Shown here: positions 1 through 64,000 of the stretch, piece after piece
Layout of the letters: every line of letters starts with the position of its first letter
How positions within the stretch are numbered: position 1 is the first letter of the stretch
DNA from: Escherichia coli
GTDB lineage: Bacteria > Pseudomonadota > Gammaproteobacteria > Enterobacterales > Enterobacteriaceae
Reading direction: 5' to 3' (one strand)
Assembly: GCF_030013595.1 (NCBI RefSeq)
Contig: NZ_CP122768.1
Length of the DNA stretch: 64,000 nt
Program-made: the position numbers and the translations under genes
Notes under the pieces: generated by a model
What the model saw: only the letters and a program-made list of their open reading frames with translations
Told to the model about the DNA's origin: nothing
Database searches by the model: none

Positions 1-433
1 CTTCACGAGTCAGACGACCACCCACACCGGTGCCTTTAATGGCGCTGGCGTCGAGGTTGTGTTCAGCCAGCAGGCGACGGATCGCCGGGCTTAACGCATC
101 GTTGTTTTGCTCTTCCAGAGACGCCTGCTGGCGTTGCGCCGGAGTGGACGCTTTCTCTTCAGATTTGGCGCTGGTTTCTTTACCCGCGCTGTTGCCTTCA
201 CGCAGGCGACCAAGGATCTGACGAGACGTTACCGTTGTACCTTCATCTTCCAGAACCGCATCCAGAATGCCGTCTGCTGATGCCGGTACTTCCAGTACCA
301 CTTTGTCAGTTTCGATTTCTACCAGCACTTCATCACGTACGACTGCGTCGCCGGGTTTTTTATGCCAGGTTGCGACGGTGGCATCGGCTACGGATTCAGG
401 CAGGTCAGGGACCAGAATATCTACGCTACTCAT
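1..433 (-). CDS. sucB: dihydrolipoyllysine-residue succinyltransferase (2-oxoglutarate dehydrogenase E2), N-terminal part; 3' end lies beyond the window start
   Basis: Minus-strand ATG at 431-433; translation begins MSSV..., matching the SucB N-terminus as I recall it; 14 bp downstream of the sucA stop. Confidence 0.88.
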   Translation of the reverse strand, partial: MSSVDILVPDLPESVADATVATWHKKPGDAVVRDEVLVEIETDKVVLEVPASADGILDAVLEDEGTTVTSRQILGRLREGNSAGKETSAKSEEKASTPAQRQQASLEEQNNDALSPAIRRLLAEHNLDASAIKGTGVGGRLTRE

Positions 434-447
434 TGTGTATCCTTTAT

Positions 448-3249
448 TTATTCGACGTTCAGCGCGTCATTAACCAGATCTTGTTGCTGTTTCTGGTGAA
501 CGGACATATACCCTACCGCCGGAGAGGCGGAGGCCGGGCGGCCTGCATAACGCAGAGAAGCCCCAAACGGAATCACTTCACGGAAATGATGCTGGCTGCA
601 GTACCATGCGCCCTGGTTGAGCGGCTCTTCCTGGCACCAGACAAAATCCTTGACGTGAGCAAACTGCTGCAACACTTCCTGCATCGCTTTATGCGGGAAC
701 GGGTAGAGTTGCTCGATACGCACAATGGCGACATCGTGTTGATTGTTCTTACGACGTTGTTCCAGCAGGTCGTAATAAACCTTACCAGAACACATCACTA
801 CGCGCTTCACGCCCTTCGGATCAAGCTCGTCGATTTCACCGATGGCTGGCAGGAAGGTGCCGTTCGCCAGTTCTTCGAGGCTGGATACCGCCAGCGGATG
901 ACGCAGCAGGGATTTCGGCGACATCACGACCAGTGGACGACGCATCCCGCGCAACGCCTGACGACGCAGCATGTGGTAAACCTGTGCCGGGGTAGACGGG
1001 ACGCACACCTGCATGTTTTGCTCAGCGCAAAGTTGCAGATAACGTTCCAGACGCGCGGAGGAGTGCTCCGGTCCCTGCCCTTCGTAACCGTGCGGCAGCA
1101 ACATCACCAGGCCACACATCCGGCCCCATTTCTGCTCGCCAGAGGAGATGAACTGGTCGATAACCACCTGAGCACCGTTAGCGAAGTCACCGAACTGTGC
1201 TTCCCAGATAGTCAGAGTGCGTGGTTCTGCGGTGGCATAACCGTATTCAAACGCCAGCACTGCTTCTTCAGACAGTACGGAGTCCCAGACACGGAACGCG
1301 CCCTGGCCGTTATGGATGTGTTGCAGCGGCGTGTAAGTGGAACCGTTAGACTGGTTGTGGATCACCGCGTGGCGGTGGAAGAAGGTACCGCGACCGGAGT
1401 CTTCACCCGACAGGCGAACCGGAATGCCTTCGTCAACCAGCGTGGCGTAAGCGAGGTTTTCCGCGCCGCCCCAGTCGAACAGTTTCTCACCGGCAGCCAT
1501 CGCCTGGCGATCGCCATAAATCTTGGCAACGCGAGACTGCATTTCAACTGCTTCCGGCACCGTGCTGATGCGTTTAGCCAGTTCCTGCAGGCGCTTCATC
1601 TCAACTTTGTTCGGGTACTCTTCGTCCCATTCGTGGTTGAGGTACGGTGACCAGGTGAAAGAGTGCATGTTCATCGGACGCCACTCTGCTACCACGCAAT
1701 CGCCAGCATCCAGCGCATCGCGGTACAGGTTAACCATCTCGGTGGCATCTTCCAGCGTCGCGACTTTTTCTTGCTCCAGCTTGTCAGCGTAGATTTTGCG
1801 CGGCGTCGGATGTTTTTTGATTTTCTGATACATCAGCGGCTGGGTTGCGCTCGGCTCGTCGGCTTCGTTATGGCCATGACGGCGGTAGCACACCAGGTCG
1901 ATGAAGACATCACGTTTAAAGGTGTTACGGAAATCGAGCGCCAGACGGGTCACAAAGGCAACGGCTTCAGGATCATCCGCGTTAACGTGGAAAATCGGTG
2001 CCTGAACCATCTTACCGATATCAGTACAGTACGGCGTCGAACGGGCATCCAGCGGGTTAGAGGTGGTGAAGCCAACCTGGTTGTTGATAACGATACGTAC
2101 CGTACCGCCAACTTCATAGCCACGCGCTTTCGACATGTTCAGGGTTTCCTGAACCACGCCCTGCCCGGTCACTGCGGCGTCACCGTGGATGGTAATTGGC
2201 AGCACTTTGTTGCTGCTCGGCTCATCAAGTCTGTCCAGACGGGCACGAACAGAACCGATAACTACCGGGCTGACAATCTCAAGGTGAGACGGGTTAAACG
2301 CCAGCGCCAGGTGCACCAGGCCGCCATCGGTCTGGAAGTCAGACGAGAAGCCCATGTGGTATTTCACGTCGCCCGTGCCGAGGTGTTCTTTATGTTTACC
2401 GGCAAACTCGTCGAACAAGTCTTGCGGTTTTTTACCCAGCACGTTCACCAGCACGTTCAGACGACCACGGTGCGCCATCCCGAGAACCACTTCGCGGGTG
2501 CCGCTGTTGCCAGCGTGGCGGATCATCTCTTTAAGCATCGGGATTAACGCGTCACCGCCTTCCAGCGAGAAGCGTTTTGCGCCAGGGAATTTTGCGCCGA
2601 GGTAACGTTCAAGGCCTTCAGCGGCGGTCAGTTCGCTTAAGAAGCGTTTTTTCTCTTCGCTATTGAAAGTCGCGCGACCAGACTCGATACGCTGTTGGAT
2701 CCAGCGTTTTTCTTCGGTGCTGGTAATATGCATATACTCGGCACCAATCGGGCCGCAGTAGGTTTGCTTGAGGGCTTCCAGCAGCTCGCCGAGTTTCATG
2801 GTTTCTTTGCCGCTGGCAAATGAACCGACGTTGAAGGTCTCCTGGAAGTCTGCTTCGGTCAGATCGTGGAAAGACGGATCCAGATCGGCCACTTTATCTT
2901 GCTGCCACAGTCCCAGCGGATCGAGATTCGCATGCTGGTGACCACGGAAGCGGTATGCGTTAATGAGCTGCAGGACTTTAACCTGCTTCACATTGGTGTC
3001 AGGGTCGGAGATCGTTGAAGAGTAACGTGAAGCGTCTTTCGCCAGGCGGCGGAAATATTCACGCGTTTGAGAGTGGAATTGATCCGGTTTGACTCCCGTA
3101 CCAGGTAACTGCTGGAACGTCGAACGCCAGTTAGCGTCAACCGAGTCAGGATCGGTTAAGAAGTCTTCATAGAGCTGTTCTATCCAGCTCTGGTTTGCGC
3201 CAGAGAGGTAAGAAGAGTCCAACCAGGCTTTCAAAGCGCTGTTCTGCAT
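448..3249 (-). CDS. sucA: 2-oxoglutarate dehydrogenase E1 component
   Basis: ORF track 933 aa, MQNSALKAWLDSSYL...; full-length recognisable SucA; ATG at 3247-3249 with upstream AAGGGA. Confidence 0.97.
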   Translation of the reverse strand: MQNSALKAWLDSSYLSGANQSWIEQLYEDFLTDPDSVDANWRSTFQQLPGTGVKPDQFHSQTREYFRRLAKDASRYSSTISDPDTNVKQVKVLQLINAYRFRGHQHANLDPLGLWQQDKVADLDPSFHDLTEADFQETFNVGSFASGKETMKLGELLEALKQTYCGPIGAEYMHITSTEEKRWIQQRIESGRATFNSEEKKRFLSELTAAEGLERYLGAKFPGAKRFSLEGGDALIPMLKEMIRHAGNSGTREVVLGMAHRGRLNVLVNVLGKKPQDLFDEFAGKHKEHLGTGDVKYHMGFSSDFQTDGGLVHLALAFNPSHLEIVSPVVIGSVRARLDRLDEPSSNKVLPITIHGDAAVTGQGVVQETLNMSKARGYEVGGTVRIVINNQVGFTTSNPLDARSTPYCTDIGKMVQAPIFHVNADDPEAVAFVTRLALDFRNTFKRDVFIDLVCYRRHGHNEADEPSATQPLMYQKIKKHPTPRKIYADKLEQEKVATLEDATEMVNLYRDALDAGDCVVAEWRPMNMHSFTWSPYLNHEWDEEYPNKVEMKRLQELAKRISTVPEAVEMQSRVAKIYGDRQAMAAGEKLFDWGGAENLAYATLVDEGIPVRLSGEDSGRGTFFHRHAVIHNQSNGSTYTPLQHIHNGQGAFRVWDSVLSEEAVLAFEYGYATAEPRTLTIWEAQFGDFANGAQVVIDQFISSGEQKWGRMCGLVMLLPHGYEGQGPEHSSARLERYLQLCAEQNMQVCVPSTPAQVYHMLRRQALRGMRRPLVVMSPKSLLRHPLAVSSLEELANGTFLPAIGEIDELDPKGVKRVVMCSGKVYYDLLEQRRKNNQHDVAIVRIEQLYPFPHKAMQEVLQQFAHVKDFVWCQEEPLNQGAWYCSQHHFREVIPFGASLRYAGRPASASPAVGYMSVHQKQQQDLVNDALNVE

Positions 3250-3449
3250 CGTGATCCCTTAAGCATCTTTTTTATGCTTACTTCGCCGTGGATACTACCA
3301 CGCACAGTGATGTGCGTGCCGGGGTTCACTTGCGAGCTCTTGTCTACGTAGTGGCTCGCGAAGGAACCTTTAAAAACTGTCTTAGTGTCAGGGGCAGTTT
3401 TTAAAGATATCCTGAATAGCCGGGGGATTACCCCGGCATCAACATTTAA

Positions 3450-4166
3450 TTACGCATTACGTTGCAACAACATCGACTTGATATGGCCGATGGCGCGCGT
3501 CGGGTTCAGCCCCTTCGGACATACACTGACGCAGTTCATGATGCTGTGACAGCGGAATACACTGAATGCATCGCTCAAACCGTCGAGGCGGCTGTCAGTC
3601 TCGGTATCACGGCTATCGATCAGGAAACGATATGCCGCTAACAAGCCTGCCGGGCCGATAAACTTATCGGGATTCCACCAGAAAGACGGACAAGAGGTTG
3701 AACAACATGCGCAGAGAATACATTCATACAGCCCGTCGAGTTTTTCGCGCTGCTCTGGCATCTGTAAATGCTCGCGAGCTGGCGGATTTTGTCCATTATT
3801 CAACAGGTAAGGCTTAATTTTCTCATATTGCGCATAGAATTGTCCCATGTCTACCACCAAATCGCGGATCACCGGTAAACCTGGCAGCGGGCGAATCACA
3901 ATCTTCTTGCCCGGCTGGTTGAGTGCCGAAATCGGGGTAATACAGGCCAGACCATTCTTGCCGTTCATGTTCAGACCGTCGGAACCGCACACACCTTCAC
4001 GACAGGAGCGACGGAACGACAGGCTGGGATCTTTCTCTTTCAGCTGGATAAGCGCATCCAGCAGCATCATGTCGCGACCTTCTTCCGCTTCCAGGGTGTA
4101 ATCCTGCATACGCGGAGCATCATCAACATCCGGGTTATAGCGATAAATTGAAAACTCGAGTCTCAT
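3450..4166 (-). CDS. sdhB: succinate dehydrogenase iron-sulfur subunit
   Basis: ORF track 238 aa, MRLEFSIYRYNPDVDD..., Cys clusters typical of SdhB. Confidence 0.97.
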   Translation of the reverse strand: MRLEFSIYRYNPDVDDAPRMQDYTLEAEEGRDMMLLDALIQLKEKDPSLSFRRSCREGVCGSDGLNMNGKNGLACITPISALNQPGKKIVIRPLPGLPVIRDLVVDMGQFYAQYEKIKPYLLNNGQNPPAREHLQMPEQREKLDGLYECILCACCSTSCPSFWWNPDKFIGPAGLLAAYRFLIDSRDTETDSRLDGLSDAFSVFRCHSIMNCVSVCPKGLNPTRAIGHIKSMLLQRNA

Positions 4167-4181
4167 TTTCCTGTCTCCGCA

Positions 4182-5948
4182 TTAGTAAGTACGAATCTTC
4201 GGCGGGAATGCCGGGCGCAGTTTCGGTTCCATGTTGACGCTTCGGCGCGTCATGGATTCCGACTCTGGCAGATACAGGGAGTGGCACAGCCAGTTTTCAT
4301 CATCACGATCCGGGAAGTCGAAGCGGCTATGCGCGCCGCGGCTTTCGGTACGGAAGTTGGCAGAAACAGCCGTTGCATACGCCGTTTCCATCAGGTTATC
4401 CAGTTCCAGGCACTCAACACGCTGGGTGTTGAACTCGCTGGAAGTGTCATCCAGACGGGCATTTTTCAGACGCTCACGGATCACTTTCAACTGCTCAAGC
4501 CCTTTCGCCATCGCATCACCTTCACGGAAGACCGAGAAGTTATGCTGCATACATTCTTGCAGTGCTTTACGGATCGCCACCGGATCTTCACCGTTACGGT
4601 TGTTGTTCCAGCGGTTCAGGCGATCCAGAGACGCTTCTACATCAGACTCGCTGGCATCGCGCAGTGCGCCCTGCTCGGCGATAGACTCTTGCAGATGCAG
4701 ACCCGCTGCGCGACCAAAGACCACCAGGTCCAGCAGCGAGTTGCCGCCCAGACGGTTAGCGCCGTGTACCGATACACAAGCGATTTCACCAACGGCAAAC
4801 AGCCCCGGAACAACCACATCTTCGCCTTTCTCATTCACGGTCAGCGCCTGACCGGTCACTTTGGTCGGAATACCGCCCATCATGTAGTGACAGGTTGGGA
4901 TAACCGGGATCGGCTCTTTCACCGGATCAACGTGAGCGAAGGTACGGGAGAGTTCCAGAATACCCGGCAGACGGGATTCGAGAACTTCTTTACCCAGGTG
5001 GTCAAGTTTCAGTTTCGCGTGTGGCCCCCACGGACCATCACAGCCGCGACCTTCACGGATTTCAATCATGATGGAACGCGCCACCACGTCACGGCCCGCC
5101 AGGTCTTTGGCGTTCGGCGCATAACGCTCCATAAAGCGTTCGCCATGTTTGTTCAGCAGATAACCGCCTTCACCACGGCAACCTTCGGTGACCAGTACGC
5201 CCGCTCCTGCAATGCCGGTCGGGTGGAACTGCCACATTTCCATATCCTGCACTGGTACGCCTGCACGGATAGCCATGCCGACGCCGTCGCCAGTGTTAAT
5301 GTGGGCGTTGGTAGTGGACTGATAAATACGCCCTGCCCCGCCAGTCGCCAGCACGGTAGCGCGGGCTTTGAAATAAACCACTTCACCAGTTTCGATGCAC
5401 AGTGCGGTACAACCGACCACCGCGCCATCCTGGTTTTTCACCAGATCCAGCGCATACCACTCGGAGAAAATGGTGGTGTGGTTTTTCAGGTTCTGCTGAT
5501 AAAGGGTGTGCAACAGTGCGTGACCGGTACGGTCAGCAGCCGCCGCAGTACGTGCCGCCTGCTCGCCGCCGAAGTTTTTCGACTGACCGCCAAACGGACG
5601 TTGATAGATACGACCATCATCAAGACGCGAGAACGGCAGACCCATATGTTCCAGTTCCAGAATCGCTTCCGGCCCGGTTTTACACATATATTCAATCGCG
5701 TCCTGGTCACCGATATAGTCCGAACCTTTTACGGTGTCGTACATATGCCATTCCCAGTTATCTTCATGGGTATTACCCAGCGCAACGGTAATGCCGCCTT
5801 GCGCAGAAACGGTATGGGAACGGGTCGGGAAGACTTTAGAGAGCAGCGCACAGGTCTGACCGCTCTGGGAAATTTGCAGCGCCGCGCGCATACCTGCGCC
5901 ACCGGCACCAATCACAACTGCATCAAATTCTCTGACTGGCAATTTCAT
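4182..5948 (-). CDS. sdhA: succinate dehydrogenase flavoprotein subunit
   Basis: ORF track 592 aa; real start taken at internal [19 protein letters not shown] (ATG 5946-5948, ATGA overlap with sdhD stop), giving 588 aa. Confidence 0.95.
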
Positions 5949-6295
5949 CACACACCCCACACCACAACGAATCCATAAATCACGTAAACCACCAGAGCAA
6001 CGACAATCACCAGTTGCAGCATCAGGCGCAAGGCCAGCGGTTTAACGTAGTCGGTCAACACCTGCCACATGCCGATCCAGGCATGGATCAAGATAGAAAA
6101 CAGCGCCAGCAGGGTGAACACTTTGGTGAACGCAGAGGCGAAGAAACCGATCCAGACTTCATATGTCAGCTCGCCACTGGTAGCGAAAAAACCGACCATA
6201 TAAATGATGTAGAGCGTCAGGACGATAGCGGTAGCGCGAACGAGGATGAAATCATGTACGCCATTGCGTCCTAATGCGGAGGCGTTGCTTACCAT
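5948..6295 (-). CDS. sdhD: succinate dehydrogenase membrane anchor subunit
   Basis: ORF track 115 aa [16 protein letters not shown]..., hydrophobic; start overlaps sdhC stop. Confidence 0.95.
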
Positions 6296-6678
6296 ACGAG
6301 GACTCCTGCGAGAAGTGAAAGCACGACAGTAATAACAAAGGAGATTTTGGCGGAGCGTTTACCCGCTTCGAATGTTTCTTCCAGATAGCCAAAATCCATC
6401 ATCATGTGGCGAATACCTACGACGACGTGATACGCCAGAGCGGTAAGGATGCCCCACATGATAAATTTGACGAAGAAGCTGCCCATAATCGCGGAAGCTT
6501 GCTCGAAACCTTCAGGGGAAGAGAGGCTGGTACCCAGAAGCCACAGCAGGATGCCCACTGCAACAAAGGTGATCACACCGGAAACGCGATGGAGAATGGA
6601 CGCTATCGCCGTGATGGGGAACCGGATGGTCTGTAGGTCCAGATTAACAGGTCTTTGTTTTTTCACATTTCTTATCAT
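6289..6678 (-). CDS. sdhC: succinate dehydrogenase cytochrome b556 subunit
   Basis: ORF track 134 aa; start placed at internal [15 protein letters not shown] (ATG 6676-6678), giving 129 aa. Confidence 0.9.
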
Positions 6679-7386
6679 GAATAACGCCCACATGCTGTTC
6701 TTATTATTCCCTGGGGACTACGGGCACAGAGGTTAACTTTCTGTTACCTGGAGACGTCGGGATTTCCTTCCTCCGGTCTGCTTGCGGGTCAGACAGCGTC
6801 CTTTCTATAACTGCGCGTCATGCAAAACACTGCTTCCAGATGCGAAAACGACACGTTACAACGCTGGGTGGCTCGGGATTGCAGGGTGTTCCGGAGACCT
6901 GGCGGCAGTATAGGCCGTTCACAAAATCATTACAATTAACCTACATATAGTTTGTCGGGTTTTATCCTGAACAGTGATCCAGGTCACGATAACAACATTT
7001 ATTTAATTTTTAACCATCTAATTTGACAATCATTCAACAAAGTTGTTACAAACATTACCAGGAAAAGCATATAATGCGTAAAAGTTATGAAGTCGGTATT
7101 TCACCTAAGATTAACTTATGTAACAGTGTGGAAGTATTGACCAATTCATTCGGGACAGTTATTAGTGGTAGACAAGTTTAATAATTCGGATTGCTAAGTA
7201 CTTGATTCGCCATTTATTCGTCATCAATGGATCCTTTACCTGCAAGCGCCCAGAGCTCTGTACCCAGGTTTTCCCCTCTTTCACAGAGCGGCGAGCCAAA
7301 TAACAAACGGGTAAAGCCAGGTTGATGTGCGAAGGCAAATTTAAGTTCCGGCAGTCTTACGCAATAAGGCGCTAAGGAGACCTTAA

Positions 7387-8670
7387 ATGGCTGATACAAA
7401 AGCAAAACTCACCCTCAACGGGGACACAGCTGTTGAACTGGATGTGCTGAAAGGCACGCTGGGTCAAGATGTTATTGATATCCGTACTCTCGGTTCAAAA
7501 GGTGTGTTCACCTTTGACCCAGGCTTCACTTCAACCGCATCCTGCGAATCTAAAATTACTTTTATTGATGGTGATGAAGGTATTTTGCTGCACCGCGGTT
7601 TCCCGATCGATCAGCTGGCGACCGATTCTAACTACCTGGAAGTTTGTTACATCCTGCTGAATGGTGAAAAACCGACTCAGGAACAGTATGACGAATTTAA
7701 AACTACGGTGACCCGTCATACCATGATCCACGAGCAGATTACCCGTCTGTTCCATGCTTTCCGTCGCGACTCGCATCCAATGGCAGTCATGTGTGGTATT
7801 ACCGGCGCGCTGGCGGCGTTCTATCACGACTCGCTGGATGTTAACAATCCTCGTCATCGTGAAATTGCCGCGTTCCGCCTGCTGTCGAAAATGCCGACCA
7901 TGGCCGCGATGTGTTACAAGTATTCCATTGGTCAGCCATTTGTTTACCCGCGCAACGATCTCTCCTATGCCGGTAACTTCCTGAATATGATGTTCTCCAC
8001 GCCGTGCGAACCGTATGAAGTTAATCCGATTCTGGAACGTGCTATGGACCGTATTCTGATCCTGCACGCTGACCATGAACAGAACGCCTCTACCTCCACC
8101 GTGCGTACCGCTGGCTCTTCGGGGGCGAACCCGTTTGCCTGTATCGCAGCAGGTATTGCTTCACTGTGGGGACCTGCGCACGGTGGTGCTAACGAAGCGG
8201 CGCTGAAAATGCTGGAAGAAATCAGCTCCGTTAAACACATTCCGGAATTTGTTCGTCGTGCGAAAGATAAAAATGATTCTTTCCGCCTGATGGGCTTCGG
8301 GCACCGCGTGTACAAAAATTACGACCCGCGCGCCACCGTAATGCGTGAAACCTGCCATGAAGTGCTGAAAGAGCTGGGGACCAAAGATGACCTGCTGGAA
8401 GTGGCTATGGAGCTGGAAAACATCGCGCTGAACGATCCGTACTTTATCGAGAAGAAATTGTACCCGAACGTCGACTTCTACTCTGGTATCATCCTGAAAG
8501 CGATGGGTATTCCGTCTTCCATGTTCACCGTCATTTTCGCAATGGCACGTACCGTTGGCTGGATCGCCCACTGGAGCGAAATGCACAGTGACGGTATGAA
8601 GATTGCCCGTCCGCGTCAACTGTATACAGGATATGAAAAACGTGACTTTAAAAGCGATATCAAGCGTTAA
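7387..8670 (+). CDS. gltA: citrate synthase
   Basis: ORF track 427 aa [20 protein letters not shown]...; divergent from sdhC across a 708-bp AT-rich control region. Confidence 0.97.
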
Positions 8671-8698
8671 TGGTTGATTGCTAAGCCGTTTACTTTCC

Positions 8699-8730
8699 GA
8701 ACCCGCCTTTAATAGAGCGGGTTCTTTTTT
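8699..8730 (+). terminator. rho-independent terminator downstream of gltA
   Basis: GAACCCGC-loop-GCGGGTTC stem followed by TTTTTT. Confidence 0.65.
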
Positions 8731-9059
8731 ATATGGCTGAACATAAAAAATTGTAAAAATTAAACCAGATGCAAATACCCATTAATAAGGTGAGAAAATG
8801 TGACAAGTCACATACTGAGCAGAATGATAAGTTTATTTTTATACTTCCCTGCCGGTAGCATTATTAACTCAATGAAAATTATGCATATCCATCCCATTCC
8901 ATCCTTCATCTCATTAAACAATAAATTTATGCACTCAATTATTCCATTCTTTATATAACAAGCTTTTTAATATTGTTAAATAAAACCAAATACATTCAAC
9001 TGTCAGTTAATATATTCTTGCCTCGCAACACTCTATCTCATTATTTAAAGGACTCAGCT

Positions 9060-9626
9060 ATGTTTAAAGGACAAAAAACATTGGCCGCACTGGCCGTATC
9101 TCTGCTGTTCACTGCACCTGTTTATGCGGCTGATGAAGGATCCGGTGAAATTCACTTTAAAGGTGAAGTTATTGAAGCACCGTGTGAAATACATCAGGAT
9201 GATATTGATAAAGAGGTTGAACTCGGTCAGGTGACCACCAGCCACATTAATCAGTCGCATCACAGCGATGCCGTTGCTGTCGACCTGCGCTTAGTCAACT
9301 GCGATCTGGAAAACTCCAACAACGGTTCCGGCGGCAAGATTTCTAAAGTTGCAGTCACCTTTGACAGCTCAGCGAAAACCACCGGCGCAGATCCGATTCT
9401 CAACAACACCAGCACGGGTGAAGCGACCGGTGTCGGCGTGCGTTTAATGAATAAAGATCAAAGCAATATCGTTTTAGGCACCGCTACTCCAGATATCGAC
9501 CTGGCACCAACCTCCAGCGAACAAACGTTAAATTTCTTTGCGTGGATGGAACAAATTGATCAGGCTACGCCCGTAACACCAGGCGCAGTTACGGCGAATG
9601 CGACCTACGTACTGGATTATAAATAA
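9060..9626 (+). CDS. ybgD: fimbrial-like subunit protein
   Basis: Within ORF 8973..9626; start set at MFKGQKTLAALAVSLLFTAPVYA (signal peptide) with AAAGGA RBS; follows a long AT-rich leader. Confidence 0.85.
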   Translation: MFKGQKTLAALAVSLLFTAPVYAADEGSGEIHFKGEVIEAPCEIHQDDIDKEVELGQVTTSHINQSHHSDAVAVDLRLVNCDLENSNNGSGGKISKVAVTFDSSAKTTGADPILNNTSTGEATGVGVRLMNKDQSNIVLGTATPDIDLAPTSSEQTLNFFAWMEQIDQATPVTPGAVTANATYVLDYK

Positions 9627-9636
9627 GTATCACTTT

Positions 9637-9660
9637 GGCGGCGTCATCGCCGCCTTTCTT
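9637..9660 (+). terminator. intra-operon hairpin (attenuator-like) between ybgD and ybgQ
   Basis: GGCGGCG-TCAT-CGCCGCC stem-loop followed by TTTCTT; fimbrial operons commonly carry such a structure after the major subunit gene. Confidence 0.45.
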
Positions 9661-9676
9661 CAAATATTTATCAGGT

Positions 9677-12136
9677 ATGGACACCGTGAATATTTATCGA
9701 CTCTCTTTTATATCCTGCCTGGTCATGGCGATACCTTCCGCATTGGCGGTCGAATTCAACCTGAATGTCCTCGATAAATCGATGCGAGATCGCATTGATA
9801 TTTCATTATTAAAGGAAAAAGGGGGCATTGCTCCCGGTGAATATTTTGTTAGCGTTGCGGTGAATAACAACCAAATCAGTAATGGGCAAAAAATCAACTG
9901 GCAAAAAAATGGTGACAAAACCATTCCATGCATCAATGATTCACTGGTCGATAAATTTGGTTTAAAACCAGATATCCGTCAGTCCTTGCCACAGATAGGT
10001 CGGTGTATTGATTTCAGTTCCCGACCTGAAATGCTCTTCAATTTCGATCAAGCCAATCAGCAACTGAATATTAGTATTCCGCAAGCCTGGCTGGCGTGGC
10101 ACTCAGATAACTGGACTCCCCCCTCAACATGGAAAGAAGGTGTCGCCGGCGTCCTGATGGACTACAACCTGTTTGCCAGCAGCTACCGCCCACAGGACGG
10201 CAGCAGCAGCACTAATCTGAATGCCTACGGAACAGCCGGAATTAACGCGGGAGCATGGCGTTTACGCAGTGATTACCAATTGAATCAGACCGATAGCGAT
10301 GATAACCATGAACAGTCAGGCGAAATATCACGCACCTATCTTTTTCGTCCATTACCGCAATTAGGTTCAAAATTAACCCTTGGTGAAACGGATTTCAGTT
10401 CCAATATTTTCGACGGCTTTTCTTATACCGGCGCGGCACTGGCAAGTGACGATCGGATGTTACCGTGGGAGCTACGCGGCTACGCCCCACAAATCAGCGG
10501 CATTGCACAAACCAACGCCACCGTCACCGTGAGTCACTCAGGGCGAGTTATTTACCAGAAAAAAGTCCCACCAGGTCCGTTTATCATTGATGACCTTAAT
10601 CAGTCCGTCCAGGGTACGTTGGATGTCAAAGTGACGGAAGAAGATGGTCGGGTGAACAATTTCCAGGTTTCGGCAGCATCGACGCCTTTCCTTACGCGCC
10701 AGGGGCAGGTTCGCTATAAACTTGCTGCCGGTCAGCCGCGAACATCTATGTCTCATCAAACTGAAAATGAAACCTTTTTTAGCAATGAAGTTTCCTGGGG
10801 GATGCTGTCAAATACCTCACTGTACGGCGGCCTGCTGATTTCGGGTGACGACTACCATTCTGCCGCAATGGGTATCGGGCAAAATATGCTCTGGCTTGGT
10901 GCGCTGTCTTTTGATGTCACCTGGGCCAGTAGCCATTTTGATACTCAGCAGGACGAGCGGGGCTTAAGCTACCGTTTTAATTACAGCAAACAAGTGGATG
11001 CCACCGACAGCACGATTTCGCTCGCCGCTTATCGTTTCTCCGATCGTCATTTTCACAGCTACGCCAACTATCTGGATCACAAATACAACGACAGCGATGC
11101 GCAGGACGAAAAACAGACGATCAGCTTATCCGTGGGCCAACCGATTACCCCACTGAACCTCAATCTGTACGCCAACCTGCTGCATCAAACCTGGTGGAAT
11201 GCAGACGCCTCCACGACCGCCAACATCACGGCGGGTTTTAATGTTGATATTGGTAACTGGAGAGATATCTCGATCTCGACGTCATTCAATACAACCCATT
11301 ACGAAGATAAAGATCGCGACAATCAGATTTACCTGTCGATTTCGCTCCCCTTCGGTAACGGGGGGCGGGTCGGTTATGACATGCAAAACAGTAGTCACAG
11401 CACCACGCACCGCATGTCGTGGAATGATACGTTAGATGAACGTAATAGCTGGGGCATGTCTACCGGACTGCAATCCGACCGTCCGGATAATGGAGCCCAG
11501 CTGAGCGGTAACTATCAGCACCTGAGTTCAGCGGGTGAGTGGGATATTTCTGGTACCTATGCCGCCAATGATTACAGTTCCGTCAGCAGCAGCTGGAGCG
11601 GTTCTTTCACGGCAACTCAATATGGTGCGGCGTTCCATCGCCGCAGCTCCACCAATGAACCACGCCTGATGGTCAGCACCGATGGCGTGGCAGATATTCC
11701 GGTTCAGGGCAATCTCGACTACACCAACCATTTTGGCATTGCGGTGGTGCCGTTGATTTCCAGTTACCAGCCTTCCACCGTGGCGGTGAACATGAATGAT
11801 TTACCCGACGGCGTAACAGTGGCAGATAACGTTATCAAAGAAACGTGGATTGAAGGCGCGATAGGTTACAAATCACTGGCTTCCCGTTCCGGTAAAGACG
11901 TTAACGTCATCATTCGCAACGCCAGCGGTCAGTTCCCTCCCCTCGGAGCGGATATCCGCCAGGAGGATAGCGGCATTAGCGTGGGAATGGTTGGCGAGGA
12001 AGGACACGCCTGGTTAAGCGGAGTCGCTGAAAATCAACAATTTACCGTGATCTGGGGTGATAGCCAGCGTTGCTCGATCCATCTTCCTGAACATATGGAA
12101 GACACCGCAAATCGCCTGATTTTACCTTGTCATTAA
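9677..12136 (+). CDS. ybgQ: outer-membrane fimbrial usher protein
   Basis: ORF track 9635..12136 starts at TTG inside the hairpin; ATG at 9677 (MDTVNIYRLSFISCLVMAIPSALA, signal-peptide-like) preferred; length typical of ushers; exact start uncertain. Confidence 0.85.
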   Translation: MDTVNIYRLSFISCLVMAIPSALAVEFNLNVLDKSMRDRIDISLLKEKGGIAPGEYFVSVAVNNNQISNGQKINWQKNGDKTIPCINDSLVDKFGLKPDIRQSLPQIGRCIDFSSRPEMLFNFDQANQQLNISIPQAWLAWHSDNWTPPSTWKEGVAGVLMDYNLFASSYRPQDGSSSTNLNAYGTAGINAGAWRLRSDYQLNQTDSDDNHEQSGEISRTYLFRPLPQLGSKLTLGETDFSSNIFDGFSYTGAALASDDRMLPWELRGYAPQISGIAQTNATVTVSHSGRVIYQKKVPPGPFIIDDLNQSVQGTLDVKVTEEDGRVNNFQVSAASTPFLTRQGQVRYKLAAGQPRTSMSHQTENETFFSNEVSWGMLSNTSLYGGLLISGDDYHSAAMGIGQNMLWLGALSFDVTWASSHFDTQQDERGLSYRFNYSKQVDATDSTISLAAYRFSDRHFHSYANYLDHKYNDSDAQDEKQTISLSVGQPITPLNLNLYANLLHQTWWNADASTTANITAGFNVDIGNWRDISISTSFNTTHYEDKDRDNQIYLSISLPFGNGGRVGYDMQNSSHSTTHRMSWNDTLDERNSWGMSTGLQSDRPDNGAQLSGNYQHLSSAGEWDISGTYAANDYSSVSSSWSGSFTATQYGAAFHRRSSTNEPRLMVSTDGVADIPVQGNLDYTNHFGIAVVPLISSYQPSTVAVNMNDLPDGVTVADNVIKETWIEGAIGYKSLASRSGKDVNVIIRNASGQFPPLGADIRQEDSGISVGMVGEEGHAWLSGVAENQQFTVIWGDSQRCSIHLPEHMEDTANRLILPCH

Positions 12137-12151
12137 TTAAGGAAATGAAAA

Positions 12152-12883
12152 ATGACATTTATGAAAGGACTTCCCCTTTTGTTGTTGATTGCCAGTCTGT
12201 GCAGCTACGCTGCGCTACAACCCGATCGCACTCGCATTGTGTTTAACGCTAATGATAAAGCCACCAGCCTACGAGTGGATAATCGTAGCGATAAACTCCC
12301 CTACCTCGCTTATTCCTGGCTCGAAAATGAAAAAGGGGAGAAAAGCGACGATCTTCTGGTCGCCCTGCCACCGATACAACGTCTGGAACCGAAAGCAACA
12401 ACGCAGGTGCGGATAGTCAAGCAAGCCTCGACCGCGAAATTACCGGGCGATCGCGAAACGCTATTTTTCTACAATATGCGTGAAATTCCTCCCTCCCCAG
12501 AAAAAAACAGCGGCCATGCCGTTCTGCAGGTCGCCATCCAGAGTCGTATCAAGGTGTTCTGGAGACCGTCCGCGTTACGCAAGAAAGCAGGAGAAAAAGT
12601 CGAGCTACAGTTACAAGTCAGCCAGCAGGGCAATCAACTTAACTTAAAAAACCCGACCGGCTATTACCTGACAATCGCCTACCTGGGACGAAATGAGCAA
12701 GCTGTTCTCCCGGGCTTCAAAACCGTGATGGTTGCGCCTTTTAGTACAGTAATTACAAACACCGGAAGTTATAGCGGCAGTCAGTTTTATCTCGGTTATA
12801 TGGATGATTACGGCGCGTTACGCATGACGACGCTCAATTGCAACGGACATTGCCGTTTACAAGCAGTGGAGGCGAAGAAATGA
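12152..12883 (+). CDS. ybgP: periplasmic fimbrial chaperone (PapD-like)
   Basis: ORF track 243 aa [20 protein letters not shown]...; follows the usher gene. Confidence 0.85.
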
Positions 12884-13941
12884 GTACTGGCAAAGGATTG
12901 TTGCTCGTCATCTGTCTGTTATTTCTGCCATTGAAGTCTGCGCTAGCGCTGAACTGCTATTTTGGTACTTCCGGCGGAACGGTAGAAAAATCGGAAGCGA
13001 TTCAACCCTTTGCTGTGCCAGGTAATGCCAAACCCGGCGATAAGATCTGGGAATCTGACGATATTAAAATTCCCGTCTATTGTGACAACAATACCAACGG
13101 CAACTTTGAAAGCGAACATGTCTACGCATGGGTAAACCCCTACCCGGGGGTACAGGATCGTTATTATCAACTCGGCGTGACATACAATGGTGTCGATTAC
13201 GATGCCAGTCTGGGGAAAAGCCGCATCGACACCAACCAGTGTATCGACAGTAAGAATATTAACATTTATACCCCTGAGCAGATTATCGCGATGGGCTGGC
13301 AGAACAAAATATGCTCGGGTGACCCCGCTAATATTCACATGTCGCGAACCTTTCTCGCTCGTATGCGGTTATACGTTAAGATTCGCGAAATGCCGCCGCA
13401 TGATTATCAAAGTACGCTTAGCGACTACATCGTCGTGCAATTTGATGGTGCCGGTAGCGTTAACGAAGACCCTACCGCCCAAAACCTGAAATATCATATT
13501 ACTGGTCTGGAAAACATTCGCGTGCTGGATTGCAGCGTCAATTTTTCCATTTCACCGGAAACACAGGTGATTGATTTTGGTAAATTTAATTTGCTGGATA
13601 TTCGTCGCCACACAATGTCGAAAACATTCAGTATTAAGACGACAAAATCACAAAATGACCAGTGCACCGACGGATTTAAGGTCAGCTCTTCGTTTTATAC
13701 CGAAGAAACATTGATTGAAGAGGATAAAGCACTGCTGATTAGTAATGGACTGAAGCTACGTTTGCTGGATGAAAATTCTTCACCCTATACTTTCAACAAA
13801 TACAGCGAATATGCTGATTTCACTAGCGATATGCTGATCTACGAAAAAACCTATACGGCTGAACTTTCGTCCATTCCCGGCACCCCCATCGAAGCGGGTC
13901 CCTTCGATACAGTGGTGCTTTTTAAGATTAACTATAACTAA
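12880..13941 (+). CDS. ybgO: fimbrial adhesin-like protein
   Basis: Within ORF 12838..13941; start at [23 protein letters not shown] (ATG 12880, ATGA overlap with ybgP stop). Confidence 0.8.
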
Positions 13942-14093
13942 TTTATCATGATGCCCTTTGCAGTCAGTAAAGGGCCTCTCTTTCAGAAAATTGCTGATTT
14001 TCCCCTTTTCCTTGATTGCTGTTATTTTTTCCTGGCCCGGCTTTCTTTATGCTGTATCGATACACCAAAGAAAAAATAATGAGGGAACGAAGG

Positions 14094-15140
14094 ATGCCAG
14101 TTTTGCAGTGGGGAATGTTATGTGTGCTCTCACTTCTCCTTTCTATTGGTTTCCTCGCGGTTCATCTCCCGGCGGCGCTATTACTTGGGCCGATGATCGC
14201 CGGGATCATCTTTAGTATGCGCGGAATTACTCTGCAACTTCCCCGCTCTGCTTTTCTCGCCGCCCAGGCCATTCTTGGCTGCATGATTGCGCAAAACCTC
14301 ACTGGTTCGATTCTCACCACGCTGGCCGTCAACTGGCCGATCGTGCTTACAATTTTACTGGTGACGCTGCTTTCCAGCGCCATTGTTGGGTGGCTACTGG
14401 TGCGCTATAGCTCATTACCTGGAAATACTGGTGCCTGGGGTTCTTCTCCTGGCGGCGCGGCGGCAATGGTCGCTATGGCGCAAGATTACGGCGCAGATAT
14501 TCGCCTGGTGGCGTTTATGCAATATCTGCGAGTGCTGTTCGTCGCGGGGGCAGCTGTTCTGGTCACCCGCATGATGCTGGGTGATAACGCTGAAGCGGTT
14601 AACCAGCAAATCGTCTGGTTCCCTTCAGTGAGCATTAATCTCCTGCTTACGATTTTGCTCGCAGTCGTTGCCGGTACAGTGGGATGCTTGCTACGTCTTC
14701 CTTCCGGCACGATGCTCATCCCGATGCTGGCGGGCGCAGTGCTCCAGTCTGGTCAGCTCATCACCATCGAACTACCGGAATGGCTGCTTGCGATGGCGTA
14801 TATGGCAATTGGCTGGCGGATTGGCCTTGGTTTCGATAAACAAATCTTACTGCGGGCACTACGCCCGCTACCGCAAATCCTGCTGTCGATTTTTGCTCTG
14901 CTGGCTATTTGTGCAGGTATGGCGTGGGGGCTGACCCGGTTTATGCATATTGATTTTATGACTGCCTACCTCGCCACCAGTCCCGGCGGGCTTGATACCG
15001 TGGCGGTCATCGCCGCAGGGAGCAATGCCGATATGGCGCTTATTATGGCGATGCAAACCCTGCGCCTGTTCAGTATTTTGCTGACGGGGCCAGCCATTGC
15101 GCGGTTTATTTCAACCTATGCGCCGAAGCGGTCGGCCTAG
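14094..15140 (+). CDS. abrB: AbrB-family inner-membrane protein (putative regulator of aidB)
   Basis: Within ORF 14016..15140; start at [12 protein letters not shown] (ATG 14094), highly hydrophobic 348 aa; 4-nt overlap with the convergent nei stop. Confidence 0.85.
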
Positions 15141-15928
15141 TGCTGGCAGCCTGGACACCAGTAAAACGGGCGCGAGGACAACGTGGTTTTCTCAATGATG
15201 CTGCCACAGCGTTCACACGGTTCGCCATCACGATGAAAAACCTTAAAGCGAAACAACGCCCCATGATGTTTATTCTCATCCACCTGCCCCCGCGTAGCGT
15301 AAGAAAGTCGAGGAATATCCAGTAACGCGTCTGCGAGTGCATCCAGTTGCGCCGCACTGAGATCTTTCGCTTTATGATTGCCGGTTAACCCCACCTGCCA
15401 GAGGATCTCCACCCGCAAATAATTGCCAAGCCCAGCCAGAAACGCCTGATCGAGTAGTAATCCAGCAAACTGACGGTTACGAAAGCGCGGCGACAATAAT
15501 CGTTCCTTTACCACCTCTGGCGTCAGATTCGGATCCAGCACATCTGGACCAACGCGTTGTAAAAACGGATGCGTGGTCAGTTGTTCCGGGGTCAACATCT
15601 CAATATCCGAGGCGCTATAAAGCAGAATGGTTTTGTCAGCCGTTTGCAGTTTTACCCGCAATACTCGCGTGGTCTGCGGCTCTTCGCCGGTTTCAACCAC
15701 GCGCCAGACGCCGTAAAGCTGATTATGGCTGTAGAGCGTTAAACCGTTGGAAAAATGAGTTAACAACGCCTTACCACGCGTTTCCACATGGGTAATCTGT
15801 TGACCGATAAGTCGTGATTGATAAGATTTTAACTGCGGGAAGGCAAACCAGACATCAGTTAGTGGTTTGCCTTTGATCGCCGCCTCCAGGTTATCCGCTG
15901 CACGGCGGATCTCCGGGCCTTCAGGCAT
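15137..15928 (-). CDS. nei: endonuclease VIII (DNA glycosylase/AP lyase)
   Basis: ORF track 263 aa [17 protein letters not shown]..., C-terminal zinc finger [26 protein letters not shown]. Confidence 0.96.
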
Positions 15929-15963
15929 GGTGATATCCTTTTTTCATTCTTTATTAAGCGGGG

Positions 15964-16698
15964 TTATGCTGCGACAACAATCCCCTTTTCGGCAAATGTA
16001 GAGCGTAGTCGGCGGGCGAACGCCAGTGCGTGCTCGCCATCGCCATGCAGGCAGACCGTTTGCGCCGTGACCGTTGCCCATTCGCCGGTGATGCTTTTGA
16101 CTCTGCCGTGTTGCACCATCTCCAACGTTTGCGCCAGCGCCTGTTCTTCGTTTTCAATCAACGCGCCTGGCTGGCTTCGCGGCACCAGCGAACCGTCTGC
16201 CTGATAACCGCGATCGGCAAACACTTCCTCGCGCGTTGTCAGGCCATATTGCTTGCCTGCACGAATCAGCTCGCTTCCTGCCAGCCCGACGAGAATCAAT
16301 GCCGGATCGCAAGCGTATACCGCTCTGGCGATGGCGTCTGCCAGTTGTGCCTCTTTCGCCGCCTGGTTGTATAACATGCCGTGCGGTTTGACATGACACA
16401 TTACGCCGCCTTGCGCACGGGTAATCGCTGCCAGCGCGCCAATTTGATACAGCGTCTGGGCGTAAACGGTTTCTGGCGGCAGCTGCATGGCTCTGCGACC
16501 AAAATTTTCCCTGTCGGGAAAACTCGGATGAGCGCCAATCGCAACACCATTTTTTATTGCTTCACGCACGCAAGCCTGCATGGTTTGCGCATCGCCTGCA
16601 TGAAATCCACAGGCAATATTGGCAGAGGAAACCAGCGTTAATAGCTCTGCATCGCTGGCATAGCCTTCGCCCAGATCGGCGTTCAGGTCAATTTTCAT
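15964..16698 (-). CDS. pxpA: 5-oxoprolinase subunit A (LamB/YcsF family)
   Basis: ORF track 244 aa [20 protein letters not shown]...; last gene of the ybgJKL operon. Confidence 0.9.
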
Positions 16699-17620
16699 TG
16701 TGCAGCCGCCACGCTAATTGTTCGAAATAACGTTGCTGATCTTGCCGTGCTTTCAGTGCCTCTTCCAGTGAACACTGGACAAAATGAATCGGCTGACCGA
16801 GCGGAATTTGCGCCAGATGGTACATATCAGCCTCAATGATACAGGCAATACGCGGATAACCACCCGTGGTCTGTGCGTCGTTCATTAACACAATGGGCTG
16901 CCCGTTATGCGGCACCTGCACCACACCCGGTAACAAACCGTGAGATAACAGTTCGCGATCGGTGGTGCGTTTTAAAATTTGCCCCTGTAAGCGATAGCCC
17001 ATGCGGTTACTTTGCGAGCTAAGCTGCCAGGGCGAACGCCAGAATGCATCCTGCGAGGCGCGATCGAACTCATGATATTCCGGCCCCGGCAAGGCGCGAA
17101 TGCGGTTGCCCCACAGCAGCTGTTTAACGCCCTGCGCTTCCATAAAATCACGCTTCGATTTGCCAATCGGGAGTCGGTCACCATCCTTCAGTAAACGGCC
17201 TTCCAGCCCGCCAATCCCCACTTTGAGATCGGTGCTGCATGACCCCATTACCGGCGGAACATCAATACCACCCGCGACCGCCAGATAACTGCGCATCCCG
17301 TGCTGCGGGCGTTTAAGCGTTAAACGCTGGCCTGCTTTCATCGGCAATCGCCAGCCGGTCCAGACGGCGTTATCATCCAGCCGCGCTTCGCAACCGGCCC
17401 CCGTCAGAGCAAACCACCCATCAGTTTCGAACTCAACCGTTAACTGACCGAGCGTGATCTCCAGCGCGGGGGCATTGGCGTCATTACCCACCAGTAGGTT
17501 AGCAATGCGTAACGCGGGCATATCCAGTGCGCCGCAGTGGCTGATACCCGACTGGCGAAAACCGTGACGACCGCCATCCTGCACAGTGGTATACATGCCC
17601 GCACGAATAATCTTCAGCAT
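16688..17620 (-). CDS. pxpC: 5-oxoprolinase subunit C (allophanate hydrolase subunit 2-like)
   Basis: ORF track 310 aa [20 protein letters not shown]...; overlaps pxpB stop and pxpA start. Confidence 0.9.
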
Positions 17621-18270
17621 ACTCCCTCCTTCTGCGGTACAAAGCGCACGCTGTCTCCCGGACGTAATAAGATGGGTTCGTCACGCGCCGGATCAAACAG
17701 GCTGAGTGAGGTATGACCAATCAACTGCCAGCCACCCGGCGTTGCCAGCGGATAAATACCAGTCTGCGGCCCGCCGATCCCGACAGAACCTGCCGGAACG
17801 AGCAAGCGCGGTTCAGCGCGCCGTGGCGTGTGTAGTTGTTCCGGCAAACTCCCGAGATACGGGAAGCCCGGTTGAAAACCTAAAAACCAGACCACGTATT
17901 CCACGGAGGAGTGCAATTCAACAACCTGTTTCTCACTCAACCCACAATGCGCCGCGACCACCGCTAAATCCGGTCCGCCTGCACCACCGTAAACCACCGG
18001 AATTTCAATAAAACGAGACTCCGGCTCCAGCGCCTCACTCTCCTCCCACCAGCGTTGCAAACGCTCTATGGCATCCAGTGCCAGCGACTCAGGATTACGT
18101 AAAATCACCGTGATATTGTTCATCCCCGGTATCGCTTCAACCACATTCGGCATATCCACCAGACGCTGCGCCAGTCGCCAGATCCGTTTCTGGCTAGCCA
18201 GCGTCACCGGCGGTTCCAGCTCCAGCACTACCGCCGTTTCACCTATCAGATAACAACGCGCTCGTTGCAC
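17614..18270 (-). CDS. pxpB: 5-oxoprolinase subunit B
   Basis: ORF track 218 aa [15 protein letters not shown]...; apparent GTG start. Confidence 0.88.
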
Positions 18271-18292
18271 TTTCGATCCCTCTGATTATTCG

Positions 18293-19036
18293 TTATGCAG
18301 GATTAGGAATATCAATAAAGGTCACATCAAGATCGGTATTTTCATTCAGCCACTCGCTCAACGCGCGAATACCACCACGTTCAGTGGCATGGTGACCCGC
18401 AGCATAAAAATGCAATCCCTGCTCGCGGGCTGAATGAATGGTCTGTTCAGAAACTTCGCCAGTAATAAAAGCATCCACGCCAAAACGCGCGGCGCTATCG
18501 ATAAAACTTTGCCCGCCGCCCGTGCACCAGGCAACGCGCTGGACCACCTCAGGTCCGGTATCGCCACACCATAACGGCTTACGTCCCAGACGCGCTTCAA
18601 TCCAGGAAGCCAGCTCCAGTCCCGGCACAGGCATGGTCAGCTCGCCCCACGGCACCAACGGCTCAATTTCGCCCATGACCGTGATCCCCAGTAACGCCGC
18701 CAGCTGTGCGTTATTGCCCAACTCAGGATGTGCGTCAAGCGGCAAATGCCAGCCATACAGGTTGATATCATTCGCCAGCAACGTTTTTAAACGGTTACGC
18801 TTCATGCCGCGAATGACCGGGGATTCGCCTTTCCAGAAGTAGCCATGATGCACAATGACCGCATCCGCGCCCAGACGCACCGCTTCATCGAGCAAAGCCT
18901 GGCTGGCAGTGACACCGGTAACAATTTTTTGCACCGTCTCTTTGCCTTCCACCTGCAAACCATTCGGCGCGTAATCACTAATCGCCGCGCTGTTCAGTTT
19001 TTCGTTAATCAGTTGTTCCAGTTCGGTGTTTTTCAT
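18293..19036 (-). CDS. ybgI: NIF3-family metal-binding protein (GTP cyclohydrolase 1 type 2 homolog)
   Basis: ORF track 247 aa MKNTELEQLINEKLNSAAISDYAPNGLQVEG... Confidence 0.9.
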   Translation of the reverse strand: MKNTELEQLINEKLNSAAISDYAPNGLQVEGKETVQKIVTGVTASQALLDEAVRLGADAVIVHHGYFWKGESPVIRGMKRNRLKTLLANDINLYGWHLPLDAHPELGNNAQLAALLGITVMGEIEPLVPWGELTMPVPGLELASWIEARLGRKPLWCGDTGPEVVQRVAWCTGGGQSFIDSAARFGVDAFITGEVSEQTIHSAREQGLHFYAAGHHATERGGIRALSEWLNENTDLDVTFIDIPNPA

Positions 19037-19123
19037 CTTCGCGCCTTCCGTATTCTGATAGCTACACCGTTAACATAGCGTTACCTCGCCTGTTCGTCGA
19101 TAGCCAATCTTTTGACATATTAA

Positions 19124-20788
<1,665 letters not shown>

Positions 20789-20803
20789 CAGGCCAGCACC
20801 ATG

Positions 20804-20834
20804 CCTGATAAAACGCTCGCTGCGTTTTATCAGG
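20804..20834. terminator. bidirectional hairpin between convergent dtpD and phr
   Basis: CCTGATAAAACG ... CGTTTTATCAGG inverted repeat in the 41-bp gap. Confidence 0.5.
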
Positions 20835-22248
20835 CTCCTTTCCTCGCTTCTTCGTACGCTGCCAGCGTTCGCAGCCTTGCCTCTTTATGATCAACTATCG
20901 GTTGCGGATAATCCAGCGTCACACCTGCTTTCTGCGCCCATTTCCACGGCTCATGCACCACTTTCCCTGGCACATCGCGCAGTTCCGGTAGCCACCGGCG
21001 GATAAACTCGCCTTCGCGGTCAAATTTCTCGCCCTGGGTTGTCGGGTTAAAAATACGAAAATACGGCGCTGCATCGGTTCCGGTTGAAGCGGCCCACTGC
21101 CAGCCACCGTTATTGGCTGCCAAATCACCATCAATCAGCTGCGACATGAAATATCGCTCACCTTCGCGCCAGTCGATCAATAAATCTTTCACCAAAAAAC
21201 TGGCTGTAATCATCCGTAGCCGGTTATGCATCCAGCCAGTGGTGTTAAGCTGACGCATGGCAGCATCAACAATCGGGTATCCCGTTTTGCCTTCCTGCCA
21301 GGCCTGTAAATGTGCGGGATTGCTCTGCCACTGCACACGATCCGTCCAGGCAATAAACGGACAATGTTTACACAACGAGGGGTAATACGTCATCAGATGA
21401 CGGTAGAACTCGCGCCAGATCAGCTCACTAAGCCAGACACTACCGGCCCCACCGTCCAGCGCCTGCGGCTGTTCCGCCAACAAGCGATGCAAACACTGGC
21501 GAGGCGATAACCCGCCCGTTGCCAGGCTGGCGGACAAACGACTGGTGCCTTCCACTGCCGGAAAATCTCGTTGTTGCTCATATTCTCCGGCACCGTTCTG
21601 GCAAAACTGGCGTAATTGCGCAATCGCAGCTTTTTCTTCCACCGGGAAATGCGCAGTATCGAGAGGCTGACGAGGATAATTCAGCGTAATGGATGGCGCG
21701 GGATCTATCGATCCACTACTACGTACTTTTGGCGCAGCGACGCACTCCGGCATCCCTTCCCGCAGTCGTTTCAGCCAGGCGTTTTTAAATGGTGTAAAGA
21801 CTTTGTACATCTCATGATTGCCGGTCATCACCGCCCCCGGCGGCAGGATCACGCTGTCATCAAATCCTTCACACACCACGTTACGCAGCGCTCTTTCAAC
21901 TTCCACATCCCGCGCCCGCTCATTCACCTCATACTGATAGTTATAAAACAGATGGGTAACACGATTTTCCGCGCACACCTGTTTAACTATTTCGACGCTG
22001 GCGGCAAAGTCATCCACTTCATGAAACAGCAAAGGAATGCCTTTTTCCGCCAGCGCGATTTGTAGCCCGTTCAGTTGTGCATTGATAAATTCAGCCTGAC
22101 GCGGCGACATATTATGCGCCGCCCACTGGCGTGGGGTAGCGATATACAACGCCAGCACGCGCGCAGACGAATTGCGGCAGGCGGCAGCCAGCGCGAGATT
22201 ATCGTGCTGACGCAAATCCTGGCGAAACCAGACCAGATGGGTAGTCAT
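20830..22248 (-). CDS. phr: deoxyribodipyrimidine photolyase
   Basis: ORF track 472 aa MTTHLVWFRQDLRQHDNLALAAA... Confidence 0.96.
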   Translation of the reverse strand: MTTHLVWFRQDLRQHDNLALAAACRNSSARVLALYIATPRQWAAHNMSPRQAEFINAQLNGLQIALAEKGIPLLFHEVDDFAASVEIVKQVCAENRVTHLFYNYQYEVNERARDVEVERALRNVVCEGFDDSVILPPGAVMTGNHEMYKVFTPFKNAWLKRLREGMPECVAAPKVRSSGSIDPAPSITLNYPRQPLDTAHFPVEEKAAIAQLRQFCQNGAGEYEQQRDFPAVEGTSRLSASLATGGLSPRQCLHRLLAEQPQALDGGAGSVWLSELIWREFYRHLMTYYPSLCKHCPFIAWTDRVQWQSNPAHLQAWQEGKTGYPIVDAAMRQLNTTGWMHNRLRMITASFLVKDLLIDWREGERYFMSQLIDGDLAANNGGWQWAASTGTDAAPYFRIFNPTTQGEKFDREGEFIRRWLPELRDVPGKVVHEPWKWAQKAGVTLDYPQPIVDHKEARLRTLAAYEEARKGA

Positions 22249-22754
22249 AAAACTCCTGAATGGCGCAAGTTAATCACACGCGGCCAAAGTTCGAAATAAC
22301 GCTGCCCTGAAAGCCAGGCGTCAGGATAAAGCGCCATATAGTGTTTGATACGCATCAGCGGCGCAAGAAGTGGTTGCTCGCCACGGCGATAACTGTCGAT
22401 AAGCGCAGCCAGCTGCTGGCGTTCTGTGGAATCAATATGAGGGCGAAAATAACCCTGAACGTGCATCAAAACATTGGTGTGGTCACGTCGGTTGGCGGGG
22501 TGAGAAAGCAAAACAACTACGCGTTGGCGGTACTGGTTGTAATAGTCATCCAGATTTTGCCACTGGTGAATATCAGCCACGAACGGGCCAAGTTTGCGGT
22601 ATTCCGGCTGGGAATGAGCCAGAAAGACGAGTTTATAGCGGCTGTGATAATCGAGAAGCGCCCCGCGCGTTAAGCCATGTTCTTTCAGTCGATGTAACTC
22701 ATGAAGCGCGAAGATACGGATTAGAGTGCTGTCATCAAATCGTTGCTGATTCAT
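22245..22754 (-). CDS. ybgA: DUF1722-family protein, co-transcribed with phr
   Basis: ORF track 169 aa MNQQRFDDSTLIRIFALHEL...; stop overlaps phr start. Confidence 0.9.
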   Translation of the reverse strand: MNQQRFDDSTLIRIFALHELHRLKEHGLTRGALLDYHSRYKLVFLAHSQPEYRKLGPFVADIHQWQNLDDYYNQYRQRVVVLLSHPANRRDHTNVLMHVQGYFRPHIDSTERQQLAALIDSYRRGEQPLLAPLMRIKHYMALYPDAWLSGQRYFELWPRVINLRHSGVL

Positions 22755-22882
22755 TACTGCTCCTGAACGGTTTACAGGAGTAAGTGTAGACGTTGGTAAA
22801 TGATGTTTGTGAAGTTAATCCGCTAGCAGGGCAAGATTACGAAAGCGCGCTCCCCGCAAGCAACTCATCAAGGTAGTTAATC

Positions 22883-23176
22883 ATGGCTGAACACAATATT
22901 ACGCCAGAAGTCATCATTTCCAAAACACAGCGCCGCTGTACCGTGGGTTATCTGCCCAACCGCAGCGACACGCCGGTGATCAAAATCAGCGCCAAATGGC
23001 TGAGAGAAGCGGGATTTGAGATCGGCACTGGCGTTACCGTGAAGATCTCGGAAGGTTGCCTGATCCTGCTTGCGGATAACAACGAAGTACAGGAACTGCG
23101 CAGGGAACTGTATCAGGTTAAACAGGCTGTTAAGGGGATGCGTGACGGGATGTTTAGTGTGCTGAACGAGAGTTAA
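22883..23176 (+). CDS. SymE-like toxin-family protein (AbrB/SpoVT-like fold)
   Basis: 97-aa ORF; segment ISAKWLREAGFEIGTGVTVKISEGCLILLA resembles the SymE core ([28 protein letters not shown]) as I recall it; AAGGTAG upstream of ATG. Confidence 0.6.
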   Translation: MAEHNITPEVIISKTQRRCTVGYLPNRSDTPVIKISAKWLREAGFEIGTGVTVKISEGCLILLADNNEVQELRRELYQVKQAVKGMRDGMFSVLNES

Positions 23177-23243
23177 ATAATAAAAAAGCCGGGAGATTTA
23201 ATGTCTACCCGGCCCACACATTATAATGTGTAAAACATATATT

Positions 23244-23684
23244 CTATTTATTTAAGTATTTTTTAGAGATTCTTAACCACCATGCTTTACCAGAATTAAA
23301 ATTTGAAATTAATACTTTCCCTTTTTTCCTTTTTAAAACATCAAGAATTACAGCATCAGATTTTTTTAATATCCCATCTTCTTGAGGAACACCTAACTCT
23401 ATCAATATATTAATTGAGTCAAATAGATGACCTATCTTTTCATATTCTTCATACAATAAATTACTTTCATTATTCGATATCTGAATTAAGTAATTAAATG
23501 TAACCCCCAAAATATTAGGAAATTTAGAGCTATTGACACTCGATATAAACTCCTGAACAATAGCTCTGTTTTTTAATTTCCCGGCACATAATAAAGCATA
23601 AATATTTCCAGCCAAACGTTCGATATCATGCGGATATCTATATCCTTTAGCAATTATTGCCTTAATTTTCTGTTCAGGAGTCAT
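23244..23684 (-). CDS. candidate Rhs immunity protein (no recognisable family)
   Basis: 146-aa ORF starting 2 nt after the Rhs stop codon, with a GGGAGG Shine-Dalgarno embedded in the last Rhs codons; AT-rich like the Rhs toxin tip. Confidence 0.6.
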   Translation of the reverse strand: MTPEQKIKAIIAKGYRYPHDIERLAGNIYALLCAGKLKNRAIVQEFISSVNSSKFPNILGVTFNYLIQISNNESNLLYEEYEKIGHLFDSINILIELGVPQEDGILKKSDAVILDVLKRKKGKVLISNFNSGKAWWLRISKKYLNK

Positions 23685-23686
23685 TA

Positions 23687-26600
23687 TCAGTACCTCCCGT
23701 TAGGAACAGAAAATCCAGGCAAACGCCTTAGATTTTCCCACGATTCAGGGAAGTGAGTTAAGATCACTGGTGTTTTCCCTATCTGACTTGTTGCAGTAAA
23801 CAAACCTGTTTCAGGATCATAATAGCCTACTCTAGGTTTATTCGTATACCTATCTCTATAAGTAAATTTCCTGCCATTTTGTATCGTGGTTCTTGCACTA
23901 ATATCATATTCTTTTACTGAATTTGCACCGACTTGTGAGCCATGTTTTTCAAAGTGATCTCTTAGGCCCGGCCCATCAACATTTTGTCGTGCTTTATTCC
24001 ATTTTGCATTTTTAGCCGTACCACAAAATAACCCAAGCGGATCGATCCAGCTTAACGGATTTGGCACATAAGCATAGAGGTTCAGCCCACCGTTTAATCC
24101 TATCGGGTCCGTTACCATGAACCGCCCGACATCCGGATCATAGTACCTGTGCAGATTGTAATGCAGCCCCGTTTCCCTGTCGAGGTACTGTCCCTGGTAG
24201 CGCAGGTTCTGCTCCACCCCGCCGTGGTCCTTCTCCTGTATCGTGTTACCCCAGACCTGATACCCCGTCTCCCACACGATTTTCCCGTCGCTGTCCGTCA
24301 TCTCTTCCGGCGCGCCGTTCACATCCGTGTGAAAATACAGTATCCGGTTCGGGCCCTCTTTGCCCGCCTTATCCACCCGCGCCAGCGGTTCATAACTCCC
24401 CGGGTCCCTGTAGATGTACAGGCTGTCTGTTCCCTCCGGCCTGCTCTCCTGCGCCAGCCGCATTCCGTCCCATAAAAATTTTGTCCGGTTGTACGGTTTA
24501 CCGTCAGGACTGATGTGCTGTTTTTCCGTCCGCCTCCCCAGCGCATCGTACACATACCGGTACGTCCCCCGCGCTGTCGTCACTTCCACCATCCGGTGTT
24601 CCGCATCATAACGGTAACTCTGCGTGCCGCTCCGCCCCTCCTTTTCCACCGCACGGCCAAATTCGTCGTAACGGTAGTGCACACCACGGTAAGACATCAG
24701 CCGGTTGAACGGCACCACGCTGTTTTCTGCCGTGGCCCTTTCCCCCGCGCGCCGCGCCAGCAGGTTTCCCGCCGCGTCGTACTGCCAGCTCGCCAGATAC
24801 CCCTCATCCTCCGAGCGGCACGCCGTGATGCGCCCCGTGGGGTCGTAGAAGTAATCCGTTTCCCCCCGCCGGCTGTGCCGCGTCTTCAGCAGTTCATCCT
24901 CGCCACTGTAGCTGTACTGCCGGTCCGTGAACGTCTCCGGTACCCCCCCGCGCATCCCGCTGTATGTCTCCCTGCGCTTCAGCCGCCCGCCGGGGTCGTA
25001 AAGCTGCCGCGTGCTCAGTCGCCCCTGGCTTCTGAGCACTTCACGGTGCAGGGCGTCACGTGTGAACTCGCTGATGACCTCCCGGTCCAGATTTATCTGC
25101 TGGAGATGGCCGCTGCCGTAGTACAGATGACGCTGCGTTCTGCCGTCCGGAAAGGTGGTGGCTGTCCGGTTGCTGAGTTCATCGTACTGATGGGTCAGGA
25201 CGCCCTGCGCCGTCTCCTCAGTCAGCATCCGCCCCAGTCTGTCGTAACTGAAGCGGATAATCTCCGGTGCGTCTGTTTCCCCGGCATCCGACCGTCGGCG
25301 GCGGATTTCCAGTAGCTGGTCTGCCGCATCATGGACGTATTCCGTACGGCTATCGGCTGTCTCCTTTGCCGTAAGCCGGCCCGCCGCATCACGTGCCAGC
25401 CGATGGCGGATTTCACCGCCCCGGTCCCCGGTGAACACCACTTCCGTGACCGCGTTCAGCGCGTTGTAGCGGTACGTCTGGCGGCAGCCGTCCGGATTTA
25501 TCTGCTCCGCCAGACGGTCCAGCACATCATGGCGGAACCGGTAGCTTTCTCCGTTCTCGTTTGTCAGCGTGACCAGACGCCCGTAAGCATCGTACCCGAA
25601 TGCCGTCCTGCGCCCCGTCGCGTCCGTCCGGCTGCGCACCCGGCCCTGCCCGTCCCGCTGCCAGCGCGTTATCCTCCCCATCGGGCTGGTGTACTTCACC
25701 AGCCTGCCCGCCGCGTCCGACTGGTAATTCACCGTGCGGCCGTCCGCCAGTATCACCTCCGTCAGGTGGCCGCTGTCGTCATACCCGTAGCGCGTGCTGT
25801 GGCTCTGCGCGTCTGTCATCCGTATCAGCCGCGTGCGTTCGTCGTAGAACCAGGCCGTCTGCGAGCCGGAACAGTCCGTGTGCCGCATGAGCTGCCCGTC
25901 TTCGTTCCACTGAAGGTATTTATTCCCCCCGCGCGCATCGGTTATCTGCACCACCTGGCCGTGGCGGTCATACTGATACCGGGTGTTCTGCTGCAGCGGG
26001 TCGGTCACCGCAAGAAGATTGCCGCGTTCATCGTACTCACAGCACCAGCTGTTCCCCGCCGCGTCCACCTCCGTTTCCGGCTGGTGCCACACCGGGTGCC
26101 ACTGTGTCTGTGCCACCCGCCCCAGCGGGTCGTGCGTCTCCGTGATATGCCCCTGCCGGTCATACACATAGCGCCATTTGCCGCCCTGCGCATCGGTCAT
26201 TCCCAGTAACAGCCGTTCTTCGTCGCTCCAGCGGAACGTCGTCACCTGCCCGGCTTCGTCCTGGTACGCCGTCACCTGGTTCTGCGCGTCCCACTGATGA
26301 TAACGCGTGCGCCCCAGCCCGTCCGTCACGCACAGCCTGCGTGACGCCAGGCTCCACGCCAGCCGGTACTGTTCACCGCTGTCCGTGTGGTGCCCCGTCA
26401 CCCGCCACGCTGCGTCATCCGGGCCTTCATACCAGCCCCACTGGTAATAATACCCTTCGCCGCCCGGCTGGCGGTGCAGGGTCATGCAGTGGTTTTCGTC
26501 GTAAGCAAACTCGCGCAGCAGGTGTCCCGTGCTGTCGTACACGCCGTTCAGGTCGCCGGCCTCGTCATAGCGGTAACGACGCAGCAGTAAAGGAGCCGTC

Positions 26601-28339
26601 TCAGGGAAATGCTGATAAATCTGTGTCACCCGCCGGGGATGCGCCGCCAGTTCATAATGCAGACGGATGCACGGACGCTGCTGTTCACCGCTGATTTGCG
26701 TGATGCGCCCCAGCTCGTCGTAGTACAGATTCAGACAGTTGCTGTTGCGGTCGCCCAGCATTTTCAGCCGCTGGCGCTGCGGGTGATGCGGGTCGGCCTC
26801 AAACAGAAAAAACTGCCCGTCATCGCTGCTGATAAGCCAGTGCCCCTGCTCACCCCGCCTTACCGCCAGTCCTTCGCCGGGGCTGTAAAACCCGCTCCCC
26901 GGCAGCACGGCCTCCATATCCAGGCGTCGTCCCATGCCCGACACAAAGGTCATACAGTTTTCGTCAGCAGTACCCGGCGTGCGCTCGAGGCTGACTTCAT
27001 ACATCACGCTCCAGCCCTGCCCGAACATCCCTTCCGTGCGGTCGTCACGACTGCTGTACACGCGCTGCCAGTCCAGCGGAAAGTGGCCCGGCAGACTGAA
27101 ATCGAAGTCATCGTCATCCGCCAGATATTTGGCTCCGGTGGCGGCATTGACCGGATGCGGAAGGGCACTGATGGCCTTCTGCGTCATCACCCCCATCCCG
27201 ACACTGGCAGCAAAACAGGCGATTTTAGAAAGCATTTTGCCCGGGCGAAGAAACATCAGCGCCACAGTTGCCACCAGGGTTATCTGCGACCTGCCGCTTC
27301 TGATATCCCTGACCACCAGTAACGGACCGCCAATGCGGACATCCGGTGACACAAACGCCCCGTTCCCCGGCTCATTCACCACCCAGGCCTCGCAGGTGCA
27401 GCGTGCCCCGCTGCGTGCCGCCGGCTGGCTGTTGATACGCACATCCCGCGCGCCTTCCGCGATATATTCCGCTGCGGGCGGTTCATCATCGCCTTTGAAC
27501 AGATTACTGATGCTGCCAATAACCGCATTCACTCCCTGAAAGGCGGTTTCCAGCATACCGCCCGGACTCAGCAGGTTAAGGGCCGTTCCCAGAGGGTCAT
27601 CCAGAAAGGCGGCTTTTTTTTGTGCGAGAAACTGCGTCAGTGAGGAGGGATGTTTATGGCAGTCGATTTTATCGTCAGGGGTCGGGGTGGAGCCCGGGGC
27701 CGCACTGGCCACGGTGGGCTGCCATAGTTCCGACACAAAATGTGTCACGCCATCCACCATTTCAGAACGCCCTTCTTCCGTACTGAGCTGGTCATGCAGC
27801 GCCCGGGACATCAGCACAGGCCCTGTCACCGGGTTAACCGCCAGGGCTATGGCCCCCGCCATTTCCAGATATTCCCCGGCCACATCCCGGAACGTTCTGG
27901 CGTCCTCCTGACGCTGCGCTTCTTCCTGTTCCGCCTTCGCCTGTGCCTCCTGCGCCTCAATGTCCTGCCGCGATGCCGCAGTCGCCGCTGCCCGCGCGGC
28001 AGGTTTGCTGTTGATCCATGTGTCGCCAGAGCCGGTGAGGATGTAACCTTCAATCTGAGGCGGGAAAAGCCAGTTCGCCAGTTGCTCACTTTCCCTACTG
28101 ATTCGGTCATTCCAGCCCTGATACGACATAAATACCGCTGTTGCTATACCGATCGCTAAAATGGTTGAGCAGCCCAGCGTTGCCACTTCAACTCCGCCCA
28201 GCGCCGCCATGGTTCCGACAACCAGAACATCCACCAGGGCTGTGGCGGCAACCTCTACAACTGCCCCCAGCACATCTGCCATAAACGACGTATGCAGCAG
28301 GGCATCACCCTGCCTTGCCGCCCAGAATGCCTCTTCCAT
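23687..28339 (-). CDS. Rhs-family polymorphic toxin: prePAAR motif and hydrophobic segments, PAAR-like region, YD-repeat core, DPxGL motifs, variable C-terminal toxin domain
   Basis: ORF track 1550 aa; N-terminal AARQGDALLH (AARxxDxxxH) then hydrophobic stretches; many YD/RYxYD repeats; VTDPIGLNGG...PNPLSWIDPLGL followed by a ~113-aa basic tail; occupies the K-12 rhsC position but differs from K-12 RhsC at both termini. Confidence 0.92.
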   Translation of the reverse strand: MEEAFWAARQGDALLHTSFMADVLGAVVEVAATALVDVLVVGTMAALGGVEVATLGCSTILAIGIATAVFMSYQGWNDRISRESEQLANWLFPPQIEGYILTGSGDTWINSKPAARAAATAASRQDIEAQEAQAKAEQEEAQRQEDARTFRDVAGEYLEMAGAIALAVNPVTGPVLMSRALHDQLSTEEGRSEMVDGVTHFVSELWQPTVASAAPGSTPTPDDKIDCHKHPSSLTQFLAQKKAAFLDDPLGTALNLLSPGGMLETAFQGVNAVIGSISNLFKGDDEPPAAEYIAEGARDVRINSQPAARSGARCTCEAWVVNEPGNGAFVSPDVRIGGPLLVVRDIRSGRSQITLVATVALMFLRPGKMLSKIACFAASVGMGVMTQKAISALPHPVNAATGAKYLADDDDFDFSLPGHFPLDWQRVYSSRDDRTEGMFGQGWSVMYEVSLERTPGTADENCMTFVSGMGRRLDMEAVLPGSGFYSPGEGLAVRRGEQGHWLISSDDGQFFLFEADPHHPQRQRLKMLGDRNSNCLNLYYDELGRITQISGEQQRPCIRLHYELAAHPRRVTQIYQHFPETAPLLLRRYRYDEAGDLNGVYDSTGHLLREFAYDENHCMTLHRQPGGEGYYYQWGWYEGPDDAAWRVTGHHTDSGEQYRLAWSLASRRLCVTDGLGRTRYHQWDAQNQVTAYQDEAGQVTTFRWSDEERLLLGMTDAQGGKWRYVYDRQGHITETHDPLGRVAQTQWHPVWHQPETEVDAAGNSWCCEYDERGNLLAVTDPLQQNTRYQYDRHGQVVQITDARGGNKYLQWNEDGQLMRHTDCSGSQTAWFYDERTRLIRMTDAQSHSTRYGYDDSGHLTEVILADGRTVNYQSDAAGRLVKYTSPMGRITRWQRDGQGRVRSRTDATGRRTAFGYDAYGRLVTLTNENGESYRFRHDVLDRLAEQINPDGCRQTYRYNALNAVTEVVFTGDRGGEIRHRLARDAAGRLTAKETADSRTEYVHDAADQLLEIRRRRSDAGETDAPEIIRFSYDRLGRMLTEETAQGVLTHQYDELSNRTATTFPDGRTQRHLYYGSGHLQQINLDREVISEFTRDALHREVLRSQGRLSTRQLYDPGGRLKRRETYSGMRGGVPETFTDRQYSYSGEDELLKTRHSRRGETDYFYDPTGRITACRSEDEGYLASWQYDAAGNLLARRAGERATAENSVVPFNRLMSYRGVHYRYDEFGRAVEKEGRSGTQSYRYDAEHRMVEVTTARGTYRYVYDALGRRTEKQHISPDGKPYNRTKFLWDGMRLAQESRPEGTDSLYIYRDPGSYEPLARVDKAGKEGPNRILYFHTDVNGAPEEMTDSDGKIVWETGYQVWGNTIQEKDHGGVEQNLRYQGQYLDRETGLHYNLHRYYDPDVGRFMVTDPIGLNGGLNLYAYVPNPLSWIDPLGLFCGTAKNAKWNKARQNVDGPGLRDHFEKHGSQVGANSVKEYDISARTTIQNGRKFTYRDRYTNKPRVGYYDPETGLFTATSQIGKTPVILTHFPESWENLRRLPGFSVPNGRY

Positions 28340-28357
28340 GTCCCGTTCCCTGTGTGA

Positions 28358-28558
28358 TTAATTCGTCCCGGCTTCCTGCCGCATCCTGAAGCGCAGATTC
28401 TTTTTAATTTCAGCCCAGCGCGTCATATCTGCCGGGGTCAGCGGTGTGGTTCTGGCGTAGGTGAAGGCCATCATGACCCGTTCACCCGGCAATACAAATG
28501 CCACCTGACACTGGTACACCTGCTCGTTACCCCGGAGAAACTGGCTCTGTATTTGCAA
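28358..28558 (-). other. possible remnant of a gene upstream of rhs (truncated Eag/DUF1795-like chaperone?)
   Basis: 66-codon ORF initiating at TTG with an in-frame stop two codons upstream, ending 18 bp before the Rhs start; no ATG start or clear RBS; identity not verifiable by eye. Confidence 0.25.
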
Positions 28559-29294
28559 ACCGCCTCATAGAGATAATATTCCGTCATAATAGAAGTCGTC
28601 CTTTTTAATAAATGAATTATTTATTGACAGGTTCTGTTTTTTAATCATGAATGTAATGTCTATCACCGCTTTACAGCACTCTTTATCTTTCAAGCCGTAA
28701 TCACTAATAACATTAAGCAATTACCCATATTTACAATGACCGGAACTGATATGCCGTTATGTATTTAACAATCCCAACATATTCACCATACCAATAAAAT
28801 CACGAGTAACAAACACGCTACCGCCTCCATATAAAAAATGGACAGCTTATAAAATTGCATCTTGCATAGAAAGGGCTGAGATATCGAGTGTATTTTAATT
28901 ATCAACTATAAATGTTGAATATTTTCATTAACAGAAACACATCTTATCCCATTAGATATGTTAACAATCAATTACTCTTAACATATCACTAAAGTATATA
29001 TTACTCTCTTTACTATCTACTTTTATTGCGGTAGCGATACAAATAGCAAAATTCGGAATTTATTTAGATGCAGGAATTAGAAAAAGGGATGGCGGCTTTC
29101 TCACCTTACCCTGAAGTTTCAGGAAAGTGTGTAAGGAAGGATGCAACCTAACTGGAGATTTCTGAGGATCTAGTTGCTTAGAGCGACAATGAAGGTGAAC
29201 GCATCCAGAGTAGTCCTATGAAAGGATACTATTGAAAATTGATGCTAAAACAGTGATTAAATGAACAACACCATGGAACCCGTTGATTCAAAAC

Positions 29295-29326
29295 GCCTAA
29301 ACCAGCCCCCTGATACGAGGCTGGCT
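29295..29326 (-). terminator. hairpin downstream of ybfA
   Basis: CCAGCC ... GGCTGG inverted repeat followed by a T-run on the minus strand. Confidence 0.4.
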
Positions 29327-29341
29327 TAAACGCGCAGGCAA

Positions 29342-29548
29342 TCAGTAAAAATCACCAGTTGCCTTTTCGGCCTGATCCATCCACACCGGTTTCTCGCTGG
29401 TTTTCGACCAGACGCGGTGCAGGTAGCTGTAAAAGCGGGCGCGGTCTTTCCAGAAAAGCATGAAAGGCAGCGCCAGAACGCCCGCTGCAACCGCATAAGT
29501 ACGGCGTATAAAGATAAGCCATGCAGGATATTCTCTGTAGAGTTCCAT
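29342..29548 (-). CDS. ybfA: DUF2517-family small membrane protein
   Basis: ORF track 68 aa [33 protein letters not shown]... Confidence 0.85.
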
Positions 29549-29757
29549 ACTTTTCTCCCCCTTTTGTATCTATCCGGTGAATGGCACCGGAAAAATGAAT
29601 TTGTTTATCTGATGAAAATAGTACCGCCTTTTGTGTAATTTTACTACTCATCCGACCACTTATTTTTGCTTATTGATGGTTTATTTACATTCACACTGTA
29701 ATTAAGTTACACAAAAGTTAAATTAATACTAACCATCAGTTAAATCATGGCTTTTGC

Positions 29758-29786
29758 CATTTTTATACTTTTTTTACACCCCGCCC
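29758..29786 (+). promoter_or_regulatory. KdpE-binding region of the kdpFABC promoter
   Basis: TTTTTATACTTTTTTTACACCCCGCCCG about 75 bp upstream of kdpF; matches the KdpE operator as I remember it. Confidence 0.5.
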
Positions 29787-29860
29787 GCAGATTTTTGCGA
29801 AATCTTTGCAGCCAGAATTCTACTCTTCCGGTATCACTTTTAGGCCACTGGAGGTGCACT

Positions 29861-29950
29861 GTGAGTGCAGGCGTGATAGCCGGCGTGTTGCTGGTGTTTT
29901 TATTACTGGGTTATCTGGTTTATGCCCTGATCAATGCGGAGGCGTTCTGA
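29861..29950 (+). CDS. kdpF: K+-transporting ATPase small subunit F
   Basis: GTG-initiated 29-codon hydrophobic ORF ([29 protein letters not shown]) with GGAGG RBS; stop overlaps kdpA ATG. Confidence 0.8.
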
Positions 29951-31623
29951 TGGCTGCGCAAGGGTTCTTACTGATTGCCACGTTTTTACTGGTGTTAATG
30001 GTGCTGGCGCGTCCTTTAGGCAGCGGGCTGGCGCGGCTGATTAACGACATACCTCTTCCCGGTACAGCGGGCGTTGAACGTATACTCTTTCGTTTACCTG
30101 GCGTCTCTGACAGTGAGATGAACTGGAAGCAGTATCTCTCTGCCATTCTCGGCCTGAACATGCTGGGGCTGGCGGTGCTGTTTTTTATGTTGCTCGGTCA
30201 GCACTATCTGCCGCTTAATCCACAGCAGTTGCCAGGGCTGTCGTGGGATCTGGCGCTGAATACCGCCGTCAGCTTTGTCACCAATACCAACTGGCAATCT
30301 TATAGCGGTGAAACCACGTTGAGCTATTTCAGCCAGATGGCGGGCTTAACGGTACAAAACTTTCTTTCTGCCGCCAGCGGGATTGCGGTGATTTTTGCCC
30401 TCATTCGTGCGTTTACCCGCCAGAGCATGAGCACACTCGGGAATGTCTGGGTCGATCTGTTACGTATCACGTTATGGGTGCTAGTCCCTGTGGCGTTGTT
30501 GATCGCACTGTTTTTTATTCAACAAGGTGCACTGCAAAACTTTCTGCCCTATCAGGCGGTGAATACCGTTGAAGGAGCGAAACAGCTGTTACCCATGGGT
30601 CCGGTGGCTTCTCAGGAAGCGATAAAGATGCTCGGCACTAACGGCGGTGGCTTCTTTAATGCCAACTCGTCGCATCCGTTTGAAAACCCAACCGCACTGA
30701 CCAACTTCGTGCAGATGCTGGCGATCTTCTTGATCCCAACGGCACTGTGCTTTGCCTTTGGCGAAGTGGCGGGCGATCGCCGTCAGGGGCGCATGTTGCT
30801 GTGGGCGATGTCAGTGATTTTTGTCATCTGCGTAGGCGTGGTGATGTGGGCAGAAGTTCAGGGTAATCCTCATCTGCTGGCGCTGGGTGCGGACAGCAGC
30901 ATCAATATGGAAGGTAAAGAGAGCCGTTTCGGCGTGCTGGTCAGTAGCCTGTTTGCGGTCGTGACTACGGCGGCTTCCTGTGGCGCGGTGATTGCGATGC
31001 ATGATTCGTTTACCGCTCTCGGTGGCATGGTGCCGATGTGGCTGATGCAAATTGGTGAAGTGGTATTCGGCGGTGTCGGTTCTGGTCTTTACGGCATGAT
31101 GCTGTTTGTTCTGCTGGCGGTGTTTATTGCCGGGCTGATGATTGGTCGTACACCGGAATATCTGGGTAAAAAAATCGACGTACGTGAGATGAAACTGACC
31201 GCGCTGGCGATTCTGGTCACCCCGACGCTGGTGCTGATGGGCGCGGCGCTGGCGATGATGACCGACGCCGGACGTAGCGCCATGCTCAACCCTGGCCCGC
31301 ATGGTTTTAGCGAAATGCTGTACGCCGTGTCGTCCGCCGCTAACAACAACGGCAGCGCCTTTGCCGGATTAAGCACCAACTCTCCATTCTGGAACTGTTT
31401 GCTGGCGTTCTGCATGTTTGTCGGTCGCTTCGGGGTAATTATCCCGGTGATGGCAATTGCCGGTTCGTTGGTGAGTAAAAAGAGCCAACCCGCCAGCTCC
31501 GGCACGCTGCCAACGCACGGCCCGCTGTTTGTTGGCCTGTTAATCGGCACCGTGTTGCTGGTTGGCGCACTGACCTTTATCCCTGCCCTGGCGCTTGGTC
31601 CGGTGGCGGAATATCTCTCCTGA
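29950..31623 (+). CDS. kdpA: K+-transporting ATPase subunit A
   Basis: Within ORF 29806..31623; start at [24 protein letters not shown] (ATG 29950), 557 aa. Confidence 0.95.
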
Positions 31624-31645
31624 TGATATTGAGTGAGCACTGAAT

Positions 31646-33694
31646 ATGAGTCGTAAACAACTGGCGCTATTCGAACCAACACTTGTCCTTCAGGCGCTGA
31701 AAGAAGCGGTGAAAAAATTAAACCCGCAGGCGCAATGGCGCAATCCGGTGATGTTTATCGTCTGGATCGGCAGTCTGCTGACCACCTGTATTAGCATCGC
31801 GATGGCAAGCGGTGTGATGCCTGGCAATGCGCTGTTTAGCGCGGTAATTAGCGGCTGGCTGTGGGTCACCGTACTGTTCGCTAATTTCGCCGAGGCGTTG
31901 GCAGAAGGCCGCAGTAAAGCGCAGGCCAACAGTCTGAAAGGGGTGAAAAAAACTGCCTTTGCCCGCAAGCTGCGTGAGCCGAAATATGGCGCTGCGGCGG
32001 ACAAAGTTCCCGCCGATCAACTGCGTAAAGGCGATATCGTACTGGTGGAAGCTGGCGATATTATCCCCTGCGATGGTGAAGTCATTGAAGGGGGCGCATC
32101 GGTCGATGAAAGCGCCATTACCGGGGAATCGGCACCGGTGATCCGTGAATCCGGCGGCGATTTTGCCTCCGTCACTGGCGGCACGCGTATTCTTTCTGAC
32201 TGGCTGGTGATTGAGTGCAGCGTTAACCCCGGCGAGACATTTCTGGATCGGATGATCGCGATGGTGGAAGGCGCGCAGCGACGCAAAACGCCGAACGAGA
32301 TTGCCCTGACCATCCTGCTGATTGCCCTGACTATCGTCTTTTTACTGGCAACCGCCACGCTGTGGCCGTTTTCCGCGTGGGGCGGTAATGCAGTCAGCGT
32401 AACGGTACTGGTGGCGCTGCTGGTCTGTCTGATCCCAACGACCATTGGCGGTCTGTTGTCAGCGATCGGCGTCGCCGGGATGAGTCGGATGCTGGGCGCG
32501 AATGTGATTGCCACCAGCGGACGTGCAGTTGAAGCGGCGGGTGACGTTGACGTCCTGCTGCTGGATAAAACCGGCACAATCACGCTAGGTAACCGTCAGG
32601 CATCGGAGTTTATCCCTGCACAGGGCGTAGAGGAAAAAACGCTGGCCGACGCCGCACAACTGGCTTCGCTGGCTGATGAAACGCCGGAAGGTCGCAGTAT
32701 TGTGATCCTCGCCAAGCAGCGTTTTAACCTGCGCGAGCGCGATGTGCAGTCGCTCCACGCAACCTTTGTACCGTTTACTGCGCAAAGCCGGATGAGCGGG
32801 ATCAACATCGACAACCGCATGATCCGTAAAGGTTCTGTCGATGCCATTCGCCGCCATGTTGAGGCTAATGGTGGTCACTTCCCTGCCGATGTCGATCAAA
32901 AAGTCGATCAGGTTGCGCGTCAGGGGGCCACGCCGCTGGTGGTGGTGGAAGGTTCCCGTGTGCTGGGCGTTATTGCGCTGAAAGATATCGTCAAAGGCGG
33001 TATTAAAGAGCGCTTCGCCCAGCTGCGCAAAATGGGCATTAAAACGGTGATGATTACCGGCGATAACCGTCTGACTGCCGCCGCCATTGCTGCGGAAGCG
33101 GGCGTCGATGATTTTCTCGCCGAAGCAACACCGGAGGCCAAGCTGGCATTGATTCGTCAGTATCAGGCAGAAGGCCGTTTAGTGGCGATGACCGGCGACG
33201 GCACCAACGATGCTCCGGCGCTGGCGCAGGCAGATGTCGCGGTGGCGATGAACTCCGGTACTCAGGCGGCGAAAGAAGCGGGCAATATGGTGGATCTCGA
33301 CTCTAACCCGACCAAGTTGATCGAGGTGGTGCATATTGGCAAACAGATGCTGATGACCCGTGGCTCGCTCACTACCTTCAGCATTGCCAACGATGTAGCG
33401 AAATACTTCGCCATTATTCCGGCGGCGTTCGCGGCAACATATCCGCAGTTAAATGCGCTGAACATCATGCGCCTGCATTCGCCCGACTCCGCAATCCTCA
33501 GTGCGGTCATTTTCAACGCCTTGATTATCGTCTTTTTGATTCCCCTGGCGTTAAAAGGCGTGAGTTATAAACCGCTTACCGCTTCTGCCATGTTGCGCCG
33601 TAACTTATGGATTTACGGTCTGGGTGGGCTGCTGGTGCCATTTATTGGTATCAAAGTCATTGATTTACTGCTGACCGTTTGCGGTCTGGTGTGA
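31646..33694 (+). CDS. kdpB: K+-transporting P-type ATPase subunit B
   Basis: ORF track 682 aa; contains DKTGT phosphorylation motif and GDGTNDAP. Confidence 0.97.
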
Positions 33695-33702
33695 GGTTTA
33701 CC

Positions 33703-34275
33703 ATGCGTGGATTACGTCCGGCATTATCGACATTTATCTTTCTGTTATTGATTACTGGCGGCGTTTACCCCCTGCTAACCACCGCGCTGGGGCAATGGTG
33801 GTTTCCCTGGCAGGCCAACGGTTCGTTGATTCGTGAAGGTGATACGGTGCGCGGTTCGGCATTAATTGGGCAGAATTTTACCGGCAACGGCTATTTTCAT
33901 GGTCGCCCGTCGGCAACGGCAGAAATGCCCTATAATCCACAGGCTTCTGGCGGGAGCAATTTGGCGGTCAGTAACCCTGAGCTGGATAAACTAATAGCCG
34001 CACGCGTTGCTGCATTACGGGCCGCTAACCCGGATGCCAGCGCGAGCGTTCCGGTTGAACTGGTGACGGCATCGGCAAGCGGGCTGGACAATAACATCAC
34101 CCCGCAAGCGGCAGCCTGGCAGATCCCACGCGTGGCGAAAGCGCGTAATCTCAGCGTTGAACAGCTCACGCAACTGATCGCAAAATACAGCCAACAACCG
34201 CTGGTGAAATATATCGGCCAGCCGGTCGTCAACATTGTCGAACTCAATCTGGCGCTGGATAAGCTTGATGAATAA
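33703..34275 (+). CDS. kdpC: K+-transporting ATPase subunit C
   Basis: Within ORF 33679..34275; start at [16 protein letters not shown] (ATG 33703), 190 aa. Confidence 0.93.
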
Positions 34276-36952
34276 CGAACCCTTACGTCCCGACCCCGAT
34301 CGTCTGCTGGAACAAACTGCCGCGCCGCATCGGGGGAAGCTGAAAGTTTTCTTCGGTGCCTGCGCAGGCGTCGGGAAGACCTGGGCGATGCTGGCAGAAG
34401 CCCAGCGACTGCGGGCGCAAGGGCTGGATATTGTGGTTGGCGTGGTAGAAACCCACGGGCGGAAAGATACCGCCGCAATGCTGGAAGGGCTGGCTGTTCT
34501 GCCGTTAAAACGCCAGGCGTACCGTGGGCGGCACATCAGCGAGTTTGATCTCGATGCCGCCCTCGCCCGCCGTCCGGCACTGATCTTAATGGACGAACTG
34601 GCGCACAGTAATGCGCCAGGTTCTCGTCATCCTAAACGCTGGCAGGACATCGAAGAGCTGCTGGAAGCTGGCATTGATGTTTTCACAACCGTCAACGTTC
34701 AGCATCTGGAAAGTCTGAATGATGTGGTCAGCGGCGTCACCGGAATTCAGGTACGGGAAACCGTGCCCGATCCTTTTTTCGATGCCGCCGACGACGTGGT
34801 GCTGGTGGACTTGCCCCCGGACGATCTGCGTCAACGGCTGAAAGAAGGTAAAGTCTATATTGCCGGGCAGGCGGAACGCGCCATTGAACATTTTTTTCGC
34901 AAAGGCAATCTGATCGCCCTGCGCGAACTGGCACTGCGCCGTACTGCCGATCGCGTAGATGAGCAAATGCGCGCCTGGCGGGGGCATCCTGGCGAAGAGA
35001 AAGTCTGGCACACGCGCGACGCGATCCTTTTATGCATCGGGCATAACACCGGCAGCGAAAAACTGGTCCGCGCGGCGGCGCGGCTGGCGTCACGGCTGGG
35101 TAGCGTCTGGCACGCGGTGTATGTTGAAACCCCTGCCCTGCATCGCTTACCAGAGAAAAAACGTCGGGCAATTCTCAGCGCCTTACGTCTGGCGCAGGAG
35201 CTGGGCGCAGAGACGGCAACACTTTCTGATCCAGCGGAAGAGAAAGCGATAGTGCGTTATGCCCGTGAACATAATCTCGGCAAGATTATTCTCGGTCGCC
35301 CAGCCTCGCGCCGCCGGTGGCGTCGGGAAACGTTTGCTGACCGACTGGCGCGCATCGCCCCCGATCTCGATCAGGTGCTGGTCGCGCTTGATGAACCACC
35401 CGCCCGCACGATAAACAACGCGCCGGATAGCCGCTCTTTTAAAGACAAGTGGCGGGTACAGATTCAGGGATGCGTGGTTGCCGCCGCGTTATGCGCCGTT
35501 ATCACCTTAATTGCCATGCAGTGGCTGATGGCGTTTGATGCCGCCAACCTGGTGATGCTGTACCTACTTGGCGTGGTGGTGGTGGCGCTATTTTATGGAC
35601 GCTGGCCTTCGGTGGTTGCTACCGTCATTAATGTGGTGAGTTTCGATCTCTTTTTTATCGCCCCACGCGGCACGCTCGCCGTCTCTGATGTGCAATATCT
35701 GCTGACCTTCGCGGTGATGTTAACCGTCGGGCTGGTGATCGGGAACCTTACTGCTGGCGTTCGTTATCAGGCGCGGGTAGCCCGTTACCGCGAGCAACGC
35801 ACACGGCACTTATATGAAATGTCGAAAGCTCTGGCGGTGGGCCGCAGTCCGCAGGACATCGCCGCCACCAGCGAACAATTTATTGCCTCCACGTTTCATG
35901 CCCGCAGTCAGGTGTTGTTGCCCGATGACAACGGTAAATTGCAGCCGTTAACACATCCGCAAGGAATGACGCCGTGGGACGATGCCATCGCGCAGTGGAG
36001 TTTTGATAAAGGCCTGCCTGCGGGCGCGGGCACCGACACGTTACCCGGTGTACCGTACCAGATTTTGCCGCTAAAAAGCGGCGAGAAAACCTACGGGCTG
36101 GTGGTGGTGGAACCGGGGAATCTGCGCCAGTTGATGATCCCGGAACAGCAACGCCTGCTGGAGACGTTTACGCTGTTAGTCGCCAATGCCCTTGAGCGGC
36201 TGACACTGACCGCCAGCGAAGAACAGGCGCGGATGGCAAGCGAACGAGAACAGATCCGCAACGCCCTGCTGGCGGCGCTTTCGCATGATTTACGCACGCC
36301 GCTTACGGTGCTGTTCGGTCAGGCAGAAATCTTAACGCTCGATCTGGCGAGCGAAGGATCGCCCCACGCCCGCCAGGCCAGCGAGATTCGTCAGCATGTG
36401 CTGAACACGACCCGACTGGTGAATAATCTACTGGATATGGCGCGAATTCAGTCCGGCGGCTTTAATTTGAAGAAAGAGTGGTTAACGCTGGAAGAAGTGG
36501 TCGGCAGCGCGCTGCAAATGCTGGAACCGGGTTTATCGTCGCCCATCAATCTTTCTCTGCCAGAACCGCTGACCTTAATCCACGTTGACGGGCCACTCTT
36601 TGAACGGGTGCTGATTAATCTGCTGGAGAACGCGGTGAAATACGCGGGGGCGCAGGCCGAAATTGGTATCGATGCCCACGTTGAGGGCGAGAAGCTACAA
36701 CTGGATGTCTGGGATAACGGCCCCGGTCTTCCGCCAGGCCAGGAGCAGACGATATTTGATAAGTTTGCTCGCGGGAATAAAGAGTCGGCGATACCGGGTG
36801 TCGGGCTTGGGCTGGCAATTTGTCGGGCGATTGTGGATGTACACGGCGGCACCATTACCGCGTTCAACCGACCGGAAGGTGGTGCCTGTTTTCGTGTTAC
36901 ACTTCCCCAGCAAACTGCCCCTGAACTTGAAGAATTTCATGAGGATATGTGA
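34268..36952 (+). CDS. kdpD: sensor histidine kinase KdpD
   Basis: Within ORF 34235..36952; start at [14 protein letters not shown] (ATG 34268), 894 aa; H-box SHDLRTPL and ATPase motifs. Confidence 0.95.
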
Positions 36953-37626
36953 CAAACGTTCTGATTGTTGAAGATGAACAGGCTATTCGTCGCTTTCTGC
37001 GCACGGCGCTGGAGGGCGACGGTATGCGCGTCTTTGAGGCCGAAACGCTGCAACGCGGCTTGCTGGAAGCGGCAACCCGTAAGCCAGATTTGATTATTCT
37101 CGATCTCGGCCTGCCCGATGGTGATGGGATTGAGTTTATCCGCGACCTGCGCCAGTGGAGCGCGGTGCCGGTGATTGTGCTTTCCGCACGTAGCGAAGAG
37201 AGCGACAAAATCGCCGCGCTGGATGCCGGAGCGGATGATTATCTGAGTAAGCCGTTTGGCATTGGCGAATTGCAGGCCCGTCTGCGCGTCGCATTACGCC
37301 GCCACTCTGCCACCACCACGCCCGATCCGCTGGTGAAATTTTCCAATGTTACCGTCGATTTAGCGGCTCGAGTGATCCATCGCGGTGAGGAAGAGGTGCA
37401 TCTCACCCCGATTGAGTTCCGCCTGCTGGCGGTGTTGCTTAATAATGCGGGAAAAGTGCTCACCCAGCGCCAGCTCCTTAACCAGGTGTGGGGGCCAAAC
37501 GCGGTCGAACACAGTCATTATTTGCGTATTTATATGGGGCATCTGCGACAAAAACTGGAACAGGATCCCGCCCGCCCACGCCATTTCATTACTGAAACCG
37601 GTATTGGGTATCGGTTTATGCTTTGA
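36949..37626 (+). CDS. kdpE: response regulator KdpE (OmpR family)
   Basis: ORF track 225 aa [17 protein letters not shown]...; GTG start overlapping kdpD stop. Confidence 0.95.
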   Translation: MTNVLIVEDEQAIRRFLRTALEGDGMRVFEAETLQRGLLEAATRKPDLIILDLGLPDGDGIEFIRDLRQWSAVPVIVLSARSEESDKIAALDAGADDYLSKPFGIGELQARLRVALRRHSATTTPDPLVKFSNVTVDLAARVIHRGEEEVHLTPIEFRLLAVLLNNAGKVLTQRQLLNQVWGPNAVEHSHYLRIYMGHLRQKLEQDPARPRHFITETGIGYRFML

Positions 37627-37900
37627 ATTGTTATTCAATAAATTCGCTTTAATAGTGATTAATTTATTATTAAACCTGCTCCAAATATTATTATTTGGCA
37701 GGTTTAATTTCTTAACGCAAATATAAAACACGAAATTACAACATTTAAGTAACAAAACAGCATCTAATATGGCAATATTCATAATTAATGATTTATTATC
37801 TGGGGTATGATCGTTTTTTGTTGATCTTCTTCACAGATTATAGCCATTTCATGGATAGAATAACTCTACCTTCAACTGACACAGCAAGAGGTAAAGGTAA

Positions 37901-38005
37901 ATGGAAAATAATAACCGCTTAATGCCTCATATAAGGCGGACAACCCATATCATGAAGTTTGCCCATCGTAATAGTTTTGACTTTCATTTCTTTAATGCCC
38001 GCTAG
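37901..38005 (+). CDS. speFL: speF leader peptide (ornithine-sensing arrest peptide)
   Basis: Hand-translated 34-codon ORF MENNNRLMPHIRRTTHIMKFAHRNSFDFHFFNAR, about 310 bp upstream of speF; below the 60-aa ORF-track cut-off. Confidence 0.75.
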   Translation: MENNNRLMPHIRRTTHIMKFAHRNSFDFHFFNAR

Positions 38006-38315
38006 TCTTCTGACTAAAGGGCACCCCAACGTACAGGTCTCCCTGACTTTAAGCATTACAGGTTAATACCTGTATCCCTCGGTGCTCATATACTGCTAAC
38101 CCTTTTAAACTCTAAATAATTCGAGTCGCAGCACTTGCAACTTGAGGTATGACGAGTATAGCCAGTTACCGGGCTGGTCTGGGTTATTGCATCTACAAAA
38201 AGCAAACTACTGATTTATTTATCAGCGGTGGGGTTTTGCTTTTTTTCCGGCGTGATCGATTTCTCCTTTGAGAAATTGAGGACCTGCTATTACCTGAAAT
38301 AAAGAGATGAACAAA

Positions 38316-40514
38316 ATGTCAGAATTAAAAATTGCCGTTAGTCGTTCTTGCCCGGATTGTTTTTCAACTCATCGCACATGCGTGAATATTGACGAAAGTA
38401 ATTATATTGACGTTGCCGCCATTATTTTATCGGTCAATGATGTGGAACGTGGAAAACTCGATGAAATAGACGCTACTGGCTATGGCATTCCTGTTTTTAT
38501 TGCAACGGAAAATGAAGAACGTGTACCCGCAGAATATCTGCCACGTATTTCTGGTGTCTTCGAACATTGCGAATCACGTAAAGAGTTTTATGGACGTCAG
38601 TTAGAAACCGCTGCAAGCCATTATGAAACGCAACTGCGCCCGCCCTTCTTCCGCGCACTGGTCGATTATGTTAATCAGGGCAATAGTGCTTTTGACTGCC
38701 CTGGTCATCAGGGGGGTGAGTTTTTCCGTCGCCATCCGGCAGGCAATCAGTTCGTGGAATACTTTGGTGAGGCGCTGTTCCGTGCTGACTTGTGCAACGC
38801 CGACGTAGCGATGGGCGATCTGCTGATTCACGAAGGCGCGCCATGCATTGCACAGCAACATGCGGCTAAAGTCTTTAATGCCGATAAAACCTATTTCGTT
38901 TTAAACGGTACTTCATCTTCTAATAAAGTGGTCTTAAACGCATTGCTGACGCCGGGCGATCTGGTGTTGTTTGACCGCAATAACCATAAATCTAACCACC
39001 ACGGTGCGTTGCTACAGGCTGGCGCGACACCGGTTTATCTGGAAACCGCACGTAACCCGTATGGTTTTATCGGTGGTATTGACGCTCACTGTTTTGAAGA
39101 AAGTTACCTGCGTGAGCTGATTATAGAAGTTGCACCGCAGCGGGCAAAAGAGGCTCGTCCTTTCCGCCTCGCCGTTATTCAGCTAGGCACTTACGACGGT
39201 ACGATTTATAACGCCCGTCAGGTGGTGGATAAAATTGGTCATCTGTGTGACTACATCCTCTTTGACTCCGCATGGGTCGGCTATGAGCAGTTTATCCCGA
39301 TGATGGCGGACTGTTCACCACTGTTGCTGGATCTTAATGAGAACGATCCGGGTATTCTGGTTACGCAATCCGTACATAAACAGCAGGCTGGTTTTTCTCA
39401 AACTTCACAAATCCATAAAAAAGACAACCACATCAAAGGGCAACAGCGTTATGTACCGCACAAACGCATGAACAACGCCTTTATGATGCACGCCTCCACC
39501 AGCCCGTTCTATCCGCTGTTTGCCGCACTGGATATCAACGCCAAAATGCATGAAGGTGTCAGCGGTCGTAATATGTGGATGGATTGTGTGGTAAATGGCA
39601 TTAATGCCCGCAAACTGATCCTCGATAACTGTCAGCATATTCGTCCGTTCGTACCTGAACTGGTGGATGGTAAACCCTGGCAGTCGTATGAAACAGCGCA
39701 AATTGCGGTTGATCTGCGCTTCTTCCAGTTTGTACCAGGGGAACACTGGCATTCTTTTGAAGGCTATGCAGAGAATCAATACTTTGTTGATCCGTGCAAA
39801 CTGTTGCTGACAACCCCAGGTATTGATGCACGTAACGGCGAATATGAAGCGTTCGGTGTACCCGCGACGATTCTTGCTAATTTCCTGCGCGAAAATGGCG
39901 TAGTGCCGGAAAAATGCGATCTTAACTCCATCCTCTTCCTGCTGACTCCAGCAGAAGATATGGCCAAACTTCAGCAACTTGTTGCCCTGCTGGTACGCTT
40001 CGAAAAACTGCTGGAATCTGATGCGCCGCTGGCGGAAGTGCTACCTTCCATCTACAAACAGCATGAAGAGCGCTACGCCGGTTATACGCTTCGTCAGTTG
40101 TGCCAGGAAATGCATGATTTGTATGCCCGCCACAACGTGAAACAACTGCAAAAAGAGATGTTCCGTAAGGAACACTTCCCACGCGTCAGCATGAATCCGC
40201 AAGAAGCTAACTACGCCTATTTACGCGGTGAAGTGGAGCTGGTTCGTCTGCCGGATGCAGAAGGCCGTATCGCTGCCGAAGGTGCGCTTCCTTATCCTCC
40301 GGGTGTGCTGTGTGTTGTTCCGGGTGAAATCTGGGGTGGTGCTGTTTTGCGTTACTTCAGCGCTCTGGAAGAAGGGATCAACCTGCTGCCAGGTTTTGCA
40401 CCGGAGCTGCAGGGTGTCTATATCGAAGAACATGATGGTCGTAAGCAAGTTTGGTGCTATGTCATCAAGCCTCGTGATGCGCAAAGCACCCTGTTGAAAG
40501 GGGAAAAATTATGA
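38316..40514 (+). CDS. speF: inducible ornithine decarboxylase
   Basis: Within ORF 38307..40514; start taken at MSELKIAVS (ATG 38316), 732 aa. Confidence 0.95.
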   Translation: MSELKIAVSRSCPDCFSTHRTCVNIDESNYIDVAAIILSVNDVERGKLDEIDATGYGIPVFIATENEERVPAEYLPRISGVFEHCESRKEFYGRQLETAASHYETQLRPPFFRALVDYVNQGNSAFDCPGHQGGEFFRRHPAGNQFVEYFGEALFRADLCNADVAMGDLLIHEGAPCIAQQHAAKVFNADKTYFVLNGTSSSNKVVLNALLTPGDLVLFDRNNHKSNHHGALLQAGATPVYLETARNPYGFIGGIDAHCFEESYLRELIIEVAPQRAKEARPFRLAVIQLGTYDGTIYNARQVVDKIGHLCDYILFDSAWVGYEQFIPMMADCSPLLLDLNENDPGILVTQSVHKQQAGFSQTSQIHKKDNHIKGQQRYVPHKRMNNAFMMHASTSPFYPLFAALDINAKMHEGVSGRNMWMDCVVNGINARKLILDNCQHIRPFVPELVDGKPWQSYETAQIAVDLRFFQFVPGEHWHSFEGYAENQYFVDPCKLLLTTPGIDARNGEYEAFGVPATILANFLRENGVVPEKCDLNSILFLLTPAEDMAKLQQLVALLVRFEKLLESDAPLAEVLPSIYKQHEERYAGYTLRQLCQEMHDLYARHNVKQLQKEMFRKEHFPRVSMNPQEANYAYLRGEVELVRLPDAEGRIAAEGALPYPPGVLCVVPGEIWGGAVLRYFSALEEGINLLPGFAPELQGVYIEEHDGRKQVWCYVIKPRDAQSTLLKGEKL

Positions 40515-41830
40515 GTCAGGCTAAATCGAACAAAATGGGCGTCGTTCAGTTAACCATACTGACGATGGTCAACATGATGGGCTCCGGTATCATCATGCTG
40601 CCGACAAAGCTTGCCGAAGTTGGGACAATTTCAATTATCTCCTGGCTGGTGACAGCCGTAGGCTCAATGGCACTGGCATGGGCATTCGCAAAATGCGGTA
40701 TGTTCAGCCGTAAATCAGGCGGTATGGGCGGTTATGCGGAGTATGCTTTCGGTAAATCCGGGAACTTTATGGCGAACTATACCTACGGCGTCTCACTGCT
40801 AATTGCTAACGTCGCGATTGCTATTTCGGCGGTTGGTTACGGCACCGAACTGCTCGGCGCGAGTTTGTCGCCAGTGCAGATTGGTCTTGCGACCATCGGG
40901 GTGCTGTGGATTTGTACCGTGGCTAACTTTGGTGGTGCGCGCATTACCGGGCAAATCAGTAGCATTACCGTGTGGGGGGTCATTATTCCGGTGGTAGGCC
41001 TGTGCGTTATCGGCTGGTTCTGGTTTAGCCCGACGCTTTACGTTGATTCCTGGAATCCGCATCATGCACCGTTCTTCAGTGCGGTAGGTTCTTCCATCGC
41101 TATGACGCTGTGGGCTTTTCTTGGTCTGGAGTCTGCGTGTGCGAATACTGATGTAGTGGAAAACCCGGAACGTAATGTGCCAATCGCGGTACTCGGCGGT
41201 ACGTTAGGTGCGGCGGTGATTTATATCGTCTCCACCAACGTGATTGCAGGGATTGTGCCTAATATGGAGCTGGCAAATTCAACGGCACCATTTGGCCTGG
41301 CCTTCGCACAGATGTTCACGCCAGAAGTGGGTAAAGTCATTATGGCGCTGATGGTGATGTCCTGCTGCGGTTCGCTGCTTGGCTGGCAGTTCACCATTGC
41401 CCAGGTGTTTAAATCTTCATCTGATGAAGGCTACTTCCCTAAAATTTTCTCCCGTGTAACCAAAGTGGATGCACCGGTGCAGGGAATGTTGACCATTGTG
41501 ATTATCCAGAGCGGGTTGGCGCTGATGACGATTAGCCCGTCGCTAAACAGTCAGTTCAACGTGCTGGTTAACCTGGCCGTGGTGACCAATATCATTCCGT
41601 ATATTCTGTCAATGGCGGCATTAGTCATTATTCAGAAGGTCGCTAATGTGCCCCCCTCAAAAGCGAAAGTTGCAAACTTTGTTGCTTTTGTTGGCGCGAT
41701 GTACAGCTTTTATGCGCTGTACTCATCCGGGGAAGAAGCCATGCTATACGGTTCCATCGTGACCTTCCTCGGTTGGACACTGTATGGTCTGGTCTCACCA
41801 CGCTTTGAACTGAAAAATAAACACGGTTAA
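40511..41830 (+). CDS. potE: putrescine-ornithine antiporter
   Basis: ORF track 439 aa MSQAKSNKMGVVQLTILTMVNMMGSGIIML...; ATGA overlap with speF stop. Confidence 0.97.
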   Translation: MSQAKSNKMGVVQLTILTMVNMMGSGIIMLPTKLAEVGTISIISWLVTAVGSMALAWAFAKCGMFSRKSGGMGGYAEYAFGKSGNFMANYTYGVSLLIANVAIAISAVGYGTELLGASLSPVQIGLATIGVLWICTVANFGGARITGQISSITVWGVIIPVVGLCVIGWFWFSPTLYVDSWNPHHAPFFSAVGSSIAMTLWAFLGLESACANTDVVENPERNVPIAVLGGTLGAAVIYIVSTNVIAGIVPNMELANSTAPFGLAFAQMFTPEVGKVIMALMVMSCCGSLLGWQFTIAQVFKSSSDEGYFPKIFSRVTKVDAPVQGMLTIVIIQSGLALMTISPSLNSQFNVLVNLAVVTNIIPYILSMAALVIIQKVANVPPSKAKVANFVAFVGAMYSFYALYSSGEEAMLYGSIVTFLGWTLYGLVSPRFELKNKHG

Positions 41831-41842
41831 TTAAGCAAAGCA

Positions 41843-41874
41843 AAAAAGGGCGATCTTCCGACCGCCCTTTTTCT
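41843..41874. terminator. bidirectional rho-independent terminator between potE and pgm
   Basis: AAAAAAGGGCG ... CGCCCTTTTTCTT hairpin flanked by A-run and T-run in the 56-bp convergent gap. Confidence 0.65.
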
Positions 41875-41886
41875 TATTTAATGTGT

Positions 41887-43527
41887 TTACGCGTTTTTCA
41901 GAACTTCGCTAACAATCTCAACCGCTTCTTTCTCGATCTGCTTGCGATGCTCTTCACCGAGGAAGCTTTCGCAATAAATCTTGTACGCGTCTTCCGTGCC
42001 TGACGGACGCGCGGCGAACCAGCCGTTGTCAGTCATCACTTTCAGACCGCCAATAGAAGCACCGTTGCCCGGAGCAGCAGTCAGGCGTGCGGTGATCGGG
42101 TCACCTGCCAGGGTGCTGGCGCTCACCATTTCCGGAGACAGCTTAGACAGCGCCGCTTTTTGTGCGGAAGTCGCAGCTGCCTGCAAACGGTTGTAGCTCG
42201 GCGCACCAAAGCGTTTTGCCAGTTCGTTGTAGTGTTCCTGCGGGTTCTTACCGGTGACCGCGGTGATTTCTGCCGCCAGCAGACACATAATGATACCGTC
42301 TTTATCGGTTGACCACGGCGTGCCGTCGAAACGCAGGAAGGAAGCCCCTGCGCTCTCTTCGCCGCCAAAGCCGAAGCTGCCGTCGAACAGACCATCAACA
42401 AACCATTTGAAACCTACCGGGACTTCTACCAGCTTACGGCCCAAGTCATTGACCACACGGTCGATCATCGCAGATGAAACCAGCGTTTTACCGACAGCAA
42501 CATCTTTGCCCCACTGCGGACGATGCTGGAACAGGTAGTTGATCGCCACCGCCAGGTAGTGGTTCGGATTCATCAAACCTGCCGGAGTGACGATACCGTG
42601 ACGGTCATAATCCGGGTCGTTAGCAAACGCCAGATCGAACTTATCACGCAGTGCCAGCAGACCCGCCATCGCACACTCGGAGGAGCAGTCCATACGGATC
42701 GCACCGTCTTTATCGAGGTGCATAAAGCGGAAGGTTTGATCGACCTGATCGTTAACGATGGTCAGGTTGAGGTTGTAATACTCGCCAATGCGCTTCCAGT
42801 ATTCGATACCGGAACCACCCAGCGGATCAACGCCCAGCGTCAGGCCCGCTTTCTGAATCGCCGCCATATCAACGATATCGGCCAGCCCTTCCACAAACGG
42901 CTGCACCAGATCCTGCTCTTTCACATGACCGGATGCCATCGCTTCGTCGAGGGAGATACGCTTCACGCCTTTCAGGCCATCAGCCAGCAGTGCGTTGGCT
43001 CTGTCTTCCACCACTTTAGTGACGTTGGTATCAGCCGGGCCACCATTTGGCGGATTGTACTTGATACCACCATCTTCCGGCGGGTTATGGGACGGTGTAA
43101 TCACGATACCGTCTGCCAGCGGGCCACCTTTTTTATTGTGAACCAGGATGGCATTGGAAACGGCAGGCGTCGGAGTGAAGCCATTGTTTTCCTGCACAAT
43201 AACATCTACGCCGTTCGCTGCCAGCACTTCCAGTACGGAAATGAACGCAGGCTCGGACAGGGCGTGAGTATCTTTACCCACATAGCAAGGGCCAGTGATG
43301 CCGTTTTTCGCACGTTCTTCAGCAATTGCCTGAGCGATCGCCAGAATGTGCGGCTCGTTAAAGCTGTGGCGCGCTGCACTGCCACGGTGACCGGAAGTAC
43401 CGAATTTCACCGCGTGCTCCGCATTCCCTGCTTCTGGTTTCAGTACATAATATTGCGCCGTCAGTTGGGCGACGTTAATCAAATCACTCTGTTGTGCAGG
43501 TTGGCCTGCACGATTGTGGATTGCCAT
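41887..43527 (-). CDS. pgm: phosphoglucomutase
   Basis: Within ORF 41887..43578; start at [16 protein letters not shown] (ATG 43525-43527), 546 aa; TSGHRG phosphoserine-loop-like motif present. Confidence 0.95.
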
Positions 43528-43552
43528 TGCTTTGTCCTTTGTCTGCAACGTT

Positions 43553-44098
43553 TTAGATAGTTCCGCAAACCTTCTCAATCAATTCCGCCGGGAATTGCAT
43601 CGACTGCATGATGTGTTCGATCATGCTGCATTTACGGCCGGTGTTGGTGTTGGTGATCACCCAATACGGCGTGCCAGGCACATGTTTCGGCTTGGTCTGA
43701 TTACCATTTTTCAGCAGCGTTTGTTCATCTGCCGCAAAGTAAACGCGTGTACGACCGTGCAACGATTCCGTTGCTTCGGCAAACGCCTGGGCGTCAAGAG
43801 AATATAGTGTAGACAACAGCAGCATAAAGCGATTGACCGCTCGCTTTTGCTCTGCGTATTCATCCGAAAGCAGAAGTTCACGCATTGCGCGAACCTTGTC
43901 TTTAATCGTTTTGACCGGCTTCGCTTCGACGATAGCAGGTGACGCAACGCGAACCTCTTTCGTCACCGGAGCAGCAGGCTGTGATGCGGCGGAAAATTTC
44001 AACATACGCCGTAAAATGTCGGATGCGCTCTCGCCGATATGCTTAGTGTGGCTGGCAATATAGCTGTAGAGTTCATCATCAACTTCAATCGTTTTCAT
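43553..44098 (-). CDS. seqA: replication initiation negative regulator SeqA
   Basis: Within ORF 43553..44233; start at [22 protein letters not shown] (ATG 44096-44098), 181 aa. Confidence 0.95.
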
Positions 44099-44282
44099 CT
44101 TAATCCAGTGCAGTGTCTTAGCTGAATACAAGTCGCCAGGAGTATATGAATAAATCCCGGCAGCGGATAGCGTCAAGCCTGGCTTGCAGAAAAACTCGGA
44201 ATAAACCTTATTTGTTGCAGCCCTGTGGCACAATGGTCAACATAATACCCTAACCCGACAACGCGAAAAAAAGAACTTTGCC

Positions 44283-45047
44283 ATGAAATTGAATATCCGC
44301 GCGCAAACTGCACAAAACCAGCACAATAATTCTCCCATCGTTCTTGTCCATGGTCTGTTTGGTAGCCTCGACAACCTTGGCGTACTGGCTCGCGATCTGG
44401 TAAACGATCACAATATCATCCTGGTTGATATGCGTAACCACGGTCTTTCACCGAGAGATCCGGTGATGAATTACCCGGCGATGGCGCAGGATCTTGTTGA
44501 TACCCTGGATGCACTGCAGATCGACAAAGCAACATTTATCGGTCACTCCATGGGCGGTAAAGCGGTAATGGCACTTACTGCACTGGCCCCCGATCGCATC
44601 GATAAACTGGTGGCGATCGATATCGCACCGGTCGACTATCACGTACGCCGGCATGATGAGATTTTCGCGGCCATCAACGCAGTCAGTGAATCGGACGCAC
44701 AAACTCGCCAGCAAGCAGCAGCAATAATGCGCCAGCATCTTAATGAAGAAGGGGTGATTCAGTTTCTGCTGAAATCTTTTGTTGACGGGGAGTGGCGCTT
44801 TAACGTGCCGGTATTGTGGGATCAGTATCCGCATATTGTGGGTTGGGAGAAAATCCCGGCCTGGGATCACCCTGCCCTGTTTATCCCAGGCGGCAACTCT
44901 CCGTATGTTAGCGAGCAGTACCGTGATGATTTACTGGCACAATTTCCACAGGCACGGGCGCATGTGATTGCAGGCGCGGGTCACTGGGTCCATGCTGAAA
45001 AACCGGATGCGGTATTACGCGCTATCCGTCGCTATCTCAATGATTAA
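44283..45047 (+). CDS. ybfF: alpha/beta-hydrolase esterase
   Basis: ORF track 254 aa MKLNIRAQTAQNQHNNSPIVLVHGLFGS..., GHSMGG nucleophile elbow. Confidence 0.93.
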   Translation: MKLNIRAQTAQNQHNNSPIVLVHGLFGSLDNLGVLARDLVNDHNIILVDMRNHGLSPRDPVMNYPAMAQDLVDTLDALQIDKATFIGHSMGGKAVMALTALAPDRIDKLVAIDIAPVDYHVRRHDEIFAAINAVSESDAQTRQQAAAIMRQHLNEEGVIQFLLKSFVDGEWRFNVPVLWDQYPHIVGWEKIPAWDHPALFIPGGNSPYVSEQYRDDLLAQFPQARAHVIAGAGHWVHAEKPDAVLRAIRRYLND

Positions 45048-45186
45048 CGCAACTGATTAAAAACCCAGCGTCCGCGTCGCTTTCCGCGCGTGGGCGTTGG
45101 CGTGACTCATCGCGCTGATGTATTATGGCGCGCTATCCATCCGGGCAGAGGCCTGGCTGATTGTTTCCCCCGAAGTCACCAAGATC

Positions 45187-45480
45187 ATGGCCAAAGAACA
45201 AACGGACCGTACGACATTAGATCTGTTCGCGCACGAGCGTCGACCGGGACGACCGAAAACTAATCCGCTTTCGCGCGATGAACAGCTGCGTATTAATAAA
45301 CGCAACCAGCTAAAACGCGACAAAGTACGTGGCCTTAAGCGTGTCGAACTGAAGCTGAACGCGGAAGCTGTCGAGGCGCTGAACGAGCTGGCGGAATCGC
45401 GCAATATGAGCCGTAGCGAACTGATCGAAGAGATGTTAATGCAGCAACTGGCGGCGCTGCGTAGTCAGGGCATCGTTTAA
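45187..45480 (+). CDS. ybfE: small conserved protein YbfE
   Basis: Within ORF 45118..45480; start at [24 protein letters not shown] (ATG 45187), 97 aa. Confidence 0.8.
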
Positions 45481-45619
45481 ATTTCCACTTTCATGTAGCA
45501 CAGTGTGCAGTCCTGCTCGTTTGCTGATTCCGCAAGACTGCCTGTTCTGCTATGATTGCCTTTATCCGTGGGCAATTTTCCACCCCCATTTCAATAAGTT
45601 TCAAGAGGTTATTTCACTC

Positions 45620-46150
45620 ATGGCTATCACTGGCATCTTTTTCGGCAGCGACACCGGTAATACCGAAAATATCGCAAAAATGATTCAAAAACAGCTTGGT
45701 AAAGACGTTGCCGATGTCCATGACATTGCAAAAAGCAGCAAAGAAGATCTGGAAGCTTATGACATTCTGCTGCTGGGCATCCCAACCTGGTATTACGGCG
45801 AAGCGCAGTGTGACTGGGATGACTTCTTCCCGACTCTCGAAGAGATTGATTTCAACGGCAAACTGGTTGCGCTGTTTGGTTGTGGTGACCAGGAAGATTA
45901 CGCCGAATATTTCTGCGACGCATTGGGCACCATCCGCGACATCATTGAACCGCGCGGTGCAACCATCGTTGGTCACTGGCCAACTGCGGGCTACCATTTC
46001 GAAGCGTCAAAAGGTCTGGCTGATGACGACCACTTTGTCGGTCTGGCTATCGACGAAGACCGTCAGCCGGAACTGACCGCTGAACGTGTAGAAAAATGGG
46101 TTAAACAGATTTCTGAAGAGTTGCATCTCGACGAAATTCTCAATGCCTGA
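45620..46150 (+). CDS. fldA: flavodoxin 1
   Basis: Within ORF 45503..46150; start at [23 protein letters not shown] (ATG 45620), 176 aa. Confidence 0.96.
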
Positions 46151-46158
46151 TGTGATGC

Positions 46159-46185
46159 GGCGTAGACTCATGTCTACGCCGTATT
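46159..46185 (+). terminator. hairpin downstream of fldA
   Basis: GGCGTAGAC-TCAT-GTCTACGCC perfect stem-loop; weak T-tract, so may be partial. Confidence 0.45.
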
Positions 46186-46355
46186 AATAGATAATGCCAA
46201 TCAAAATAATTGCTACAAATTTGTAACTTTTGCTGTTGTACCTGTACAATGTCCCGGTGTTCAAGTGGCCTTGCCGTTGTAAATGTAAGCTGTGCCACGT
46301 TTTTATTAACAATATTTGCCAGGGACTTGTGGTTTTCATTTAGGCGTGGCAATTC

Positions 46356-46374
46356 TATAATGATACGCATTATC
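46356..46374 (+). promoter_or_regulatory. Fur box in the fur/uof promoter region
   Basis: TATAATGATACGCATTATC, 16 of 19 matches to the GATAATGATAATCATTATC consensus; overlaps the uof start. Confidence 0.5.
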
Positions 46375-46446
46375 TCAAGAGCAAATTCTGTCACTTCTCC
46401 TAATGAAGTGAACCGCTTAGTAACAGGACAGATTCCGCATGACTGA
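46360..46446 (+). CDS. uof: fur upstream ORF (leader peptide coupling fur translation)
   Basis: 28-codon ORF MIRIISRANSVTSPNEVNRLVTGQIPHD ending 5 nt into fur (C-terminal part of ORF-track 46210..46446). Confidence 0.7.
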   Translation: MIRIISRANSVTSPNEVNRLVTGQIPHD

Positions 46447-46885
46447 TAACAATACCGCCCTAAAGAAAGCTGGCCTGAAAGTAACGCTTCCTCGTTTAAA
46501 AATCCTGGAAGTTCTTCAGGAGCCGGACAACCATCACGTCAGTGCGGAAGATTTATACAAACGTCTGATCGATATGGGTGAAGAAATTGGTCTGGCTACG
46601 GTATATCGCGTACTGAACCAGTTTGACGATGCTGGTATCGTCACCCGCCACAATTTTGAAGGCGGTAAATCCGTATTTGAACTGACACAGCAACATCACC
46701 ACGATCACCTGATCTGCCTCGACTGCGGCAAGGTTATCGAATTTAGTGATGATTCCATCGAAGCGCGTCAGCGTGAAATTGCCGCAAAACATGGCATTCG
46801 CCTGACTAACCACAGTCTCTATCTTTACGGTCACTGTGCCGAAGGCGATTGCCGCGAAGATGAGCACGCGCACGAAGGCAAATAA
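46439..46885 (+). CDS. fur: ferric uptake regulator
   Basis: ORF track 148 aa MTDNNTALKKAGLKVTLPRLKILEVLQEP... Confidence 0.97.
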   Translation: MTDNNTALKKAGLKVTLPRLKILEVLQEPDNHHVSAEDLYKRLIDMGEEIGLATVYRVLNQFDDAGIVTRHNFEGGKSVFELTQQHHHDHLICLDCGKVIEFSDDSIEARQREIAAKHGIRLTNHSLYLYGHCAEGDCREDEHAHEGK

Positions 46886-46902
46886 GCCAGCCGGAACGAG
46901 AA

Positions 46903-46930
46903 AAGCCAACCTGCGGGTTGGCTTTTTTAT
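46903..46930. terminator. bidirectional terminator between fur and chiQ
   Basis: AGCCAACC-TGCG-GGTTGGCT stem followed by TTTTTT. Confidence 0.65.
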
Positions 46931-46968
46931 ACACGGGAAATAAGAAAAGCGAGAGTTACAGCTCTCAC

Positions 46969-47295
46969 TTATTTGTTATTACTGCGAATTTCCTGCCAGA
47001 CCTTATCACAATCGGCTTTTACCGCCTGGTCATTACCGATTTGCGTTGCGCGCAGACACTGCTGATAATCCAGTACGCGTACACTTTCCTGGTCGGCAAA
47101 CTGCTGATGTTGTTTCTCTTTCTTTAGCACGTTTAACACGCTCTGGCAGGCTTCAATTTTTTCCGGCGAACCTTGCGCGGTGTTGATACAGGCGCTGTAA
47201 GCCTCTTTCAGACGGCTGTCTTCCTGCGGTGCGGTTGATTGCGCACAAGCTACCAGCCCCGTTGCCATCATGGCGATGAGAATCAGTTTTTTCAT
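46969..47295 (-). CDS. chiQ: chitooligosaccharide-operon lipoprotein ChiQ
   Basis: ORF track 108 aa MKKLILIAMMATGLVAC (lipobox)...; downstream of chiP. Confidence 0.88.
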   Translation of the reverse strand: MKKLILIAMMATGLVACAQSTAPQEDSRLKEAYSACINTAQGSPEKIEACQSVLNVLKKEKQHQQFADQESVRVLDYQQCLRATQIGNDQAVKADCDKVWQEIRSNNK

Positions 47296-47344
47296 AGCAA
47301 ATTCCTCAAACGTGCGGCAGGCACAAAACCTGCCGCGTCGGGCA

Positions 47345-48209
47345 TCAGAAGATGGTGAATGGTGCGATTACCATGAATTTCACGTCGCGCTCATCCTGGA
47401 AAATGTTGCCGTAACCACCGCCCCAGCTTGGGATGTCGGAGTGGTTGTCATATTCGGTGAAATGCAGTTTGAACATCGTGCCCTTGGCGCGACCGTCCTG
47501 AATGGTGTACACCGCATCCAGGCTATATGCAGACTCTTCAATAGTCCGGTTCTTGTCGTAGTACGCATCCGGATTGCTCTGCCAGGTAGCGGGTTTAGCA
47601 TCCCATGCGTAAACGTAGGAAGCGCCGATGGCGAAGCCTGGAAGATTCCAGTTTTTCAGGTCATACATCGCACCGAAGAAGACCGCTTTTTCGCCGTTGG
47701 CGTTGAAGTCAGAACGGTTATCCCACCAGATATCCAGGCGACCGTTCGAGGAAGCGTAGGTTGGAGTCATACGTTGCAGGAAGTATCCCTGCTGACCGTC
47801 GGCTTTAACCCAGGTGCCTTCCAGACGCAAATCCACTACATCAGCCGCCCGGTAACCAAAGGTCAACGCTTGCAGCCAGGCGGTGCCGTCATAAAGATCG
47901 TTGACGCTGCGATCGTCAACTTTATCGCGCGTACCATAGAACTGGTAGCTGGTGGTTAACGGGCTACCGGCGATATCAAATTTGTAGCTGGCTTTGGCAA
48001 AATATTGATCGATATCCCCTTCTGCCTGACCAAATGCCGCTTCCAGTACAAAGTTATTTTTGAAGTCGTACTTCGCACCGATGGAGTGCAGATAATCAAC
48101 TTTGGTGGTTTTATCGTTCTGATAAAACTCATCCATTTCCAGATGCCACGGTGCTTTGTATTCGTTGGTCCACATGTAGGAGAAACTCAAGGCACCAGCA
48201 TCGCCGTAA
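47345..48209 (-). pseudogene. chiP: chiP chitoporin, C-terminal fragment (gene split by IS903-family insertion)
   Basis: Frame reading ...[21 protein letters not shown]... continues the N-terminal fragment exactly across the insertion. Confidence 0.9.
48201..48209. repeat. target-site duplication (left copy), TCGCCGTAA
   Basis: Identical 9-mer at 49267..49275 immediately flanking the other IS end. Confidence 0.9.
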
Positions 48210-48227
48210 GGCTTTGTTGAATAAATC
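48210..48227. repeat. IS903 left terminal inverted repeat
   Basis: GGCTTTGTTGAATAAATC; inverse complement found at 49249..49266. Confidence 0.9.
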
Positions 48228-48286
48228 GAACTTTTGCTGAGTTGAAGGATCAGATCACGCATCCTCCCGACAACACAGACCATTCC

Positions 48287-49210
48287 GTGGCAAAGCAAAA
48301 GTTCAGAATCACCAACTGGTCCACCTACAACAAAGCTCTCATCAACCGTGGCTCCCTCACTTTCTGGCTGGATGATGAAGCGATTCAGGCCTGGTATGAG
48401 TCGGCAACGCCTTCATCACGAGGAAGGCCCCAGCGCTATTCTGATCTCGCCATCACCACCGTTCTGGTGATTAAACGCGTATTCCGGCTGACCCTGCGGG
48501 CTGCGCAGGGCTTTATTGATTCCATTTTTTCTCTGATGAACGTTCCGCTACGCTGCCCGGATTACAGCTGTGTCAGCAGGCGGGCAAAGTCGGTTAATGT
48601 CAGTTTCAAAACGCCCACCCGGGGTGAAATCGCACACCTGGTAATTGATTCCACCGGGCTGAAGGTCTTCGGTGAAGGCGAGTGGAAAGTCAAAAAGCAT
48701 GGCCAGGAACGCCGCCGTATCTGGCGTAAGCTGCATCTCGCCGTTGACAGTAAAACACATGAAATCATCTGCGCTGACCTGTCGCTGAACAACGTTACGG
48801 ACTCAGAGGCCTTCCCCGGGTTAATCCGGCAAACCCACCGGAAAATCAGGTCAGCCGCCGCCGATGGCGCTTACGATACCCGGCTATGTCACGATGAACT
48901 GCGGCGTAAGAAAATCAGCGCGCTTATCCCTCCCCGAAAAGGTGCGGGTTACTGGCCCGGTGAATATGCAGACCGTAACCGTGCAGTGGCTAATCAGCGA
49001 ATGACCGGGAGTAATGCGCGGTGGAAATGGACAACAGATTACAACCGTCGCTCGATAGCGGAAACGGCGATGTACCGGGTAAAACAGCTGTTCGGGGGTT
49101 CACTGACGCTGCGTGACTACGATGGTCAGGTTGCGGAGGCTATGGCCCTGGTACGAGCGCTGAACAAAATGACGAAAGCAGGTATGCCTGAAAGCGTGCG
49201 TATTGCCTGA
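48287..49210 (+). CDS. IS903-family transposase
   Basis: ORF track 48242..49210; GTG at 48287 gives 307 aa beginning [39 protein letters not shown], matching the IS903 transposase as I recall it. Confidence 0.9.
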
Positions 49211-49248
49211 AAACACAACCCGCTACGGGGGAGACTTACCCAAAATCT

Positions 49249-49266
49249 GATTTATTCAACAAAGCC
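49249..49266. repeat. IS903 right terminal inverted repeat
   Basis: GATTTATTCAACAAAGCC, perfect inverse complement of the left repeat. Confidence 0.9.
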
Positions 49267-49275
49267 TCGCCGTAA
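49267..49275. repeat. target-site duplication (right copy), TCGCCGTAA
   Basis: Identical to 48201..48209. Confidence 0.9.
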
Positions 49276-49817
49276 TCAAAATTCGCTCCGGCTTCCGCAC
49301 CCTGATAAGTACCTGGCATAAAGCTCCAGTGCGGCGCTAACAGCGTCTGACCGGTTGGCTGAATATAACCTGCCCTCGCCCAAACCGGACCGTATTTAAA
49401 TTTGGCCGCAGCTTTATACAGGCTTATACCGCTTTTGTCGCCGGACCAGTCTTCGTCATAGGCTTTATTACTTTTTGAAAACGCGATTTCGTTCGGGTGA
49501 GAGCTGTCGCCGTTTTCCGCCATTTCAATCGCCGTAAACGCGGCAATATCAAGGCCGAACATATCAGCAGCATAACCGGACTGAAAATCGAGGTTGGCGT
49601 TCCAGGTGGAGTGAGAAAGGTTGGTTTTGTATTTGTCGCCGTCGGTAACATCTTTACGGTCGCGTTCACGCTGCCAGTAATAGATACCGCCGGTTAAGGT
49701 TGAATCGTCGATGAATCCTTCGGCGCGAGCCTCCGGCATTGCCATAAAGCCCGACATTGCTGTAACACCGGCGATAGCCAGCGCCAGCGTACTACGTTTG
49801 CCACTAAACGTACGCAT
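49267..49817 (-). pseudogene. chiP: chiP chitoporin, N-terminal fragment
   Basis: [32 protein letters not shown]...GANFDYG, then the frame runs into the IS and stops after 10 codons. Confidence 0.9.
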
Positions 49818-50209
49818 GGGTTAATCCTCTTTGACGTATAAATTGCTGCACCAAAGGTGAACAGCGAAAAAAATAAAAATTAAAAAAGTAGCGTTGAGAA
49901 AAGTCTCGCTGACTACAGGAACAGACTATTTTTCGCGACGCGAATTATCAATCTCTTTCTGTAACCAGAATGTAAGAACATGAGCAACCGCACATATTTT
50001 GATGATTTTTGTTACAAGGCTTAAGTTTGCGGTTGAAAGGCTTGCAGAAGAATAAAAACGTGAAATTCCAGCAAGATGAAAGCGTTTACATTTTATTTAA
50101 TTATGATTTGTGATTTTAAATTTATTTTATGAATAAATTGCGAAGCGGAATTAATTCGCGAAGAAAAGCAGAAAAAAACGCCGCAGAGCGCGGCATTTTG
50201 AATTGTTTG

Positions 50210-50245
50210 CATGTTTCATGCCGGATGCGGCGTAAACGCCTCACC
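50210..50245. repeat. REP (repetitive extragenic palindromic) element
   Basis: GCCGGATGCGGCGTAAACGCCTCACCCGGCCTGGTA resembles the REP consensus; lies between glnS 3' end and chiP upstream region. Confidence 0.5.
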
Positions 50246-50265
50246 CGGCCTGGTAGAACTTAAAA

Positions 50266-51930
50266 TTACTCGCCTACTTTCGCCCAGGTATCACGCAGCC
50301 CAACGGTGCGGTTAAATACCGGTTTTTCCGCCGTAGAATGGCGGCTGTCGAGGCAGAAATAACCTTCACGCTCAAACTGGAATGCTTTACCCGCTACCGC
50401 GTCTTTCAGAGACGGTTCAGCAAAGCCCTGTTTGATCACCAGCGATTCCGGGTTAATCACCGACAGGAAATCATCCGCAGCACCTGGGTTCGGCACGCTG
50501 AACAGACGATCGTACAGGCGGATTTCAACCGGCAGCGCATGTGCCGAGCTCACCCAGTGAATAACGCCTTTCACTTTACGACCATCTGCCGGATCTTTGC
50601 TTAAGGTGTCGGCGTCATAAGTACAGAAGATGGTGGTGATATTGCCTTCGGCATCTTTCTCCACGCGTTCTGCCTTAATGACGTAAGCATTACGCAGACG
50701 CACTTCTTTACCCAGCACCAGACGCTTGTACTGCTTGTTAGCTTCTTCGCGGAAATCGGCGCGATCGATCCAAATCTCACCGCTAAACGGCACCTGACGG
50801 CTCCCCATTTCCGGTTTGTTCGGATGGTTCGGCATGGTAACCATTTCACCTTCGCCCTGATAGTTTTCGATAACCAGTTTCACCGGATCGATAACCGCCA
50901 TTGCGCGCGGGGCGTTTTCGTTGAGATCTTCACGGATGCAGGATTCCAGCGACGCCATTTCAATGGTGTTGTCCTGCTTGGTCACGCCGATGCGTTTGCA
51001 GAACTCACGAATAGAAGCCGCAGTGTAACCACGACGACGCAGACCGGAAATGGTCGGCATACGCGGGTCATCCCAGCCTTCAACGTGCTTGTCGGTCACC
51101 AGCAGGTTCAGCTTACGCTTGGACATCACAGTGTATTCCAGATTCAGGCGCGAGAATTCGTACTGGCGCGGGTGAACAGGAATGGTGATGTTGTCCAGCA
51201 CCCAGTCGTACAGGCGACGGTTGTCCTGGAACTCAAGCGTACACAGAGAGTGCGTAATACCTTCCAGCGCATCGCTGATGCAATGGGTGAAGTCGTACAT
51301 CGGGTAGATGCACCACTTGTTGCCAGTCTGGTGGTGTTCAGCAAATTTAATGCGGTACAGCACCGGATCGCGCATTACGATAAATGGCGACGCCATGTCG
51401 ATTTTCGCACGCAGGCAGGCTTTACCTTCTTCAAAACCGCCGGTACGCATTTTCTCGAACAGCGCCAGGTTCTCTTCAACGCTGCGGTCGCGGTACGGGC
51501 TGTTTTTACCCGGCTGCGTCAGGGTGCCGCGGTATTCGCGGATCTGTTCCGGTGTCAGTTCATCAACGTACGCCAGGCCTTTATTGATCAGTTCGATCGC
51601 ATAGGCGTGGAGCTGATCAAAATAATCGGAGGAGTAACGGACGTTACCAGACCAGTGAAAACCTAACCACTCAACGTCGTTTTTGATCGACTCAACATAC
51701 TCGATATCTTCTTTTACCGGGTTAGTGTCGTCGAAACGCAGGTTGCACTGGCCTTTATAGTCCTGGGCGATCCCGAAGTTCAGGCAGATAGATTTCGCAT
51801 GGCCAATATGCAGATAGCCATTCGGCTCCGGCGGGAAACGGGTGTGTACTGTGGTGTGCTTACCACTGGCCAGATCTTCATCGATGATCTGACGAATAAA
51901 GTTAGTCGGGCGGGCTTCTGCCTCACTCAT
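50266..51930 (-). CDS. glnS: glutaminyl-tRNA synthetase
   Basis: ORF track 554 aa [20 protein letters not shown]..., HIGH motif ([14 protein letters not shown]) and VMSKR (KMSK-class) motif. Confidence 0.97.
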
Positions 51931-52092
51931 CGTGGATTCCTCAAAGCGTAAACAACGTATAACGGCGTATGATCTTATAAGCGGGACAGGCTGACAACTG
52001 TTAGTTAGTGAAAATCGAAAATCTCACTGAGATTATGGGGATGATTGATGAAAAAAAAGCGGCAGAGAAGATCTCCACCGCTTGTCATTGTT

Positions 52093-52120
52093 GGATGCGA
52101 CGCTCAAGCGTCGCATCAGG
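52093..52120. repeat. REP-like palindrome, probably also the nagE terminator
   Basis: GGATGCGACGCT-CAAG-CGTCGCATCAGGCA directly downstream of the nagE stop. Confidence 0.5.
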
Positions 52121-52131
52121 CATAAAGCAGA

Positions 52132-54078
52132 TTACTTTTTGATTTCATACAGCGGTGTTTGACCCGCCATGACATGGCCCTGAGCTTTAATGATCAAGCC
52201 GCTGAAATCGTCGATATTGCTGCAAACCACCGGGCTAATCATCGAACGGGCGTTAGCGTTCAGGTAATCCAGATCCATTTCCAGAATCGGTTGCCCTGCG
52301 CTTACTTGCGCGCCCTCTTCCACCAGACGTTTAAAACCTTTACCTTCCAGCGCTACGGTGTCGATACCCATATGGACGACGATCTCCGCGCCTTTTTCGG
52401 TTTCCAGGCAGAACGCGTGGTTGGTATTGAAGATTTTCACGATTGTCCCTGCGGCTGGTGATACGACGATTTTATCTGTCGGTTTCACCGCCACACCGTC
52501 ACCCACCGCTTTGCTGGCGAATGCTTCGTCAGGAACCTGATCCAGTGCCACAACATCACCGGTAATCGGCGATACCAGCTCCGCGATAGACACCGCGTTT
52601 GGTACAGCCTGCGGTTTTGCTACAGGCGCGGCAGTTGCAGGCGCAGTTTCAGCTGACGCAGCGGCTACCGGACCACGGGCAACAACTTTCTTCATTGCAT
52701 CGCCAATGGATTCCGCTTTCGCGCCAACAATCACCTGAATAGTCTGTTTGTTCAGTTTCACTACCCCAGAAGCACCCAGCCGTTTACACATCGCATCGTT
52801 GACGCGAGCCGAGTCAACCACGGTCAGGCGCAGACGAGTAATACAGGCGTCAATTGCTTTCAGGTTGTCAGTGCCGCCAACCGCAGCAATATAGTTGGTC
52901 GCCAGTTGATTGAGGCCTTCTTCAGTGTTGCTGTTGGCTTCTTCAGTAACGATCTCATCTTCTTTATCTTCACGACCCGGCGTTTTCAGGTTGAACATGC
53001 GGATAACCAAACTGAACACCACGAAGTAGATAGCGAAGAAGACAACACCCATCACCAGCAGCATCCAGACGTTCTGGCTGGCGGCCGGCAGGTTATACAT
53101 CAACGCGTAGTCGATAGCCCCCGCAGAGAAGGAGAAGCCCGCGTGGATACCCAGCAGCGTTGCCACAAACAGGCTGATACCGGTCAGCAGTGCGTGCAGG
53201 AGGTACAGCAGCGGCGCAAGGAACATGAACAGGAATTCCAACGGCTCAGTCACACCGGTCAGGAACGCAGTAACAGCAACAGAAAGCAGCATACCGCCAA
53301 CCATCGGACGACGCTCTTTCGGTGCTGCAAAGTACATCGCCAGCGCCGCACCCGGCAGACCGAACATCATGATCGGGAAGAAGCCGGACATGAACATCCC
53401 CGCGGTGCCGTCACCAGCGTAGAAACGGTTGATGTCGCCGTGGAAAACCGTACCCGCCGCGTTGGTGAATTCACCAATCTGGAACCAGGCGATGGTGTTC
53501 AGCACCTGATGCAGACCGGTTGGGATCAGCAGACGGTTGATGAAACCAAAGATACCGGAACCCAGCGCGCCCGCAGAAACGATCCACTCGCCGCCTGCAT
53601 GGATAGCGTGCTGTACCGGCGGCCAGACGTAACCAAAAATGGCCGCCAGCACCAGGCAGAAGAAGCCGGTGGCAATCGGCACAAAGCGTTTGCCGCCGAA
53701 GAAGCTCAGGAAGTCAGGCAGTTTAATATCGGACCAACGGTTATAGGCTGCGCCACCAACCAGACCGGTAATGATACCCGCCAGTACACCCATGTTAATT
53801 TCTGGGTTGATGGTCACCATCGCTTTGGTTAACACAAAGTAACCTACCGCACCCGCCAGCGCCGCCGCACCTGCGCTGTCTTTCGACCAGCTGGATGCCA
53901 CACCGATGGCGAAGATTAATGCGAGGTTATCAAAAATCGCACCGCCCGCCTGGGCAATAAACGCAACGTTAAGTAAATCTGGCTGACCGAATCGCAGCAA
54001 CAGCGCCGCCACCGGCAGCACCGCGATAGGGAGCTGTAACGCCCTACCGAGTCGCTGGAAAAAACCTAAAATATTCAT
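52132..54078 (-). CDS. nagE: PTS N-acetylglucosamine-specific EIICBA component
   Basis: ORF track 648 aa MNILGFFQRLGRALQLPIAVLPVAALL... Confidence 0.97.
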   Translation of the reverse strand: MNILGFFQRLGRALQLPIAVLPVAALLLRFGQPDLLNVAFIAQAGGAIFDNLALIFAIGVASSWSKDSAGAAALAGAVGYFVLTKAMVTINPEINMGVLAGIITGLVGGAAYNRWSDIKLPDFLSFFGGKRFVPIATGFFCLVLAAIFGYVWPPVQHAIHAGGEWIVSAGALGSGIFGFINRLLIPTGLHQVLNTIAWFQIGEFTNAAGTVFHGDINRFYAGDGTAGMFMSGFFPIMMFGLPGAALAMYFAAPKERRPMVGGMLLSVAVTAFLTGVTEPLEFLFMFLAPLLYLLHALLTGISLFVATLLGIHAGFSFSAGAIDYALMYNLPAASQNVWMLLVMGVVFFAIYFVVFSLVIRMFNLKTPGREDKEDEIVTEEANSNTEEGLNQLATNYIAAVGGTDNLKAIDACITRLRLTVVDSARVNDAMCKRLGASGVVKLNKQTIQVIVGAKAESIGDAMKKVVARGPVAAASAETAPATAAPVAKPQAVPNAVSIAELVSPITGDVVALDQVPDEAFASKAVGDGVAVKPTDKIVVSPAAGTIVKIFNTNHAFCLETEKGAEIVVHMGIDTVALEGKGFKRLVEEGAQVSAGQPILEMDLDYLNANARSMISPVVCSNIDDFSGLIIKAQGHVMAGQTPLYEIKK

Positions 54079-54200
54079 CTTATTCCCCCTACGAGAACCC
54101 TATTTGGCTCGTTTAAAGCCGTATTTTTATTTTGCTGCAAATTGTACTGCCGATGTTCTGTAATCAGATTGTTAGATCATCTGCTACAGAGTGTGTGAAA

Positions 54201-54226
54201 ATTTAATTCGTATCGCAAATTAAACG
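54201..54226. promoter_or_regulatory. putative NagC operator in the nagE-nagB divergent region
   Basis: AT-rich pseudo-palindrome TAATTCGTATCGCAAATTAA adjacent to the CRP site; assignment from memory of nag regulon architecture, not verified. Confidence 0.3.
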
Positions 54227-54235
54227 CGTGTCTTT

Positions 54236-54251
54236 TGTGAGTTTTGTCACC
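54236..54251. promoter_or_regulatory. CRP-binding site between nagE and nagB
   Basis: TGTGAGTTTTGTCACC, close to the TGTGA-N6-TCACA consensus. Confidence 0.55.
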
Positions 54252-54410
54252 AAATATCGTTATCATCACTCCCTTTTACTGGCTAAACCAGAAAACTTAT
54301 TTTATCATTCAAAAAATCAGGTCGGATTGACGCCTGTCTGCGCAAATCCAGGTTACGCTTAAAGATGCCTAATCCGCCAACGGCTTACATTTTACTTATT
54401 GAGGTGAATA

Positions 54411-56419
<2,009 letters not shown>

Positions 56420-56427
56420 GAGAAAGT

Positions 56428-57648
56428 ATGACACCAGGCGGACAAGCTCAGATAGGTAATGTTGATCTCGTAAAACAGCTTAACAGCGCGGCGGTTTATC
56501 GCCTGATTGACCAGTATGGGCCAATCTCGCGGATTCAGATTGCCGAGCAAAGCCAGCTTGCCCCCGCCAGCGTAACCAAAATTACGCGTCAGCTTATCGA
56601 ACGCGGGCTGATTAAAGAAGTTGATCAGCAGGCCTCCACCGGGGGCCGCCGCGCTATCTCTATCGTCACCGAAACCCGCAATTTCCACGCAATCGGCGTA
56701 CGGCTTGGTCGTCACGACGCCACCATCACCCTGTTTGATCTCAGCAGCAAAGTGCTGGCAGAAGAACATTACCCGTTGCCGGAACGTACCCAGCAGACGC
56801 TGGAACATGCCCTGCTGAATGCCATTGCTCAGTTTATTGATAGCTACCAGCGCAAGCTGCGCGAGCTGATCGCCATTTCCGTGATCCTGCCGGGGCTTGT
56901 TGACCCGGACAGCGGCAAAATTCATTACATGCCGCATATTCAGGTGGAAAACTGGGGGCTTGTAGAAGCACTGGAAGAGCGTTTTAAAGTGACCTGTTTT
57001 GTCGGCCACGATATCCGCAGTCTGGCGCTGGCGGAGCACTACTTCGGTGCAAGTCAGGATTGCGAAGACTCCATTTTAGTGCGTGTCCATCGCGGAACCG
57101 GGGCCGGGATTATCTCTAACGGGCGCATTTTTATTGGCCGCAACGGCAACGTCGGTGAAATTGGCCATATCCAGGTCGAACCTCTGGGTGAACGCTGCCA
57201 CTGTGGCAACTTTGGCTGCCTGGAAACTATCGCCGCCAACGCTGCCATTGAACAACGGGTGTTGAATCTGTTAAAGCAGGGCTACCAGAGCCGTGTGCCA
57301 CTGGACGACTGCACCATCAAAACTATCTGCAAAGCCGCGAACAAAGGCGATAGCCTGGCGTCGGAAGTGATTGAGTATGTCGGTCGTCATCTGGGCAAAA
57401 CCATCGCCATTGCTATCAACTTATTTAATCCGCAAAAAATTGTTATTGCCGGTGAGATCACCGAAGCCGATAAAGTGCTGCTCCCTGCTATTGAAAGCTG
57501 CATTAATACCCAGGCGCTGAAGGCGTTTCGTACTAATCTGCCGGTGGTACGTTCTGAGCTGGATCACCGCTCGGCAATCGGCGCTTTTGCGCTGGTAAAA
57601 CGCGCCATGCTCAACGGTATTTTGCTCCAGCATTTGCTGGAAAATTAA
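56428..57648 (+). CDS. nagC: N-acetylglucosamine repressor (ROK family)
   Basis: ORF track 406 aa MTPGGQAQIGNVDLVKQLNSAAVYRLIDQYGPISRIQIAE... Confidence 0.97.
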   Translation: MTPGGQAQIGNVDLVKQLNSAAVYRLIDQYGPISRIQIAEQSQLAPASVTKITRQLIERGLIKEVDQQASTGGRRAISIVTETRNFHAIGVRLGRHDATITLFDLSSKVLAEEHYPLPERTQQTLEHALLNAIAQFIDSYQRKLRELIAISVILPGLVDPDSGKIHYMPHIQVENWGLVEALEERFKVTCFVGHDIRSLALAEHYFGASQDCEDSILVRVHRGTGAGIISNGRIFIGRNGNVGEIGHIQVEPLGERCHCGNFGCLETIAANAAIEQRVLNLLKQGYQSRVPLDDCTIKTICKAANKGDSLASEVIEYVGRHLGKTIAIAINLFNPQKIVIAGEITEADKVLLPAIESCINTQALKAFRTNLPVVRSELDHRSAIGAFALVKRAMLNGILLQHLLEN

Positions 57649-57695
57649 TGTGCTTTTATAGTGGCGCTTATTGTTGTCAATATTCTGGGTAGTCC

Positions 57696-58448
57696 ATGAC
57701 CATTAAAAATGTAATTTGCGATATCGACGGCGTGCTGATGCACGATAACGTCGCCGTACCGGGTGCAGCGGAATTTTTGCACGGGATTATGGATAAAGGC
57801 CTGCCGCTGGTGTTGCTGACCAACTATCCTTCGCAGACCGGGCAAGATCTGGCGAACCGCTTTGCCACTGCCGGTGTCGATGTACCTGACAGCGTGTTTT
57901 ATACCTCTGCGATGGCGACCGCCGATTTCCTGCGTCGCCAGGAAGGCAAGAAAGCATATGTGGTGGGCGAAGGCGCACTGATTCATGAACTGTACAAAGC
58001 CGGTTTCACTATTACCGATGTGAACCCTGATTTTGTGATTGTTGGCGAAACGCGTTCCTACAACTGGGACATGATGCATAAAGCAGCCTATTTCGTCGCT
58101 AACGGTGCACGCTTTATCGCCACCAACCCGGACACCCACGGGCGCGGTTTTTATCCGGCCTGTGGCGCGCTATGCGCGGGGATCGAAAAAATCTCCGGAC
58201 GTAAACCGTTCTATGTTGGTAAGCCGAGTCCGTGGATCATCCGCGCAGCATTAAACAAAATGCAGGCGCATTCGGAAGAAACGGTGATTGTCGGCGATAA
58301 CCTGCGTACCGATATTCTGGCGGGCTTCCAGGCCGGTCTGGAGACGATTCTGGTACTCTCCGGTGTTTCGTCGCTCGACGATATCGACAGTATGCCATTC
58401 CGCCCCAGCTGGATTTACCCATCGGTCGCCGAAATCGACGTTATCTGA
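57696..58448 (+). CDS. nagD: UMP phosphatase (HAD family)
   Basis: ORF track 250 aa MTIKNVICDIDGVLMHDN... with DxDGV HAD motif. Confidence 0.95.
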   Translation: MTIKNVICDIDGVLMHDNVAVPGAAEFLHGIMDKGLPLVLLTNYPSQTGQDLANRFATAGVDVPDSVFYTSAMATADFLRRQEGKKAYVVGEGALIHELYKAGFTITDVNPDFVIVGETRSYNWDMMHKAAYFVANGARFIATNPDTHGRGFYPACGALCAGIEKISGRKPFYVGKPSPWIIRAALNKMQAHSEETVIVGDNLRTDILAGFQAGLETILVLSGVSSLDDIDSMPFRPSWIYPSVAEIDVI

Positions 58449-58453
58449 ATAGC

Positions 58454-58485
58454 AACCACGCCTCAGGGCGTGGTTTCTTATTTTT
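58454..58485 (+). terminator. rho-independent terminator after nagD
   Basis: AACCACGCC-TCAG-GGCGTGGTT stem followed by a T-rich run. Confidence 0.65.
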
Positions 58486-58704
58486 ACCCATCATTAAAAT
58501 TCACCCATTCAATAAAACCCGCCAAAAATTATCGATTCATCAATAAATACACCTCCACACCCTACCCTTTTTCATTAATCAGCAATCACCATTACGTTTT
58601 TTATTTTCACCCTGCCAAATCGCTTGCGCACAGTGCTGCTTTGCGGCATTTTTTTAAACAAGCAAACACAACAAGCAACAAATACCAGGTTAACGGAGAA
58701 GGTT

Positions 58705-60369
58705 ATGTGTTCAATTTTTGGCGTATTCGATATCAAAACAGACGCAGTTGAGCTGCGTAAGAAAGCACTCGAGCTGTCACGCCTGATGCGTCATCGTGGC
58801 CCGGACTGGTCCGGTATTTATGCCAGCGATAACGCCATTCTCGCCCACGAACGTCTGTCCATTGTTGACGTTAACGCGGGGGCGCAACCTCTCTACAACC
58901 AACAAAAAACCCACGTGCTGGCAGTAAACGGTGAAATCTACAACCACCAGGCATTGCGCGCTGAATATGGCGATCGTTACCAGTTCCAGACCGGGTCTGA
59001 CTGTGAAGTGATCCTCGCGCTGTATCAAGAAAAAGGGCCGGAATTTCTCGACGACTTGCAGGGCATGTTTGCTTTTGCCCTGTACGACAGCGAAAAAGAT
59101 GCATACCTGATTGGCCGCGACCATCTGGGGATCATCCCACTGTATATGGGCTATGACGAACATGGTCAGCTGTATGTGGCCTCAGAAATGAAAGCCCTGG
59201 TGCCGGTATGCCGCACGATTAAAGAGTTCCCGGCGGGGAGCTATTTGTGGAGCCAGGACGGCGAAATCCGTTCTTATTATCATCGCAACTGGTTCGACTA
59301 CGATGCGGTGAAAGATAACGTAACCGACAAAAACGAGCTGCGTCAGGCACTGGAAGATTCCGTTAAAAGCCATCTGATGTCTGACGTTCCTTACGGTGTG
59401 CTGCTTTCCGGTGGTCTGGATTCCTCAATTATTTCCGCGATCACCAAGAAATACGCCGCCCGTCGCGTGGAAGATCAGGAACGTTCTGAAGCCTGGTGGC
59501 CGCAATTACACTCCTTTGCTGTAGGTCTGCCGGGTTCACCGGATCTGAAAGCAGCCCAGGAAGTGGCAAACCATCTGGGCACGGTGCATCACGAAATTCA
59601 CTTCACTGTACAGGAAGGTCTGGATGCCATCCGCGACGTGATTTACCACATCGAAACTTATGATGTGACCACTATTCGCGCTTCAACACCGATGTATTTA
59701 ATGTCGCGTAAGATCAAGGCGATGGGCATTAAAATGGTGCTGTCCGGTGAAGGTTCTGATGAAGTGTTTGGCGGTTATCTTTACTTCCACAAAGCACCGA
59801 ATGCCAAAGAACTGCATGAAGAGACGGTGCGTAAACTGCTGGCCCTGCATATGTATGACTGCGCGCGTGCCAACAAAGCGATGTCAGCCTGGGGCGTGGA
59901 AGCACGCGTTCCGTTCCTCGACAAAAAATTCCTTGATGTAGCGATGCGTATTAACCCACAGGATAAAATGTGCGGTAACGGCAAAATGGAAAAACACATC
60001 CTGCGTGAATGTTTTGAAGCGTATCTGCCCGCAAGTGTGGCCTGGCGGCAGAAAGAGCAGTTCTCCGATGGCGTCGGTTACAGTTGGATCGACACCCTGA
60101 AAGAAGTAGCGGCACAGCAGGTTTCTGATCAACAGCTGGAAACTGCCCGCTTCCGCTTCCCGTACAACACGCCGACGTCCAAAGAAGCGTATCTGTACCG
60201 GGAGATCTTTGAAGAACTGTTCCCGCTTCCGAGCGCCGCTGAGTGCGTGCCGGGCGGCCCTTCCGTCGCGTGTTCTTCCGCTAAAGCGATCGAGTGGGAT
60301 GAGGCGTTCAAGAAAATGGACGATCCGTCTGGTCGTGCGGTTGGCGTTCACCAGTCGGCGTATAAATAA
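58705..60369 (+). CDS. asnB: asparagine synthetase B (glutamine-hydrolysing)
   Basis: Within ORF 58624..60369; start at MCSIFGVFDIK (ATG 58705, GGAGAAGG RBS), 554 aa, N-terminal Cys nucleophile. Confidence 0.97.
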   Translation: MCSIFGVFDIKTDAVELRKKALELSRLMRHRGPDWSGIYASDNAILAHERLSIVDVNAGAQPLYNQQKTHVLAVNGEIYNHQALRAEYGDRYQFQTGSDCEVILALYQEKGPEFLDDLQGMFAFALYDSEKDAYLIGRDHLGIIPLYMGYDEHGQLYVASEMKALVPVCRTIKEFPAGSYLWSQDGEIRSYYHRNWFDYDAVKDNVTDKNELRQALEDSVKSHLMSDVPYGVLLSGGLDSSIISAITKKYAARRVEDQERSEAWWPQLHSFAVGLPGSPDLKAAQEVANHLGTVHHEIHFTVQEGLDAIRDVIYHIETYDVTTIRASTPMYLMSRKIKAMGIKMVLSGEGSDEVFGGYLYFHKAPNAKELHEETVRKLLALHMYDCARANKAMSAWGVEARVPFLDKKFLDVAMRINPQDKMCGNGKMEKHILRECFEAYLPASVAWRQKEQFSDGVGYSWIDTLKEVAAQQVSDQQLETARFRFPYNTPTSKEAYLYREIFEELFPLPSAAECVPGGPSVACSSAKAIEWDEAFKKMDDPSGRAVGVHQSAYK

Positions 60370-60380
60370 GACGTATAATA

Positions 60381-60408
60381 TTGCCCCGGAGAAATCCGGG
60401 GCAATTTC
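60381..60408 (+). terminator. hairpin after asnB
   Basis: TTGCCCCGG-AGAAAT-CCGGGGCAA followed by TTT. Confidence 0.5.
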
Positions 60409-60680
60409 AGTTACTGGGGCGCTTGTTGATTCTGATATGCAGTAAGGAAATGTTCCGGGTTTGCCACATCACTGTTTGACAACTCATCACTGTAGGCCAG
60501 TATTTCATTGATTAATTTCCCACCACTATTGTTGAATTCCGAATTTCATCCTGTATGACAAAAGAATGGCTGTAGGGTGGGGAAAAAACACAAAGTAAAC
60601 AATAATTGACGAATATAGCGCCACGCTGTTCGCAACCTAACCAAACAGTCACTTTCGAGCAATTTTCCTTGAAAAAGAGG

Positions 60681-60709
60681 TTGACGCTGCAAGGCTCTAT
60701 ACGCATAAT
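60681..60709 (+). promoter_or_regulatory. sigma70 promoter of the tRNA operon
   Basis: TTGACG, 17-bp spacer, CATAAT, then GC-rich discriminator GCGCCCCGC (stringent-control-like), about 40 bp upstream of metT. Confidence 0.55.
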
Positions 60710-60749
60710 GCGCCCCGCAACGCCGATAAGGTATCGCGAAAAAAAAGAT

Positions 60750-60826
60750 GGCTACGTAGCTCAGTTGGTTAGAGCACATCACTCATAATGATGGGGTCAC
60801 AGGTTCGAATCCCGTCGTAGCCACCA
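60750..60826 (+). tRNA. metT: tRNA-Met (elongator, anticodon CAU)
   Basis: 77-nt cloverleaf GGCTACGTAGCTCAGTTGGTTAGAGC...ending CCA; anticodon loop CTCATAA. Confidence 0.95.
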
Positions 60827-60835
60827 TCTTTTTTT

Positions 60836-60920
60836 GCGGGAGTGGCGAAATTGGTAGACGCACCAGATTTAGGTTCTGGCGCCGCAAGGTGTGCGAGTTC
60901 AAGTCTCGCCTCCCGCACCA
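60836..60920 (+). tRNA. leuW: tRNA-Leu (anticodon UAG), long variable arm
   Basis: 85 nt GCGGGAGTGGCGAAATTGGTAGACGC...CTCCCGCACCA; anticodon loop TTTAGGT. Confidence 0.93.
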
Positions 60921-60943
60921 TTCACCAGAAAGCGTTGTACGGA

Positions 60944-61018
60944 TGGGGTATCGCCAAGCGGTAAGGCACCGGTTTTTGATACCGGCATTCCCTGGTTCGA
61001 ATCCAGGTACCCCAGCCA
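60944..61018 (+). tRNA. glnU: tRNA-Gln (anticodon UUG)
   Basis: 75 nt TGGGGTATCGCCAAGCGGTAAGGCACCGG-TTTTTGATA-CCGG...; anticodon TTG. Confidence 0.95.
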
Positions 61019-61052
61019 TCTTCTTCGAGTAAGCGGTTCACCGCCCGGTTAT

Positions 61053-61127
61053 TGGGGTATCGCCAAGCGGTAAGGCACCGGTTTTTGATACCGGCATTCC
61101 CTGGTTCGAATCCAGGTACCCCAGCCA
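61053..61127 (+). tRNA. glnW: tRNA-Gln (anticodon UUG)
   Basis: Identical sequence to glnU. Confidence 0.95.
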
Positions 61128-61142
61128 TCGAAGAAACAATCT

Positions 61143-61219
61143 GGCTACGTAGCTCAGTTGGTTAGAGCACATCACTCATAATGATGGGGTCACAGGTTCG
61201 AATCCCGTCGTAGCCACCA
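61143..61219 (+). tRNA. metU: tRNA-Met (elongator, anticodon CAU)
   Basis: Identical sequence to metT. Confidence 0.95.
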
Positions 61220-61267
61220 AATTCTGAATGTGTCGAATAAGTTCGGCAAATTCACAAACCAATTTGT

Positions 61268-61342
61268 TGGGGTATCGCCAAGCGGTAAGGCACCGGATTC
61301 TGATTCCGGCATTCCGAGGTTCGAATCCTCGTACCCCAGCCA
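61268..61342 (+). tRNA. glnV: tRNA-Gln (anticodon CUG)
   Basis: 75 nt; anticodon stem-loop CCGGA-TTCTGAT-TCCGG. Confidence 0.93.
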
Positions 61343-61379
61343 ATTTATTCAAGACGCTTACCTTGTAAGTGCACCCAGT

Positions 61380-61454
61380 TGGGGTATCGCCAAGCGGTAA
61401 GGCACCGGATTCTAATTCCGGCATTCCGAGGTTCGAATCCTCGTACCCCAGCCA
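61380..61454 (+). tRNA. glnX: tRNA-Gln with anticodon CUA (amber-suppressor allele, supE-type)
   Basis: Identical to the tRNA at 61268..61342 except a single G to A change in the anticodon (TTCTAAT versus TTCTGAT); glnX name assigned by position next to ubiF. Confidence 0.9.
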
Positions 61455-61460
61455 CATTAA

Positions 61461-61490
61461 AAAAGCTCGCTTCGGCGAGCTTTTTGCTTT
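61461..61490 (+). terminator. rho-independent terminator of the tRNA operon
   Basis: AAAAGCTCGC-TTCG-GCGAGCTTTTT. Confidence 0.7.
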
Positions 61491-61499
61491 TCTGCGTTC

Positions 61500-61600
61500 A
61501 TTCAATGTCGAATGCGATGTTGACACGTCTTATCCTTCAATGTCGGATGCGACGCTGCCGCGTCTTATCCGACCTACGGTTGGCACGCATCCGGCAATGT
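61500..61600. repeat. tandem REP-like palindromic units (BIME-like)
   Basis: Two related units ATGTCGAATGCGATGTTGACACGTCTTATCC and ATGTCGGATGCGACGCTGCCGCGTCTTATCCGACCTACGG between the tRNA terminator and ubiF 3' end. Confidence 0.5.
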
Positions 61601-61607
61601 TGTAAGG

Positions 61608-62783
61608 CTACAACCCTAACGCATATTTCAGCGCCTGACGTTTCAACACGCCAGCACGCTCCGCCGCCATCAAACCAAGATTACGCACAAAACGCAGCGG
61701 CGGCAGATTATTACTGAATCCGGCATAAAACAGATCCATACCGCTCTGCATAATGAAGTTATCCGCCATGCGCCGCATCTGGTAACGCTTGAGGACAGGA
61801 TAACTGGCCCACGCTTCGCCGTAGCTGCGGGCATTCACCAGAACATCAATCAGGGCATCGACATCACGATAACCAAGATTCACCCCCTGCCCCGCCAGCG
61901 GATGGATGGTATGCGCGGCATCGCCCACCAGCGCAAGCCCCGGCTGCACATACTGCAACGCATGGCGACGCGTCAGCGGAAACGCACCAGCGGCAAGCGG
62001 TGTCACGTAACCCAGACGCGACGGGAAATGCTTCGCGATTTCCGCCTGGAGCTGTGCCATATTCATATTCTGCAACTGGCGAATGCGCGCCGGAGAGTCA
62101 TACCACACCAGCGATGCCCAGTTATCAAACAACGGCAGAAACGCACGCGGTCCGTCCGGGGTAAATTGCTGCCAGGTGCTGTCGCCGGGATCGTTCTCAC
62201 ACTGTACGCTAATCAACATACACGACTGTGCATACTGCCAGGCATGAACGCCAATTCCCGCCATCTGCCGCACCTGCGAATTTGCGCCGTCGGCACCAAT
62301 CACCAGCTTCGCGCGGATCGTTTCACCGCCCTTCAGTTCCAGCTCCTGAAGATCATTATGGCGATGCAGCGCAATCAGCGAGCCTGGCACACGTAACGTT
62401 ACTTTCGGATGCGCTTCCAGCGCCTGCCACAGCGCCTGTTGCAGGACAGTGTTTTCCACCATGTAGCCAAGCAACGGTAGCTTAAGTTCAGCGGCGTCAA
62501 ACACCACATGCGCCGTTTCCCACTCCCACGTTTCCAGTCTGCGGTAAGGATGGCAACGCATAGCCTGTACTGCATCCCAGACCCCTAACCCTTTAAGCAA
62601 TGATACCGAAGCCGCACTAATCGCCGAGATCCGCACGTCCGGCTGGCTGTCAGCGACAAACGGTGCAGGTTGGGCATGTTCGATAACCATTACCGAAAAT
62701 CCGTGCTGAGCCAGTCCCAGCGCCAGTGCGCCGCCGACCATTCCTCCGCCGACAATGGCAATTTCCGTTGGTTGATTTGTCAT
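61608..62783 (-). CDS. ubiF: 3-demethoxyubiquinol 3-hydroxylase (FAD-dependent monooxygenase)
   Basis: Within ORF 61608..62789; start at MTNQPTEIAIVGGGMVGGALA (ATG 62781-62783), 391 aa. Confidence 0.95.
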   Translation of the reverse strand: MTNQPTEIAIVGGGMVGGALALGLAQHGFSVMVIEHAQPAPFVADSQPDVRISAISAASVSLLKGLGVWDAVQAMRCHPYRRLETWEWETAHVVFDAAELKLPLLGYMVENTVLQQALWQALEAHPKVTLRVPGSLIALHRHNDLQELELKGGETIRAKLVIGADGANSQVRQMAGIGVHAWQYAQSCMLISVQCENDPGDSTWQQFTPDGPRAFLPLFDNWASLVWYDSPARIRQLQNMNMAQLQAEIAKHFPSRLGYVTPLAAGAFPLTRRHALQYVQPGLALVGDAAHTIHPLAGQGVNLGYRDVDALIDVLVNARSYGEAWASYPVLKRYQMRRMADNFIMQSGMDLFYAGFSNNLPPLRFVRNLGLMAAERAGVLKRQALKYALGL

Positions 62784-62928
62784 GGTCAATCATCCTGTTA
62801 GCAATATGCTTTAAGTTTACAGGATTTTTACCCCCAAGGGCTGATAACGCTCATACTGGTCACAACGGCAGCAAAGCATTACACTATGCGCCCTGCATTC
62901 CTAGCTACTATTTCGCAAGAGCAAGTCG

Positions 62929-64000
62929 ATGACCAAAAAACTCCATATTAAAACCTGGGGCTGTCAGATGAACGAGTACGATTCATCGAAGATGGCCGAT
63001 CTGCTGGATGCCACCCACGGCTATCAACTGACCGACGTGGCGGAAGAAGCGGATGTGCTGCTGCTGAACACCTGCTCAATCCGCGAGAAGGCTCAGGAAA
63101 AAGTCTTCCATCAGTTGGGTCGCTGGAAACTGTTAAAAGAGAAGAATCCAGACCTGATTATCGGCGTCGGCGGCTGCGTGGCATCGCAAGAAGGCGAGCA
63201 CATTCGCCAGCGCGCCCACTATGTCGATATTATTTTTGGGCCGCAAACGCTGCACCGTCTGCCGGAGATGATCAACTCCGTGCGCGGCGACCGCAGCCCG
63301 GTTGTAGATATCAGCTTCCCGGAAATCGAGAAGTTTGACCGTCTGCCGGAACCGCGTGCCGAAGGGCCGACCGCGTTTGTCTCCATCATGGAAGGCTGCA
63401 ATAAATATTGCACCTACTGCGTAGTGCCTTACACCCGTGGTGAAGAGGTAAGCCGTCCGTCCGACGATATTCTGTTTGAGATCGCCCAGCTTGCGGCTCA
63501 GGGCGTGCGTGAAGTTAACCTGCTCGGTCAGAACGTGAACGCTTGGCGTGGTGAAAACTACGACGGCACCACCGGATCGTTTGCCGATCTGCTGCGTCTG
63601 GTTGCTGCGATCGACGGGATCGATCGTATTCGCTTTACCACCAGCCATCCGATCGAATTCACCGACGATATTATCGAAGTGTACCGCGACACGCCGGAGC
63701 TGGTGAGCTTCCTGCATCTGCCGGTACAGAGCGGTTCCGATCGCATTCTGAACCTGATGGGACGTACCCATACAGCGCTGGAGTACAAAGCGATCATCCG
63801 TAAACTGCGTGCGGCGCGTCCGGATATTCAGATCAGTTCTGACTTCATCGTTGGCTTCCCTGGCGAAACCACCGAAGACTTCGAGAAAACGATGAAGCTG
63901 ATTGCCGACGTCAATTTCGACATGAGCTACAGCTTTATCTTCTCTGCACGTCCGGGTACGCCAGCCGCCGATATGGTTGATGATGTTCCGGAAGAAGAGA
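62929..64000 (+). CDS. miaB: tRNA-2-methylthio-N6-dimethylallyladenosine synthase, N-terminal part; runs off the window end
   Basis: Hand translation from ATG 62929: [28 protein letters not shown]...; radical-SAM CxxxCxxC (CNKYCTYC) present; not in ORF track because no stop in window. Confidence 0.93.

Follow-up and report, generated by a model that had tools for sequence, protein, structure and literature searches.

Chaperone-usher fimbriae are built by a pathway in which subunits are exported by Sec, captured by a chaperone through donor-strand complementation and polymerised by an usher at the outer membrane. In the pap operon, a terminator structure at the 3' end of papA has been described, together with differential decay of the pap and CFA/I transcripts (PMC5927463), and selective processing and stabilisation have been reported for both of these fimbrial operons (PMC5927463, PMC4423207). 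The closest described system to the locus considered here is ybgDQPO of Escherichia coli K-12 (b0719-b0716), a "core-associated" chaperone-usher type (Wurpel 2013, PMC3559732); the Ybg type is defined by usher phylogeny and locus position. In laboratory-grown K-12 the operon is cryptic, and many strains lack an intact copy (PMC3559732). Forced expression of the K-12 genes is reported to increase binding to bladder cells (Korea 2010, as cited in PMC6033998), and a pulse-chase assembly assay showed YbgQ assembling in the outer membrane (PMC11014939). Higher ybg expression has been reported in HUS-associated STEC (PMC6033998), and BolA overexpression induces ybgD (PMC4337573). The spacer between ybgD and gltA in K-12 is reported to be an H-NS-bound "promoter island" (PMC3661553), and an RpoD SELEX promoter has been placed there along with H-NS (PMC3946193).

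The present analysis concerns an E. coli window, i.e., the whole 64-kb stretch of DNA that was analysed, in which a ybg locus occurs. Very probably, the region is an intact Ybg chaperone-usher operon that is kept by selection, with a leader through which it would be silenced and a hairpin that would set its stoichiometry. The operon, the H-NS-bound leader of K-12 and the post-pilin hairpins of pap and fim are already in the literature, and in this sense the operon is an ordinary one. The description "normally cryptic" given to it in the first-pass annotation rests on the K-12 literature, not on the present strain.

Gene content and intactness of the locus

Four co-directional genes, ybgD-ybgQ-ybgP-ybgO, occupy the + strand at 8731-13941 and are flanked by gltA and abrB, the order gltA / ybg / abrB-nei being the same as in K-12. 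The coding features, the ribosome-binding site of the first gene and the hairpin that follows the last are these:

9048-9052, + strand: Shine-Dalgarno site AAGGA of ybgD, 7 nt before its ATG
9060-9626, + strand: ybgD, major pilin of 188 aa with the signal peptide MFKGQKTLAALAVSLLFTAPVYA (read from the sequence), labelled fimbrial protein in RefSeq
9677-12136, + strand: ybgQ, outer-membrane usher of 819 aa counted from an ATG; the annotated start in K-12 is a GTG 9 nt downstream
12152-12883, + strand: ybgP, periplasmic PapD-like chaperone of 243 aa
12880-13941, + strand: ybgO, probable two-domain tip adhesin of 353 aa, overlapping the ybgP stop by 4 nt (ATGA)
13953-13985, + strand: terminator-like hairpin GCCCTTT-loop-AAAGGGC followed by CTCTCTTTCA, 12 nt after the ybgO stop (terminator scan)

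Each of the four frames is full length with one terminal stop only, and the allele lengths (188 / 819 / 242-243 / 353 aa) are those of K-12 and O157, with no frameshifts. A complete four-gene operon at 8731-13941, preceded by about 330 bp of AT-rich sequence, had been claimed from a first reading of the DNA, and annotation, Pfam and alignment bear out its coordinates, gene identities, order and intactness; no frameshift or premature stop is present in alignments to K-12, O157 and E69, and the leader measures 329 bp (8731-9059). The same four genes are annotated by RefSeq in K-12 and in a 99.95% identical genome, E. coli HCP5S3_I2. SNPs, L609V in YbgQ among them, and an extra IS element set the window apart from the latter. 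More widely, the D-Q-P-O gene order is preserved in 20 of 20 related loci, and gene order, hairpin, Shine-Dalgarno site and AT-rich leader are preserved together across at least 10 genera. Longer or additional reading frames were rejected as products of a first-start rule: a 52-aa GTG ORF at 8800-8958 lies in leader sequence that is unconserved, and the annotated starts that lie within the TTG-extended ORFs of ybgD (217 aa) and ybgQ (833 aa) have Shine-Dalgarno sites.

The products have the domains expected of such an operon. YbgD matches Pfam Fimbrial (PF00419) over residues 31-188 with 105.5 bits (E 4e-30), and its best PDB sequence matches are FimA and PapA. It is also the product of the most diverged gene of the operon, with 74% nucleotide and 79% amino acid identity to K-12, an alignment free of indels and a dN/dS of about 0.1. 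YbgQ scores above the Pfam cut-offs for PapC_N (119 bits), Usher (623 bits) and PapC_C (50 bits), and in pairwise identity it groups with YbgQ of K-12 (96% at the amino acid level versus 27-28% to FimD and HtrE); the dN/dS of its gene is 0.06-0.08. The Ybg usher would fall in the pi clade of Nuccio and Baumler. YbgP is a two-domain chaperone (PapD_N, 118 bits; PapD_C, 51 bits) with 87% amino acid identity to its K-12 counterpart and 39% to YqiH, the closest K-12 paralogue.

Residues 24-217 of YbgO are 97% identical to PDB chains 9RX0 and 9RWW, solved as a stand-alone N-terminal domain, for which a literature search found no paper. Residues 218-353 match Pfam Fimbrial with 24.3 bits (E 4e-5), just below the cut-off of 25.6. 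Overall, the adhesin shares 97.5% of its residues with K-12 YbgO and 33% with YqiI, its dN/dS is 0.03-0.06, and no indels occur. By the general pathway, pilin and adhesin would be exported by Sec and both captured by YbgP, with YbgQ then building a fibre of YbgD that would have YbgO, a probable two-domain adhesin, at its tip. The ATGA overlap of ybgP and ybgO suggests translational coupling, and at the end of the unit the stem of the terminator-like hairpin is preserved in K-12, O157 and E69, two of which have a G.U or U.G change in it.

The AT-rich leader

Three features define the region upstream of ybgD:

8700-8731, + strand: intrinsic terminator of gltA, AACCCGC-loop-GCGGGTT followed by CTTTTTTAT, the upstream border of the ybg unit (read from the sequence)
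8731-9059, + strand: AT-rich leader and regulatory region of ybgD, presumed site of H-NS silencing
8738-8765, + strand: candidate sigma-70 promoter TGAACA-16-TTAAAC, weak

In the spacer alignment, the stem and T-run of the gltA terminator, which a simple terminator scan missed on account of the 10-nt loop, are all that is conserved at the 5' end. At the other end, in an alignment of seven alleles, the only invariant block consists of the AAGGA and the ATG of ybgD. Between them, identity among E. coli alleles is only 40-67%, and the identity to the K-12 leader is about 58-67%. What has been retained is composition: the leader has 29.5% GC where the window averages 52.1%, no more than 0.5% of 329-bp segments are equally AT-rich, and a low GC content (26-35%) is found upstream of 17 of 19 homologous operons. 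By analogy with the K-12 spacer, H-NS probably coats this leader and keeps it silent in laboratory culture.

Transcription would start somewhere within these 329 bp, past the gltA terminator. The candidate promoter at 8738-8765 is the positional counterpart, via alignment, of the K-12 SELEX site TAAACA-16-TAAAAT (PMC3946193), and a consensus promoter scan names another site, GTGACA-17-AATGAT, at 8800-8828. That scan returned six sites versus 9.3 in shuffled sequence, i.e., fewer than in the shuffles, and it places no promoter confidently. Two kinds of phase switch were considered and rejected. A Pap-type Dam/Lrp switch finds no footing here, as no GATC occurs between 8566 and 9138 and neither a papI/papB-like gene nor any other regulator ORF lies between gltA and ybgD. 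As for a fimS-type invertible switch, the sole perfect inverted repeat (8901-8910 / 9132-9141, 10 bp) has one arm inside ybgD, and the other, 8901-8910, which is the only arm compared across alleles, has no counterpart in the K-12 leader. By our own estimate, about 0.6 such 10-bp pairs are expected by chance in 1.1 kb, and no recombinase gene is found near the operon.

The post-pilin stem-loop and its possible roles

The spacer between the pilin and usher genes contains a stable stem-loop:

9637-9654, + strand: stem-loop GGCGGCG-TCAT-CGCCGCC, 10 nt after the ybgD stop codon
9655-9661, + strand: its tail, TTTCTTC

The GC-rich hairpin first reported at 9637..9660 is thus real, the range having taken in stem plus tail. 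With a 7-bp all-G/C stem, a 4-nt loop and a dG of -14.2 kcal/mol, it is the top match of the terminator scan, and only three all-GC 7-bp hairpins of this kind occur on the + strand of the window. Among 5000 shuffles of the 50-nt ybgD-ybgQ spacer, 0.5% fold equally well, and the 91-nt context of the hairpin has a z of -2.6. A second, AU-rich stem (9662-9695), which a single-sequence fold places over the ribosome-binding site and start of ybgQ, was rejected as a regulatory structure because RNAalifold on eight alleles found no compensatory change and the pairs are broken in distant sequences; its conservation is a matter of coding and ribosome-binding-site constraint.

Absence of the hairpin from homologous operons was looked for, and a hairpin was found between pilin and usher genes in all those examined: in 22 of 22 distinct versions (dG -11.9 to -20.6 kcal/mol) and in 40 of 40 metagenome contigs that had been collected by a pattern anchored only on the usher start. 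Loops are 3-6 nt long and stems 6-11 bp. Among E. coli alleles, a six-pair stem core is invariant and the loops and flanks are scrambled, the K-12 hairpin having an A.C mismatch where the window has its seventh G-C pair. Covariation points the same way: both sides have changed in four of eight pairs, and 89.8% of cells are paired, a level that none of 500 shuffles attained and that slid controls fell far short of. The hairpin segments used for this had been cut by hand from 11 related sequences, and the shuffle counts should not be read as probabilities. The compensatory changes include C-G to U-A and the series G-C to U-A to C-G. Stems of unrelated sequence stand in the same position in Enterobacter, Pantoea, Salmonella, C. 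werkmanii and Chimaeribacter. The hairpin is best regarded as a required part of the ybg operon family, present in every version examined while its stem sequence turns over, and for this reason it deserves a feature line in annotation. An Rfam search of 8400-14300 with E up to 1 found nothing. The further claim that such a layout is typical of fimbrial operons agrees with K-12, where a stable stem-loop follows the major-subunit gene in four other chaperone-usher operons (ygiL-yqiG, yadN-yadV, yfcV-yfcU and fimA-fimI).

That claim had cast the hairpin as an attenuator, and the evidence fits stabilisation of the 3' end just as well as termination. The U-tail in the window, TTTCTTCA, has 5 T in 8; among the 22 versions, tails start with TTT in 13 and reach at least 5 T in only seven, and the hairpins of E. 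albertii, Superficieibacter, Pseudocitrobacter, one Citrobacter and S. diarizonae are essentially tail-less. With tails so weak or absent in relatives, canonical intrinsic termination cannot be the universally conserved role. Because the tails are short, and lacking in some relatives, we infer a leaky terminator and/or a 3' stabiliser by which pilin would come to outnumber the other three products. The G+C stem-loop and its short U-tail would lower the ybgQPO message relative to that of ybgD: some transcripts would end at it, or the 3' end of the ybgD segment would be protected from 3'-5' exonucleases, or both. Each usher, chaperone and adhesin would then be matched by many pilins. The weak ribosome-binding site of ybgQ and the ybgP/ybgO overlap would fit such a pilin-excess design.

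A narrower version, possible but on balance doubtful, is that the hairpin does not terminate at all and is only a barrier to 3'-5' exonucleases, with RNase E cutting in the AU-rich stretch downstream (AAAUAUUUAU, motif RN|WUU) so that a stable ybgD mRNA is left and the ybgQPO fragment is less stable. The stem is universal and a good U-tract is not, the spacer of the closest paralogue, ygiL-yqiG, has a strong stem without a U-tail, and the processing documented in pap and CFA/I (PMC5927463, PMC4423207) offers a precedent. Nevertheless, TTT directly follows the stem in all alleles of the E. coli clade despite the scrambling of neighbouring spacer bases, clear U-rich tails recur in several distant genera (e.g., Chimaeribacter and Klebsiella sp., 7/8), and the RNase E motif is degenerate enough to be expected by chance in AU-rich sequence. 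The barrier and terminator readings are not exclusive, and they lead to the same outcome.

It is conceivable, though improbable, that processing releases the stem-loop as a small regulatory RNA of 3'UTR origin, which would act in trans, for example in cross-talk between adhesins, motility or biofilm formation. The idea draws on FimR2, which sits directly after fimA in the K-12 annotation, in the same position as the ybg hairpin, and is produced by RNase E from the fim transcript (PMC9723502), and the ybg stem is more strongly conserved than its surroundings. An excised RNA of this type could, by that analogy, couple the silent Ybg adhesin to other surface programmes, an equally improbable extension. 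The details argue otherwise, as the loop and flanks, the would-be carriers of a seed, are the least conserved part, no Rfam match exists down to E = 1, and the loop and flanks (9627-9665) have no CsrA-type GGA motif. Moreover, the unrelated stem sequences of distant homologues fit a structural role in cis rather than a sequence-specific one in trans.

There is little to be said for the proposal that the operon is a decaying relic, silent and functionless in nature, with the hairpin a leftover. Its crypticity in K-12 laboratory conditions and its breakage in many strains (PMC3559732) do lend the proposal some colour. A match is missing from about 12% of complete E. coli genomes, others have undergone a deletion that leaves only 396 nt of ybgO, and variants with an IS1 insertion or stop-loss exist. 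Against this, dN/dS is 0.03-0.12 for all four genes, with a dS of 0.26-2.2 between E. coli alleles, i.e., with synonymous sites near saturation, and the operon is therefore maintained by selection. The lack of indels in ybgD and ybgO, the cross-genus preservation of order, hairpin, Shine-Dalgarno site and AT-rich leader, and the reports on HUS-associated STEC (PMC6033998) and BolA (PMC4337573) likewise count against decay. Strong purifying selection despite the "cryptic" label means that the operon is used somewhere in nature. Finally, that GGCGGC-N6-GCCGCC is a DNA palindrome bound by a dimeric regulator is scarcely credible, for although the palindrome is perfect and compensatory changes preserve DNA symmetry too, loop and stem lengths vary, distant stems are unrelated in sequence, the element lies within the transcription unit 10 nt past a stop codon, and the G.U pairs of E. 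albertii and Superficieibacter work only on the sense strand, being A.C mismatches on the other.

Allelic divergence and comparison with known systems

The ybg locus forms a sharply bounded island of ancient allelic divergence. The window-type leader and ybgD are the common type, with at least 90% identity in 3372 of 5426 complete E. coli genomes, and the K-12 and O157 types fall in a 60-80% identity band comprising 1338. Saturated synonymous sites within one species suggest long-term balancing or frequency-dependent selection on a supposedly cryptic fimbria. This reading by ancient alleles is more probable, and less mechanistic, than that of an excised small RNA, and a literature search on deep allelic divergence of ybg found no paper. 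K-12 is an untypical reference for ybgD and its leader, and reference-based variant calling or GWAS at ybg (e.g., PMC12547504) will read an allele replacement as dense SNPs.

Several known systems share parts of this arrangement. The H-NS "promoter islands" of K-12 (PMC3661553) likewise include an AT-rich spacer (~400 bp) upstream of a silent adhesin operon; the window leader has composition in common with it, not sequence, and H-NS binding is reported for the K-12 spacer only. The fimA-fimI spacer with FimR2 (PMC9723502) is alike in having a structured element right after the major-pilin stop codon, but it has no sequence similarity to the ybg hairpin, which also lacks an Rfam match and a CsrA-type GGA; expression of fim is controlled by the invertible fimS switch, and ybg has no switch of that type. 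In the pap operon, the major-pilin message ends in a stable structure that gives the pilin transcript an excess over those of the downstream assembly genes (Baga 1988, as summarised in PMC5927463). There, however, papI/papB regulators and a Dam/Lrp GATC switch are present and, upstream of papA, an RNase E site with its 5' stem, whereas ybg has neither a regulator gene nor a GATC across its leader.

Closer still is the paralogous ygiL-yqiGHI operon of K-12 (Yqi / ExPEC adhesin I-type), with the same layout of pilin, usher, chaperone and adhesin of roughly 350 aa and a G+C stem-loop right after the pilin gene, as in ybg. Its identities to the Ybg proteins, 37% (YgiL), 39% (YqiH) and 33% (YqiI), are the highest of any paralogue; the locus lies near zupT, yqiG is split by IS2 in K-12, and the hairpin has no U-tail. 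The nearest relative is K-12 ybgDQPO itself, which differs in the allele class of its leader and ybgD and in a partly different ybgP (84% nucleotide identity), and which has the same locus, genes, order and lengths and shares the hairpin core and the operon-end hairpin with the window.

The ybg operon and its products

The operon lies between gltA and abrB, with the following layout.

Features of the ybg locus (window positions)
7387-8670: gltA (citrate synthase), upstream flank of ybg
8700-8731: gltA terminator, with the leader starting directly after it
9060-9626, plus strand: ybgD, pilin (Pfam Fimbrial)
9637-9654, plus strand: hairpin GGCGGCG-TCAT-CGCCGCC, dG -14.2 kcal/mol, then TTTCTTC
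9677-12136, plus strand: ybgQ, usher (Pfam PapC_N, Usher, PapC_C)
12152-12883, plus strand: ybgP, chaperone (Pfam PapD_N, PapD_C)
12880-13941, plus strand: ybgO, C-terminal pilin domain with a Pfam score just below the cut-off
14094-15140: abrB, downstream flank of ybg

Alignment with the K-12, O157 and E69 reference alleles found all four ybg frames to be full length and free of frameshifts, and the four co-directional, intact genes of the first-pass annotation, all on the plus strand, are thereby confirmed. The same four genes occupy the same locus in K-12 MG1655 and O157:H7, and their RefSeq coordinates and products are identical in HCP5S3_I2, a 99.95% identical genome from pig faeces. The K-12 annotation starts ybgQ at a GTG (9686), 9 nt 3' of the ATG (9677) chosen by PGAP in other genomes. 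This GTG may be the real start, because the AGG preceding the ATG sits very near it; mature YbgQ is unchanged whichever is used.

Wurpel's two criteria, the position of the locus and the similarity of the usher (96% amino acid identity with K-12 YbgQ), both assign the operon to the Ybg fimbrial type, and there is nothing new in kind here. Among its paralogues, the four-gene yqi operon (ygiL-yqiGHI) of K-12 is the nearest. Four-gene homologous operons of Kluyvera, Enterobacter and Pantoea (loci L142, L144, L145 and L149) adjoin a Zip-family (zupT-like) gene, and in K-12 zupT lies ~2 kb upstream of ygiL; this shared neighbour suggests that ybg-like and yqi-like operons swapped loci during evolution.

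Residues 24-217 of YbgO (window 12949-13530) are 97% identical to PDB chains 9RX0 and 9RWW, a construct that begins at the predicted mature N-terminus and ends at the start of the pilin domain. These limits, together with the C-terminal pilin domain, argue that YbgO is a two-domain adhesin whose putative receptor-binding domain has been structurally solved. The related entries 9RWU, 9RWV and 9RWE accompany the two in the 2026 PDB copy, and no paper describing any of them was found in the searched literature.

The AT-rich leader

The leader (8731-9059) comprises 329 bp at 29.5% GC, against 52.1% for the window, which places it in the lowest 0.5% of stretches of that length and agrees with the roughly 330 bp of very AT-rich sequence first noted. 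Low GC 5' of the pilin gene (26-35% over 300 bp) recurs in 17 of 19 homologous operons, against 47-63% GC in their coding parts. Between E. coli alleles the leader is nearly unalignable (40-67% identity), and only the gltA terminator and an AAGGA-N7-ATG block are conserved.

In K-12, the ybgD/gltA spacer is on a list of H-NS-bound promoter islands (PMC3661553), and is also recorded as carrying an RpoD SELEX promoter, TAAACA-16-TAAAAT, along with H-NS (PMC3946193). The candidate counterpart in the window is TGAACA-16-TTAAAC (8738-8765). By analogy with K-12, we infer that the leader would be silenced by H-NS in the window strain. The leader holds neither GATC sites nor detectable conserved inverted repeats, and the ybg locus lacks a regulator gene, which excludes phase switching of the Pap or fim type.

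Perfect 10-nt direct repeats lie on either side of the ybgD ATG (9044-9053 and 9063-9072, TTTAAAGGAC) and of the ybgQ ATG (9663-9672 and 9689-9698, AATATTTATC). The ybgD pair is retained in other E. coli alleles, SCPM-O-B-8794 having AAAAGGAC on both sides, and appears to co-vary between them.

Allelic divergence, selection and loss

The one point worth passing on from this locus is its population-genetic pattern. Window positions 8640-14600 form a sharply bounded island of deep divergence within E. coli, starting no more than ~30 bp from the gltA stop and fading within abrB: gltA is 97-100% identical to its K-12 and O157 counterparts, the leader only 40-65% and ybgD 65-75%, with identity climbing again inside abrB. 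Compared with K-12 the picture is a mosaic (ybgQ 93.5%, but ybgD 74%), which implies that allele classes have recombined, and the island itself probably represents ancient alleles. Among 5426 complete E. coli genomes, the leader and ybgD class of the window predominates, with at least 90% identity in 3372; the classes of K-12 and O157 are both in the minority. No description of this island was found in the searched literature; a STEC GWAS has reported very high variant density in ybgP (PMC12547504).

Among the window, K-12, O157 and E69 alleles, operon dS is 0.26-2.2, with saturation for ybgD and all O157 comparisons. Flanking dS among the window, K-12 and O157 is 0.05-0.11 for gltA and 0.11-0.25 for abrB (~0.3 against the divergent E69). 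In all four ybg genes dN/dS is only 0.03-0.12, and ybgD and ybgO are free of indels. The notion of ybg as cryptic junk is rejected, given such dN/dS despite dS of up to 2.2. Forced expression leads to adherence (Korea 2010, as cited in PMC6033998), expression is higher in HUS-associated STEC (PMC6033998), and BolA overexpression induces ybgD (PMC4337573).

The operon is nonetheless dispensable. Wurpel et al. (2013) found it core-associated, yet often not intact (PMC3559732), and 663 of the 5426 genomes have no ybg match. A common deletion variant, found in ExPEC- and APEC-type genomes, leaves only a 396-nt ybgO 3' pseudogene between gltA and abrB, as in E. coli MS1657 (locus L018, 3126-3521), where the equivalent of window ~8800-13545 is missing: most of the leader, ybgD, ybgQ, ybgP and two thirds of ybgO.

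Elsewhere in the window, an IS903-like (IS5 family) element of 1057 bp (48210-49266; terminal inverted repeats GGCTTTGTTGAATAAATCG, 9-bp target duplication TCGCCGTAA, DDE transposase ORF 48242-49210) cuts the chitoporin gene chiP in two and is missing in the otherwise 99.95% identical HCP5S3_I2. By the annotation of that genome, 22883-29200 holds a SymE-family toxin gene, a 4.6-kb RHS core protein gene with a low-GC C-terminal tip and a small ORF downstream, and a DcrB-related pseudogene. The region also contains two of the lowest-GC stretches in the window and, starting near 24024, a 3-nt indel when compared with HCP5S3_I2.

The post-pilin hairpin

The GC-rich hairpin that had been noted between the subunit and usher genes is borne out by folding. 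It follows the ybgD stop by 10 nt, with the ybgQ ATG 22 nt further 3', and is the top terminator-like site of the region; the plus strand of the window has just three all-GC 7-bp hairpins, this one included. Only 0.5% of shuffled spacers fold equally well.

Homologous operons were gathered in three independent ways. A peptide-pattern scan of species-representative genomes returned 10 loci (Escherichia, Superficieibacter, Citrobacter, Pseudocitrobacter), all with pilin-usher-chaperone-adhesin order and a pilin-usher stem-loop. A metagenome scan, anchored on the usher start alone and thus not presupposing the hairpin, found it in 40 of 40 contigs with a YbgQ-like N-terminus (14 distinct junctions). 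Protein searches with contig look-ups yielded ten ushers of 45-81% identity (E. fergusonii, [Enterobacter] lignolyticus, Kluyvera, Klebsiella, Enterobacter, Pantoea, Salmonella diarizonae, C. werkmanii, Chimaeribacter), each with a stable stem-loop at this position; the more distant loci have wholly unrelated stem sequences. With the stem-loop present in all homologous loci examined and the frames intact, the first-pass observation and its interpretation came through both checks proposed against them.

E. coli alleles share an invariant GGCGGC/GCCGCC core amid scrambled loops and spacer flanks. In a hand-cut 11-sequence alignment, both partners have changed in 4 of 8 pairs and 89.8% of cells are paired, a result that is indicative only; none of 500 shuffles of this alignment reached these values, and slid controls collapse. 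The presence of G.U pairs and the differing lengths of the loop fit an RNA structure on the sense strand better than a DNA palindrome. Another stem, AU-rich and overlapping the ybgQ start, lacked covariation support and was dropped.

Several variants were encountered. In Escherichia whittamii (L010, 1743-1847), an insertion of ~66 nt separates the ybgD stop from the hairpin, which remains beside ybgQ rather than ybgD; the tblastn match to YbgQ is broken, and ybgQ is possibly frameshifted. In two metagenome contigs, an IS1 terminal repeat abuts the hairpin (L052) or the ybgD stop has changed from TAA to TCA, so that translation would pass through it (L027). The protein database also holds a 1021-aa pilin-usher fusion (P0002).

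Short tails are the rule: TTT opens the tail in 13 of 22 versions, only 7 contain five or more T in 8, and five are practically without a U-tract. Since a strong terminator would defeat an operon whose usher, chaperone and adhesin all lie downstream, the hairpin is read as a leaky terminator, a barrier to 3' exonucleases, or both; either role would leave ybgD message in excess over that of ybgQPO. The same logic of excess pilin message is known from the pap and CFA/I operons (PMC5927463, PMC4423207). The layout is also, as first proposed, typical of fimbrial operons: in K-12, a stable stem-loop directly follows the major-subunit gene in ygiL-yqiG, yadN-yadV, yfcV-yfcU and fimA-fimI, just as in ybg.

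What the first reader, a model, noticed from the sequence alone, without database searches (positions are those of the whole stretch)
22883..23176. SymE-like toxin gene next to the Rhs immunity gene
The 97-aa ORF convergent with the immunity gene contains ISAKWLREAGFEIGTGVTVKISEGCLILLA, closely resembling the core of E. coli SymE (an SOS-induced type I toxin of the AbrB/SpoVT fold, repressed by antisense SymR RNA), which in K-12 maps elsewhere. I could not find a convincing LexA box upstream. Its position inside the Rhs accessory island suggests a second small toxin module, possibly antisense-regulated.
Basis: partly seen in the sequence, partly recalled or inferred. Interest (0 to 1): 0.5.

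Follow-up and report, generated by a model that had tools for sequence, protein, structure and literature searches.

The report
SymE-family gene flanking an Rhs toxin cassette
The 97-codon gene is a genuine, already-annotated relative of E. coli SymE, and comparison with other genomes suggests it lies beside the Rhs immunity gene because SymE genes are the conserved end-piece of the units, some on small plasmid-like elements, that appear to swap Rhs toxin tips.

Summary
The ORF at 22883-23176 (+) is real, intact and a SymE-family member: Pfam PF08845 E=2.4e-14, 44% identical to K-12 SymE. RefSeq already names the identical protein.

It is not the K-12 SymE orthologue. It scores 46 bits against a cut-off of 132, has no LexA box and lies at a different locus.

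Codons 5-14 carry, on the opposite strand, a -35/-10 pair in the exact register of the K-12 SymR promoter. This pair is conserved in 15 of 15 related copies. Relatives encode a two-hairpin SymR homologue with strong covariation. The window keeps only a truncated version, with the second hairpin deleted.

The position is not accidental. In 34 of 41 informative loci from other Enterobacterales, a symE-like sequence lies convergent, about 0.8 kb past an Rhs core end. Orphan arrays carry one symE copy or fragment per cassette, and two thirds are degraded.

In some E. coli strains, and in two small circular "plasmid" records, symE is the end gene of an HTH-symE / primase / XerC-like backbone. That backbone carries a tip-immunity cassette behind a roughly 27-codon Rhs core remnant. 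This resembles the circular intermediate hypothesised for Rhs C-terminal displacement.

The window holds a solo remnant. Gene identity is known; the episome link is inferred and may be new.

The parts
22883..23176 (+). symE-like CDS, 97 aa: N-terminal tail, AbrB/MazE-like core (about residues 17-64), C-terminal helix
   Evidence: ORF. Pfam PF08845 E=2.4e-14. [quoted passage not shown] GC is 51%, against 28% for the adjacent immunity ORF.
22870..22876 (+). Shine-Dalgarno-like AAGGTAG, 6 nt before the ATG
   Evidence: Read from the sequence. It lies in the block conserved at nucleotide level from about -14 to +60 across genera.
22896..22923 (-). Predicted antisense (SymR-type) promoter inside codons 5-14: -35 TTGGAA (22923-22918), 16-nt spacer, -10 TAATAT (22901-22896); predicted start near 22888
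   Evidence: Same register as the K-12 SymR -10 TAGAAT, 13 nt before the complement of the ATG. Kept in 15 of 15 Rhs- or episome-linked copies, with the -10 varying as TAATAT, TAGAAT or TACAAT while the encoded amino acids change. Synonymous divergence is 0.15 in codons 1-20 against 0.50 elsewhere. The generic promoter scan missed it because it matches 8 of 12 positions and the tool needs 9.
22836..22888 (-). Truncated SymR-like antisense RNA gene: hairpin 1 (anti-SD/anti-AUG) retained with 3 non-canonical pairs, interior of hairpin 2 deleted
   Evidence: A covariance model built from 8 homologues including K-12 SymR scores 25.5 bits here against 74-89 bits for full copies; the alignment shows 28 model positions missing. 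The fold is not unusually stable (z=+0.6 to +1.0). No Rfam symR hit.
22826..22860 (.). symE 5' UTR / SymR 3' segment. The same 35 nt survive as a relic next to ISAs1/H-repeat elements in K-12 (ybfD-ybgA junction), strain AR_0077 and the S. flexneri circular record, with the IS inserted after ...CCCCGCAAG
   Evidence: blastn and alignment.
23182..23213 (-). Intrinsic terminator of the Rhs-immunity transcript (stem GCCGGG...CCCGGC, then a T-run on the minus strand). The conserved symE unit ends inside it, at about 23202
   Evidence: Read from the sequence. Homology with other symE copies stops at 23194-23213.
23244..23684 (-). 146-aa presumed immunity gene of the Rhs tip (28% GC)
   Evidence: Position immediately after the Rhs gene. 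No family hit. It travels with the tip and the 3' part of symE to the pptA-side Rhs locus (probably rhsE, by my recollection of the K-12 map) in strain PapRG-06-5.
23690..24028 (-). 113-aa variable C-terminal tip (toxin) after the DPLGL core end at residue 1433-1437
   Evidence: No Pfam hit. Homology with other Rhs loci resumes at 24029.
24029..28339 (-). Rhs core (62% GC)

Best explanation
The ORF encodes an intact, selectively maintained SymE-family protein. By homology to K-12 SymE it is a small AbrB/MazE-fold DNA-binding protein that is harmful when overproduced (inferred). It follows the symE/symR design: an antisense promoter embedded in codons 5-14 should fire an RNA complementary to the start codon and Shine-Dalgarno sequence and block translation (inferred from comparative evidence). 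It has no SOS (LexA) control, and here the antisense RNA gene has lost its second hairpin. It lies beside the Rhs immunity gene because symE, with SymR and in complete versions an upstream HTH gene, is the conserved backbone end that flanks every Rhs tip-immunity cassette in Enterobacterales. In complete form the backbone is HTH-symE / primase-helicase / XerC-like recombinase / about 27 codons of Rhs core end. It occurs as tandem integrated units in Rhs loci and as two small circular records. Such an element could recombine with the end of a chromosomal Rhs core, fuse its own tip in frame, and push the old tip downstream as an orphan (inferred). The window carries the oldest, ybgA-proximal unit of the locus I take to be rhsC, stripped to tip-immunity-symE. 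Its likely present roles are a residual addiction or stabilising module and a downstream homology arm for cassette exchange. Both roles are inferred, not shown.
For: Identity.
Purifying selection: dN/dS 0.02-0.07 against the closest copies and 0.2-0.5 across the family.
Antisense promoter: conserved in 15 of 15 copies in the K-12 SymR register.
SymR homologues in relatives: two hairpins with z -4.3 to -6.5; K-12 SymR aligns along its full length; 28 pairs, 12 with compensatory changes, 95% of cells paired, 0 of 500 shuffles reaching the observed value, slid controls 27-58% paired.
Cassette flank: 34 of 41 informative loci have a convergent Rhs core end 566-1283 nt (median 782) downstream of symE. 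Orphan arrays alternate symE copies or fragments with core remnants (L002; L026).
Backbone: a 5884-bp unit is duplicated at 98.9% in strain D6. Its ends lie at the core/tip junction and 21 nt past the symE stop. The same layout occurs in strain 200164. About 50 of 5426 complete E. coli genomes carry the full backbone.
Circular records: S. flexneri NZ_CP055112.1 (8758 bp, SymE 96% identical to the window's) and Lonsdalea populi NZ_CP072857.1 (11289 bp). Both show xerC-primase-HTH-symE, an immunity gene, a tip and a 25-34-codon core remnant beginning at DPIG.
In AR_0077 the window's own cassette is a displaced orphan that keeps an 83-nt core remnant.
Composition: symE is 51% GC and the cassette 28-40%.
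Against: Nothing here shows expression, toxicity, antisense repression, excision or integration.
The window lacks the HTH, primase and recombinase genes, has no recognisable sense promoter, and has a crippled SymR, so this copy may be silent.
Two thirds of related copies are degraded (53 of 75), which fits decay as well as function.
The two 'plasmid' records could be assembly artefacts of tandem chromosomal arrays, or recombination-excised circles rather than replicons.
Site-specific and homologous integration are not distinguished.
The 44 loci were retrieved with two peptide patterns from this subfamily, so the 83% figure describes this clade, not all SymE proteins. A sister 'MATT...' clade is not Rhs-linked.
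The alignment used for dN/dS was chosen for intact ORFs.
Confidence: 0.6

Rival explanations
1. It is an ordinary, free-standing symE/symR type I toxin-antitoxin paralogue that works like the K-12 system (stress-induced toxin, antisense antitoxin) and lies next to the Rhs cassette only because islands accumulate such modules.
For: Family membership. The conserved SymR-type promoter. Kawano et al. 2007 describe SymE genes as proliferating selfish modules that co-locate with mobile elements.
Against: There is no LexA box and the NCBIfam equivalog cut-off is missed. The SymR-like gene is truncated. The adjacency is too regular for co-location by chance: 34 of 41 loci at a fixed distance and orientation, and one copy per orphan cassette.
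Confidence: 0.12
2. It is a functionless scar: a leftover of a past episome integration or IS-mediated deletion, whose ORF is intact only through recent origin or gene conversion from active copies.
For: 53 of 75 related copies are truncated or carry stops. The HTH gene and its promoter are lost and SymR is truncated. No sense promoter was found. ISAs1/H-repeat elements repeatedly cut the 5' UTR.
Against: dN/dS is 0.07 between the window copy and the ybgA-adjacent copy of Escherichia sp. E1V33 at dS 0.19. The truncated-SymR, ybgA-adjacent form is shared by E. coli, S. flexneri and Escherichia sp., with the ORF intact in each. This implies long retention.
Confidence: 0.2
3. It is a regulator or insulator of the Rhs locus. 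Either the AbrB-fold protein controls transcription of Rhs, immunity or the episome genes, or convergent symE and antisense transcription blocks read-through between cassettes and into ybgA-phrB.
For: AbrB/MazE-fold proteins are typically DNA-binding regulators (established knowledge). The gene is convergent, with a unidirectional terminator between it and the immunity gene. In Salmonella, the antisense RNA IsrA and its overlapping gene show inverse expression.
Against: K-12 SymE binds DNA without sequence specificity. No operator-like repeats were examined here. Many orphan junctions carry only 3' fragments of symE that cannot encode a regulator.
Confidence: 0.08

Closest known systems
E. coli K-12 symE/symR (type I toxin-antitoxin; SymE now called a nucleoid-associated protein)
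   Same: Same Pfam family, with a shared core motif and a C-terminal helix. The antisense promoter lies inside the first codons in the identical register. Relatives of the window gene encode a two-hairpin RNA of about 75 nt that aligns with SymR and covaries.
   Different: 44% identity and below the equivalog cut-off. No LexA box. Not next to hsd/mcr. In the window the SymR homologue lacks hairpin 2 and is not found by Rfam RF01809. Complete versions add an upstream HTH gene.
SymE gene neighbourhoods catalogued by Kawano, Aravind and Storz 2007 (cHTH-SymE, Prim-Hel, haemagglutinin/RHS)
   Same: Their Fig. 7A legend lists SymE next to a Cro/cI-type HTH gene, a primase-helicase gene and RHS/haemagglutinin genes. 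These are the same components seen here.
   Different: In the legend and text retrieved here these are listed as separate examples supporting a toxin role (the figure itself was not available). I found no statement linking them into one unit, describing a per-cassette arrangement, mentioning a recombinase or connecting them to Rhs tip exchange.
Rhs C-terminal displacement model (Jackson et al. 2009)
   Same: They propose an episomal circle carrying a core fragment, a tip and intervening genes that recombines with the chromosomal core and shunts the old tip downstream. The integrated arrays and circular records seen here have exactly that topology.
   Different: Their circle was hypothetical. 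[quoted passage not shown] Here the candidate carries a primase-helicase, an XerC-like recombinase, HTH-symE/SymR and a fixed core remnant of about 27 codons.
IsrA / STM0294.1n (Salmonella) and Ssr1 (Shigella flexneri) 'island sRNAs'
   Same: Both Rfam models hit the strand antisense to this ORF. The reverse complement of the isrA consensus encodes WQEEAGFETGRSVTVK, the SymE core motif. IsrA is reported as cis-antisense to, and inversely expressed with, its overlapping gene. Ssr1 lies next to an Rhs-family gene.
   Different: Both hits are below the gathering scores (31.8 against 51; 271 against 820, with 356 model positions absent). They reflect conservation of the coding sequence. They overlap the middle and 3' part of the ORF, not its 5' end, and are not evidence that such RNAs are made here.
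symE inside a CDI (cdiBAI) cluster with orphan modules, Proteus mirabilis ICEPm2
   Same: A 297-bp SymE-family gene lies convergent between the main cdiA-cdiI pair and the orphan cdiA-CT/cdiI pairs. This is the same position relative to polymorphic-toxin cassettes.
   Different: A different delivery system (CdiA rather than Rhs). The authors treat it as unrelated to the CDI system.

Membership tests
SymE family (Pfam PF08845 SymE_toxin) | Significant match to the family HMM | tested here: met
   i-Evalue 2.4e-14, 53.6 bits, residues 16-62 on model positions 1-52 of 54. All listed close homologues with a precomputed annotation carry PF08845.
SymE family (Pfam PF08845 SymE_toxin) | AbrB/MazE-type swapped-hairpin fold | tested here: inconclusive
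   The AlphaFold2 monomer model has mean pLDDT 50. Its secondary-structure order, strand-helix-strand-strand plus a C-terminal helix, is compatible, but the model is too poor for a fold search. The fold needs a dimer.
K-12 SymE orthologue (NCBIfam NF010128 equivalog) | Score at or above the curated cut-off | tested here: not met
   46.1 bits against a cut-off of 132.
K-12 SymE orthologue (NCBIfam NF010128 equivalog) | LexA box in the promoter (SOS induction) | tested here: not met
   Best PWM score in 22650-22900 is -2.9 bits. Known boxes score 16.7 bits or more, and the K-12 symE box is visible. The site upstream of the ORF I take to be ybfE, at 45051, scores 14.9 bits.
K-12 SymE orthologue (NCBIfam NF010128 equivalog) | Location between mcrB and hsdS | tested here: not met
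   The window gene lies between ybgA and an Rhs cassette. K-12 symE lies between mcrB and hsdS.
symE/symR-type type I toxin-antitoxin | Cis-antisense RNA gene whose promoter lies inside the 5' end of the toxin ORF | tested here: met
   TTGGAA-16 nt-TAATAT at 22923-22896 (minus strand), ending 13 nt before the complement of the ATG, as in K-12. Conserved in 15 of 15 related copies despite amino-acid changes. This is comparative evidence only; no transcript data.
symE/symR-type type I toxin-antitoxin | Structured SymR RNA (two hairpins, about 77 nt) | tested here: not met
   The window scores 25.5 bits on the family model, with 28 positions of hairpin 2 missing. Fold z is +0.6 to +1.0. No Rfam RF01809 hit at E<=10; the K-12 positive control scores 95 bits. 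The feature is met in relatives.
symE/symR-type type I toxin-antitoxin | Protein toxic when expressed; antisense RNA represses it | not testable with these tools
   Needs expression experiments.
Rhs tip-immunity cassette flank | Convergent orientation about 0.6-1.3 kb downstream of an Rhs core end (DPxGL) | tested here: met
   In the window the distance is 852 nt (23176 to 24029). In other genomes, 34 of 41 loci show this, with a median of 782 nt.
HTH-symE / primase / XerC-like backbone (integrated unit or small circular record) | Upstream HTH gene, primase-helicase, tyrosine recombinase and a short Rhs core remnant | tested here: not met
   tblastn of the D6 backbone proteins finds nothing in the 64-kb window. 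The window holds only the symE end, which is 94-95% identical in DNA to backbone-borne copies over 22848-23202.

The most novel reading that the evidence does not exclude
SymE/SymR (plus HTH) is the maintenance module of a previously undescribed family of small primase-helicase / XerC-like-recombinase episomes. These carry promoterless Rhs toxin tips and immunity genes behind a core stub of about 27 codons. They integrate at the end of chromosomal Rhs genes, which would make them the long-hypothesised circular intermediate of Rhs C-terminal displacement. On this reading, the symE genes and fragments scattered through Rhs orphan arrays of Enterobacterales, including this one and the 35-nt relic in K-12, are scars of serial integrations.
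Probability: 0.4. Interest if true: 0.75.

Novelty: new member of a known kind. Interest (0 to 1): 0.42.

Why it matters
The gene alone is an annotated SymE-family member, so the basic call adds little. Its context matters more.

How Rhs toxin tips are acquired and displaced has been open since 2009. The published model needs a circular intermediate that was never identified, and it explicitly lacked a recombinase.

symE turns out to be a dependable marker of cassette boundaries. Following it leads to concrete candidate vehicles: integrated tandem units in about 50 complete E. coli genomes and two small circular records. These make the model directly testable.

The analysis also extends SymR. 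An antisense RNA known from one K-12 locus becomes a covarying RNA family, and two published 'island sRNAs' (IsrA, Ssr1) are seen to overlap SymE-family ORFs.

Finally, K-12 SymE is now viewed as a DNA-binding protein, so annotating such genes as 'endoribonuclease toxins' is unsafe.

Tried and rejected
- Generic sigma-70 and terminator scan of 22600-23400. It found no sense promoter. It missed both the antisense promoter (8 of 12 matches) and the bulged Rhs-operon terminator, which were read by hand.
- LexA search: negative.
- Rfam. The Ssr1 and isrA hits lie antisense to the ORF and looked like direct evidence of an antisense RNA. They are below gathering scores and are explained by conservation of the SymE coding sequence. 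The experimentally sized Ssr1 (about 150 nt) may fall in the 356 model positions absent here. I therefore treat them as context, not proof.
- Folding the window's putative antisense RNA: not unusually stable. This led to the finding that hairpin 2 is deleted.
- AlphaFold2 monomer model: pLDDT 50, so no fold search was run.
- Pfam and NCBIfam on the tip and immunity ORFs: no hits.
- First ORF-extension script: it mis-handled stop codons and was replaced by HSP-based classification.
- 'Spread' listing, meant to find an empty-site strain for the D6 array: swamped by ybgA matches and not pursued.
- My first reading, that the island boundary lies 23-35 nt upstream of the ATG, was revised. The 35 nt at 22826-22860 belong to the symE 5' UTR/SymR region and are what K-12 retains beside ybfD.
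- The idea that the ultra-conserved 5' block is a recombinase site rather than a promoter or RNA. I considered it less likely because the opposite-strand RNA shows compensatory pairing in relatives. It is not excluded.
- Literature searches for an Rhs-linked primase/recombinase/SymE episome found none in the held library. That library is incomplete.

Full report
OBSERVATION

The window has an ATG-started ORF at 22883..23176 (+) of 97 aa containing the quoted peptide. It is convergent with a 146-aa ORF (23244..23684, -). That ORF directly follows a 1550-aa Rhs gene (23687..28339, -).

Flanking genes and an almost identical RefSeq record show that this is an E. coli Rhs locus lying between ybfA/kdp and ybgA-phrB; from the K-12 map I take it to be rhsC. 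The order is kdp - ybfA - truncated DcrB-like gene - Rhs - immunity - symE-like - ybgA-phrB.

FAMILY MEMBERSHIP

- Pfam gives SymE_toxin PF08845 at 2.4e-14.
- BLASTP to K-12 SymE gives 44% identity over 68 aa.
- An alignment with 10 homologues and K-12 SymE shows an invariant VGY...WL..A.F..G..V.VK core and a shared C-terminal helix region.
[quoted passage not shown] A database search returns 245 relatives, mostly from Escherichia, Shigella, Salmonella, Citrobacter and Erwinia.
- It is not the SymE orthologue: 46 bits against a cut-off of 132 on the NCBIfam equivalog, and a different locus.
- An AlphaFold2 monomer model was too poor to use, with pLDDT 50.
- Intact family members are under purifying selection. 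dN/dS is 0.02-0.07 between the window allele and its closest relatives, and 0.2-0.5 across the family.

REGULATION

There is no LexA box. A PWM built from 14 boxes recalled from memory scores at most -2.9 bits upstream. Its best window hit, 14.9 bits at 45051, sits in front of the ORF at 45118..45480, which I take from memory to be the LexA-regulated gene ybfE.

No sense-strand sigma-70 promoter is evident in the 128-bp ybgA-symE spacer.

On the opposite strand, codons 5-14 contain TTGGAA-16 nt-TAATAT (22923-22896). It ends 13 nt before the complement of the ATG. This is the same register as the K-12 SymR -10 element TAGAAT.

All 15 Rhs- or episome-linked copies examined, from about eight genera, keep this pair. 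The -10 appears as TAATAT, TAGAAT or TACAAT while the encoded peptides differ (DIT, DST, DCI, HSK, HST). Synonymous divergence in codons 1-20 is 0.15, against 0.50 in the rest of the gene.

In copies that retain an upstream HTH gene, the RNA predicted from this promoter folds into two hairpins with z-scores of -4.3 to -6.5. K-12 SymR aligns with them end to end. The consensus structure has 28 pairs, 12 of them with compensatory double changes. 95% of cells are paired, 0 of 500 shuffles reach the observed values, and slid controls give 27-58% paired. A SymR RNA family therefore accompanies this SymE clade.

The window's version is degenerate. A covariance model built from those sequences scores 25.5 bits at 22836-22888 (-), against 74-89 bits for full copies. 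The alignment shows 28 positions of hairpin 2 missing and three mismatched pairs in hairpin 1. The predicted fold is not unusually stable. Rfam's symR model finds K-12 at 95 bits but finds nothing here.

The same truncated form is shared by the other ybgA-adjacent copies, in E. coli AR_0077 and D6, S. flexneri and Escherichia sp. E1V33. It is therefore old, yet the ORF has stayed intact.

The Rfam hits to Ssr1 and isrA on the antisense strand are below threshold and reflect conservation of the coding sequence. The reverse complement of the isrA consensus encodes the SymE core motif. They do show that two published island sRNAs map opposite SymE-family ORFs in Rhs regions.

WHY THE GENE IS THERE

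K-12 lacks it and has the H-repeat gene ybfD next to ybgA. K-12 still keeps 35 nt of the symE 5' UTR (window 22826-22860) at the ybfD-ybgA junction. The same 35 nt abut ISAs1-family elements in AR_0077 and in a S. flexneri circular record, with the IS inserted after ...CCCCGCAAG. A ybgA-proximal symE is therefore probably ancestral at this locus and was lost from K-12.

Across 44 loci fetched from one-genome-per-species contigs, 34 of 41 informative loci have a convergent Rhs core end 566-1283 nt (median 782) beyond the symE-like match. That is one tip-immunity cassette away. The window's distance is 852 nt. The seven exceptions belong to a distinct clade with N-termini beginning MATT. From ORF translations that look like tRNA sequence, these appear to sit next to tRNA genes; this was not checked with a tRNA finder. 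That clade lacks the antisense promoter.

Orphan arrays carry one symE copy or fragment per cassette. AR_0077 has three. An Enterobacteriaceae metagenome-assembled genome (L026) has eight, alternating with core remnants. Of 75 symE-like places, 53 are truncated or interrupted.

The window's tip-immunity pair, with the 3' two thirds of symE, also occurs at 97.7% identity at another Rhs locus, next to pptA, in strain PapRG-06-5; I take this to be rhsE. In AR_0077 the same cassette is a displaced orphan that keeps an 83-nt core stub. symE has 51% GC, unlike the AT-rich cassette at 28-40%. It behaves as backbone, not as cargo.

THE BACKBONE

In E. coli D6 the locus reads as follows:
Rhs - immunity - orphan Rhs - immunity - [symE, HTH, primase, xerC, hyp, core stub] - tip - immunity - [the same unit again] - tip - immunity - symE - ybgA.

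The 5884-bp bracketed unit is duplicated at 98.9%. One end lies exactly at the core/tip junction and the other 21 nt past the symE stop. Strain 200164 shows the same pattern with different tips.

About 50 of 5426 complete E. coli genomes hold the whole unit, and about 180-224 hold this symE subfamily.

PHROGs profile searches support a DnaG-type primase with a large C-terminal part, a tyrosine integrase and a Cro/cI-type HTH protein.

Searching plasmids with the primase found two small circular records:
- S. flexneri NZ_CP055112.1, 8758 bp. Its SymE is 96% identical to the window's.
- Lonsdalea populi NZ_CP072857.1, 11289 bp.

Each carries xerC - primase - HTH - symE, then a convergent immunity gene, a tip and a 25-34-codon Rhs core stub starting at DPIG. 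A related primase-xerC-HTH module, with ParDE instead of SymE, sits on a Salmonella IncF plasmid.

MECHANISM

Shown:
- family membership and purifying selection;
- a conserved antisense promoter, and a covarying SymR RNA in relatives;
- the regular cassette-flank position;
- the existence of the backbone in integrated tandem form and in circular records.

Inferred:
- the protein binds DNA and is harmful in excess, as reported for K-12 SymE;
- the antisense RNA blocks its translation;
- the backbone is an episome that recombines with the last 27 or so codons of a chromosomal Rhs core, installs its own tip in frame and demotes the old one;
- later deletions and ISAs1 insertions strip the backbone to symE fragments;
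- symE/SymR (with HTH) stabilises the element, and symE also serves as a downstream homology arm.

For the window copy, the lost HTH gene, the missing sense promoter and the truncated SymR make low or no expression plausible. Selection on the ORF argues against a pure relic.

KNOWN AND NEW

Kawano et al. 2007 listed cHTH, Prim-Hel and RHS/haemagglutinin neighbourhoods for SymE genes. Several genome papers mention symE near T6SS, Rhs or CDI genes in passing.

Jackson et al. [quoted passage not shown] Steele et al. 2017 noted Rhs-associated integrases in bee-gut bacteria.

I found no paper that joins these into one element or describes SymR homologues beyond K-12. The searchable library is incomplete.

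CAVEATS

- There are no expression or functional data.
- The plasmid records may be assembly artefacts of tandem arrays.
- The LexA boxes and the first K-12 SymE sequence were recalled from memory; the SymE sequence was later confirmed from the K-12 record.
- The names rhsC, rhsE and ybfE, and the K-12 gene order behind them, also rest on my recollection rather than on a tool result.
- Locus sampling was restricted to this SymE clade.
- E-values from the home-built covariance model are rough.

Noticed in passing
window 22826-22860; L003 (K-12) about 11893-11930; L002 10334-10367; L055 3222-3256: ISAs1/H-repeat elements (ybfD in K-12, ISEc1 in the S. flexneri circle, ISAs1 in AR_0077) are all inserted at the same point, after ...CCCCGCAAG in the symE 5' UTR. 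This suggests a preferred insertion site. It may explain why classical Rhs elements end in an H-repeat, and why K-12 keeps a 35-nt symE/SymR relic beside ybgA.
   Followed up: partly
window 22761-22781 (minus strand, just upstream of the ybgA start at 22754): Perfect 6-bp inverted repeat CTCCTG-N9-CAGGAG whose 3' arm is the ybgA Shine-Dalgarno sequence. It could sequester the ribosome-binding site of the ybgA-phrB operon. It is conserved in K-12. It resembles a LexA box in form (CTG-N9-CAG) but has the wrong spacing and scores -7 bits.
   Followed up: no
window 23690-24028 (tip) and 23244-23684 (immunity): The 113-aa Rhs tip and the 146-aa downstream ORF have no Pfam or NCBIfam match, so they may be an uncharacterised toxin/immunity pair. 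The same pair occurs at 97.7% identity at another Rhs locus, next to pptA with vgrG and a DcrB-like gene upstream, in strain PapRG-06-5, and as a displaced orphan in AR_0077.
   Followed up: partly
window 22913-23221 and 22928-23046 (minus strand): The Rfam models for the published sRNAs Ssr1 (Shigella) and IsrA (Salmonella) align to the antisense strand of this SymE-family ORF. The isrA consensus is the reverse complement of the SymE core motif. Both sRNAs therefore overlap unrecognised SymE-family genes in Rhs regions, and their reported phenotypes may need re-reading in that light.
   Followed up: partly
window 45051-45070: Best LexA-box-like site in the window (AACTGATTAAAAACCCAGCG, 14.9 bits). 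It lies between the 254-aa ORF ending at 45047 and the 120-aa ORF starting at 45118. From memory of the K-12 gene order I take these to be ybfF and the LexA-regulated gene ybfE. It was used as a positive control.
   Followed up: yes
window about 28355-28558 (minus strand, upstream of the Rhs gene): RefSeq annotates a truncated DcrB-related gene (missing its N-terminus) directly upstream of Rhs in the near-identical record. No vgrG is annotated between it and ybfA, unlike the pptA-side Rhs locus of PapRG-06-5, which has vgrG and a full DcrB-like gene. This Rhs may lack its own delivery partners.
   Followed up: no
L057 (Salmonella IncF plasmid CP074295.1, record 94033-99363): A related HTH / toprim-primase / XerC module carries ParD-ParE instead of SymE. 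This suggests a wider family of small integrative modules that swap their addiction systems.
   Followed up: no
L013, L015, L017, L023, L025, L038, L042 (around position 10000 in each): A sister SymE clade with N-termini beginning MATT(L/P)TQT is not Rhs-linked and lacks the internal antisense promoter. ORF translations downstream look like tRNA sequence, so it may lie next to tRNA genes; this was not checked with a tRNA finder. In L013 a small ribbon-helix-helix-like ORF lies just upstream. It may use a protein partner rather than an RNA partner.
   Followed up: no

Follow-up and report, generated by a model that had tools for sequence, protein, structure and literature searches.

An open reading frame (ORF) of 66 codons found directly before a large rhs gene of Escherichia coli is very probably the 3' two-fifths of an Eag chaperone gene, inactivated by a single old internal deletion of 223 bp (nucleotides 31 to 253 of 453). 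The window, i.e., the whole 64,000-nucleotide stretch of DNA analyzed, belongs to the E. coli chromosome and carries the order kdp–ybfA–remnant–rhs–immunity–symE–ybgA. Its bases 20000 to 44000 are 100% identical to NZ_CM149862.1 (strain LCP30S3_I5, pig faeces), and the RefSeq annotation of that record was used; along the minus strand it gives kdpF-E, ybfA, a pseudogene, rhs, a gene of 146 aa, symE, ybgA and phrB. By the same annotation, no T6SS core gene or vgrG is present in the window, and none of the latter lies between ybfA and the remnant, in agreement with an earlier note on this DNA that had pointed to a missing vgrG. The features are as follows.

kdpF-E, plus strand: RefSeq annotation.
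29342..29548: ybfA (RefSeq), 750 bp upstream of the remnant.
28637..28667, minus strand: vgrG remnant, last ca. 10 codons (VIDITFMIKK), stop lost; detected by blastn, without RefSeq annotation.
28599..28603, minus strand: SD-like AAGGA before the eag start codon, conserved in the intact alleles, where AAAAAGGA aligns with it.
28558..28587, minus strand: eag 5' stub, ATG (28587..28585) plus codons 2 to 10 (MTEYYLYEAV), colinear with intact loci.
28471..28587, minus strand: frameshifted frame after the eag ATG, 38 codons by translation, MTEYYLYEAVCKYRASFSGVTSRCTSVRWHLYCRVNGS and a stop.
28358..28557, minus strand: eag 3' part, nucleotides 254 to 453 of 453 (codons 85 to 150 plus stop), in the original frame (Pfam, identity and RefSeq).
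23687..28339, minus strand: intact class I prePAAR Rhs effector, 1550 aa (ORF, Pfam and RefSeq product name).
28070..28260, minus strand: TMD-encoding block of rhs, ca. codons 28 to 91, putative Eag-binding segment, one of two diverged alleles.
23244..23684, minus strand: gene of 146 aa immediately following the toxin tip, a candidate for immunity (hypothetical protein WP_034173990.1).
22883..23176, plus strand: symE, a SymE-family type I toxin gene (RefSeq).

The 66-aa ORF (28358..28558, minus strand) starts, according to the ORF listing, at a TTG. Its stop codon TAA (28360..28358) is separated by a spacer of 18 bp from the ATG of rhs (28339), and an in-frame TGA at 28567..28565 precedes the TTG, with only the codons GGC GGT in between. 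All of this had been described in the earlier note, together with the AT-rich DNA found further upstream, and the coordinates agree: GC content is 0.48 to 0.59 within the ORF and 0.23 to 0.37 at positions 28600 to 29000. The same note had suspected the remnant of an Eag/DUF1795 chaperone gene before the prePAAR Rhs, and a profile comparison of the translation bears this out, with a match to Pfam DcrB (PF08786, DUF1795/Eag) at E=2.3e-5 that covers model positions 77 to 126 of 127 only; positions 1 to 76 are absent. Of the 66 residues, 65 are identical to residues 85–150 of the intact 150-aa Eag encoded at the same locus in other strains, and the remnant differs from the paralogous eag of the same genome by 2 mismatches in 200 nt. 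RefSeq already annotates 28358..28561 as a “DcrB-related protein” pseudogene, “incomplete; missing N-terminus” (e.g., ACR3H6_RS17985 in NZ_CM149862.1). NCBIfam gave no match for the Eag fragment or for the frameshift peptide. Judged by these similarities, the ORF is not a chance one, and its descent from the Eag/DUF1795 family is not in doubt. As for what makes an Eag chaperone, the domain match is present with partial coverage and the position directly upstream of a prePAAR, TMD-containing effector is confirmed, but a complete domain of ca. 140 to 150 aa in a single frame is absent (the first 10 codons and the last 66 stand in different frames), and the position downstream of vgrG is reduced to ca. 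30 nt of the 3' end of that gene. With 223 bp lost and a shifted frame, the remnant counts as a pseudogene of the Eag family rather than a member of it, and, lacking most of the fold, it is not expected to function as a chaperone.

The lesion was mapped by alignment with intact eag-rhs loci. A 301-bp segment of the window matched the genomes carrying an intact gene in two pieces, which extend over 511 to 517 bp there versus 288 to 294 bp of the query, i.e., 223 bp extra (BLAST). In a local BLAST against the intact locus at ybfA in 14EC033, the two sequences are colinear from ybfA to nucleotide 23 of eag (87% identity over 1.1 kb) and the match resumes at nucleotide 254. The junction, between 28558 and 28557, was set from the BLAST HSP ends (nucleotides 23/254) and by eye (30/254); MAFFT misaligned the short 5' stub. 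On the minus strand, the window reads AAAAAGGA, 11 nucleotides (N11), ATG ACG GAA TAT TAT CTC TAT GAG GCG GTT and then TGC AAA TAC AG, where intact genes have ATG ACG GAG TAT TAT CTC AAT GAA ACT GTT / GTA ... GGG C / TG GAA ATA CAG. Nucleotides 1 to 30 of eag are joined in this way to nucleotides 254 to 453, with the loss of nucleotides 31 to 253 (codons 11 to 84 plus one base) and a frameshift. The TTG of the ORF (28558-28556) spans the deletion junction, and the 66 C-terminal codons are left without a proper start. Ribosomes that start at the ATG at 28587 would make a 38-aa nonsense peptide ending at the stop at 28471; its out-of-frame tail is also found in an independent frameshift allele (P0016).

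The sharp fall in GC content upstream of 28600 and the fact that RefSeq annotates the 3' part only would both agree with a 5' truncation by insertion or rearrangement of unrelated AT-rich DNA, which is what the earlier note implied and what “missing N-terminus” conveys. We give this practically no credence, as the alignments refute it: the AT-rich DNA, the SD-like site, the ATG and the 10 codons all line up with their counterparts at the intact ybfA locus of 14EC033, which has the same AT-rich spacer, the match ends inside eag, and the tail of vgrG is present. The view of the earlier note that at most a C-terminal fragment survives holds as far as the C-terminus goes, but the SD-like site, the start codon with its 10 codons and ca. 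30 nt of vgrG remain as well. The feature is the same one that RefSeq calls a pseudogene, but the label “missing N-terminus” is imprecise, the loss being internal and the start codon kept. The opposite polarity, with the 223 bp as an insertion in the “intact” alleles, is excluded in practice, since those alleles give the full DcrB domain. Nothing that we found contradicts the reading of the remnant as a pseudogene. A promoter and terminator scan of the ybfA-eag spacer detected no terminator and a single weak promoter-like site, where shuffled sequence gave more such sites. This outcome has no bearing on transcription; rhs would still be transcribed from the retained upstream region of eag.

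It could also be asked whether the 66 codons form a genuine small gene for a mini-Eag that has its own function and is translated from the TTG or, as in Shigella, from the upstream ATG. A GAGG precedes the TTG by 4 nt, the ORF is conserved in ca. 95 to 100 E. coli genomes, and a Shigella flexneri version, in which the stop is replaced, has been deposited as an 83-aa “DcrB-related protein” (P0023, 72 member sequences). We nevertheless consider it very improbable. The first 76 positions of the DcrB model are absent, the upstream end of the ORF varies by lineage (a stop in E. coli, open in Shigella), and PGAP calls it a pseudogene; recombination of the two rhs loci accounts for its close match to the intact paralogue, down to polymorphisms that both carry, such as P126L. 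As the earlier note pointed out, a remnant would have been refuted by homologous loci in which this short ORF stands as a conserved, intact gene; where these loci are intact, the gene is one of 150 aa.

The deletion is found in other genomes as well. Megablast against 5426 complete E. coli genomes found the region in 212, and the annotated feature under the matched region is a “DcrB-related protein,” flagged as a pseudogene in the genome of the window and in many others. From the spread listing and the identity bands, ca. 95 to 100 of the 212 have the deleted allele as best match, while the central 223 bp are present at some place in 204 of the 212 genomes that have any copy. All seven ybfA loci that were read (window, HCP5S3_I2, AR_0077, 14EC020, 2014C-3338, CT282 and Q5) share the identical junction, and the junction alleles differ by few substitutions (NEAVC, YEAVC and NEEVW); five further strains have a pseudogene annotation of the same size. 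The Shigella flexneri protein P0023 (...YDGILSQRGGLEIQSQ...) has the same junction and the same frame, with an Arg codon in place of the TGA, so that the deletion appears to be one old event. A search for contigs encoding this Shigella protein found none. Loss of eag recurs, as other alleles in the protein database are broken in different ways (P0016 and P0019-P0022). Among 5.8 billion proteins, no intact Eag with the N-terminus of the stub (MTEYYLYEAVC) was found, the nearest being Salmonella alleles with NEAV(L).

The intact allele shows what was lost. In strain 14EC033, a gene of 453 nt coding for a 150-aa protein is found between ybfA and rhs, and the same intact eag also follows vgrG in an island near ansP/yddH, both in other strains and in the genome of the window. 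The intact Eag proteins start with MTEYYLNETVV or MTQYYTNEAVL and match the DcrB model of Pfam from position 11 to 126 (E=1.1e-18). Matches to the SciW structures 6xrb, 6xrr and 9mvg were weak (E ca. 0.002 to 0.003, residues 32 to 124), with equal-scoring chance matches listed along with them. A 150-aa DcrB protein, encoded downstream of vgrG and directly upstream of a prePAAR/TMD Rhs effector, is what the intact allele has in common with the Eag/EagR chaperones (SciW of Salmonella Typhimurium, EagR1 of Pseudomonas protegens and Serratia marcescens, and EagT6 of P. aeruginosa). Unlike them, the copy in the window, frameshifted and without nucleotides 31 to 253, has only its last 66 codons in frame and no vgrG before it.

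The rhs module of the window is located between ybfA and ybgA, which we take to be the classical RhsC position of E. coli K-12 (rhsC beside ybfA); the Rhs lineage of K-12 at this site is presumably another one, which lacks prePAAR/TMD as well as eag. The chromosomal site is thus shared, whereas the eag family described here is matched in only 212 of the 5426 genomes. The origin of the module is indicated by the short piece of vgrG. Positions 28667..28565 of the window align with 8884..8990 of the ansP/yddH island of the same genome (L005, vgrG ending at 8917; blastn E=5.5e-16), and the vgrG tail stands ca. 30 nt upstream of the SD-like sequence. The segment reads VMDITFMTKK plus stop in 14EC033, versus AIDVAFMTKK plus stop in VgrG. 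Homology to the vgrG-eag-rhs islands extends from ca. 30 to 34 nt inside vgrG onwards. Because this tail is present, the ybfA module is an orphan copy of a vgrG-eag-rhs-immunity island, with its left edge ca. 30 nt inside the 3' end of vgrG. In enterohemorrhagic E. coli (EHEC) EDL933, such an island has the order vgrG1 (z0707)-eagR (z0706)-rhsF (PMC7216683). The ybfA module has the same eag family, Rhs lineage, immunity gene and symE tail as the E. coli islands of this type (EDL933; ansP/yddH L004, L005 and L009), but no vgrG and, in the lineage of the window, no working eag. A decayed or orphan module had been suggested in the earlier note; orphan is apt, while decayed applies here to the chaperone gene only, the Rhs and immunity ORFs being intact. 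A SymE-family type I toxin gene, convergent with rhs and the immunity gene, is found at the downstream end of all three rhs islands of the genome (22883..23176 on the plus strand of the window, 14597..14926 in L005 and 42684..42917 in L014).

The Rhs protein has the prePAAR motif AARQGDALLH (residues 7-16 of the translation, invariant in 5 homologues) and an N-terminal hydrophobic stretch at ca. residues 20-75 (by eye, a putative TMD region), followed by a PAAR_motif match (residues 291-321, E=1.4e-4), DUF6531 (E=6e-19), Rhs repeats and an Rhs_assc_core tail. The PAAR motif matches are split (27377..28050, residues ca. 97-321), with a weak one at 97-118 and the other at 291-321; the ca. 170 residues between them, with an acidic, Ala/Gln-rich stretch, suggest an insertion within the PAAR domain. 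Neither the toxin tip (last ca. 113 aa; 23687..24030, minus strand) nor the 146-aa protein, a candidate for immunity by the position of its gene, had a match in Pfam, NCBIfam or PDB. Behind the same deleted eag, other strains carry at least five different tip/immunity pairs, among them a HYD1 ADP-ribosyltransferase, an Imm26-paired and an Imm8-paired tip, which points to continued turnover of tips at the ybfA locus or to recombination with the other locus. Twelve deletion strains were sampled for the state of rhs. Seven keep an intact ORF of 1544 to 1562 aa (window, AR_0077, CT282, Q5, SCU-171, 2009C-3133 and 06-00048), and in the other five it is frameshifted or split (14EC020, 2014C-3338, 13P477T, A36 and 2A); some of these frameshifts may be assembly errors. 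The broken copies fit relaxed selection.

The genome of the window also has a complete vgrG-eag-rhs-immunity-symE island near ansP, coding for a 150-aa Eag (WP_000141612.1). The Rhs of the window and that of the ansP island are 91% identical overall and ca. 100% identical over residues ca. 96-1437; their TMD blocks and toxin tips are ca. 50% diverged. Over the TMD block there are 89 mismatches in 180 nt, versus 0 to 4 per 60 nt in the flanks. The TMD block of the window is found in 81 genomes, and in 14EC020 the identical Eag protein is encoded directly before an rhs with a TMD block 100% identical to it. Across strains, each of the two TMD alleles is found at ybfA as well as at ansP, and the same Eag protein precedes both; the TMDs of Salmonella are a further, different variant. 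We had considered the diverged TMD block as tied to the deletion allele in a cognate eag/TMD pair, which was rejected, as both TMD alleles are found behind the deletion and behind an intact Eag. The identity of the Eag beside both alleles, the presence of both alleles at both loci and the polymorphisms common to the remnant and the intact copies lead us to propose, tentatively and as something we would not yet bet on, that one eag, that of the ansP island, might serve two Rhs proteins with ca. 50%-diverged TMDs, so that its loss in cis at ybfA is tolerated; the 3' end of eag and the first 80 nt of rhs would then act as a homology arm for the exchange of TMD blocks and toxin tips between loci.

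Class I prePAAR Rhs effectors need Eag chaperones for stability and delivery, and these chaperones are reportedly specific to their cognate effectors (PMC7773334); PMC7216683 cites DUF1795 as essential for the translocation of Rhs in Shiga toxin-producing E. coli (STEC). The Rhs of the window, if still delivered, would have to be stabilised in trans by the Eag of the ansP island and loaded on a VgrG encoded elsewhere. Such a supply in trans is plausible, with chances close to even, because in 14EC020 the identical Eag precedes an Rhs with the exact TMD segment of the window; the intact vgrG-eag-rhs island of the genome and the retention of the central 223 bp in nearly all genomes with a copy (204 of 212) also speak for it. 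On the other hand, within the genome of the window the intact Eag adjoins the other, ca. 50%-diverged TMD allele, the reported specificity of Eag chaperones applies, and the one promoter-like site upstream does not exceed chance expectation.

The ybfA Rhs may instead be a stranded effector, unstable or unloadable without a chaperone and a vgrG in cis and no longer under selection, in a module that is decaying as a whole, its intact ORF simply not yet hit. To this we assign somewhat less than an even chance. The frameshifted or split rhs of 5 of the 12 sampled deletion loci agrees with it, and so do the requirement of this class of effectors for their specific Eag (PMC7773334), the lack of vgrG at the locus and the lesions in the main T6SS cluster described below. 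Strains CT282 and Q5 add to this, each keeping an intact Rhs (one place each) without any intact eag of the family, so that Rhs intactness does not track chaperone availability. Against a stranded effector, the other 7 of the 12 sampled loci keep an Rhs ORF of full length, some of the frameshifts may have arisen in assembly, the same deletion is followed by at least five toxin/immunity tips (by tip turnover or recombination with the other locus), and the identical Eag is natively paired with the TMD allele of the window in other strains. Overall, we place supply in trans slightly ahead.

The main T6SS cluster of this genome (L015, NZ_CM149862.1 4227900-4272000, at tRNA-Asp/aspV) has an hcp with an internal stop and a tagK split by IS66/IS3, lesions that could be real or assembly errors. 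An IS3 is also found beside tssH, and the cluster contains a third, unrelated vgrG-Eag-Rhs module. The Eag paralogue of this module was considered as a chaperone in trans and rejected, as it has no detectable similarity to the Eag family of the window.

It should be noted that the remnant itself is already known, as a RefSeq/PGAP pseudogene in about a hundred complete E. coli genomes, and is routine; a literature search for the ybfA-rhs locus or its Eag pseudogene found nothing specific. What is added here is the exact lesion, the retained start codon, the vgrG tail, the frequency in the population and the paralogous island with an identical Eag paired to the same TMD allele. None of it will surprise a T6SS specialist, and little is at stake. 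Still, an Rhs effector that looks intact may be without its own chaperone and vgrG, and whether it works then depends on a paralogous island elsewhere, which makes the ybfA locus a natural test case for the specificity of Eag toward diverged transmembrane segments. Incidentally, one protein cluster of 46 sequences (P0013), labelled “DcrB-related protein, partial [Staphylococcus aureus],” is 75% identical to the enterobacterial Eag, and the species label is probably due to contamination or mislabelling in the public records.

What the first reader, a model, noticed from the sequence alone, without database searches (positions are those of the whole stretch)
28559..29341. About 780 bp of AT-rich non-coding DNA between the Rhs start and ybfA
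No ORF of 60 codons or more on either strand, composition far more AT-rich than the flanking genes, and numerous A/T tracts. This looks like horizontally acquired, potentially H-NS-silenced upstream sequence of the Rhs element and may hold its promoter or an unannotated small RNA.
Basis: seen in the sequence. Interest (0 to 1): 0.3.

Follow-up and report, generated by a model that had tools for sequence, protein, structure and literature searches.

The report
AT-rich scar upstream of orphan Rhs toxin
The 780-bp AT-rich gap is real but ordinary: it is non-coding filler at the edge of a horizontally acquired, partly decayed Rhs toxin cassette next to ybfA, made of the ybfA terminator, about 580 bp of orphan DNA and the stump of a lost vgrG gene, with no sign of a small RNA or hidden gene.

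Summary
Window 28588-29341 is 35% GC, against 60% for rhs and 52% for the whole window. It has no ORF over 51 codons. Its A/T tracts are only what the composition predicts.

It is not a uniform promoter region. It is a composite:
- **ybfA terminator:** a 17-bp-stem hairpin at 29293-29333.
- **Orphan DNA:** about 580 bp of AT-rich sequence (28714-29292), found only in this island type. 204 of 5426 complete E. coli genomes have it, always next to ybfA and never annotated. Nothing similar turned up in plasmids, phages or 100,044 species-representative genomes.
- **vgrG stump:** a relic of the vgrG 3' end plus the vgrG-eag junction (28588-28713).

The finding's first 29 bp belong to an eag chaperone pseudogene with a 223-bp internal deletion, which sits between the spacer and rhs.

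The spacer diverges faster than its flanks. Every ORF of 25 codons or more is broken in other alleles, and ISEc1 insertions and a 99-bp deletion are tolerated. There is no Rfam or Pfam hit, no above-chance sigma-70 site and no covariation.

"Horizontally acquired" is supported. H-NS silencing cannot be tested here. A promoter or sRNA has no positive evidence.

The one unexplained item is a 30-bp invariant block with a 13-bp palindrome (29042-29071).

Interest is low.

The parts
29342..29548 (-). ybfA (YbfA family, DUF2517), 68 aa. This is the core-genome gene that bounds the spacer and is co-oriented with eag-rhs.
   Evidence: ORF list. Annotated ybfA in the 100%-identical stretch of NZ_CM149870.1. 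Present in 5424 of 5426 genomes.
29293..29333 (-). Probable ybfA intrinsic terminator: a 17-bp stem with a 7-nt loop, followed by UUUG. It starts 9 nt after the ybfA stop codon.
   Evidence: RNA fold of 29275-29345(-) gives -31 kcal/mol, z = -4.15, and 0 of 200 shuffles fold as well. A 32-nt run is invariant in 8 alleles (P = 0.012). The same hairpin follows ybfA in an O157:H7 rhsC-type locus, while K-12 has an unrelated canonical terminator. The changes I traced in the divergent allele L024 convert G-U pairs to A-U or G-C, by my reading. The U-tract is weak.
29271..29272 (.). Junction of a 27-bp deletion specific to the window and 13P477T alleles. It removed one arm of a perfect 13-bp hairpin (AACGTCTTCCATG-N8-CATGGAAGACGTT) that all other alleles carry.
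   Evidence: Alignments A2/A4. Fold of the C11 allele gives -48.1 kcal/mol, z = -8.3.
28714..29292 (.). AT-rich orphan non-coding DNA specific to this ybfA-linked eag-rhs island. Origin unknown.
   Evidence: BLAST: 204 of 5426 E. coli genomes, unannotated in all 40 sampled rows. No plasmid or phage homologue. 0 hits for its most conserved 22-mer in 100,044 species-representative genomes. All 7 metagenome contigs show the same context. Six-frame Pfam search gives 0 hits. Six-frame HMMER against 1.84 billion proteins gives only 3 hits: two traced to the same locus, the third a 36-aa peptide 94% identical to a spacer frame. All ORFs of 25 codons or more are broken in other alleles.
29042..29071 (.). 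30-bp invariant block AATAGCAAAATTCGGAATTTATTTAGATGC, containing the 6-1-6 palindrome AAATTCgGAATTT (29049-29061). The only candidate cis-element; unexplained.
   Evidence: Invariant in all 8 BLAST-found alleles (longest-run permutation P = 0.023). Also invariant in the ~80%-identical partial allele L024. Alleles L016-L022 were retrieved with a 22-mer inside the block and are not independent.
28835..28844 (.). ISEc1 (ISAs1-family, H-repeat type) insertion site used in other strains; the target is duplicated. In D7-type strains window 28714-28812 is deleted and replaced by the IS.
   Evidence: L002 has a clean 1290-bp insertion with an 11-bp duplication. L005 has the IS plus a ~99-bp deletion, with intact eag and rhs annotated.
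28640..28696 (-). Relic of the last ~9-19 codons of a vgrG gene (...KAVIDITFMIKK). The stop codon is lost.
   Evidence: blastn: 78.6% over window 28565-28667 against the vgrG-eag junction of FHI_NMBU_03, E = 1e-18. tblastx: GLKDKECCKAVIDITFMIK against the VgrG C-terminus GTSEKTALQLAIDVTFMNK*. The same junction occurs in Escherichia sp. E1V33, where VgrG is 664 aa with Phage_GPD and Gp5_C domains.
28588..28639 (-). Former vgrG-eag intergenic region with the eag ribosome-binding site (AAGGA, 28603..28599). It overlaps the only consensus sigma-70-like site on this strand (TTAAAA-17-AATAAT, 28644..28616).
   Evidence: Homology as above. Promoter scan. This is the only part of the spacer kept in every allele, including the IS-disrupted ones.
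28358..28587 (-). eag (Eag/DcrB/DUF1795 T6SS chaperone) pseudogene. A 223-bp internal deletion after codon 7 shifts the frame.
   Evidence: PGAP annotates it 'DcrB-related protein, incomplete'. The 66-aa C-terminal ORF matches PF08786 positions 77-126 of 127. Alignment to the intact 150-aa allele.
23687..28339 (-). rhs, encoding a class I prePAAR effector (1550 aa). This is the gene the spacer lies upstream of.
   Evidence: The N-terminus AARQGDALLH fits AARxxDxxxH (motif definition from PMC7773334). Pfam finds PAAR_motif, DUF6531, RHS_repeat x10 and RHS.

Best explanation
The region is the non-coding left edge of a horizontally acquired, vgrG-less ('orphan') eag-rhs type VI secretion effector cassette inserted immediately downstream of ybfA. 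It is a composite scar, not a dedicated genetic element.

**Parts, reading along the minus strand from ybfA:**
1. A long hairpin that most likely terminates ybfA transcription.
2. About 580 bp of AT-rich DNA of unknown foreign origin. It drifts nearly neutrally and tolerates indels, ISEc1 insertion and a 99-bp deletion.
3. The last ~10-20 codons of a vgrG gene plus the old vgrG-eag junction, which still carries the eag ribosome-binding site.

**Shown:** the composition, the restricted distribution, the vgrG and eag relics, the lack of any conserved ORF or known RNA, and the hairpin.

**Inferred:**
- The cassette arrived as vgrG-eag-rhs and lost vgrG by deletion or recombination.
- Any transcription of eag'-rhs comes from ybfA read-through or from weak promoters in the ~125 bp nearest eag, the only part retained in all alleles.
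- Like other AT-rich foreign DNA in E. coli, the tract is probably bound and silenced by H-NS.

In the window strain the cassette is decaying, because the Eag chaperone gene that prePAAR Rhs effectors need for export is broken.
For: **Distribution and boundary**
- The spacer is in 204 of 5426 genomes, with nothing annotated under the match in any of the 40 sampled rows. Every locus fetched (12 genomes, 7 metagenome contigs) lies between ybfA and eag-rhs.
- Megablast similarity to 5424 genomes ends 4 bp past the ybfA stop codon.
- K-12 and O157 carry a different Rhs element with an unrelated leader.

**Composition**
- 35% GC, the second-lowest 754-bp window in the 64 kb.

**vgrG relic**
- 78-80% DNA identity to vgrG-eag junctions at another E. 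coli locus and in Escherichia sp. E1V33.
- Matching C-terminal peptides.

**eag pseudogene**
-.

**Weak constraint**
- Spacer identity between alleles is 79-98%. The eag 3' part is 97-99% (98.5-99% where the whole 196-bp segment aligns) and the ybfA-kdpF intergenic region is 96-99%.
- Other alleles carry 5-, 9-, 10-, 11- and 27-bp indels.
- IS insertion and deletion occur in strains whose eag and rhs are intact.

**No hidden gene or RNA**
-.

**Terminator hairpin**
-.

**Literature context**
- Both classes of prePAAR effector require an Eag chaperone for export, and about 90% of prePAAR effector genes sit beside an eag gene (PMC7773334).
- Deleting hns raises T6SS mRNA levels in EHEC (PMC13141884).
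Against: - No transcript, TSS or H-NS occupancy data could be consulted, so both the promoter location and the silencing are inference.
- The origin of the central ~580 bp is unknown. It could be a gene decayed beyond recognition.
- A 30-bp block (29042-29071) is invariant across alleles that otherwise differ by up to ~20%. That argues at least one short functional element exists, which 'neutral filler' does not explain.
- The hairpin has only a weak U-tract, and the terminator scan did not call it.
Confidence: 0.7

Rival explanations
1. The tract is a dedicated regulatory leader that holds the eag-rhs promoter, kept off by H-NS and perhaps controlled by a specific regulator binding the conserved palindrome.
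For: - AT-rich foreign DNA upstream of a T6SS effector operon that has lost its vgrG must supply transcription from somewhere.
- There is a 30-bp invariant block with a 13-bp palindrome.
- There is one sigma-70-like site in the right orientation, 29 bp upstream of the eag ATG.
- Deleting hns raises T6SS mRNA levels in EHEC (PMC13141884).
Against: - Promoter-like sites are fewer and weaker than in shuffles.
- The -35 of the one site is not conserved in C11-type alleles.
- The H-NS motif and A-tracts are not enriched.
- ISEc1 splits the tract 130-260 bp upstream of eag in about a quarter of carriers while eag and rhs stay intact.
- The conserved block lies ~455-485 bp upstream of eag, beyond those IS insertions.
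Confidence: 0.3
2. The tract encodes an unannotated small RNA, either free-standing or derived from the ybfA 3' UTR ending at the 29293-29333 hairpin.
For: - It is a long ORF-free intergenic region.
- There is a stable conserved hairpin directly after ybfA, and several local hairpins, for example 28955-28987 with z = -3.3.
- One compensatory G-C to A-U change occurs in a local hairpin around 28765-28800.
Against: - No Rfam match at E <= 10.
- No terminator-like site within the tract under the scan's criteria.
- Covariation is negligible: -1.13 kcal/mol, with 5 of 211 pairs changed on both sides, mostly in implausible long-range helices.
- Indels hit most predicted hairpins.
- The tract is single-copy and absent from 96% of E. 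coli genomes.
Confidence: 0.07
3. The tract hides a tiny protein-coding gene. One candidate is the 15-aa hydrophobic ORF MEAVACLLLVILLVW (28830..28783, minus strand). The other is the overlapping 19-aa GTG ORF (28816..28757), which has a perfect GGAGG 7 nt upstream. It could be a type I toxin-like peptide or a leader peptide.
For: - The 19-aa ORF is intact in all 8 alleles and has an ideal Shine-Dalgarno sequence and spacing.
- The 15-aa ORF shows 2 synonymous and 3 conservative hydrophobic changes.
- The start region CTACCGCCTCCATAT is a 15-nt invariant run.
Against: - All 7 substitutions in the 19-aa ORF are non-synonymous and non-conservative.
- The 15-aa ORF has no Shine-Dalgarno sequence, loses its last codon in one allele, and 2 synonymous changes out of 5 is what chance gives (P ~0.37, my calculation).
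- The 15-nt run is not significant (P = 0.14).
- D7-type strains have deleted most of this segment.
- Neither ORF has any relative outside this locus among 1.84 billion proteins.
- No Sib/Ibs-type Rfam hit.
Confidence: 0.04
4. The central ~580 bp is the unrecognisable remnant of one or more genes, for example AT-rich accessory genes like the two small ORFs that precede vgrG at the ansP-linked cassette.
For: - Both flanking pieces are demonstrable gene relics (vgrG, eag).
- The accessory genes and leader of the related cassette are similarly AT-rich, 36-37% GC.
- The 29061-29292 part is less AT-rich (43% GC) and contains ~50-codon stop-free stretches.
Against: - No tblastx or blastn similarity to that cassette beyond the junction.
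- No Pfam hit in six frames.
- No protein relative outside this same locus among 1.84 billion proteins.
- The stop-free stretches are about as many as chance predicts at this composition (my calculation).
Confidence: 0.12

Closest known systems
vgrG-eag-rhs T6SS effector cassettes (class I prePAAR Rhs effectors with Eag/DUF1795 chaperones; Ahmad et al. 2020, PMC7773334)
   Same: - The rhs product has the AARxxDxxxH prePAAR motif, PAAR, DUF6531 and RHS repeats.
- The gene immediately upstream is a DcrB/DUF1795 eag.
- The ~110 bp upstream of eag are homologous to the vgrG 3' end and vgrG-eag junction of intact cassettes.
   Different: - vgrG is gone except for its last ~10-20 codons.
- eag carries a 223-bp frameshifting deletion.
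- Where vgrG and its accessory genes would be, there are ~580 bp of unrelated AT-rich DNA abutting ybfA.
K-12 RhsC element and its 242-bp ybfA-rhsC intergenic region
   Same: Same chromosomal slot (kdp-ybfA | Rhs | ybgA), same orientation, and an AT-rich leader preceded by a ybfA terminator.
   Different: - No sequence similarity beyond the few bases after the ybfA stop codon.
- K-12 RhsC is a classical Rhs without eag.
- Its leader is one third the length and its terminator is a different, canonical hairpin with a U-tract.
Xenogeneic AT-rich DNA silenced by H-NS in Enterobacteriaceae (the concept of Navarre/Lucchini 2006, cited from my own knowledge)
   Same: Much lower GC than the host genome, patchy strain distribution, and adjacency to T6SS/Rhs genes. 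H-NS represses T6SS genes in EHEC (PMC13141884).
   Different: No occupancy data exist for this tract. H-NS high-affinity motifs and A-tracts are at chance level.
h3R, the hcp3-vgrG3 intergenic regulatory region of the EHEC T6SS (PMC13141884)
   Same: A long intergenic region inside a T6SS-related operon, described as containing a terminator, a promoter and regulatory sites.
   Different: Different locus. I ran no sequence comparison between the two, and the functions of h3R were shown experimentally, whereas nothing is shown here.

Membership tests
vgrG-eag-rhs T6SS effector cassette (class I prePAAR effector) | Effector N-terminus carries the prePAAR motif AARxxDxxxH followed by a TM region and PAAR | tested here: met
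   The Rhs starts MEEAFWAARQGDALLH.... PAAR_motif, DUF6531, RHS_repeat and RHS domains are found. The motif definition comes from PMC7773334.
vgrG-eag-rhs T6SS effector cassette (class I prePAAR effector) | Intact eag (DUF1795/DcrB) chaperone gene directly upstream of the effector | tested here: not met
   Homologous gene present but broken: 223-bp internal deletion and frameshift. Only profile positions 77-126 of 127 of PF08786 remain in frame. It is intact in C11, CUWW06, KCJ3K291 and D7.
vgrG-eag-rhs T6SS effector cassette (class I prePAAR effector) | vgrG gene upstream of eag | tested here: not met
   Only the last ~9-19 codons are recognisable, 28640-28696. Six-frame searches of the rest find no VgrG.
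H-NS-silenced xenogeneic DNA | AT content well above the host average, and strain-restricted distribution | tested here: met
   35% GC against 52%. Found in 204 of 5426 genomes.
H-NS-silenced xenogeneic DNA | H-NS occupancy (ChIP) and derepression in an hns mutant | not testable with these tools
   No expression or ChIP data are available for strains with this island.
H-NS-silenced xenogeneic DNA | Enrichment of high-affinity H-NS motif or A-tracts | tested here: not met
   2 sites at 8/10 or better, against 1.8 in shuffles. A/T tracts are at the shuffle expectation. This feature is supportive rather than strictly defining.
Bacterial small RNA gene | Match to a described RNA family | tested here: not met
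   No Rfam hit in 27500-30500 at E <= 10 other than chance miRNA/snoRNA-type matches outside or below threshold. Gathering-level hits across the window are only 7 tRNAs.
Bacterial small RNA gene | Own promoter plus intrinsic terminator, and structure supported by covariation | tested here: not met
   No terminator call inside the tract, and promoter sites are below the shuffle level. Covariation term is -1.13 kcal/mol. Power is limited, with 8 alleles at 83-100% identity.
Rho-independent terminator (of ybfA) | Stable GC-rich stem-loop just after the stop codon, followed by a U-tract | tested here: inconclusive
   The stem-loop is present and strong (-31 kcal/mol, z = -4.15), and conserved. The tail is only UUUG, and the scan did not call it.
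Small protein / type I toxin gene | ORF intact across alleles with a coding-type substitution pattern | tested here: not met
   Only a 12-aa and a 19-aa ORF are intact in all alleles. The 19-aa ORF has 7 of 7 non-synonymous changes.
K-12 ybfA-rhsC intergenic region | Sequence homology to the K-12 spacer | tested here: not met
   K-12-type genomes match only window 29338-29560, which is ybfA. Direct alignment shows unrelated sequence.

The most novel reading that the evidence does not exclude
The 30-bp invariant block (29042-29071) with its 13-bp palindrome AAATTCgGAATTT is an operator or nucleation site for an unidentified DNA-binding protein. That protein would control this orphan Rhs cassette, or ybfA 3' processing. 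On this reading the 'filler' carries a dedicated switch for an effector module that lacks its own vgrG.
Probability: 0.12. Interest if true: 0.35.

Novelty: new member of a known kind. Interest (0 to 1): 0.12.

Why it matters
It matters little beyond annotation. The result shows that a long, unannotated, AT-rich gap in about 4% of E. coli genomes is the decayed edge of an orphan T6SS Rhs effector cassette. It is made of a vgrG stump, a broken eag chaperone gene and an ISEc1 landing zone, not a hidden gene or RNA.

It gives annotators three features to mark: the ybfA terminator, the vgrG relic and the eag pseudogene 5' end. It also documents that the ybfA-ybgA slot is occupied by unrelated Rhs elements in different lineages.

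If the conserved 30-bp palindromic block proved to be a regulator site, it would offer a handle on how orphan Rhs effectors are switched on. That is speculative.

Tried and rejected
- **Known RNA family.** Rfam E-value mode on 27500-30500 and gathering mode on the whole window found nothing relevant.
- **Sigma-70 promoters and terminators.** The consensus scan and my own PWM scan both came out below shuffle level.
- **Decayed gene.**
  - Six-frame Pfam search gave 0 hits.
  - tblastx against a complete hyp-hyp-vgrG-eag-rhs cassette matched only the junction.
  - Six frames concatenated and searched by HMMER against 1.84 billion proteins gave three hits. Two were traced to gene-caller ORFs on the same locus in other assemblies. 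The third is a 36-aa peptide 94% identical to a spacer frame and was not traced.
- **Relatives outside E. coli.**
  - The conserved 22-mer had 0 hits in 100,044 species-representative genomes.
  - An Eag-protein scan of the same collection found only Escherichia sp. E1V33, which has an intact vgrG instead of the spacer.
  - Plasmid and phage collections gave nothing apart from one mislabelled chromosome.
  - The metagenome scan gave 7 contigs, all with the same context.
- **Small ORFs.** A systematic test of all ORFs of 10 codons or more across 8 alleles gave no coding signature.
- **RNA structure.** RNAalifold on 8 alleles showed negligible covariation.
- **Repeats.** No tandem repeats. Only a 10-bp inverted repeat (28955-28987) and chance-level short repeats.
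- **A-tract and H-NS motif enrichment.** At chance level.
- **Literature.** ybfA+rhs papers gave nothing on this region. The Shigella Ssr3 prediction lies on the other side of ybfA, and Ssr1 is at a different Rhs locus.
- **Assigning the palindrome to a known transcription factor from memory.** Rejected as unreliable.
Full report
**1. What is at the coordinates**

The window is E. coli. The stretch 28340-29560 is 100% identical to strain HCP5S3_I2. The gene order there is ybgA, a SymE-family gene, an immunity-like ORF, rhs, a 'DcrB-related protein, incomplete', ybfA, then kdpFABCDE.

In window coordinates:
- rhs is 23687-28339 on the minus strand.
- ybfA is 29342-29548 on the minus strand.
- The ORF list shows nothing longer than 51 codons between them, apart from a 66-codon ORF at 28358-28558.

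GC content is 35.3% for 28588-29341, 59.9% for rhs and 52.1% for the window. Only 0.7% of 754-bp windows in the 64 kb are as AT-rich. The single lower one is the Rhs C-terminal toxin and immunity region.

So the core observation is correct. Two details are not:
- A/T tracts are no more frequent than in composition-matched shuffles: 13 runs of 4 or more against 11.3 +/- 3.0 expected.
- The tract does not touch the Rhs start.

**2. The eag pseudogene**

The 66-codon ORF matches the C-terminal part of Pfam DcrB (PF08786, profile positions 77-126 of 127). Strains C11, CUWW06, KCJ3K291 and D7 have an intact 150-aa gene at the same place.

Alignment shows that the window allele keeps the native start (ATG at 28587, MTEYYLY...). 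It has lost 223 bp after codon 7, which shifts the frame. The first 29 bp of the finding are therefore the 5' end of an eag pseudogene.

The Rhs protein begins MEEAFWAARQGDALLH. This fits the prePAAR motif AARxxDxxxH, and the protein has PAAR, DUF6531 and RHS repeats. Both classes of prePAAR effector require an Eag chaperone for export, and about 90% sit beside an eag gene (PMC7773334). In window-type alleles eag is broken, and rhs itself is annotated as frameshifted in three of the five such genomes I fetched. The cassette is decaying.

**3. The vgrG relic**

A sensitive BLAST of the spacer against all complete E. coli genomes found, outside the ybfA locus, only a ~70-bp match. It lies at the vgrG-eag junction of a hyp-hyp-vgrG-eag-rhs cassette next to ansP.

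- Locally, window 28565-28667 aligns at 78.6% (E = 1e-18).
- The translated minus strand GLKDKECCKAVIDITFMIK aligns with the VgrG C-terminus GTSEKTALQLAIDVTFMNK*.
- Escherichia sp. E1V33 shows the same junction behind a 664-aa VgrG ending ...AIDATFMTKK*.

Window 28588-28639 is thus the former vgrG-eag intergenic region, including the eag ribosome-binding site. Window 28640-~28696 is the last ~9-19 codons of vgrG. Nothing further upstream resembles that cassette.

**4. The ybfA end**

Directly after the ybfA stop codon, the minus strand folds into a 17-bp-stem hairpin at 29293-33. The fold is -31 kcal/mol with z = -4.15.

- Its core is a 32-nt run invariant in eight alleles (P = 0.012).
- The same hairpin follows ybfA in an O157:H7 strain whose Rhs element is the classical RhsC type.
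- K-12 has an unrelated canonical terminator.
- In a ~80%-identical allele (L024), the changes I traced in the outer part of the stem turn G-U pairs into A-U or G-C. This is my reading.

It is most simply the ybfA terminator, although its U-tract is weak and the scan did not call it.

Other alleles have a second perfect 13-bp hairpin just downstream. A 27-bp deletion at 29271/29272 removed one of its arms in the window.

**5. The middle ~580 bp (28714-29292)**

*Distribution*
- Found in 204 of 5426 complete genomes, single-copy, with nothing annotated under the match in any of the 40 sampled rows.
- Alleles range from 83% to 100% identity.
- Every locus I fetched lies between ybfA and eag-rhs.
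- Nothing similar in plasmids or phages.
- The most conserved 22-mer has no match in 100,044 species-representative genomes.
- Seven metagenome contigs all show the same context.

*Coding potential*
- Six-frame translation hits no Pfam family.
- Against 1.84 billion proteins there are only three hits. Two were traced to the same locus in other assemblies. The third is a 36-aa peptide 94% identical to a spacer frame.
- Every ORF of 25 codons or more is destroyed in other alleles by indels or start loss.
- Two mini-ORFs survive in all alleles. The 19-aa one, despite a perfect GGAGG, has only non-synonymous differences.
- An overlapping 15-aa hydrophobic ORF shows a pattern compatible with chance.

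*Regulatory and RNA signals*
- No Rfam match.
- Promoter-like sites are below shuffle expectation.
- RNAalifold finds essentially no covariation.

*Constraint*
- The spacer is less conserved than its flanks. It is 79-98% identical between alleles, against 97-99% for the eag 3' part (98.5-99% where the whole 196-bp segment aligns) and 96-99% for the ybfA-kdpF intergenic region.
- ISEc1 has inserted at 28835-28844 with an 11-bp target duplication in one lineage.
- In another lineage ISEc1 replaces 28714-28812. Both lineages keep eag and rhs intact.
- About 59 of the 204 carriers lack a contiguous copy of the spacer.
- Only 28588-28713 is kept everywhere.

**6. One thing that does not fit 'filler'**

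The block AATAGCAAAATTCGGAATTTATTTAGATGC (29042-29071) contains the 6-1-6 palindrome AAATTCgGAATTT.

- It is invariant in all eight independently found alleles (longest-run permutation P = 0.023).
- It is also invariant in a ~80%-identical partial allele.
- The metagenome alleles are not independent evidence, because I retrieved them with a 22-mer from this block.
- I could not assign it to a promoter, a known RNA or a known regulator. It stays unexplained.

**7. Interpretation**

The tract is the left-hand scar of a horizontally acquired eag-rhs T6SS effector cassette that lost its vgrG. It consists of the ybfA terminator, AT-rich orphan DNA evolving with little constraint, and the vgrG/eag junction.

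- 'Horizontally acquired' is supported.
- H-NS silencing is plausible from composition and from what is known of T6SS genes in E. coli (PMC13141884), but it is untested.
- A dedicated promoter or small RNA has no positive evidence.
- If eag'-rhs is transcribed at all, the source is most likely ybfA read-through or a weak start in the ~125 bp next to eag. That is inference.

This is an ordinary feature of an accessory island. It is useful for annotation but of low interest.

Noticed in passing
window 28358-28587 (-): The Eag (DcrB/DUF1795) chaperone gene of the Rhs effector is a pseudogene, with a 223-bp internal frameshifting deletion. The same deletion is shared by 13P477T, R32_14_1F, 2A and A20. 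In three of those four, rhs is also annotated as frameshifted.
   Followed up: yes
window 22883-23176 (+) and 23244-23684 (-): A SymE-family type I toxin-like gene (97 aa) sits at the far end of the Rhs island, between ybgA and the 146-aa immunity-like ORF. No SymR-type RNA reached Rfam gathering score anywhere in the window.
   Followed up: no
window 23171-23924: The lowest-GC 754-bp stretch of the whole window (31.6%) covers the Rhs C-terminal toxin domain and its immunity gene. It is even more AT-rich than the finding.
   Followed up: no
L011 2185-2282 (C11) and equivalents; window 29271/29272: All alleles except the window and 13P477T carry a perfect 13-bp inverted repeat, AACGTCTTCCATG-N8-CATGGAAGACGTT, right after the ybfA hairpin. 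It may form a tandem terminator or be a protein-binding site. The window has lost one arm through a 27-bp deletion.
   Followed up: partly
window 29293-29341 vs L006 5935-6010 (K-12 type) and L023 (O157): E. coli has at least two unrelated sequences directly after the ybfA stop codon. K-12 has a canonical terminator. O157:H7 and this island share a long hairpin. So the variable-region boundary differs by ~50 bp depending on which genomes are compared.
   Followed up: partly
window 60534-60546: A near-copy of the conserved palindrome (AAATTCGGAATTC) lies ~200 bp upstream of a cluster of seven tRNA genes (60750-61451). Matches with 2 or fewer mismatches number 8 in the window against 2.2 expected, though 2 of 100 shuffles reach that count.
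   Followed up: no
window 29549-29860 (ybfA-kdpF intergenic): A Shigella flexneri study predicted an sRNA candidate 'Ssr3' in the ybfA/kdpA intergenic region and detected it by RT-PCR (PMC4782007, Table 1). That region is on the other side of ybfA from the finding. It also contains the only terminator-like hit of the scan, 29747-29760 (+).
   Followed up: no
L024 1-66 (GCA_013369175.2 contig end): A ~80%-identical allele of the ybfA-proximal half of the spacer is joined at window-equivalent ~28992 to unrelated GC-rich sequence at a contig end. It may be another mobile element or a different island arrangement. The organism was not identified.
   Followed up: no
L015 13615-15434 (FHI_NMBU_03, ansP-linked cassette): The intact vgrG-eag-rhs cassette at the ansP/yddH locus is preceded by two AT-rich hypothetical genes (176 and 118 aa, 36% GC). 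It also has its own ~940-bp unannotated AT-rich leader (37% GC), unrelated in sequence to the ybfA spacer.
   Followed up: partly

Follow-up and report, generated by a model that had tools for sequence, protein, structure and literature searches.

Organization of the locus and the DNA upstream of speFL

The locus described here lies in a window of 64,000 nucleotides of Escherichia coli DNA (the whole stretch analyzed, from contig NZ_CP122768.1) and consists of the 3' end of the kdp operon, the leader reading frame speFL, and the speF-potE operon. The coordinates of these genes, of the leader elements, and of one short repeat are collected in Table 1. Several complete E. coli genomes match the stretch 37627 to 38320 (694 nt) at 100% identity, and on this identical DNA RefSeq carries the label 'speFL: leader peptide SpeFL' (WP_001312672.1). 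The kdpE gene is context only and lies outside the speF control element. The raw speF open reading frame (ORF) begins at an in-frame ATG at 38307, nine nucleotides ahead of the RefSeq start, and in other species the equivalent ATG is out of frame with speF.

Table 1. Genes and leader elements of the kdpE-speFL-speF-potE locus, with positions in the window
Feature	Position	Strand	Basis or remark
kdpD	34235-36952		NCBIfam and RefSeq
kdpE, last gene of the upstream kdp operon	36949..37626	+	NCBIfam NF007820, E = 8.9e-147; RefSeq in identical DNA
Terminator-like hairpin 3' of kdpE, then AAUUUCUU (U-rich run)	37669..37708	+	RNA fold
Conserved block, putative promoter of speFL-speF-potE	37809..37869	+	75-sequence alignment, columns conserved at 90% or more
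Shine-Dalgarno region of speFL (AAGAGGUAAAGG)	37886..37897	+	Sequence; purine-rich in every aligned species
speFL	37901..38005	+	34 codons and UAG; product, ornithine-sensing ribosome-arrest leader peptide
HIRRTTH ornithine-recognition motif (HIRRXXH), codons 10-16	37928..37948	+	Sequence; bioRxiv 10.1101/604074
Rare arginine codons AGG CGG (codons 12-13)	37934..37939	+	Sequence; K-12 codons identical
Effector domain, codons 14-34	37940..38002	+	F20, F26, F28, F30, F31 and N32 all present
C-rich, G-poor zone, candidate rut region	37945..38124	+	Sliding composition, C/G ratio 1.4-2.7
Predicted long-range helix, 5' strand (speFL codons 24-32)	37972..37994	+	MFE fold; partner is the speF ribosome-binding site
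Hairpin enclosing the speFL stop codon (published pause hairpin)	37996..38023	+	MFE fold; conservation
Downstream hairpin, equivalent to Salmonella 'DS'	38031..38047	+	Fold; role from PMC6386406
Conserved hairpin	38052..38086, loop 38064..38067	+	Fold and alignment
Short, internally deleted ERIC/IRU repeat in the speFL-speF spacer	38103..38160	+	58 nt; absent from K-12
Predicted long-range helix, 3' strand	38300..38327	+	Covers speF Shine-Dalgarno AAAGAG (38301..38306) and start codon (38316..38318)
speF, inducible ornithine decarboxylase, regulated gene	38316..40514	+	TIGR04301 ODC_inducible, 1433 bits (cut-off 1310)
potE, putrescine-ornithine antiporter, second regulated gene	40511..41830	+	NF007938 and TIGR04299, E ~1e-256; RefSeq
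pgm	after potE	opposite to speF-potE	

The stretch between kdpE and speFL (37627..37900) had been put forward in the initial annotation as a 275-bp AT-rich, unannotated control region. Its AT-richness holds (GC content of 27.7% vs 52.1% for the whole window) and its length is 274 nt, not 275; a role in control fits the proximal ~90 bp and not the distal ~180 bp, which are made up of a kdp terminator-like hairpin and a non-aligning spacer. This hairpin, at the place where the kdp operon terminator is expected, has a predicted fold of -17.3 kcal/mol (z = -5.8; none of 200 shuffles folded as well), and alignment places a hairpin of different sequence at the equivalent K-12 site. Its stem is bulged, and a simple terminator scan left it uncalled. 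From 37709 to 37808 there is no alignment between the two E. coli haplotypes.

The proximal ~90 bp, on the other hand, are conserved across genera and contain the promoter block, a putative transcription start, and the Shine-Dalgarno region. An alignment of 75 sequences covering the 140 nt upstream of speFL delimited the promoter block, in which we found the motif TGATC-N4-TCAC at 37822..37834 and a -10-like TAGAAT at 37856..37861. Primer extension in Salmonella, placing the AUG of orf34 at +32 (PMC6386406), would put the transcription start at about 37868..37870, for which the TAGAAT is correctly spaced. Since a promoter scan returned no canonical sigma-70 promoter (-35/-10 pair) on the + strand, we infer the promoter assignment.

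The same stretch proved not to be unannotated, as PGAP places a 44-aa 'hypothetical protein' at 37788..37922. RefSeq annotates it as WP_001299172.1 and its translation resembles an in-frame upstream extension in Citrobacter, yet it is very unlikely to be a second real small gene: its start lies ~80 nt before the putative transcription start, the similarity is that of conserved promoter DNA translated as protein, and the frame is unconserved, as it is joined to speFL in some Citrobacter but shifted in the present sequence and unannotated in K-12. With zero Pfam matches in addition, we judged this ORF to be spurious.

Identity and conservation of the speFL reading frame

The reading frame of speFL is uninterrupted from 37901 to 38005 on the + strand, encoding MENNNRLMPHIRRTTHIMKFAHRNSFDFHFFNAR in 34 codons followed by UAG, and translation revealed neither a frameshift nor an internal stop. 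This bears out the initial annotation, which had reported an ORF of this length about 310 bp before speF: the spacer from the end of the stop codon at 38005 to the RefSeq-annotated speF ATG at 38316 is 310 nt. It had also been described as a known element invisible at a 60-aa cut-off, and an ORF scan at a threshold of 20 aa indeed recovers it as a 34-aa, ATG-initiated frame. At this threshold, however, 141 ORFs overlap the surrounding 10 kb, so that ORF length alone is no evidence and the case is made by homology and selection.

The SpeFL chain of PDB 6TBV/6TC3 matches the peptide end to end (E = 1.7e-18), with 32 of 34 residues identical and S5N and T7L as the sole differences. Pfam family PF10940 (Leader peptide SpeFL) is matched with 27.9 bits against a cut-off of 25, while zero models in the NCBIfam library match the 34-aa peptide. 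The PDB chain, Pfam, and the RefSeq annotation of identical DNA all agree with the earlier proposal that the frame encodes the ornithine-sensing SpeFL arrest peptide.

The motifs on which arrest depends are also intact. In the characterized peptide, residues 1-13 form a sensor domain with Pro9, and the HIRRXXH motif occupies residues 10-16, while residues 14-34 form an effector domain with a phenylalanine core (F20/F26/F28/F30/F31) plus N32 (bioRxiv 10.1101/604074). Arrest in response to ornithine is lost or severely weakened when H10, I11, R12, R13, H16, F26, F28, F30 or F31 is mutated (bioRxiv 10.1101/604074). All nine of these residues, as well as P9, are present in the peptide encoded here, and the C-terminal arrest motif, the loss of which had been named as grounds for rejecting the assignment, reads FDFHFFNAR and is conserved across Enterobacterales.

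To place the peptide among its relatives, 80 loci on one-genome-per-species contigs were fetched with SpeF residues 1-300 as query, and an upstream ORF (uORF) was sought in each. A uORF of 34-35 codons precedes speF in 74 of the 80 Enterobacterales loci, at distances of 197 to 498 nt, and follows the pattern MENNN(R/K)xMPHIRRxTH...F(D/S/N)F..FN.. throughout. Among the 80 loci, one in Yersinia has a degenerate uORF, and in four kdpE-adjacent decarboxylase loci without potE the uORF is also absent. The S5N and T7L differences fall at two of the most variable positions, where N5 occurs in 83% of sequences and leucine is the commonest residue at position 7; they accordingly bring the window peptide nearer to the family consensus than the K-12 peptide.

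A chance untranslated frame in AT-rich intergenic DNA would be the simplest alternative, given the AT-richness of the region and the abundance of short ORFs noted above. The conservation pattern nonetheless already refutes it, and we consider its probability negligible. Beyond its near-identity to an experimentally characterized peptide and its fixed place before speF in the loci surveyed, the frame differs between the K-12 and window alleles in 13 codons, 11 of them synonymously and only two non-synonymously. Across 70 distinct speFL DNA sequences, twelve residues (E2, N3, N4, H10, I11, R12, R13, H16, M18, R23, F26, and F28) are invariant despite synonymous variation in their codons. Purifying selection evidently acts on the SpeFL peptide.

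The frame thus shares with the SpeFL/PF10940 family sequence similarity, the position of a uORF before speF-potE, the sensor, the effector with FNAR, the rare arginine codons, purifying selection, and the hairpin at the stop codon. What is observed directly at this locus is that the sequence matches, the motifs are intact, the peptide is under selection, synteny is kept, and the stop-codon hairpin is conserved, and we are highly confident that 37901..38005 is a working SpeFL, a leader ORF that acts in cis on the speF-potE operon. Descriptions of SpeFL/orf34 date from 2019-2020, its structures are solved, it has a Pfam family, and RefSeq annotates it routinely, so there is nothing new in finding SpeFL itself; the element is already known and is ordinary apart from the small repeat inserted in the leader RNA of this strain. 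The practical value lies in the fact that a reading of sequence alone recovered a genuine regulatory ORF of 34 codons, which a cut-off of 60 aa had hidden.

Leader RNA structure, the ERIC repeat, and the haplotype split

The C-rich, G-poor zone covers the 3' half of speFL and ~100 nt beyond it. Its base composition is compatible with a rut site, making it a candidate, and its position agrees with the published model, in which a predicted rut site overlaps speFL (bioRxiv 10.1101/604074). Two hairpins lie in close succession at and after the stop codon. RNAalifold recovered no more of the first than its outer stem, so that an explicit structure was counted instead: in 49 Enterobacteriaceae sequences, 83.8% of cells in the stop-codon and downstream hairpins are paired, compared with 20-45% in slid controls, a level reached by 0 of 500 shuffles. 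The third base of the Asn32 codon, a synonymous position, covaries with its hairpin partner (CG 21, UA 14, UG 13), and five of the six pairs of the downstream hairpin show changes on both sides.

The leader as a whole (37870..38340) is also predicted to fold stably (z = -3.9). In the minimum free energy (MFE) structure, 37972-37981 pairs with 38318-38327 and 37983-37994 with 38300-38311, which would sequester the speF ribosome-binding site (RBS) against speFL codons 24-32. The corresponding duplex has a predicted energy of -19.5 kcal/mol (z = -2.7). When the speFL 3' end was tested against the speF RBS in the 74 loci, z fell below -2 in 26, and significant pairing was confined to Enterobacteriaceae near E. 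coli, with none in distant genera. In Salmonella, an equivalent anti-RBS helix was demonstrated with disruptive and compensatory mutations (PMC6386406).

No Rfam family scored above its gathering score between 37000 and 39000. The one match there, to isrH at 38104-38160, reached 17.3 bits against a gathering score of 45; it coincides with the repeat described below and was rejected as a repeat-derived chance match.

In the spacer between speFL and speF, alignment to K-12 shows a 51-nt gap at the position of the repeat, and the spacer measures 310 nt here vs 257 nt in K-12. Sequences matching 38103-38160 occur in 5425 of 5426 E. coli genomes, at a median of 4 places per genome, and all copies examined are intergenic, including those in yafP-rtcB (91% identical to the window fragment), yehK-yehL, yaeH-cdaR, yeiS-preT, and dxs-yajO. 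The dxs-yajO copy is a full 127-bp ERIC bounded by these same ends, and comparison of this K-12 element with that of the window gives 96% identity over the left 23 nt and 92% over the right 39 nt. The centre of the dxs-yajO ERIC contains AAGTAAGTGACTGGGGTGAACG, with a single mismatch to the ERIC2 primer, a sequence found alongside the name ERIC2 in 149 papers. The window element is without the central ~70 nt that contain the ERIC1R/ERIC2 primer sites and is accordingly not a full 127-bp palindrome. Strain SCU-316 has the short copy and, in tandem behind it, a full ERIC that extends the spacer to 434 nt; this full copy contains ERIC2 with one mismatch and the exact reverse complement of what we take to be the ERIC1R primer.

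Because its ends match the full ERIC, the same ends flank a 127-bp copy, and a full copy adjoins it in SCU-316, we identify the window element, by sequence comparison, as an internally deleted short form of ERIC. Like the ERIC/IRU family in general, it has both ends of the 127-bp element, including the terminal inverted ends, lies in intergenic DNA in dispersed copies, is transcribed, and forms a hairpin, and it differs from the full form in the missing central ~70 nt. ERIC elements are transcribed palindromes that have been reported to influence mRNA stability. In the predicted fold, the fragment forms a self-contained hairpin and leaves the conserved helices intact.

Insertions in this leader are not restricted to the window haplotype. 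E. albertii and the divergent 'E. coli E69' carry a diverged insertion at the 38103-38160 site, whereas Citrobacter sp. On2M and C. amalonaticus have a full-length ERIC at a different one, the loop (38064..38067) of the conserved hairpin at 38052..38086. Two Kluyvera leaders also have a full-length ERIC match. The S. enterica arizonae spacer is ~378 nt and has a 124-nt insertion at this second site, in the loop of the hairpin equivalent to 38057-38074, with a marginal likeness to ERIC (z = 2.2, with 15 of 300 shuffles as good). The 'C. freundii M-21' locus carries a non-ERIC insertion. The Salmonella paper makes no mention of repeats (PMC6386406). A literature search for ERIC at speF/kdpE returned nothing relevant, the ERIC-polymorphism survey of E. 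coli (Wilson & Sharp 2006) lying outside the scope.

The repeat sits within a sharp split between E. coli haplotypes. Identity to K-12 is 96-99% over kdp, distal speF, and potE and falls to 72-88% within ~37500-38770 (~1.3 kb), where the control region and leader are ~73% identical and the promoter-distal upstream DNA is unalignable. Among 5426 complete E. coli genomes, ~3500 are of the window type (at least 80% identity) and ~1700 of the K-12 type (~73.5% identity). At least three natural versions of the E. coli leader exist, with spacers of 257 nt without a repeat (~1/3), 310 nt with the short ERIC (~2/3), and 434 nt with the short and full ERIC. At the beginning of speF (450 nt), the window allele and E. 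albertii share 89% identity, the same level as elsewhere in the locus, and the K-12 allele reaches only 81-83% identity with any Escherichia representative and 76-78% with Citrobacter and relatives; no closer donor for the K-12 allele was found among the 80 species. Because the K-12 allele is equally distant from all Escherichia while that of the window is close to E. albertii, it is the laboratory K-12 allele that looks like the outlier in these comparisons.

It may be asked whether this leader, though that of a true SpeFL, gives an output unlike that of K-12, its ERIC hairpin and diverged sequence altering mRNA stability, Rho access or RBS sequestration and with them induction or the basal level. 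The three spacer lengths, the low identity to K-12, and the reported influence of ERIC palindromes on mRNA stability would favour such an effect, as would the finding that deletions in the equivalent 5' UTR 'ring' of Salmonella changed mRNA decay (PMC6386406). We nevertheless consider a departure of this kind unlikely. The ERIC starts past most of the C-rich zone and folds independently; the stop-codon hairpin, the downstream hairpin, and the anti-RBS helix persist in the predicted fold; and both the sharing of this haplotype by ~2/3 of complete E. coli genomes and the E. albertii insertion at the same site are compatible with a working operon. A working SpeFL under the control described below remains the preferred reading. 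That ERIC content and the diverged leader tune the speF-potE basal level, mRNA half-life or ornithine inducibility among strains is a rather speculative suggestion; if true, the K-12 allele behind all mechanistic work would be unrepresentative of most strains. Most E. coli nonetheless carry a leader unlike that of K-12, with an ERIC in a regulatory RNA and a haplotype divergence of unusual depth that has its centre in the control region, and these natural variants could be used to test which parts of the leader govern Rho attenuation, RBS sequestration, and mRNA decay.

Proposed mechanism and comparison with known systems

Published experiments used the K-12 or Salmonella leader only (bioRxiv 10.1101/604074; PMC6386406), and it is from these that we infer stalling, Rho dependence, the promoter, and the transcription start of the present allele. 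In Salmonella, transcription has a single start 31 nt before the uORF AUG, and when the uORF is not translated Rho terminates just past the stop-codon-containing hairpin, an effect relieved by bicyclomycin (PMC6386406). In E. coli, ornithine brings about arrest at codons 33/34 with RF1 blocked, and the stalled and queued ribosomes mask the rut site overlapping speFL; the ornithine-dependent, puromycin-resistant arrest was demonstrated for the K-12 peptide (bioRxiv 10.1101/604074).

By analogy, transcription at this locus would begin ~31 nt before the speFL AUG, and a ribosome would read the 34 codons of speFL. Residues 1-13, with P9 and the HIRRTTH motif, would form, together with 23S rRNA, an exit-tunnel pocket in which a single L-ornithine is trapped, upon which residues 14-34 would compact around the phenylalanine core (F20/F26/F28/F30/F31) and block the action of the release factor at UAG. 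The arrested and queued ribosomes would then cover the C-rich rut region at the 3' end of speFL, preventing Rho termination, melt the stop-codon hairpin, and keep speFL codons 24-32 apart from the Shine-Dalgarno sequence and AUG of speF, the predicted outcome being transcription and translation of speF-potE. If ornithine is absent, the ribosome would be released and Rho would end transcription within the leader. At codons 12-13, the rare AGG CGG pair may slow trailing ribosomes, so that rut stays exposed in the uninduced state.

These arginine codons have also been given a more central role. In the Salmonella orf34 model, the main input is arginine supply, with pausing at Arg codons 12-13 selecting between leader folds and thereby controlling decay by RNase G, and this may operate here as an additional layer. 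The model has an experimental basis in Salmonella (PMC6386406), and several features of the present locus would fit it: the AGG CGG pair is there, neither R12 nor R13 ever varies, 54 of the 70 distinct speFL sequences use AGG at codon 12, and covariation accompanies the conservation of the downstream hairpin. However, R12 and R13 contact ornithine in the structure (bioRxiv 10.1101/604074), so their conservation is explained either way, and the 'ring' that mediates decay in Salmonella differs here in length and sequence. An arginine input is moreover compatible with ornithine sensing and excludes nothing of it. We therefore regard arginine supply as a possible but less probable main input, and ornithine sensing by SpeFL as the preferred one.

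Among known systems, the characterized counterpart is K-12 SpeFL (ybfK; PDB 6TBV/6TC3; Herrero del Valle et al., bioRxiv 10.1101/604074, later Nat Microbiol 2020). The two alleles have in common the 34 codons and UAG, the place before speF-potE, 32 of 34 residues (with HIRRTTH, P9, the phenylalanine core, N32, and the AGG CGG codons among the shared features), the stop-codon hairpin, and a leader 3' end arranged around the speF RBS. Unlike K-12, the present allele has S5N and T7L, 11 synonymous codon changes, and a spacer of 310 rather than 257 nt owing to the short ERIC insertion, and it lies in a segment (37500-38770) only 72-88% identical between flanks of 96-99%.

The orf34 of Salmonella Typhimurium (Ben-Zvi et al. 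2019, PMC6386406) belongs to the same peptide family, the S. enterica arizonae version reading MENNNRFMPHIRRTTHIMMFAHRNSFDFHFFNAR. It shares an AUG ~31 nt from the transcription start, as this is placed by analogy here, and two further features are likened to the arrangement proposed here: attenuation by Rho directly beyond the hairpin at the stop codon, and a long-range helix that joins the 3' end of the uORF to the speF RBS. The S. enterica arizonae locus differs in its spacer of ~378 nt, in having its insertion at a different site, and in M19 for K19.

A more distant parallel is TnaC of tnaCAB, which follows the same logic: a free amino acid is sensed in the exit tunnel, release at the stop codon is blocked, rut is masked, and Rho is prevented from acting (bioRxiv 10.1101/604074). 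TnaC is unrelated in sequence, its ligand is L-Trp and not L-Orn, and it uses a different site in the tunnel, making it an analogue of SpeFL and not a member of its family.

Divergence of the speFL–speF region within E. coli

The DNA spanning the kdpE 3′ end, the promoter, speFL, its leader and the first ~450 nt of speF forms a localized hyper-divergent block, in which identity to K-12 falls to 72%–88%, compared with 96%–99% in the flanks. Among complete E. coli genomes, about two thirds carry the block in the form found in the window and about one third carry the K-12 type, and it is the K-12 type that appears to be the outlier when set against E. albertii. No closer donor for the K-12-type block was found among the 80 species represented by one SpeF-bearing locus each.

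Features of the speFL–speF region and of related leaders
Feature	Location	Remarks
Hyper-divergent block	window ~37500..38770	
Strong hairpin	window 37669..37708	z = -5.8; 3′ of kdpE
44-aa hypothetical protein WP_001299172.1	window 37788..37922	RefSeq/PGAP; other frame, overlaps speFL start
ERIC/IRU repeat, internally deleted	window 38103..38160	58 nt; within speFL–speF leader RNA
Leaders with ERIC match	L013, L014, L026, L080	Citrobacter sp. On2M, C. amalonaticus, two Kluyvera

The hairpin downstream of kdpE is likely to be a terminator of the kdp operon; a hairpin of differing sequence occupies the equivalent position in K-12. Further along, WP_001299172.1 appears to be a translation of conserved promoter DNA and is probably not a genuine gene. 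At the speF start, a 2-nt insertion (AC) in window 38307..38318, relative to K-12 and other species, brings the ATG at 38307 into the speF reading frame, such that the raw speF ORF begins 9 nt ahead of the annotated, conserved start at 38316. Beyond potE, pgm follows directly in the window (41830..41887), whereas K-12 (L002 9968..11716) has ~1.7 kb of extra DNA between the two genes, comprising a lipoprotein gene together with two pseudogenes, one a winged-helix fragment and the other DUF2625.

Loci with absent or degenerate speFL

In Pseudocitrobacter, "Escherichia sp. ESNIH1" and a related MAG (L055, L056, L061 and L066), an ornithine-decarboxylase homologue adjoins kdpE without either potE or speFL, and the leader and antiporter appear to have been jointly lost, or never acquired. 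The Yersinia proxima locus (L064) has potE and, 5′ of speF, a degenerate SpeFL-like uORF, MKYQHKFCSHIQRVIHLVMLSQRSCFDFHLFYLRLFPSSIS, with Q in place of R12 and a longer C-terminus; this uORF is possibly a leader in decay or one put to a new use.

ERIC repeats in the leader RNA

With its short ERIC, the spacer between speFL and speF measures 310 nt in the window, versus 257 nt in K-12, where ERIC is absent; in strain SCU-316 (L088), a short ERIC followed in tandem by a full ERIC yields a 434-nt spacer. A weak Rfam isrH match (38104-38160) overlies the short repeat. Full ERIC matches are also present in the two Kluyvera leaders. In Citrobacter sp. On2M and C. amalonaticus, a full-length ERIC lies inside the loop of a conserved leader hairpin, at a second insertion site equivalent to window 38064..38067. 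Salmonella arizonae (L019) carries a 124-nt insertion at this hairpin-loop site that is only marginally ERIC-like. The site corresponds to the "ring-like" region of Salmonella leader studies.
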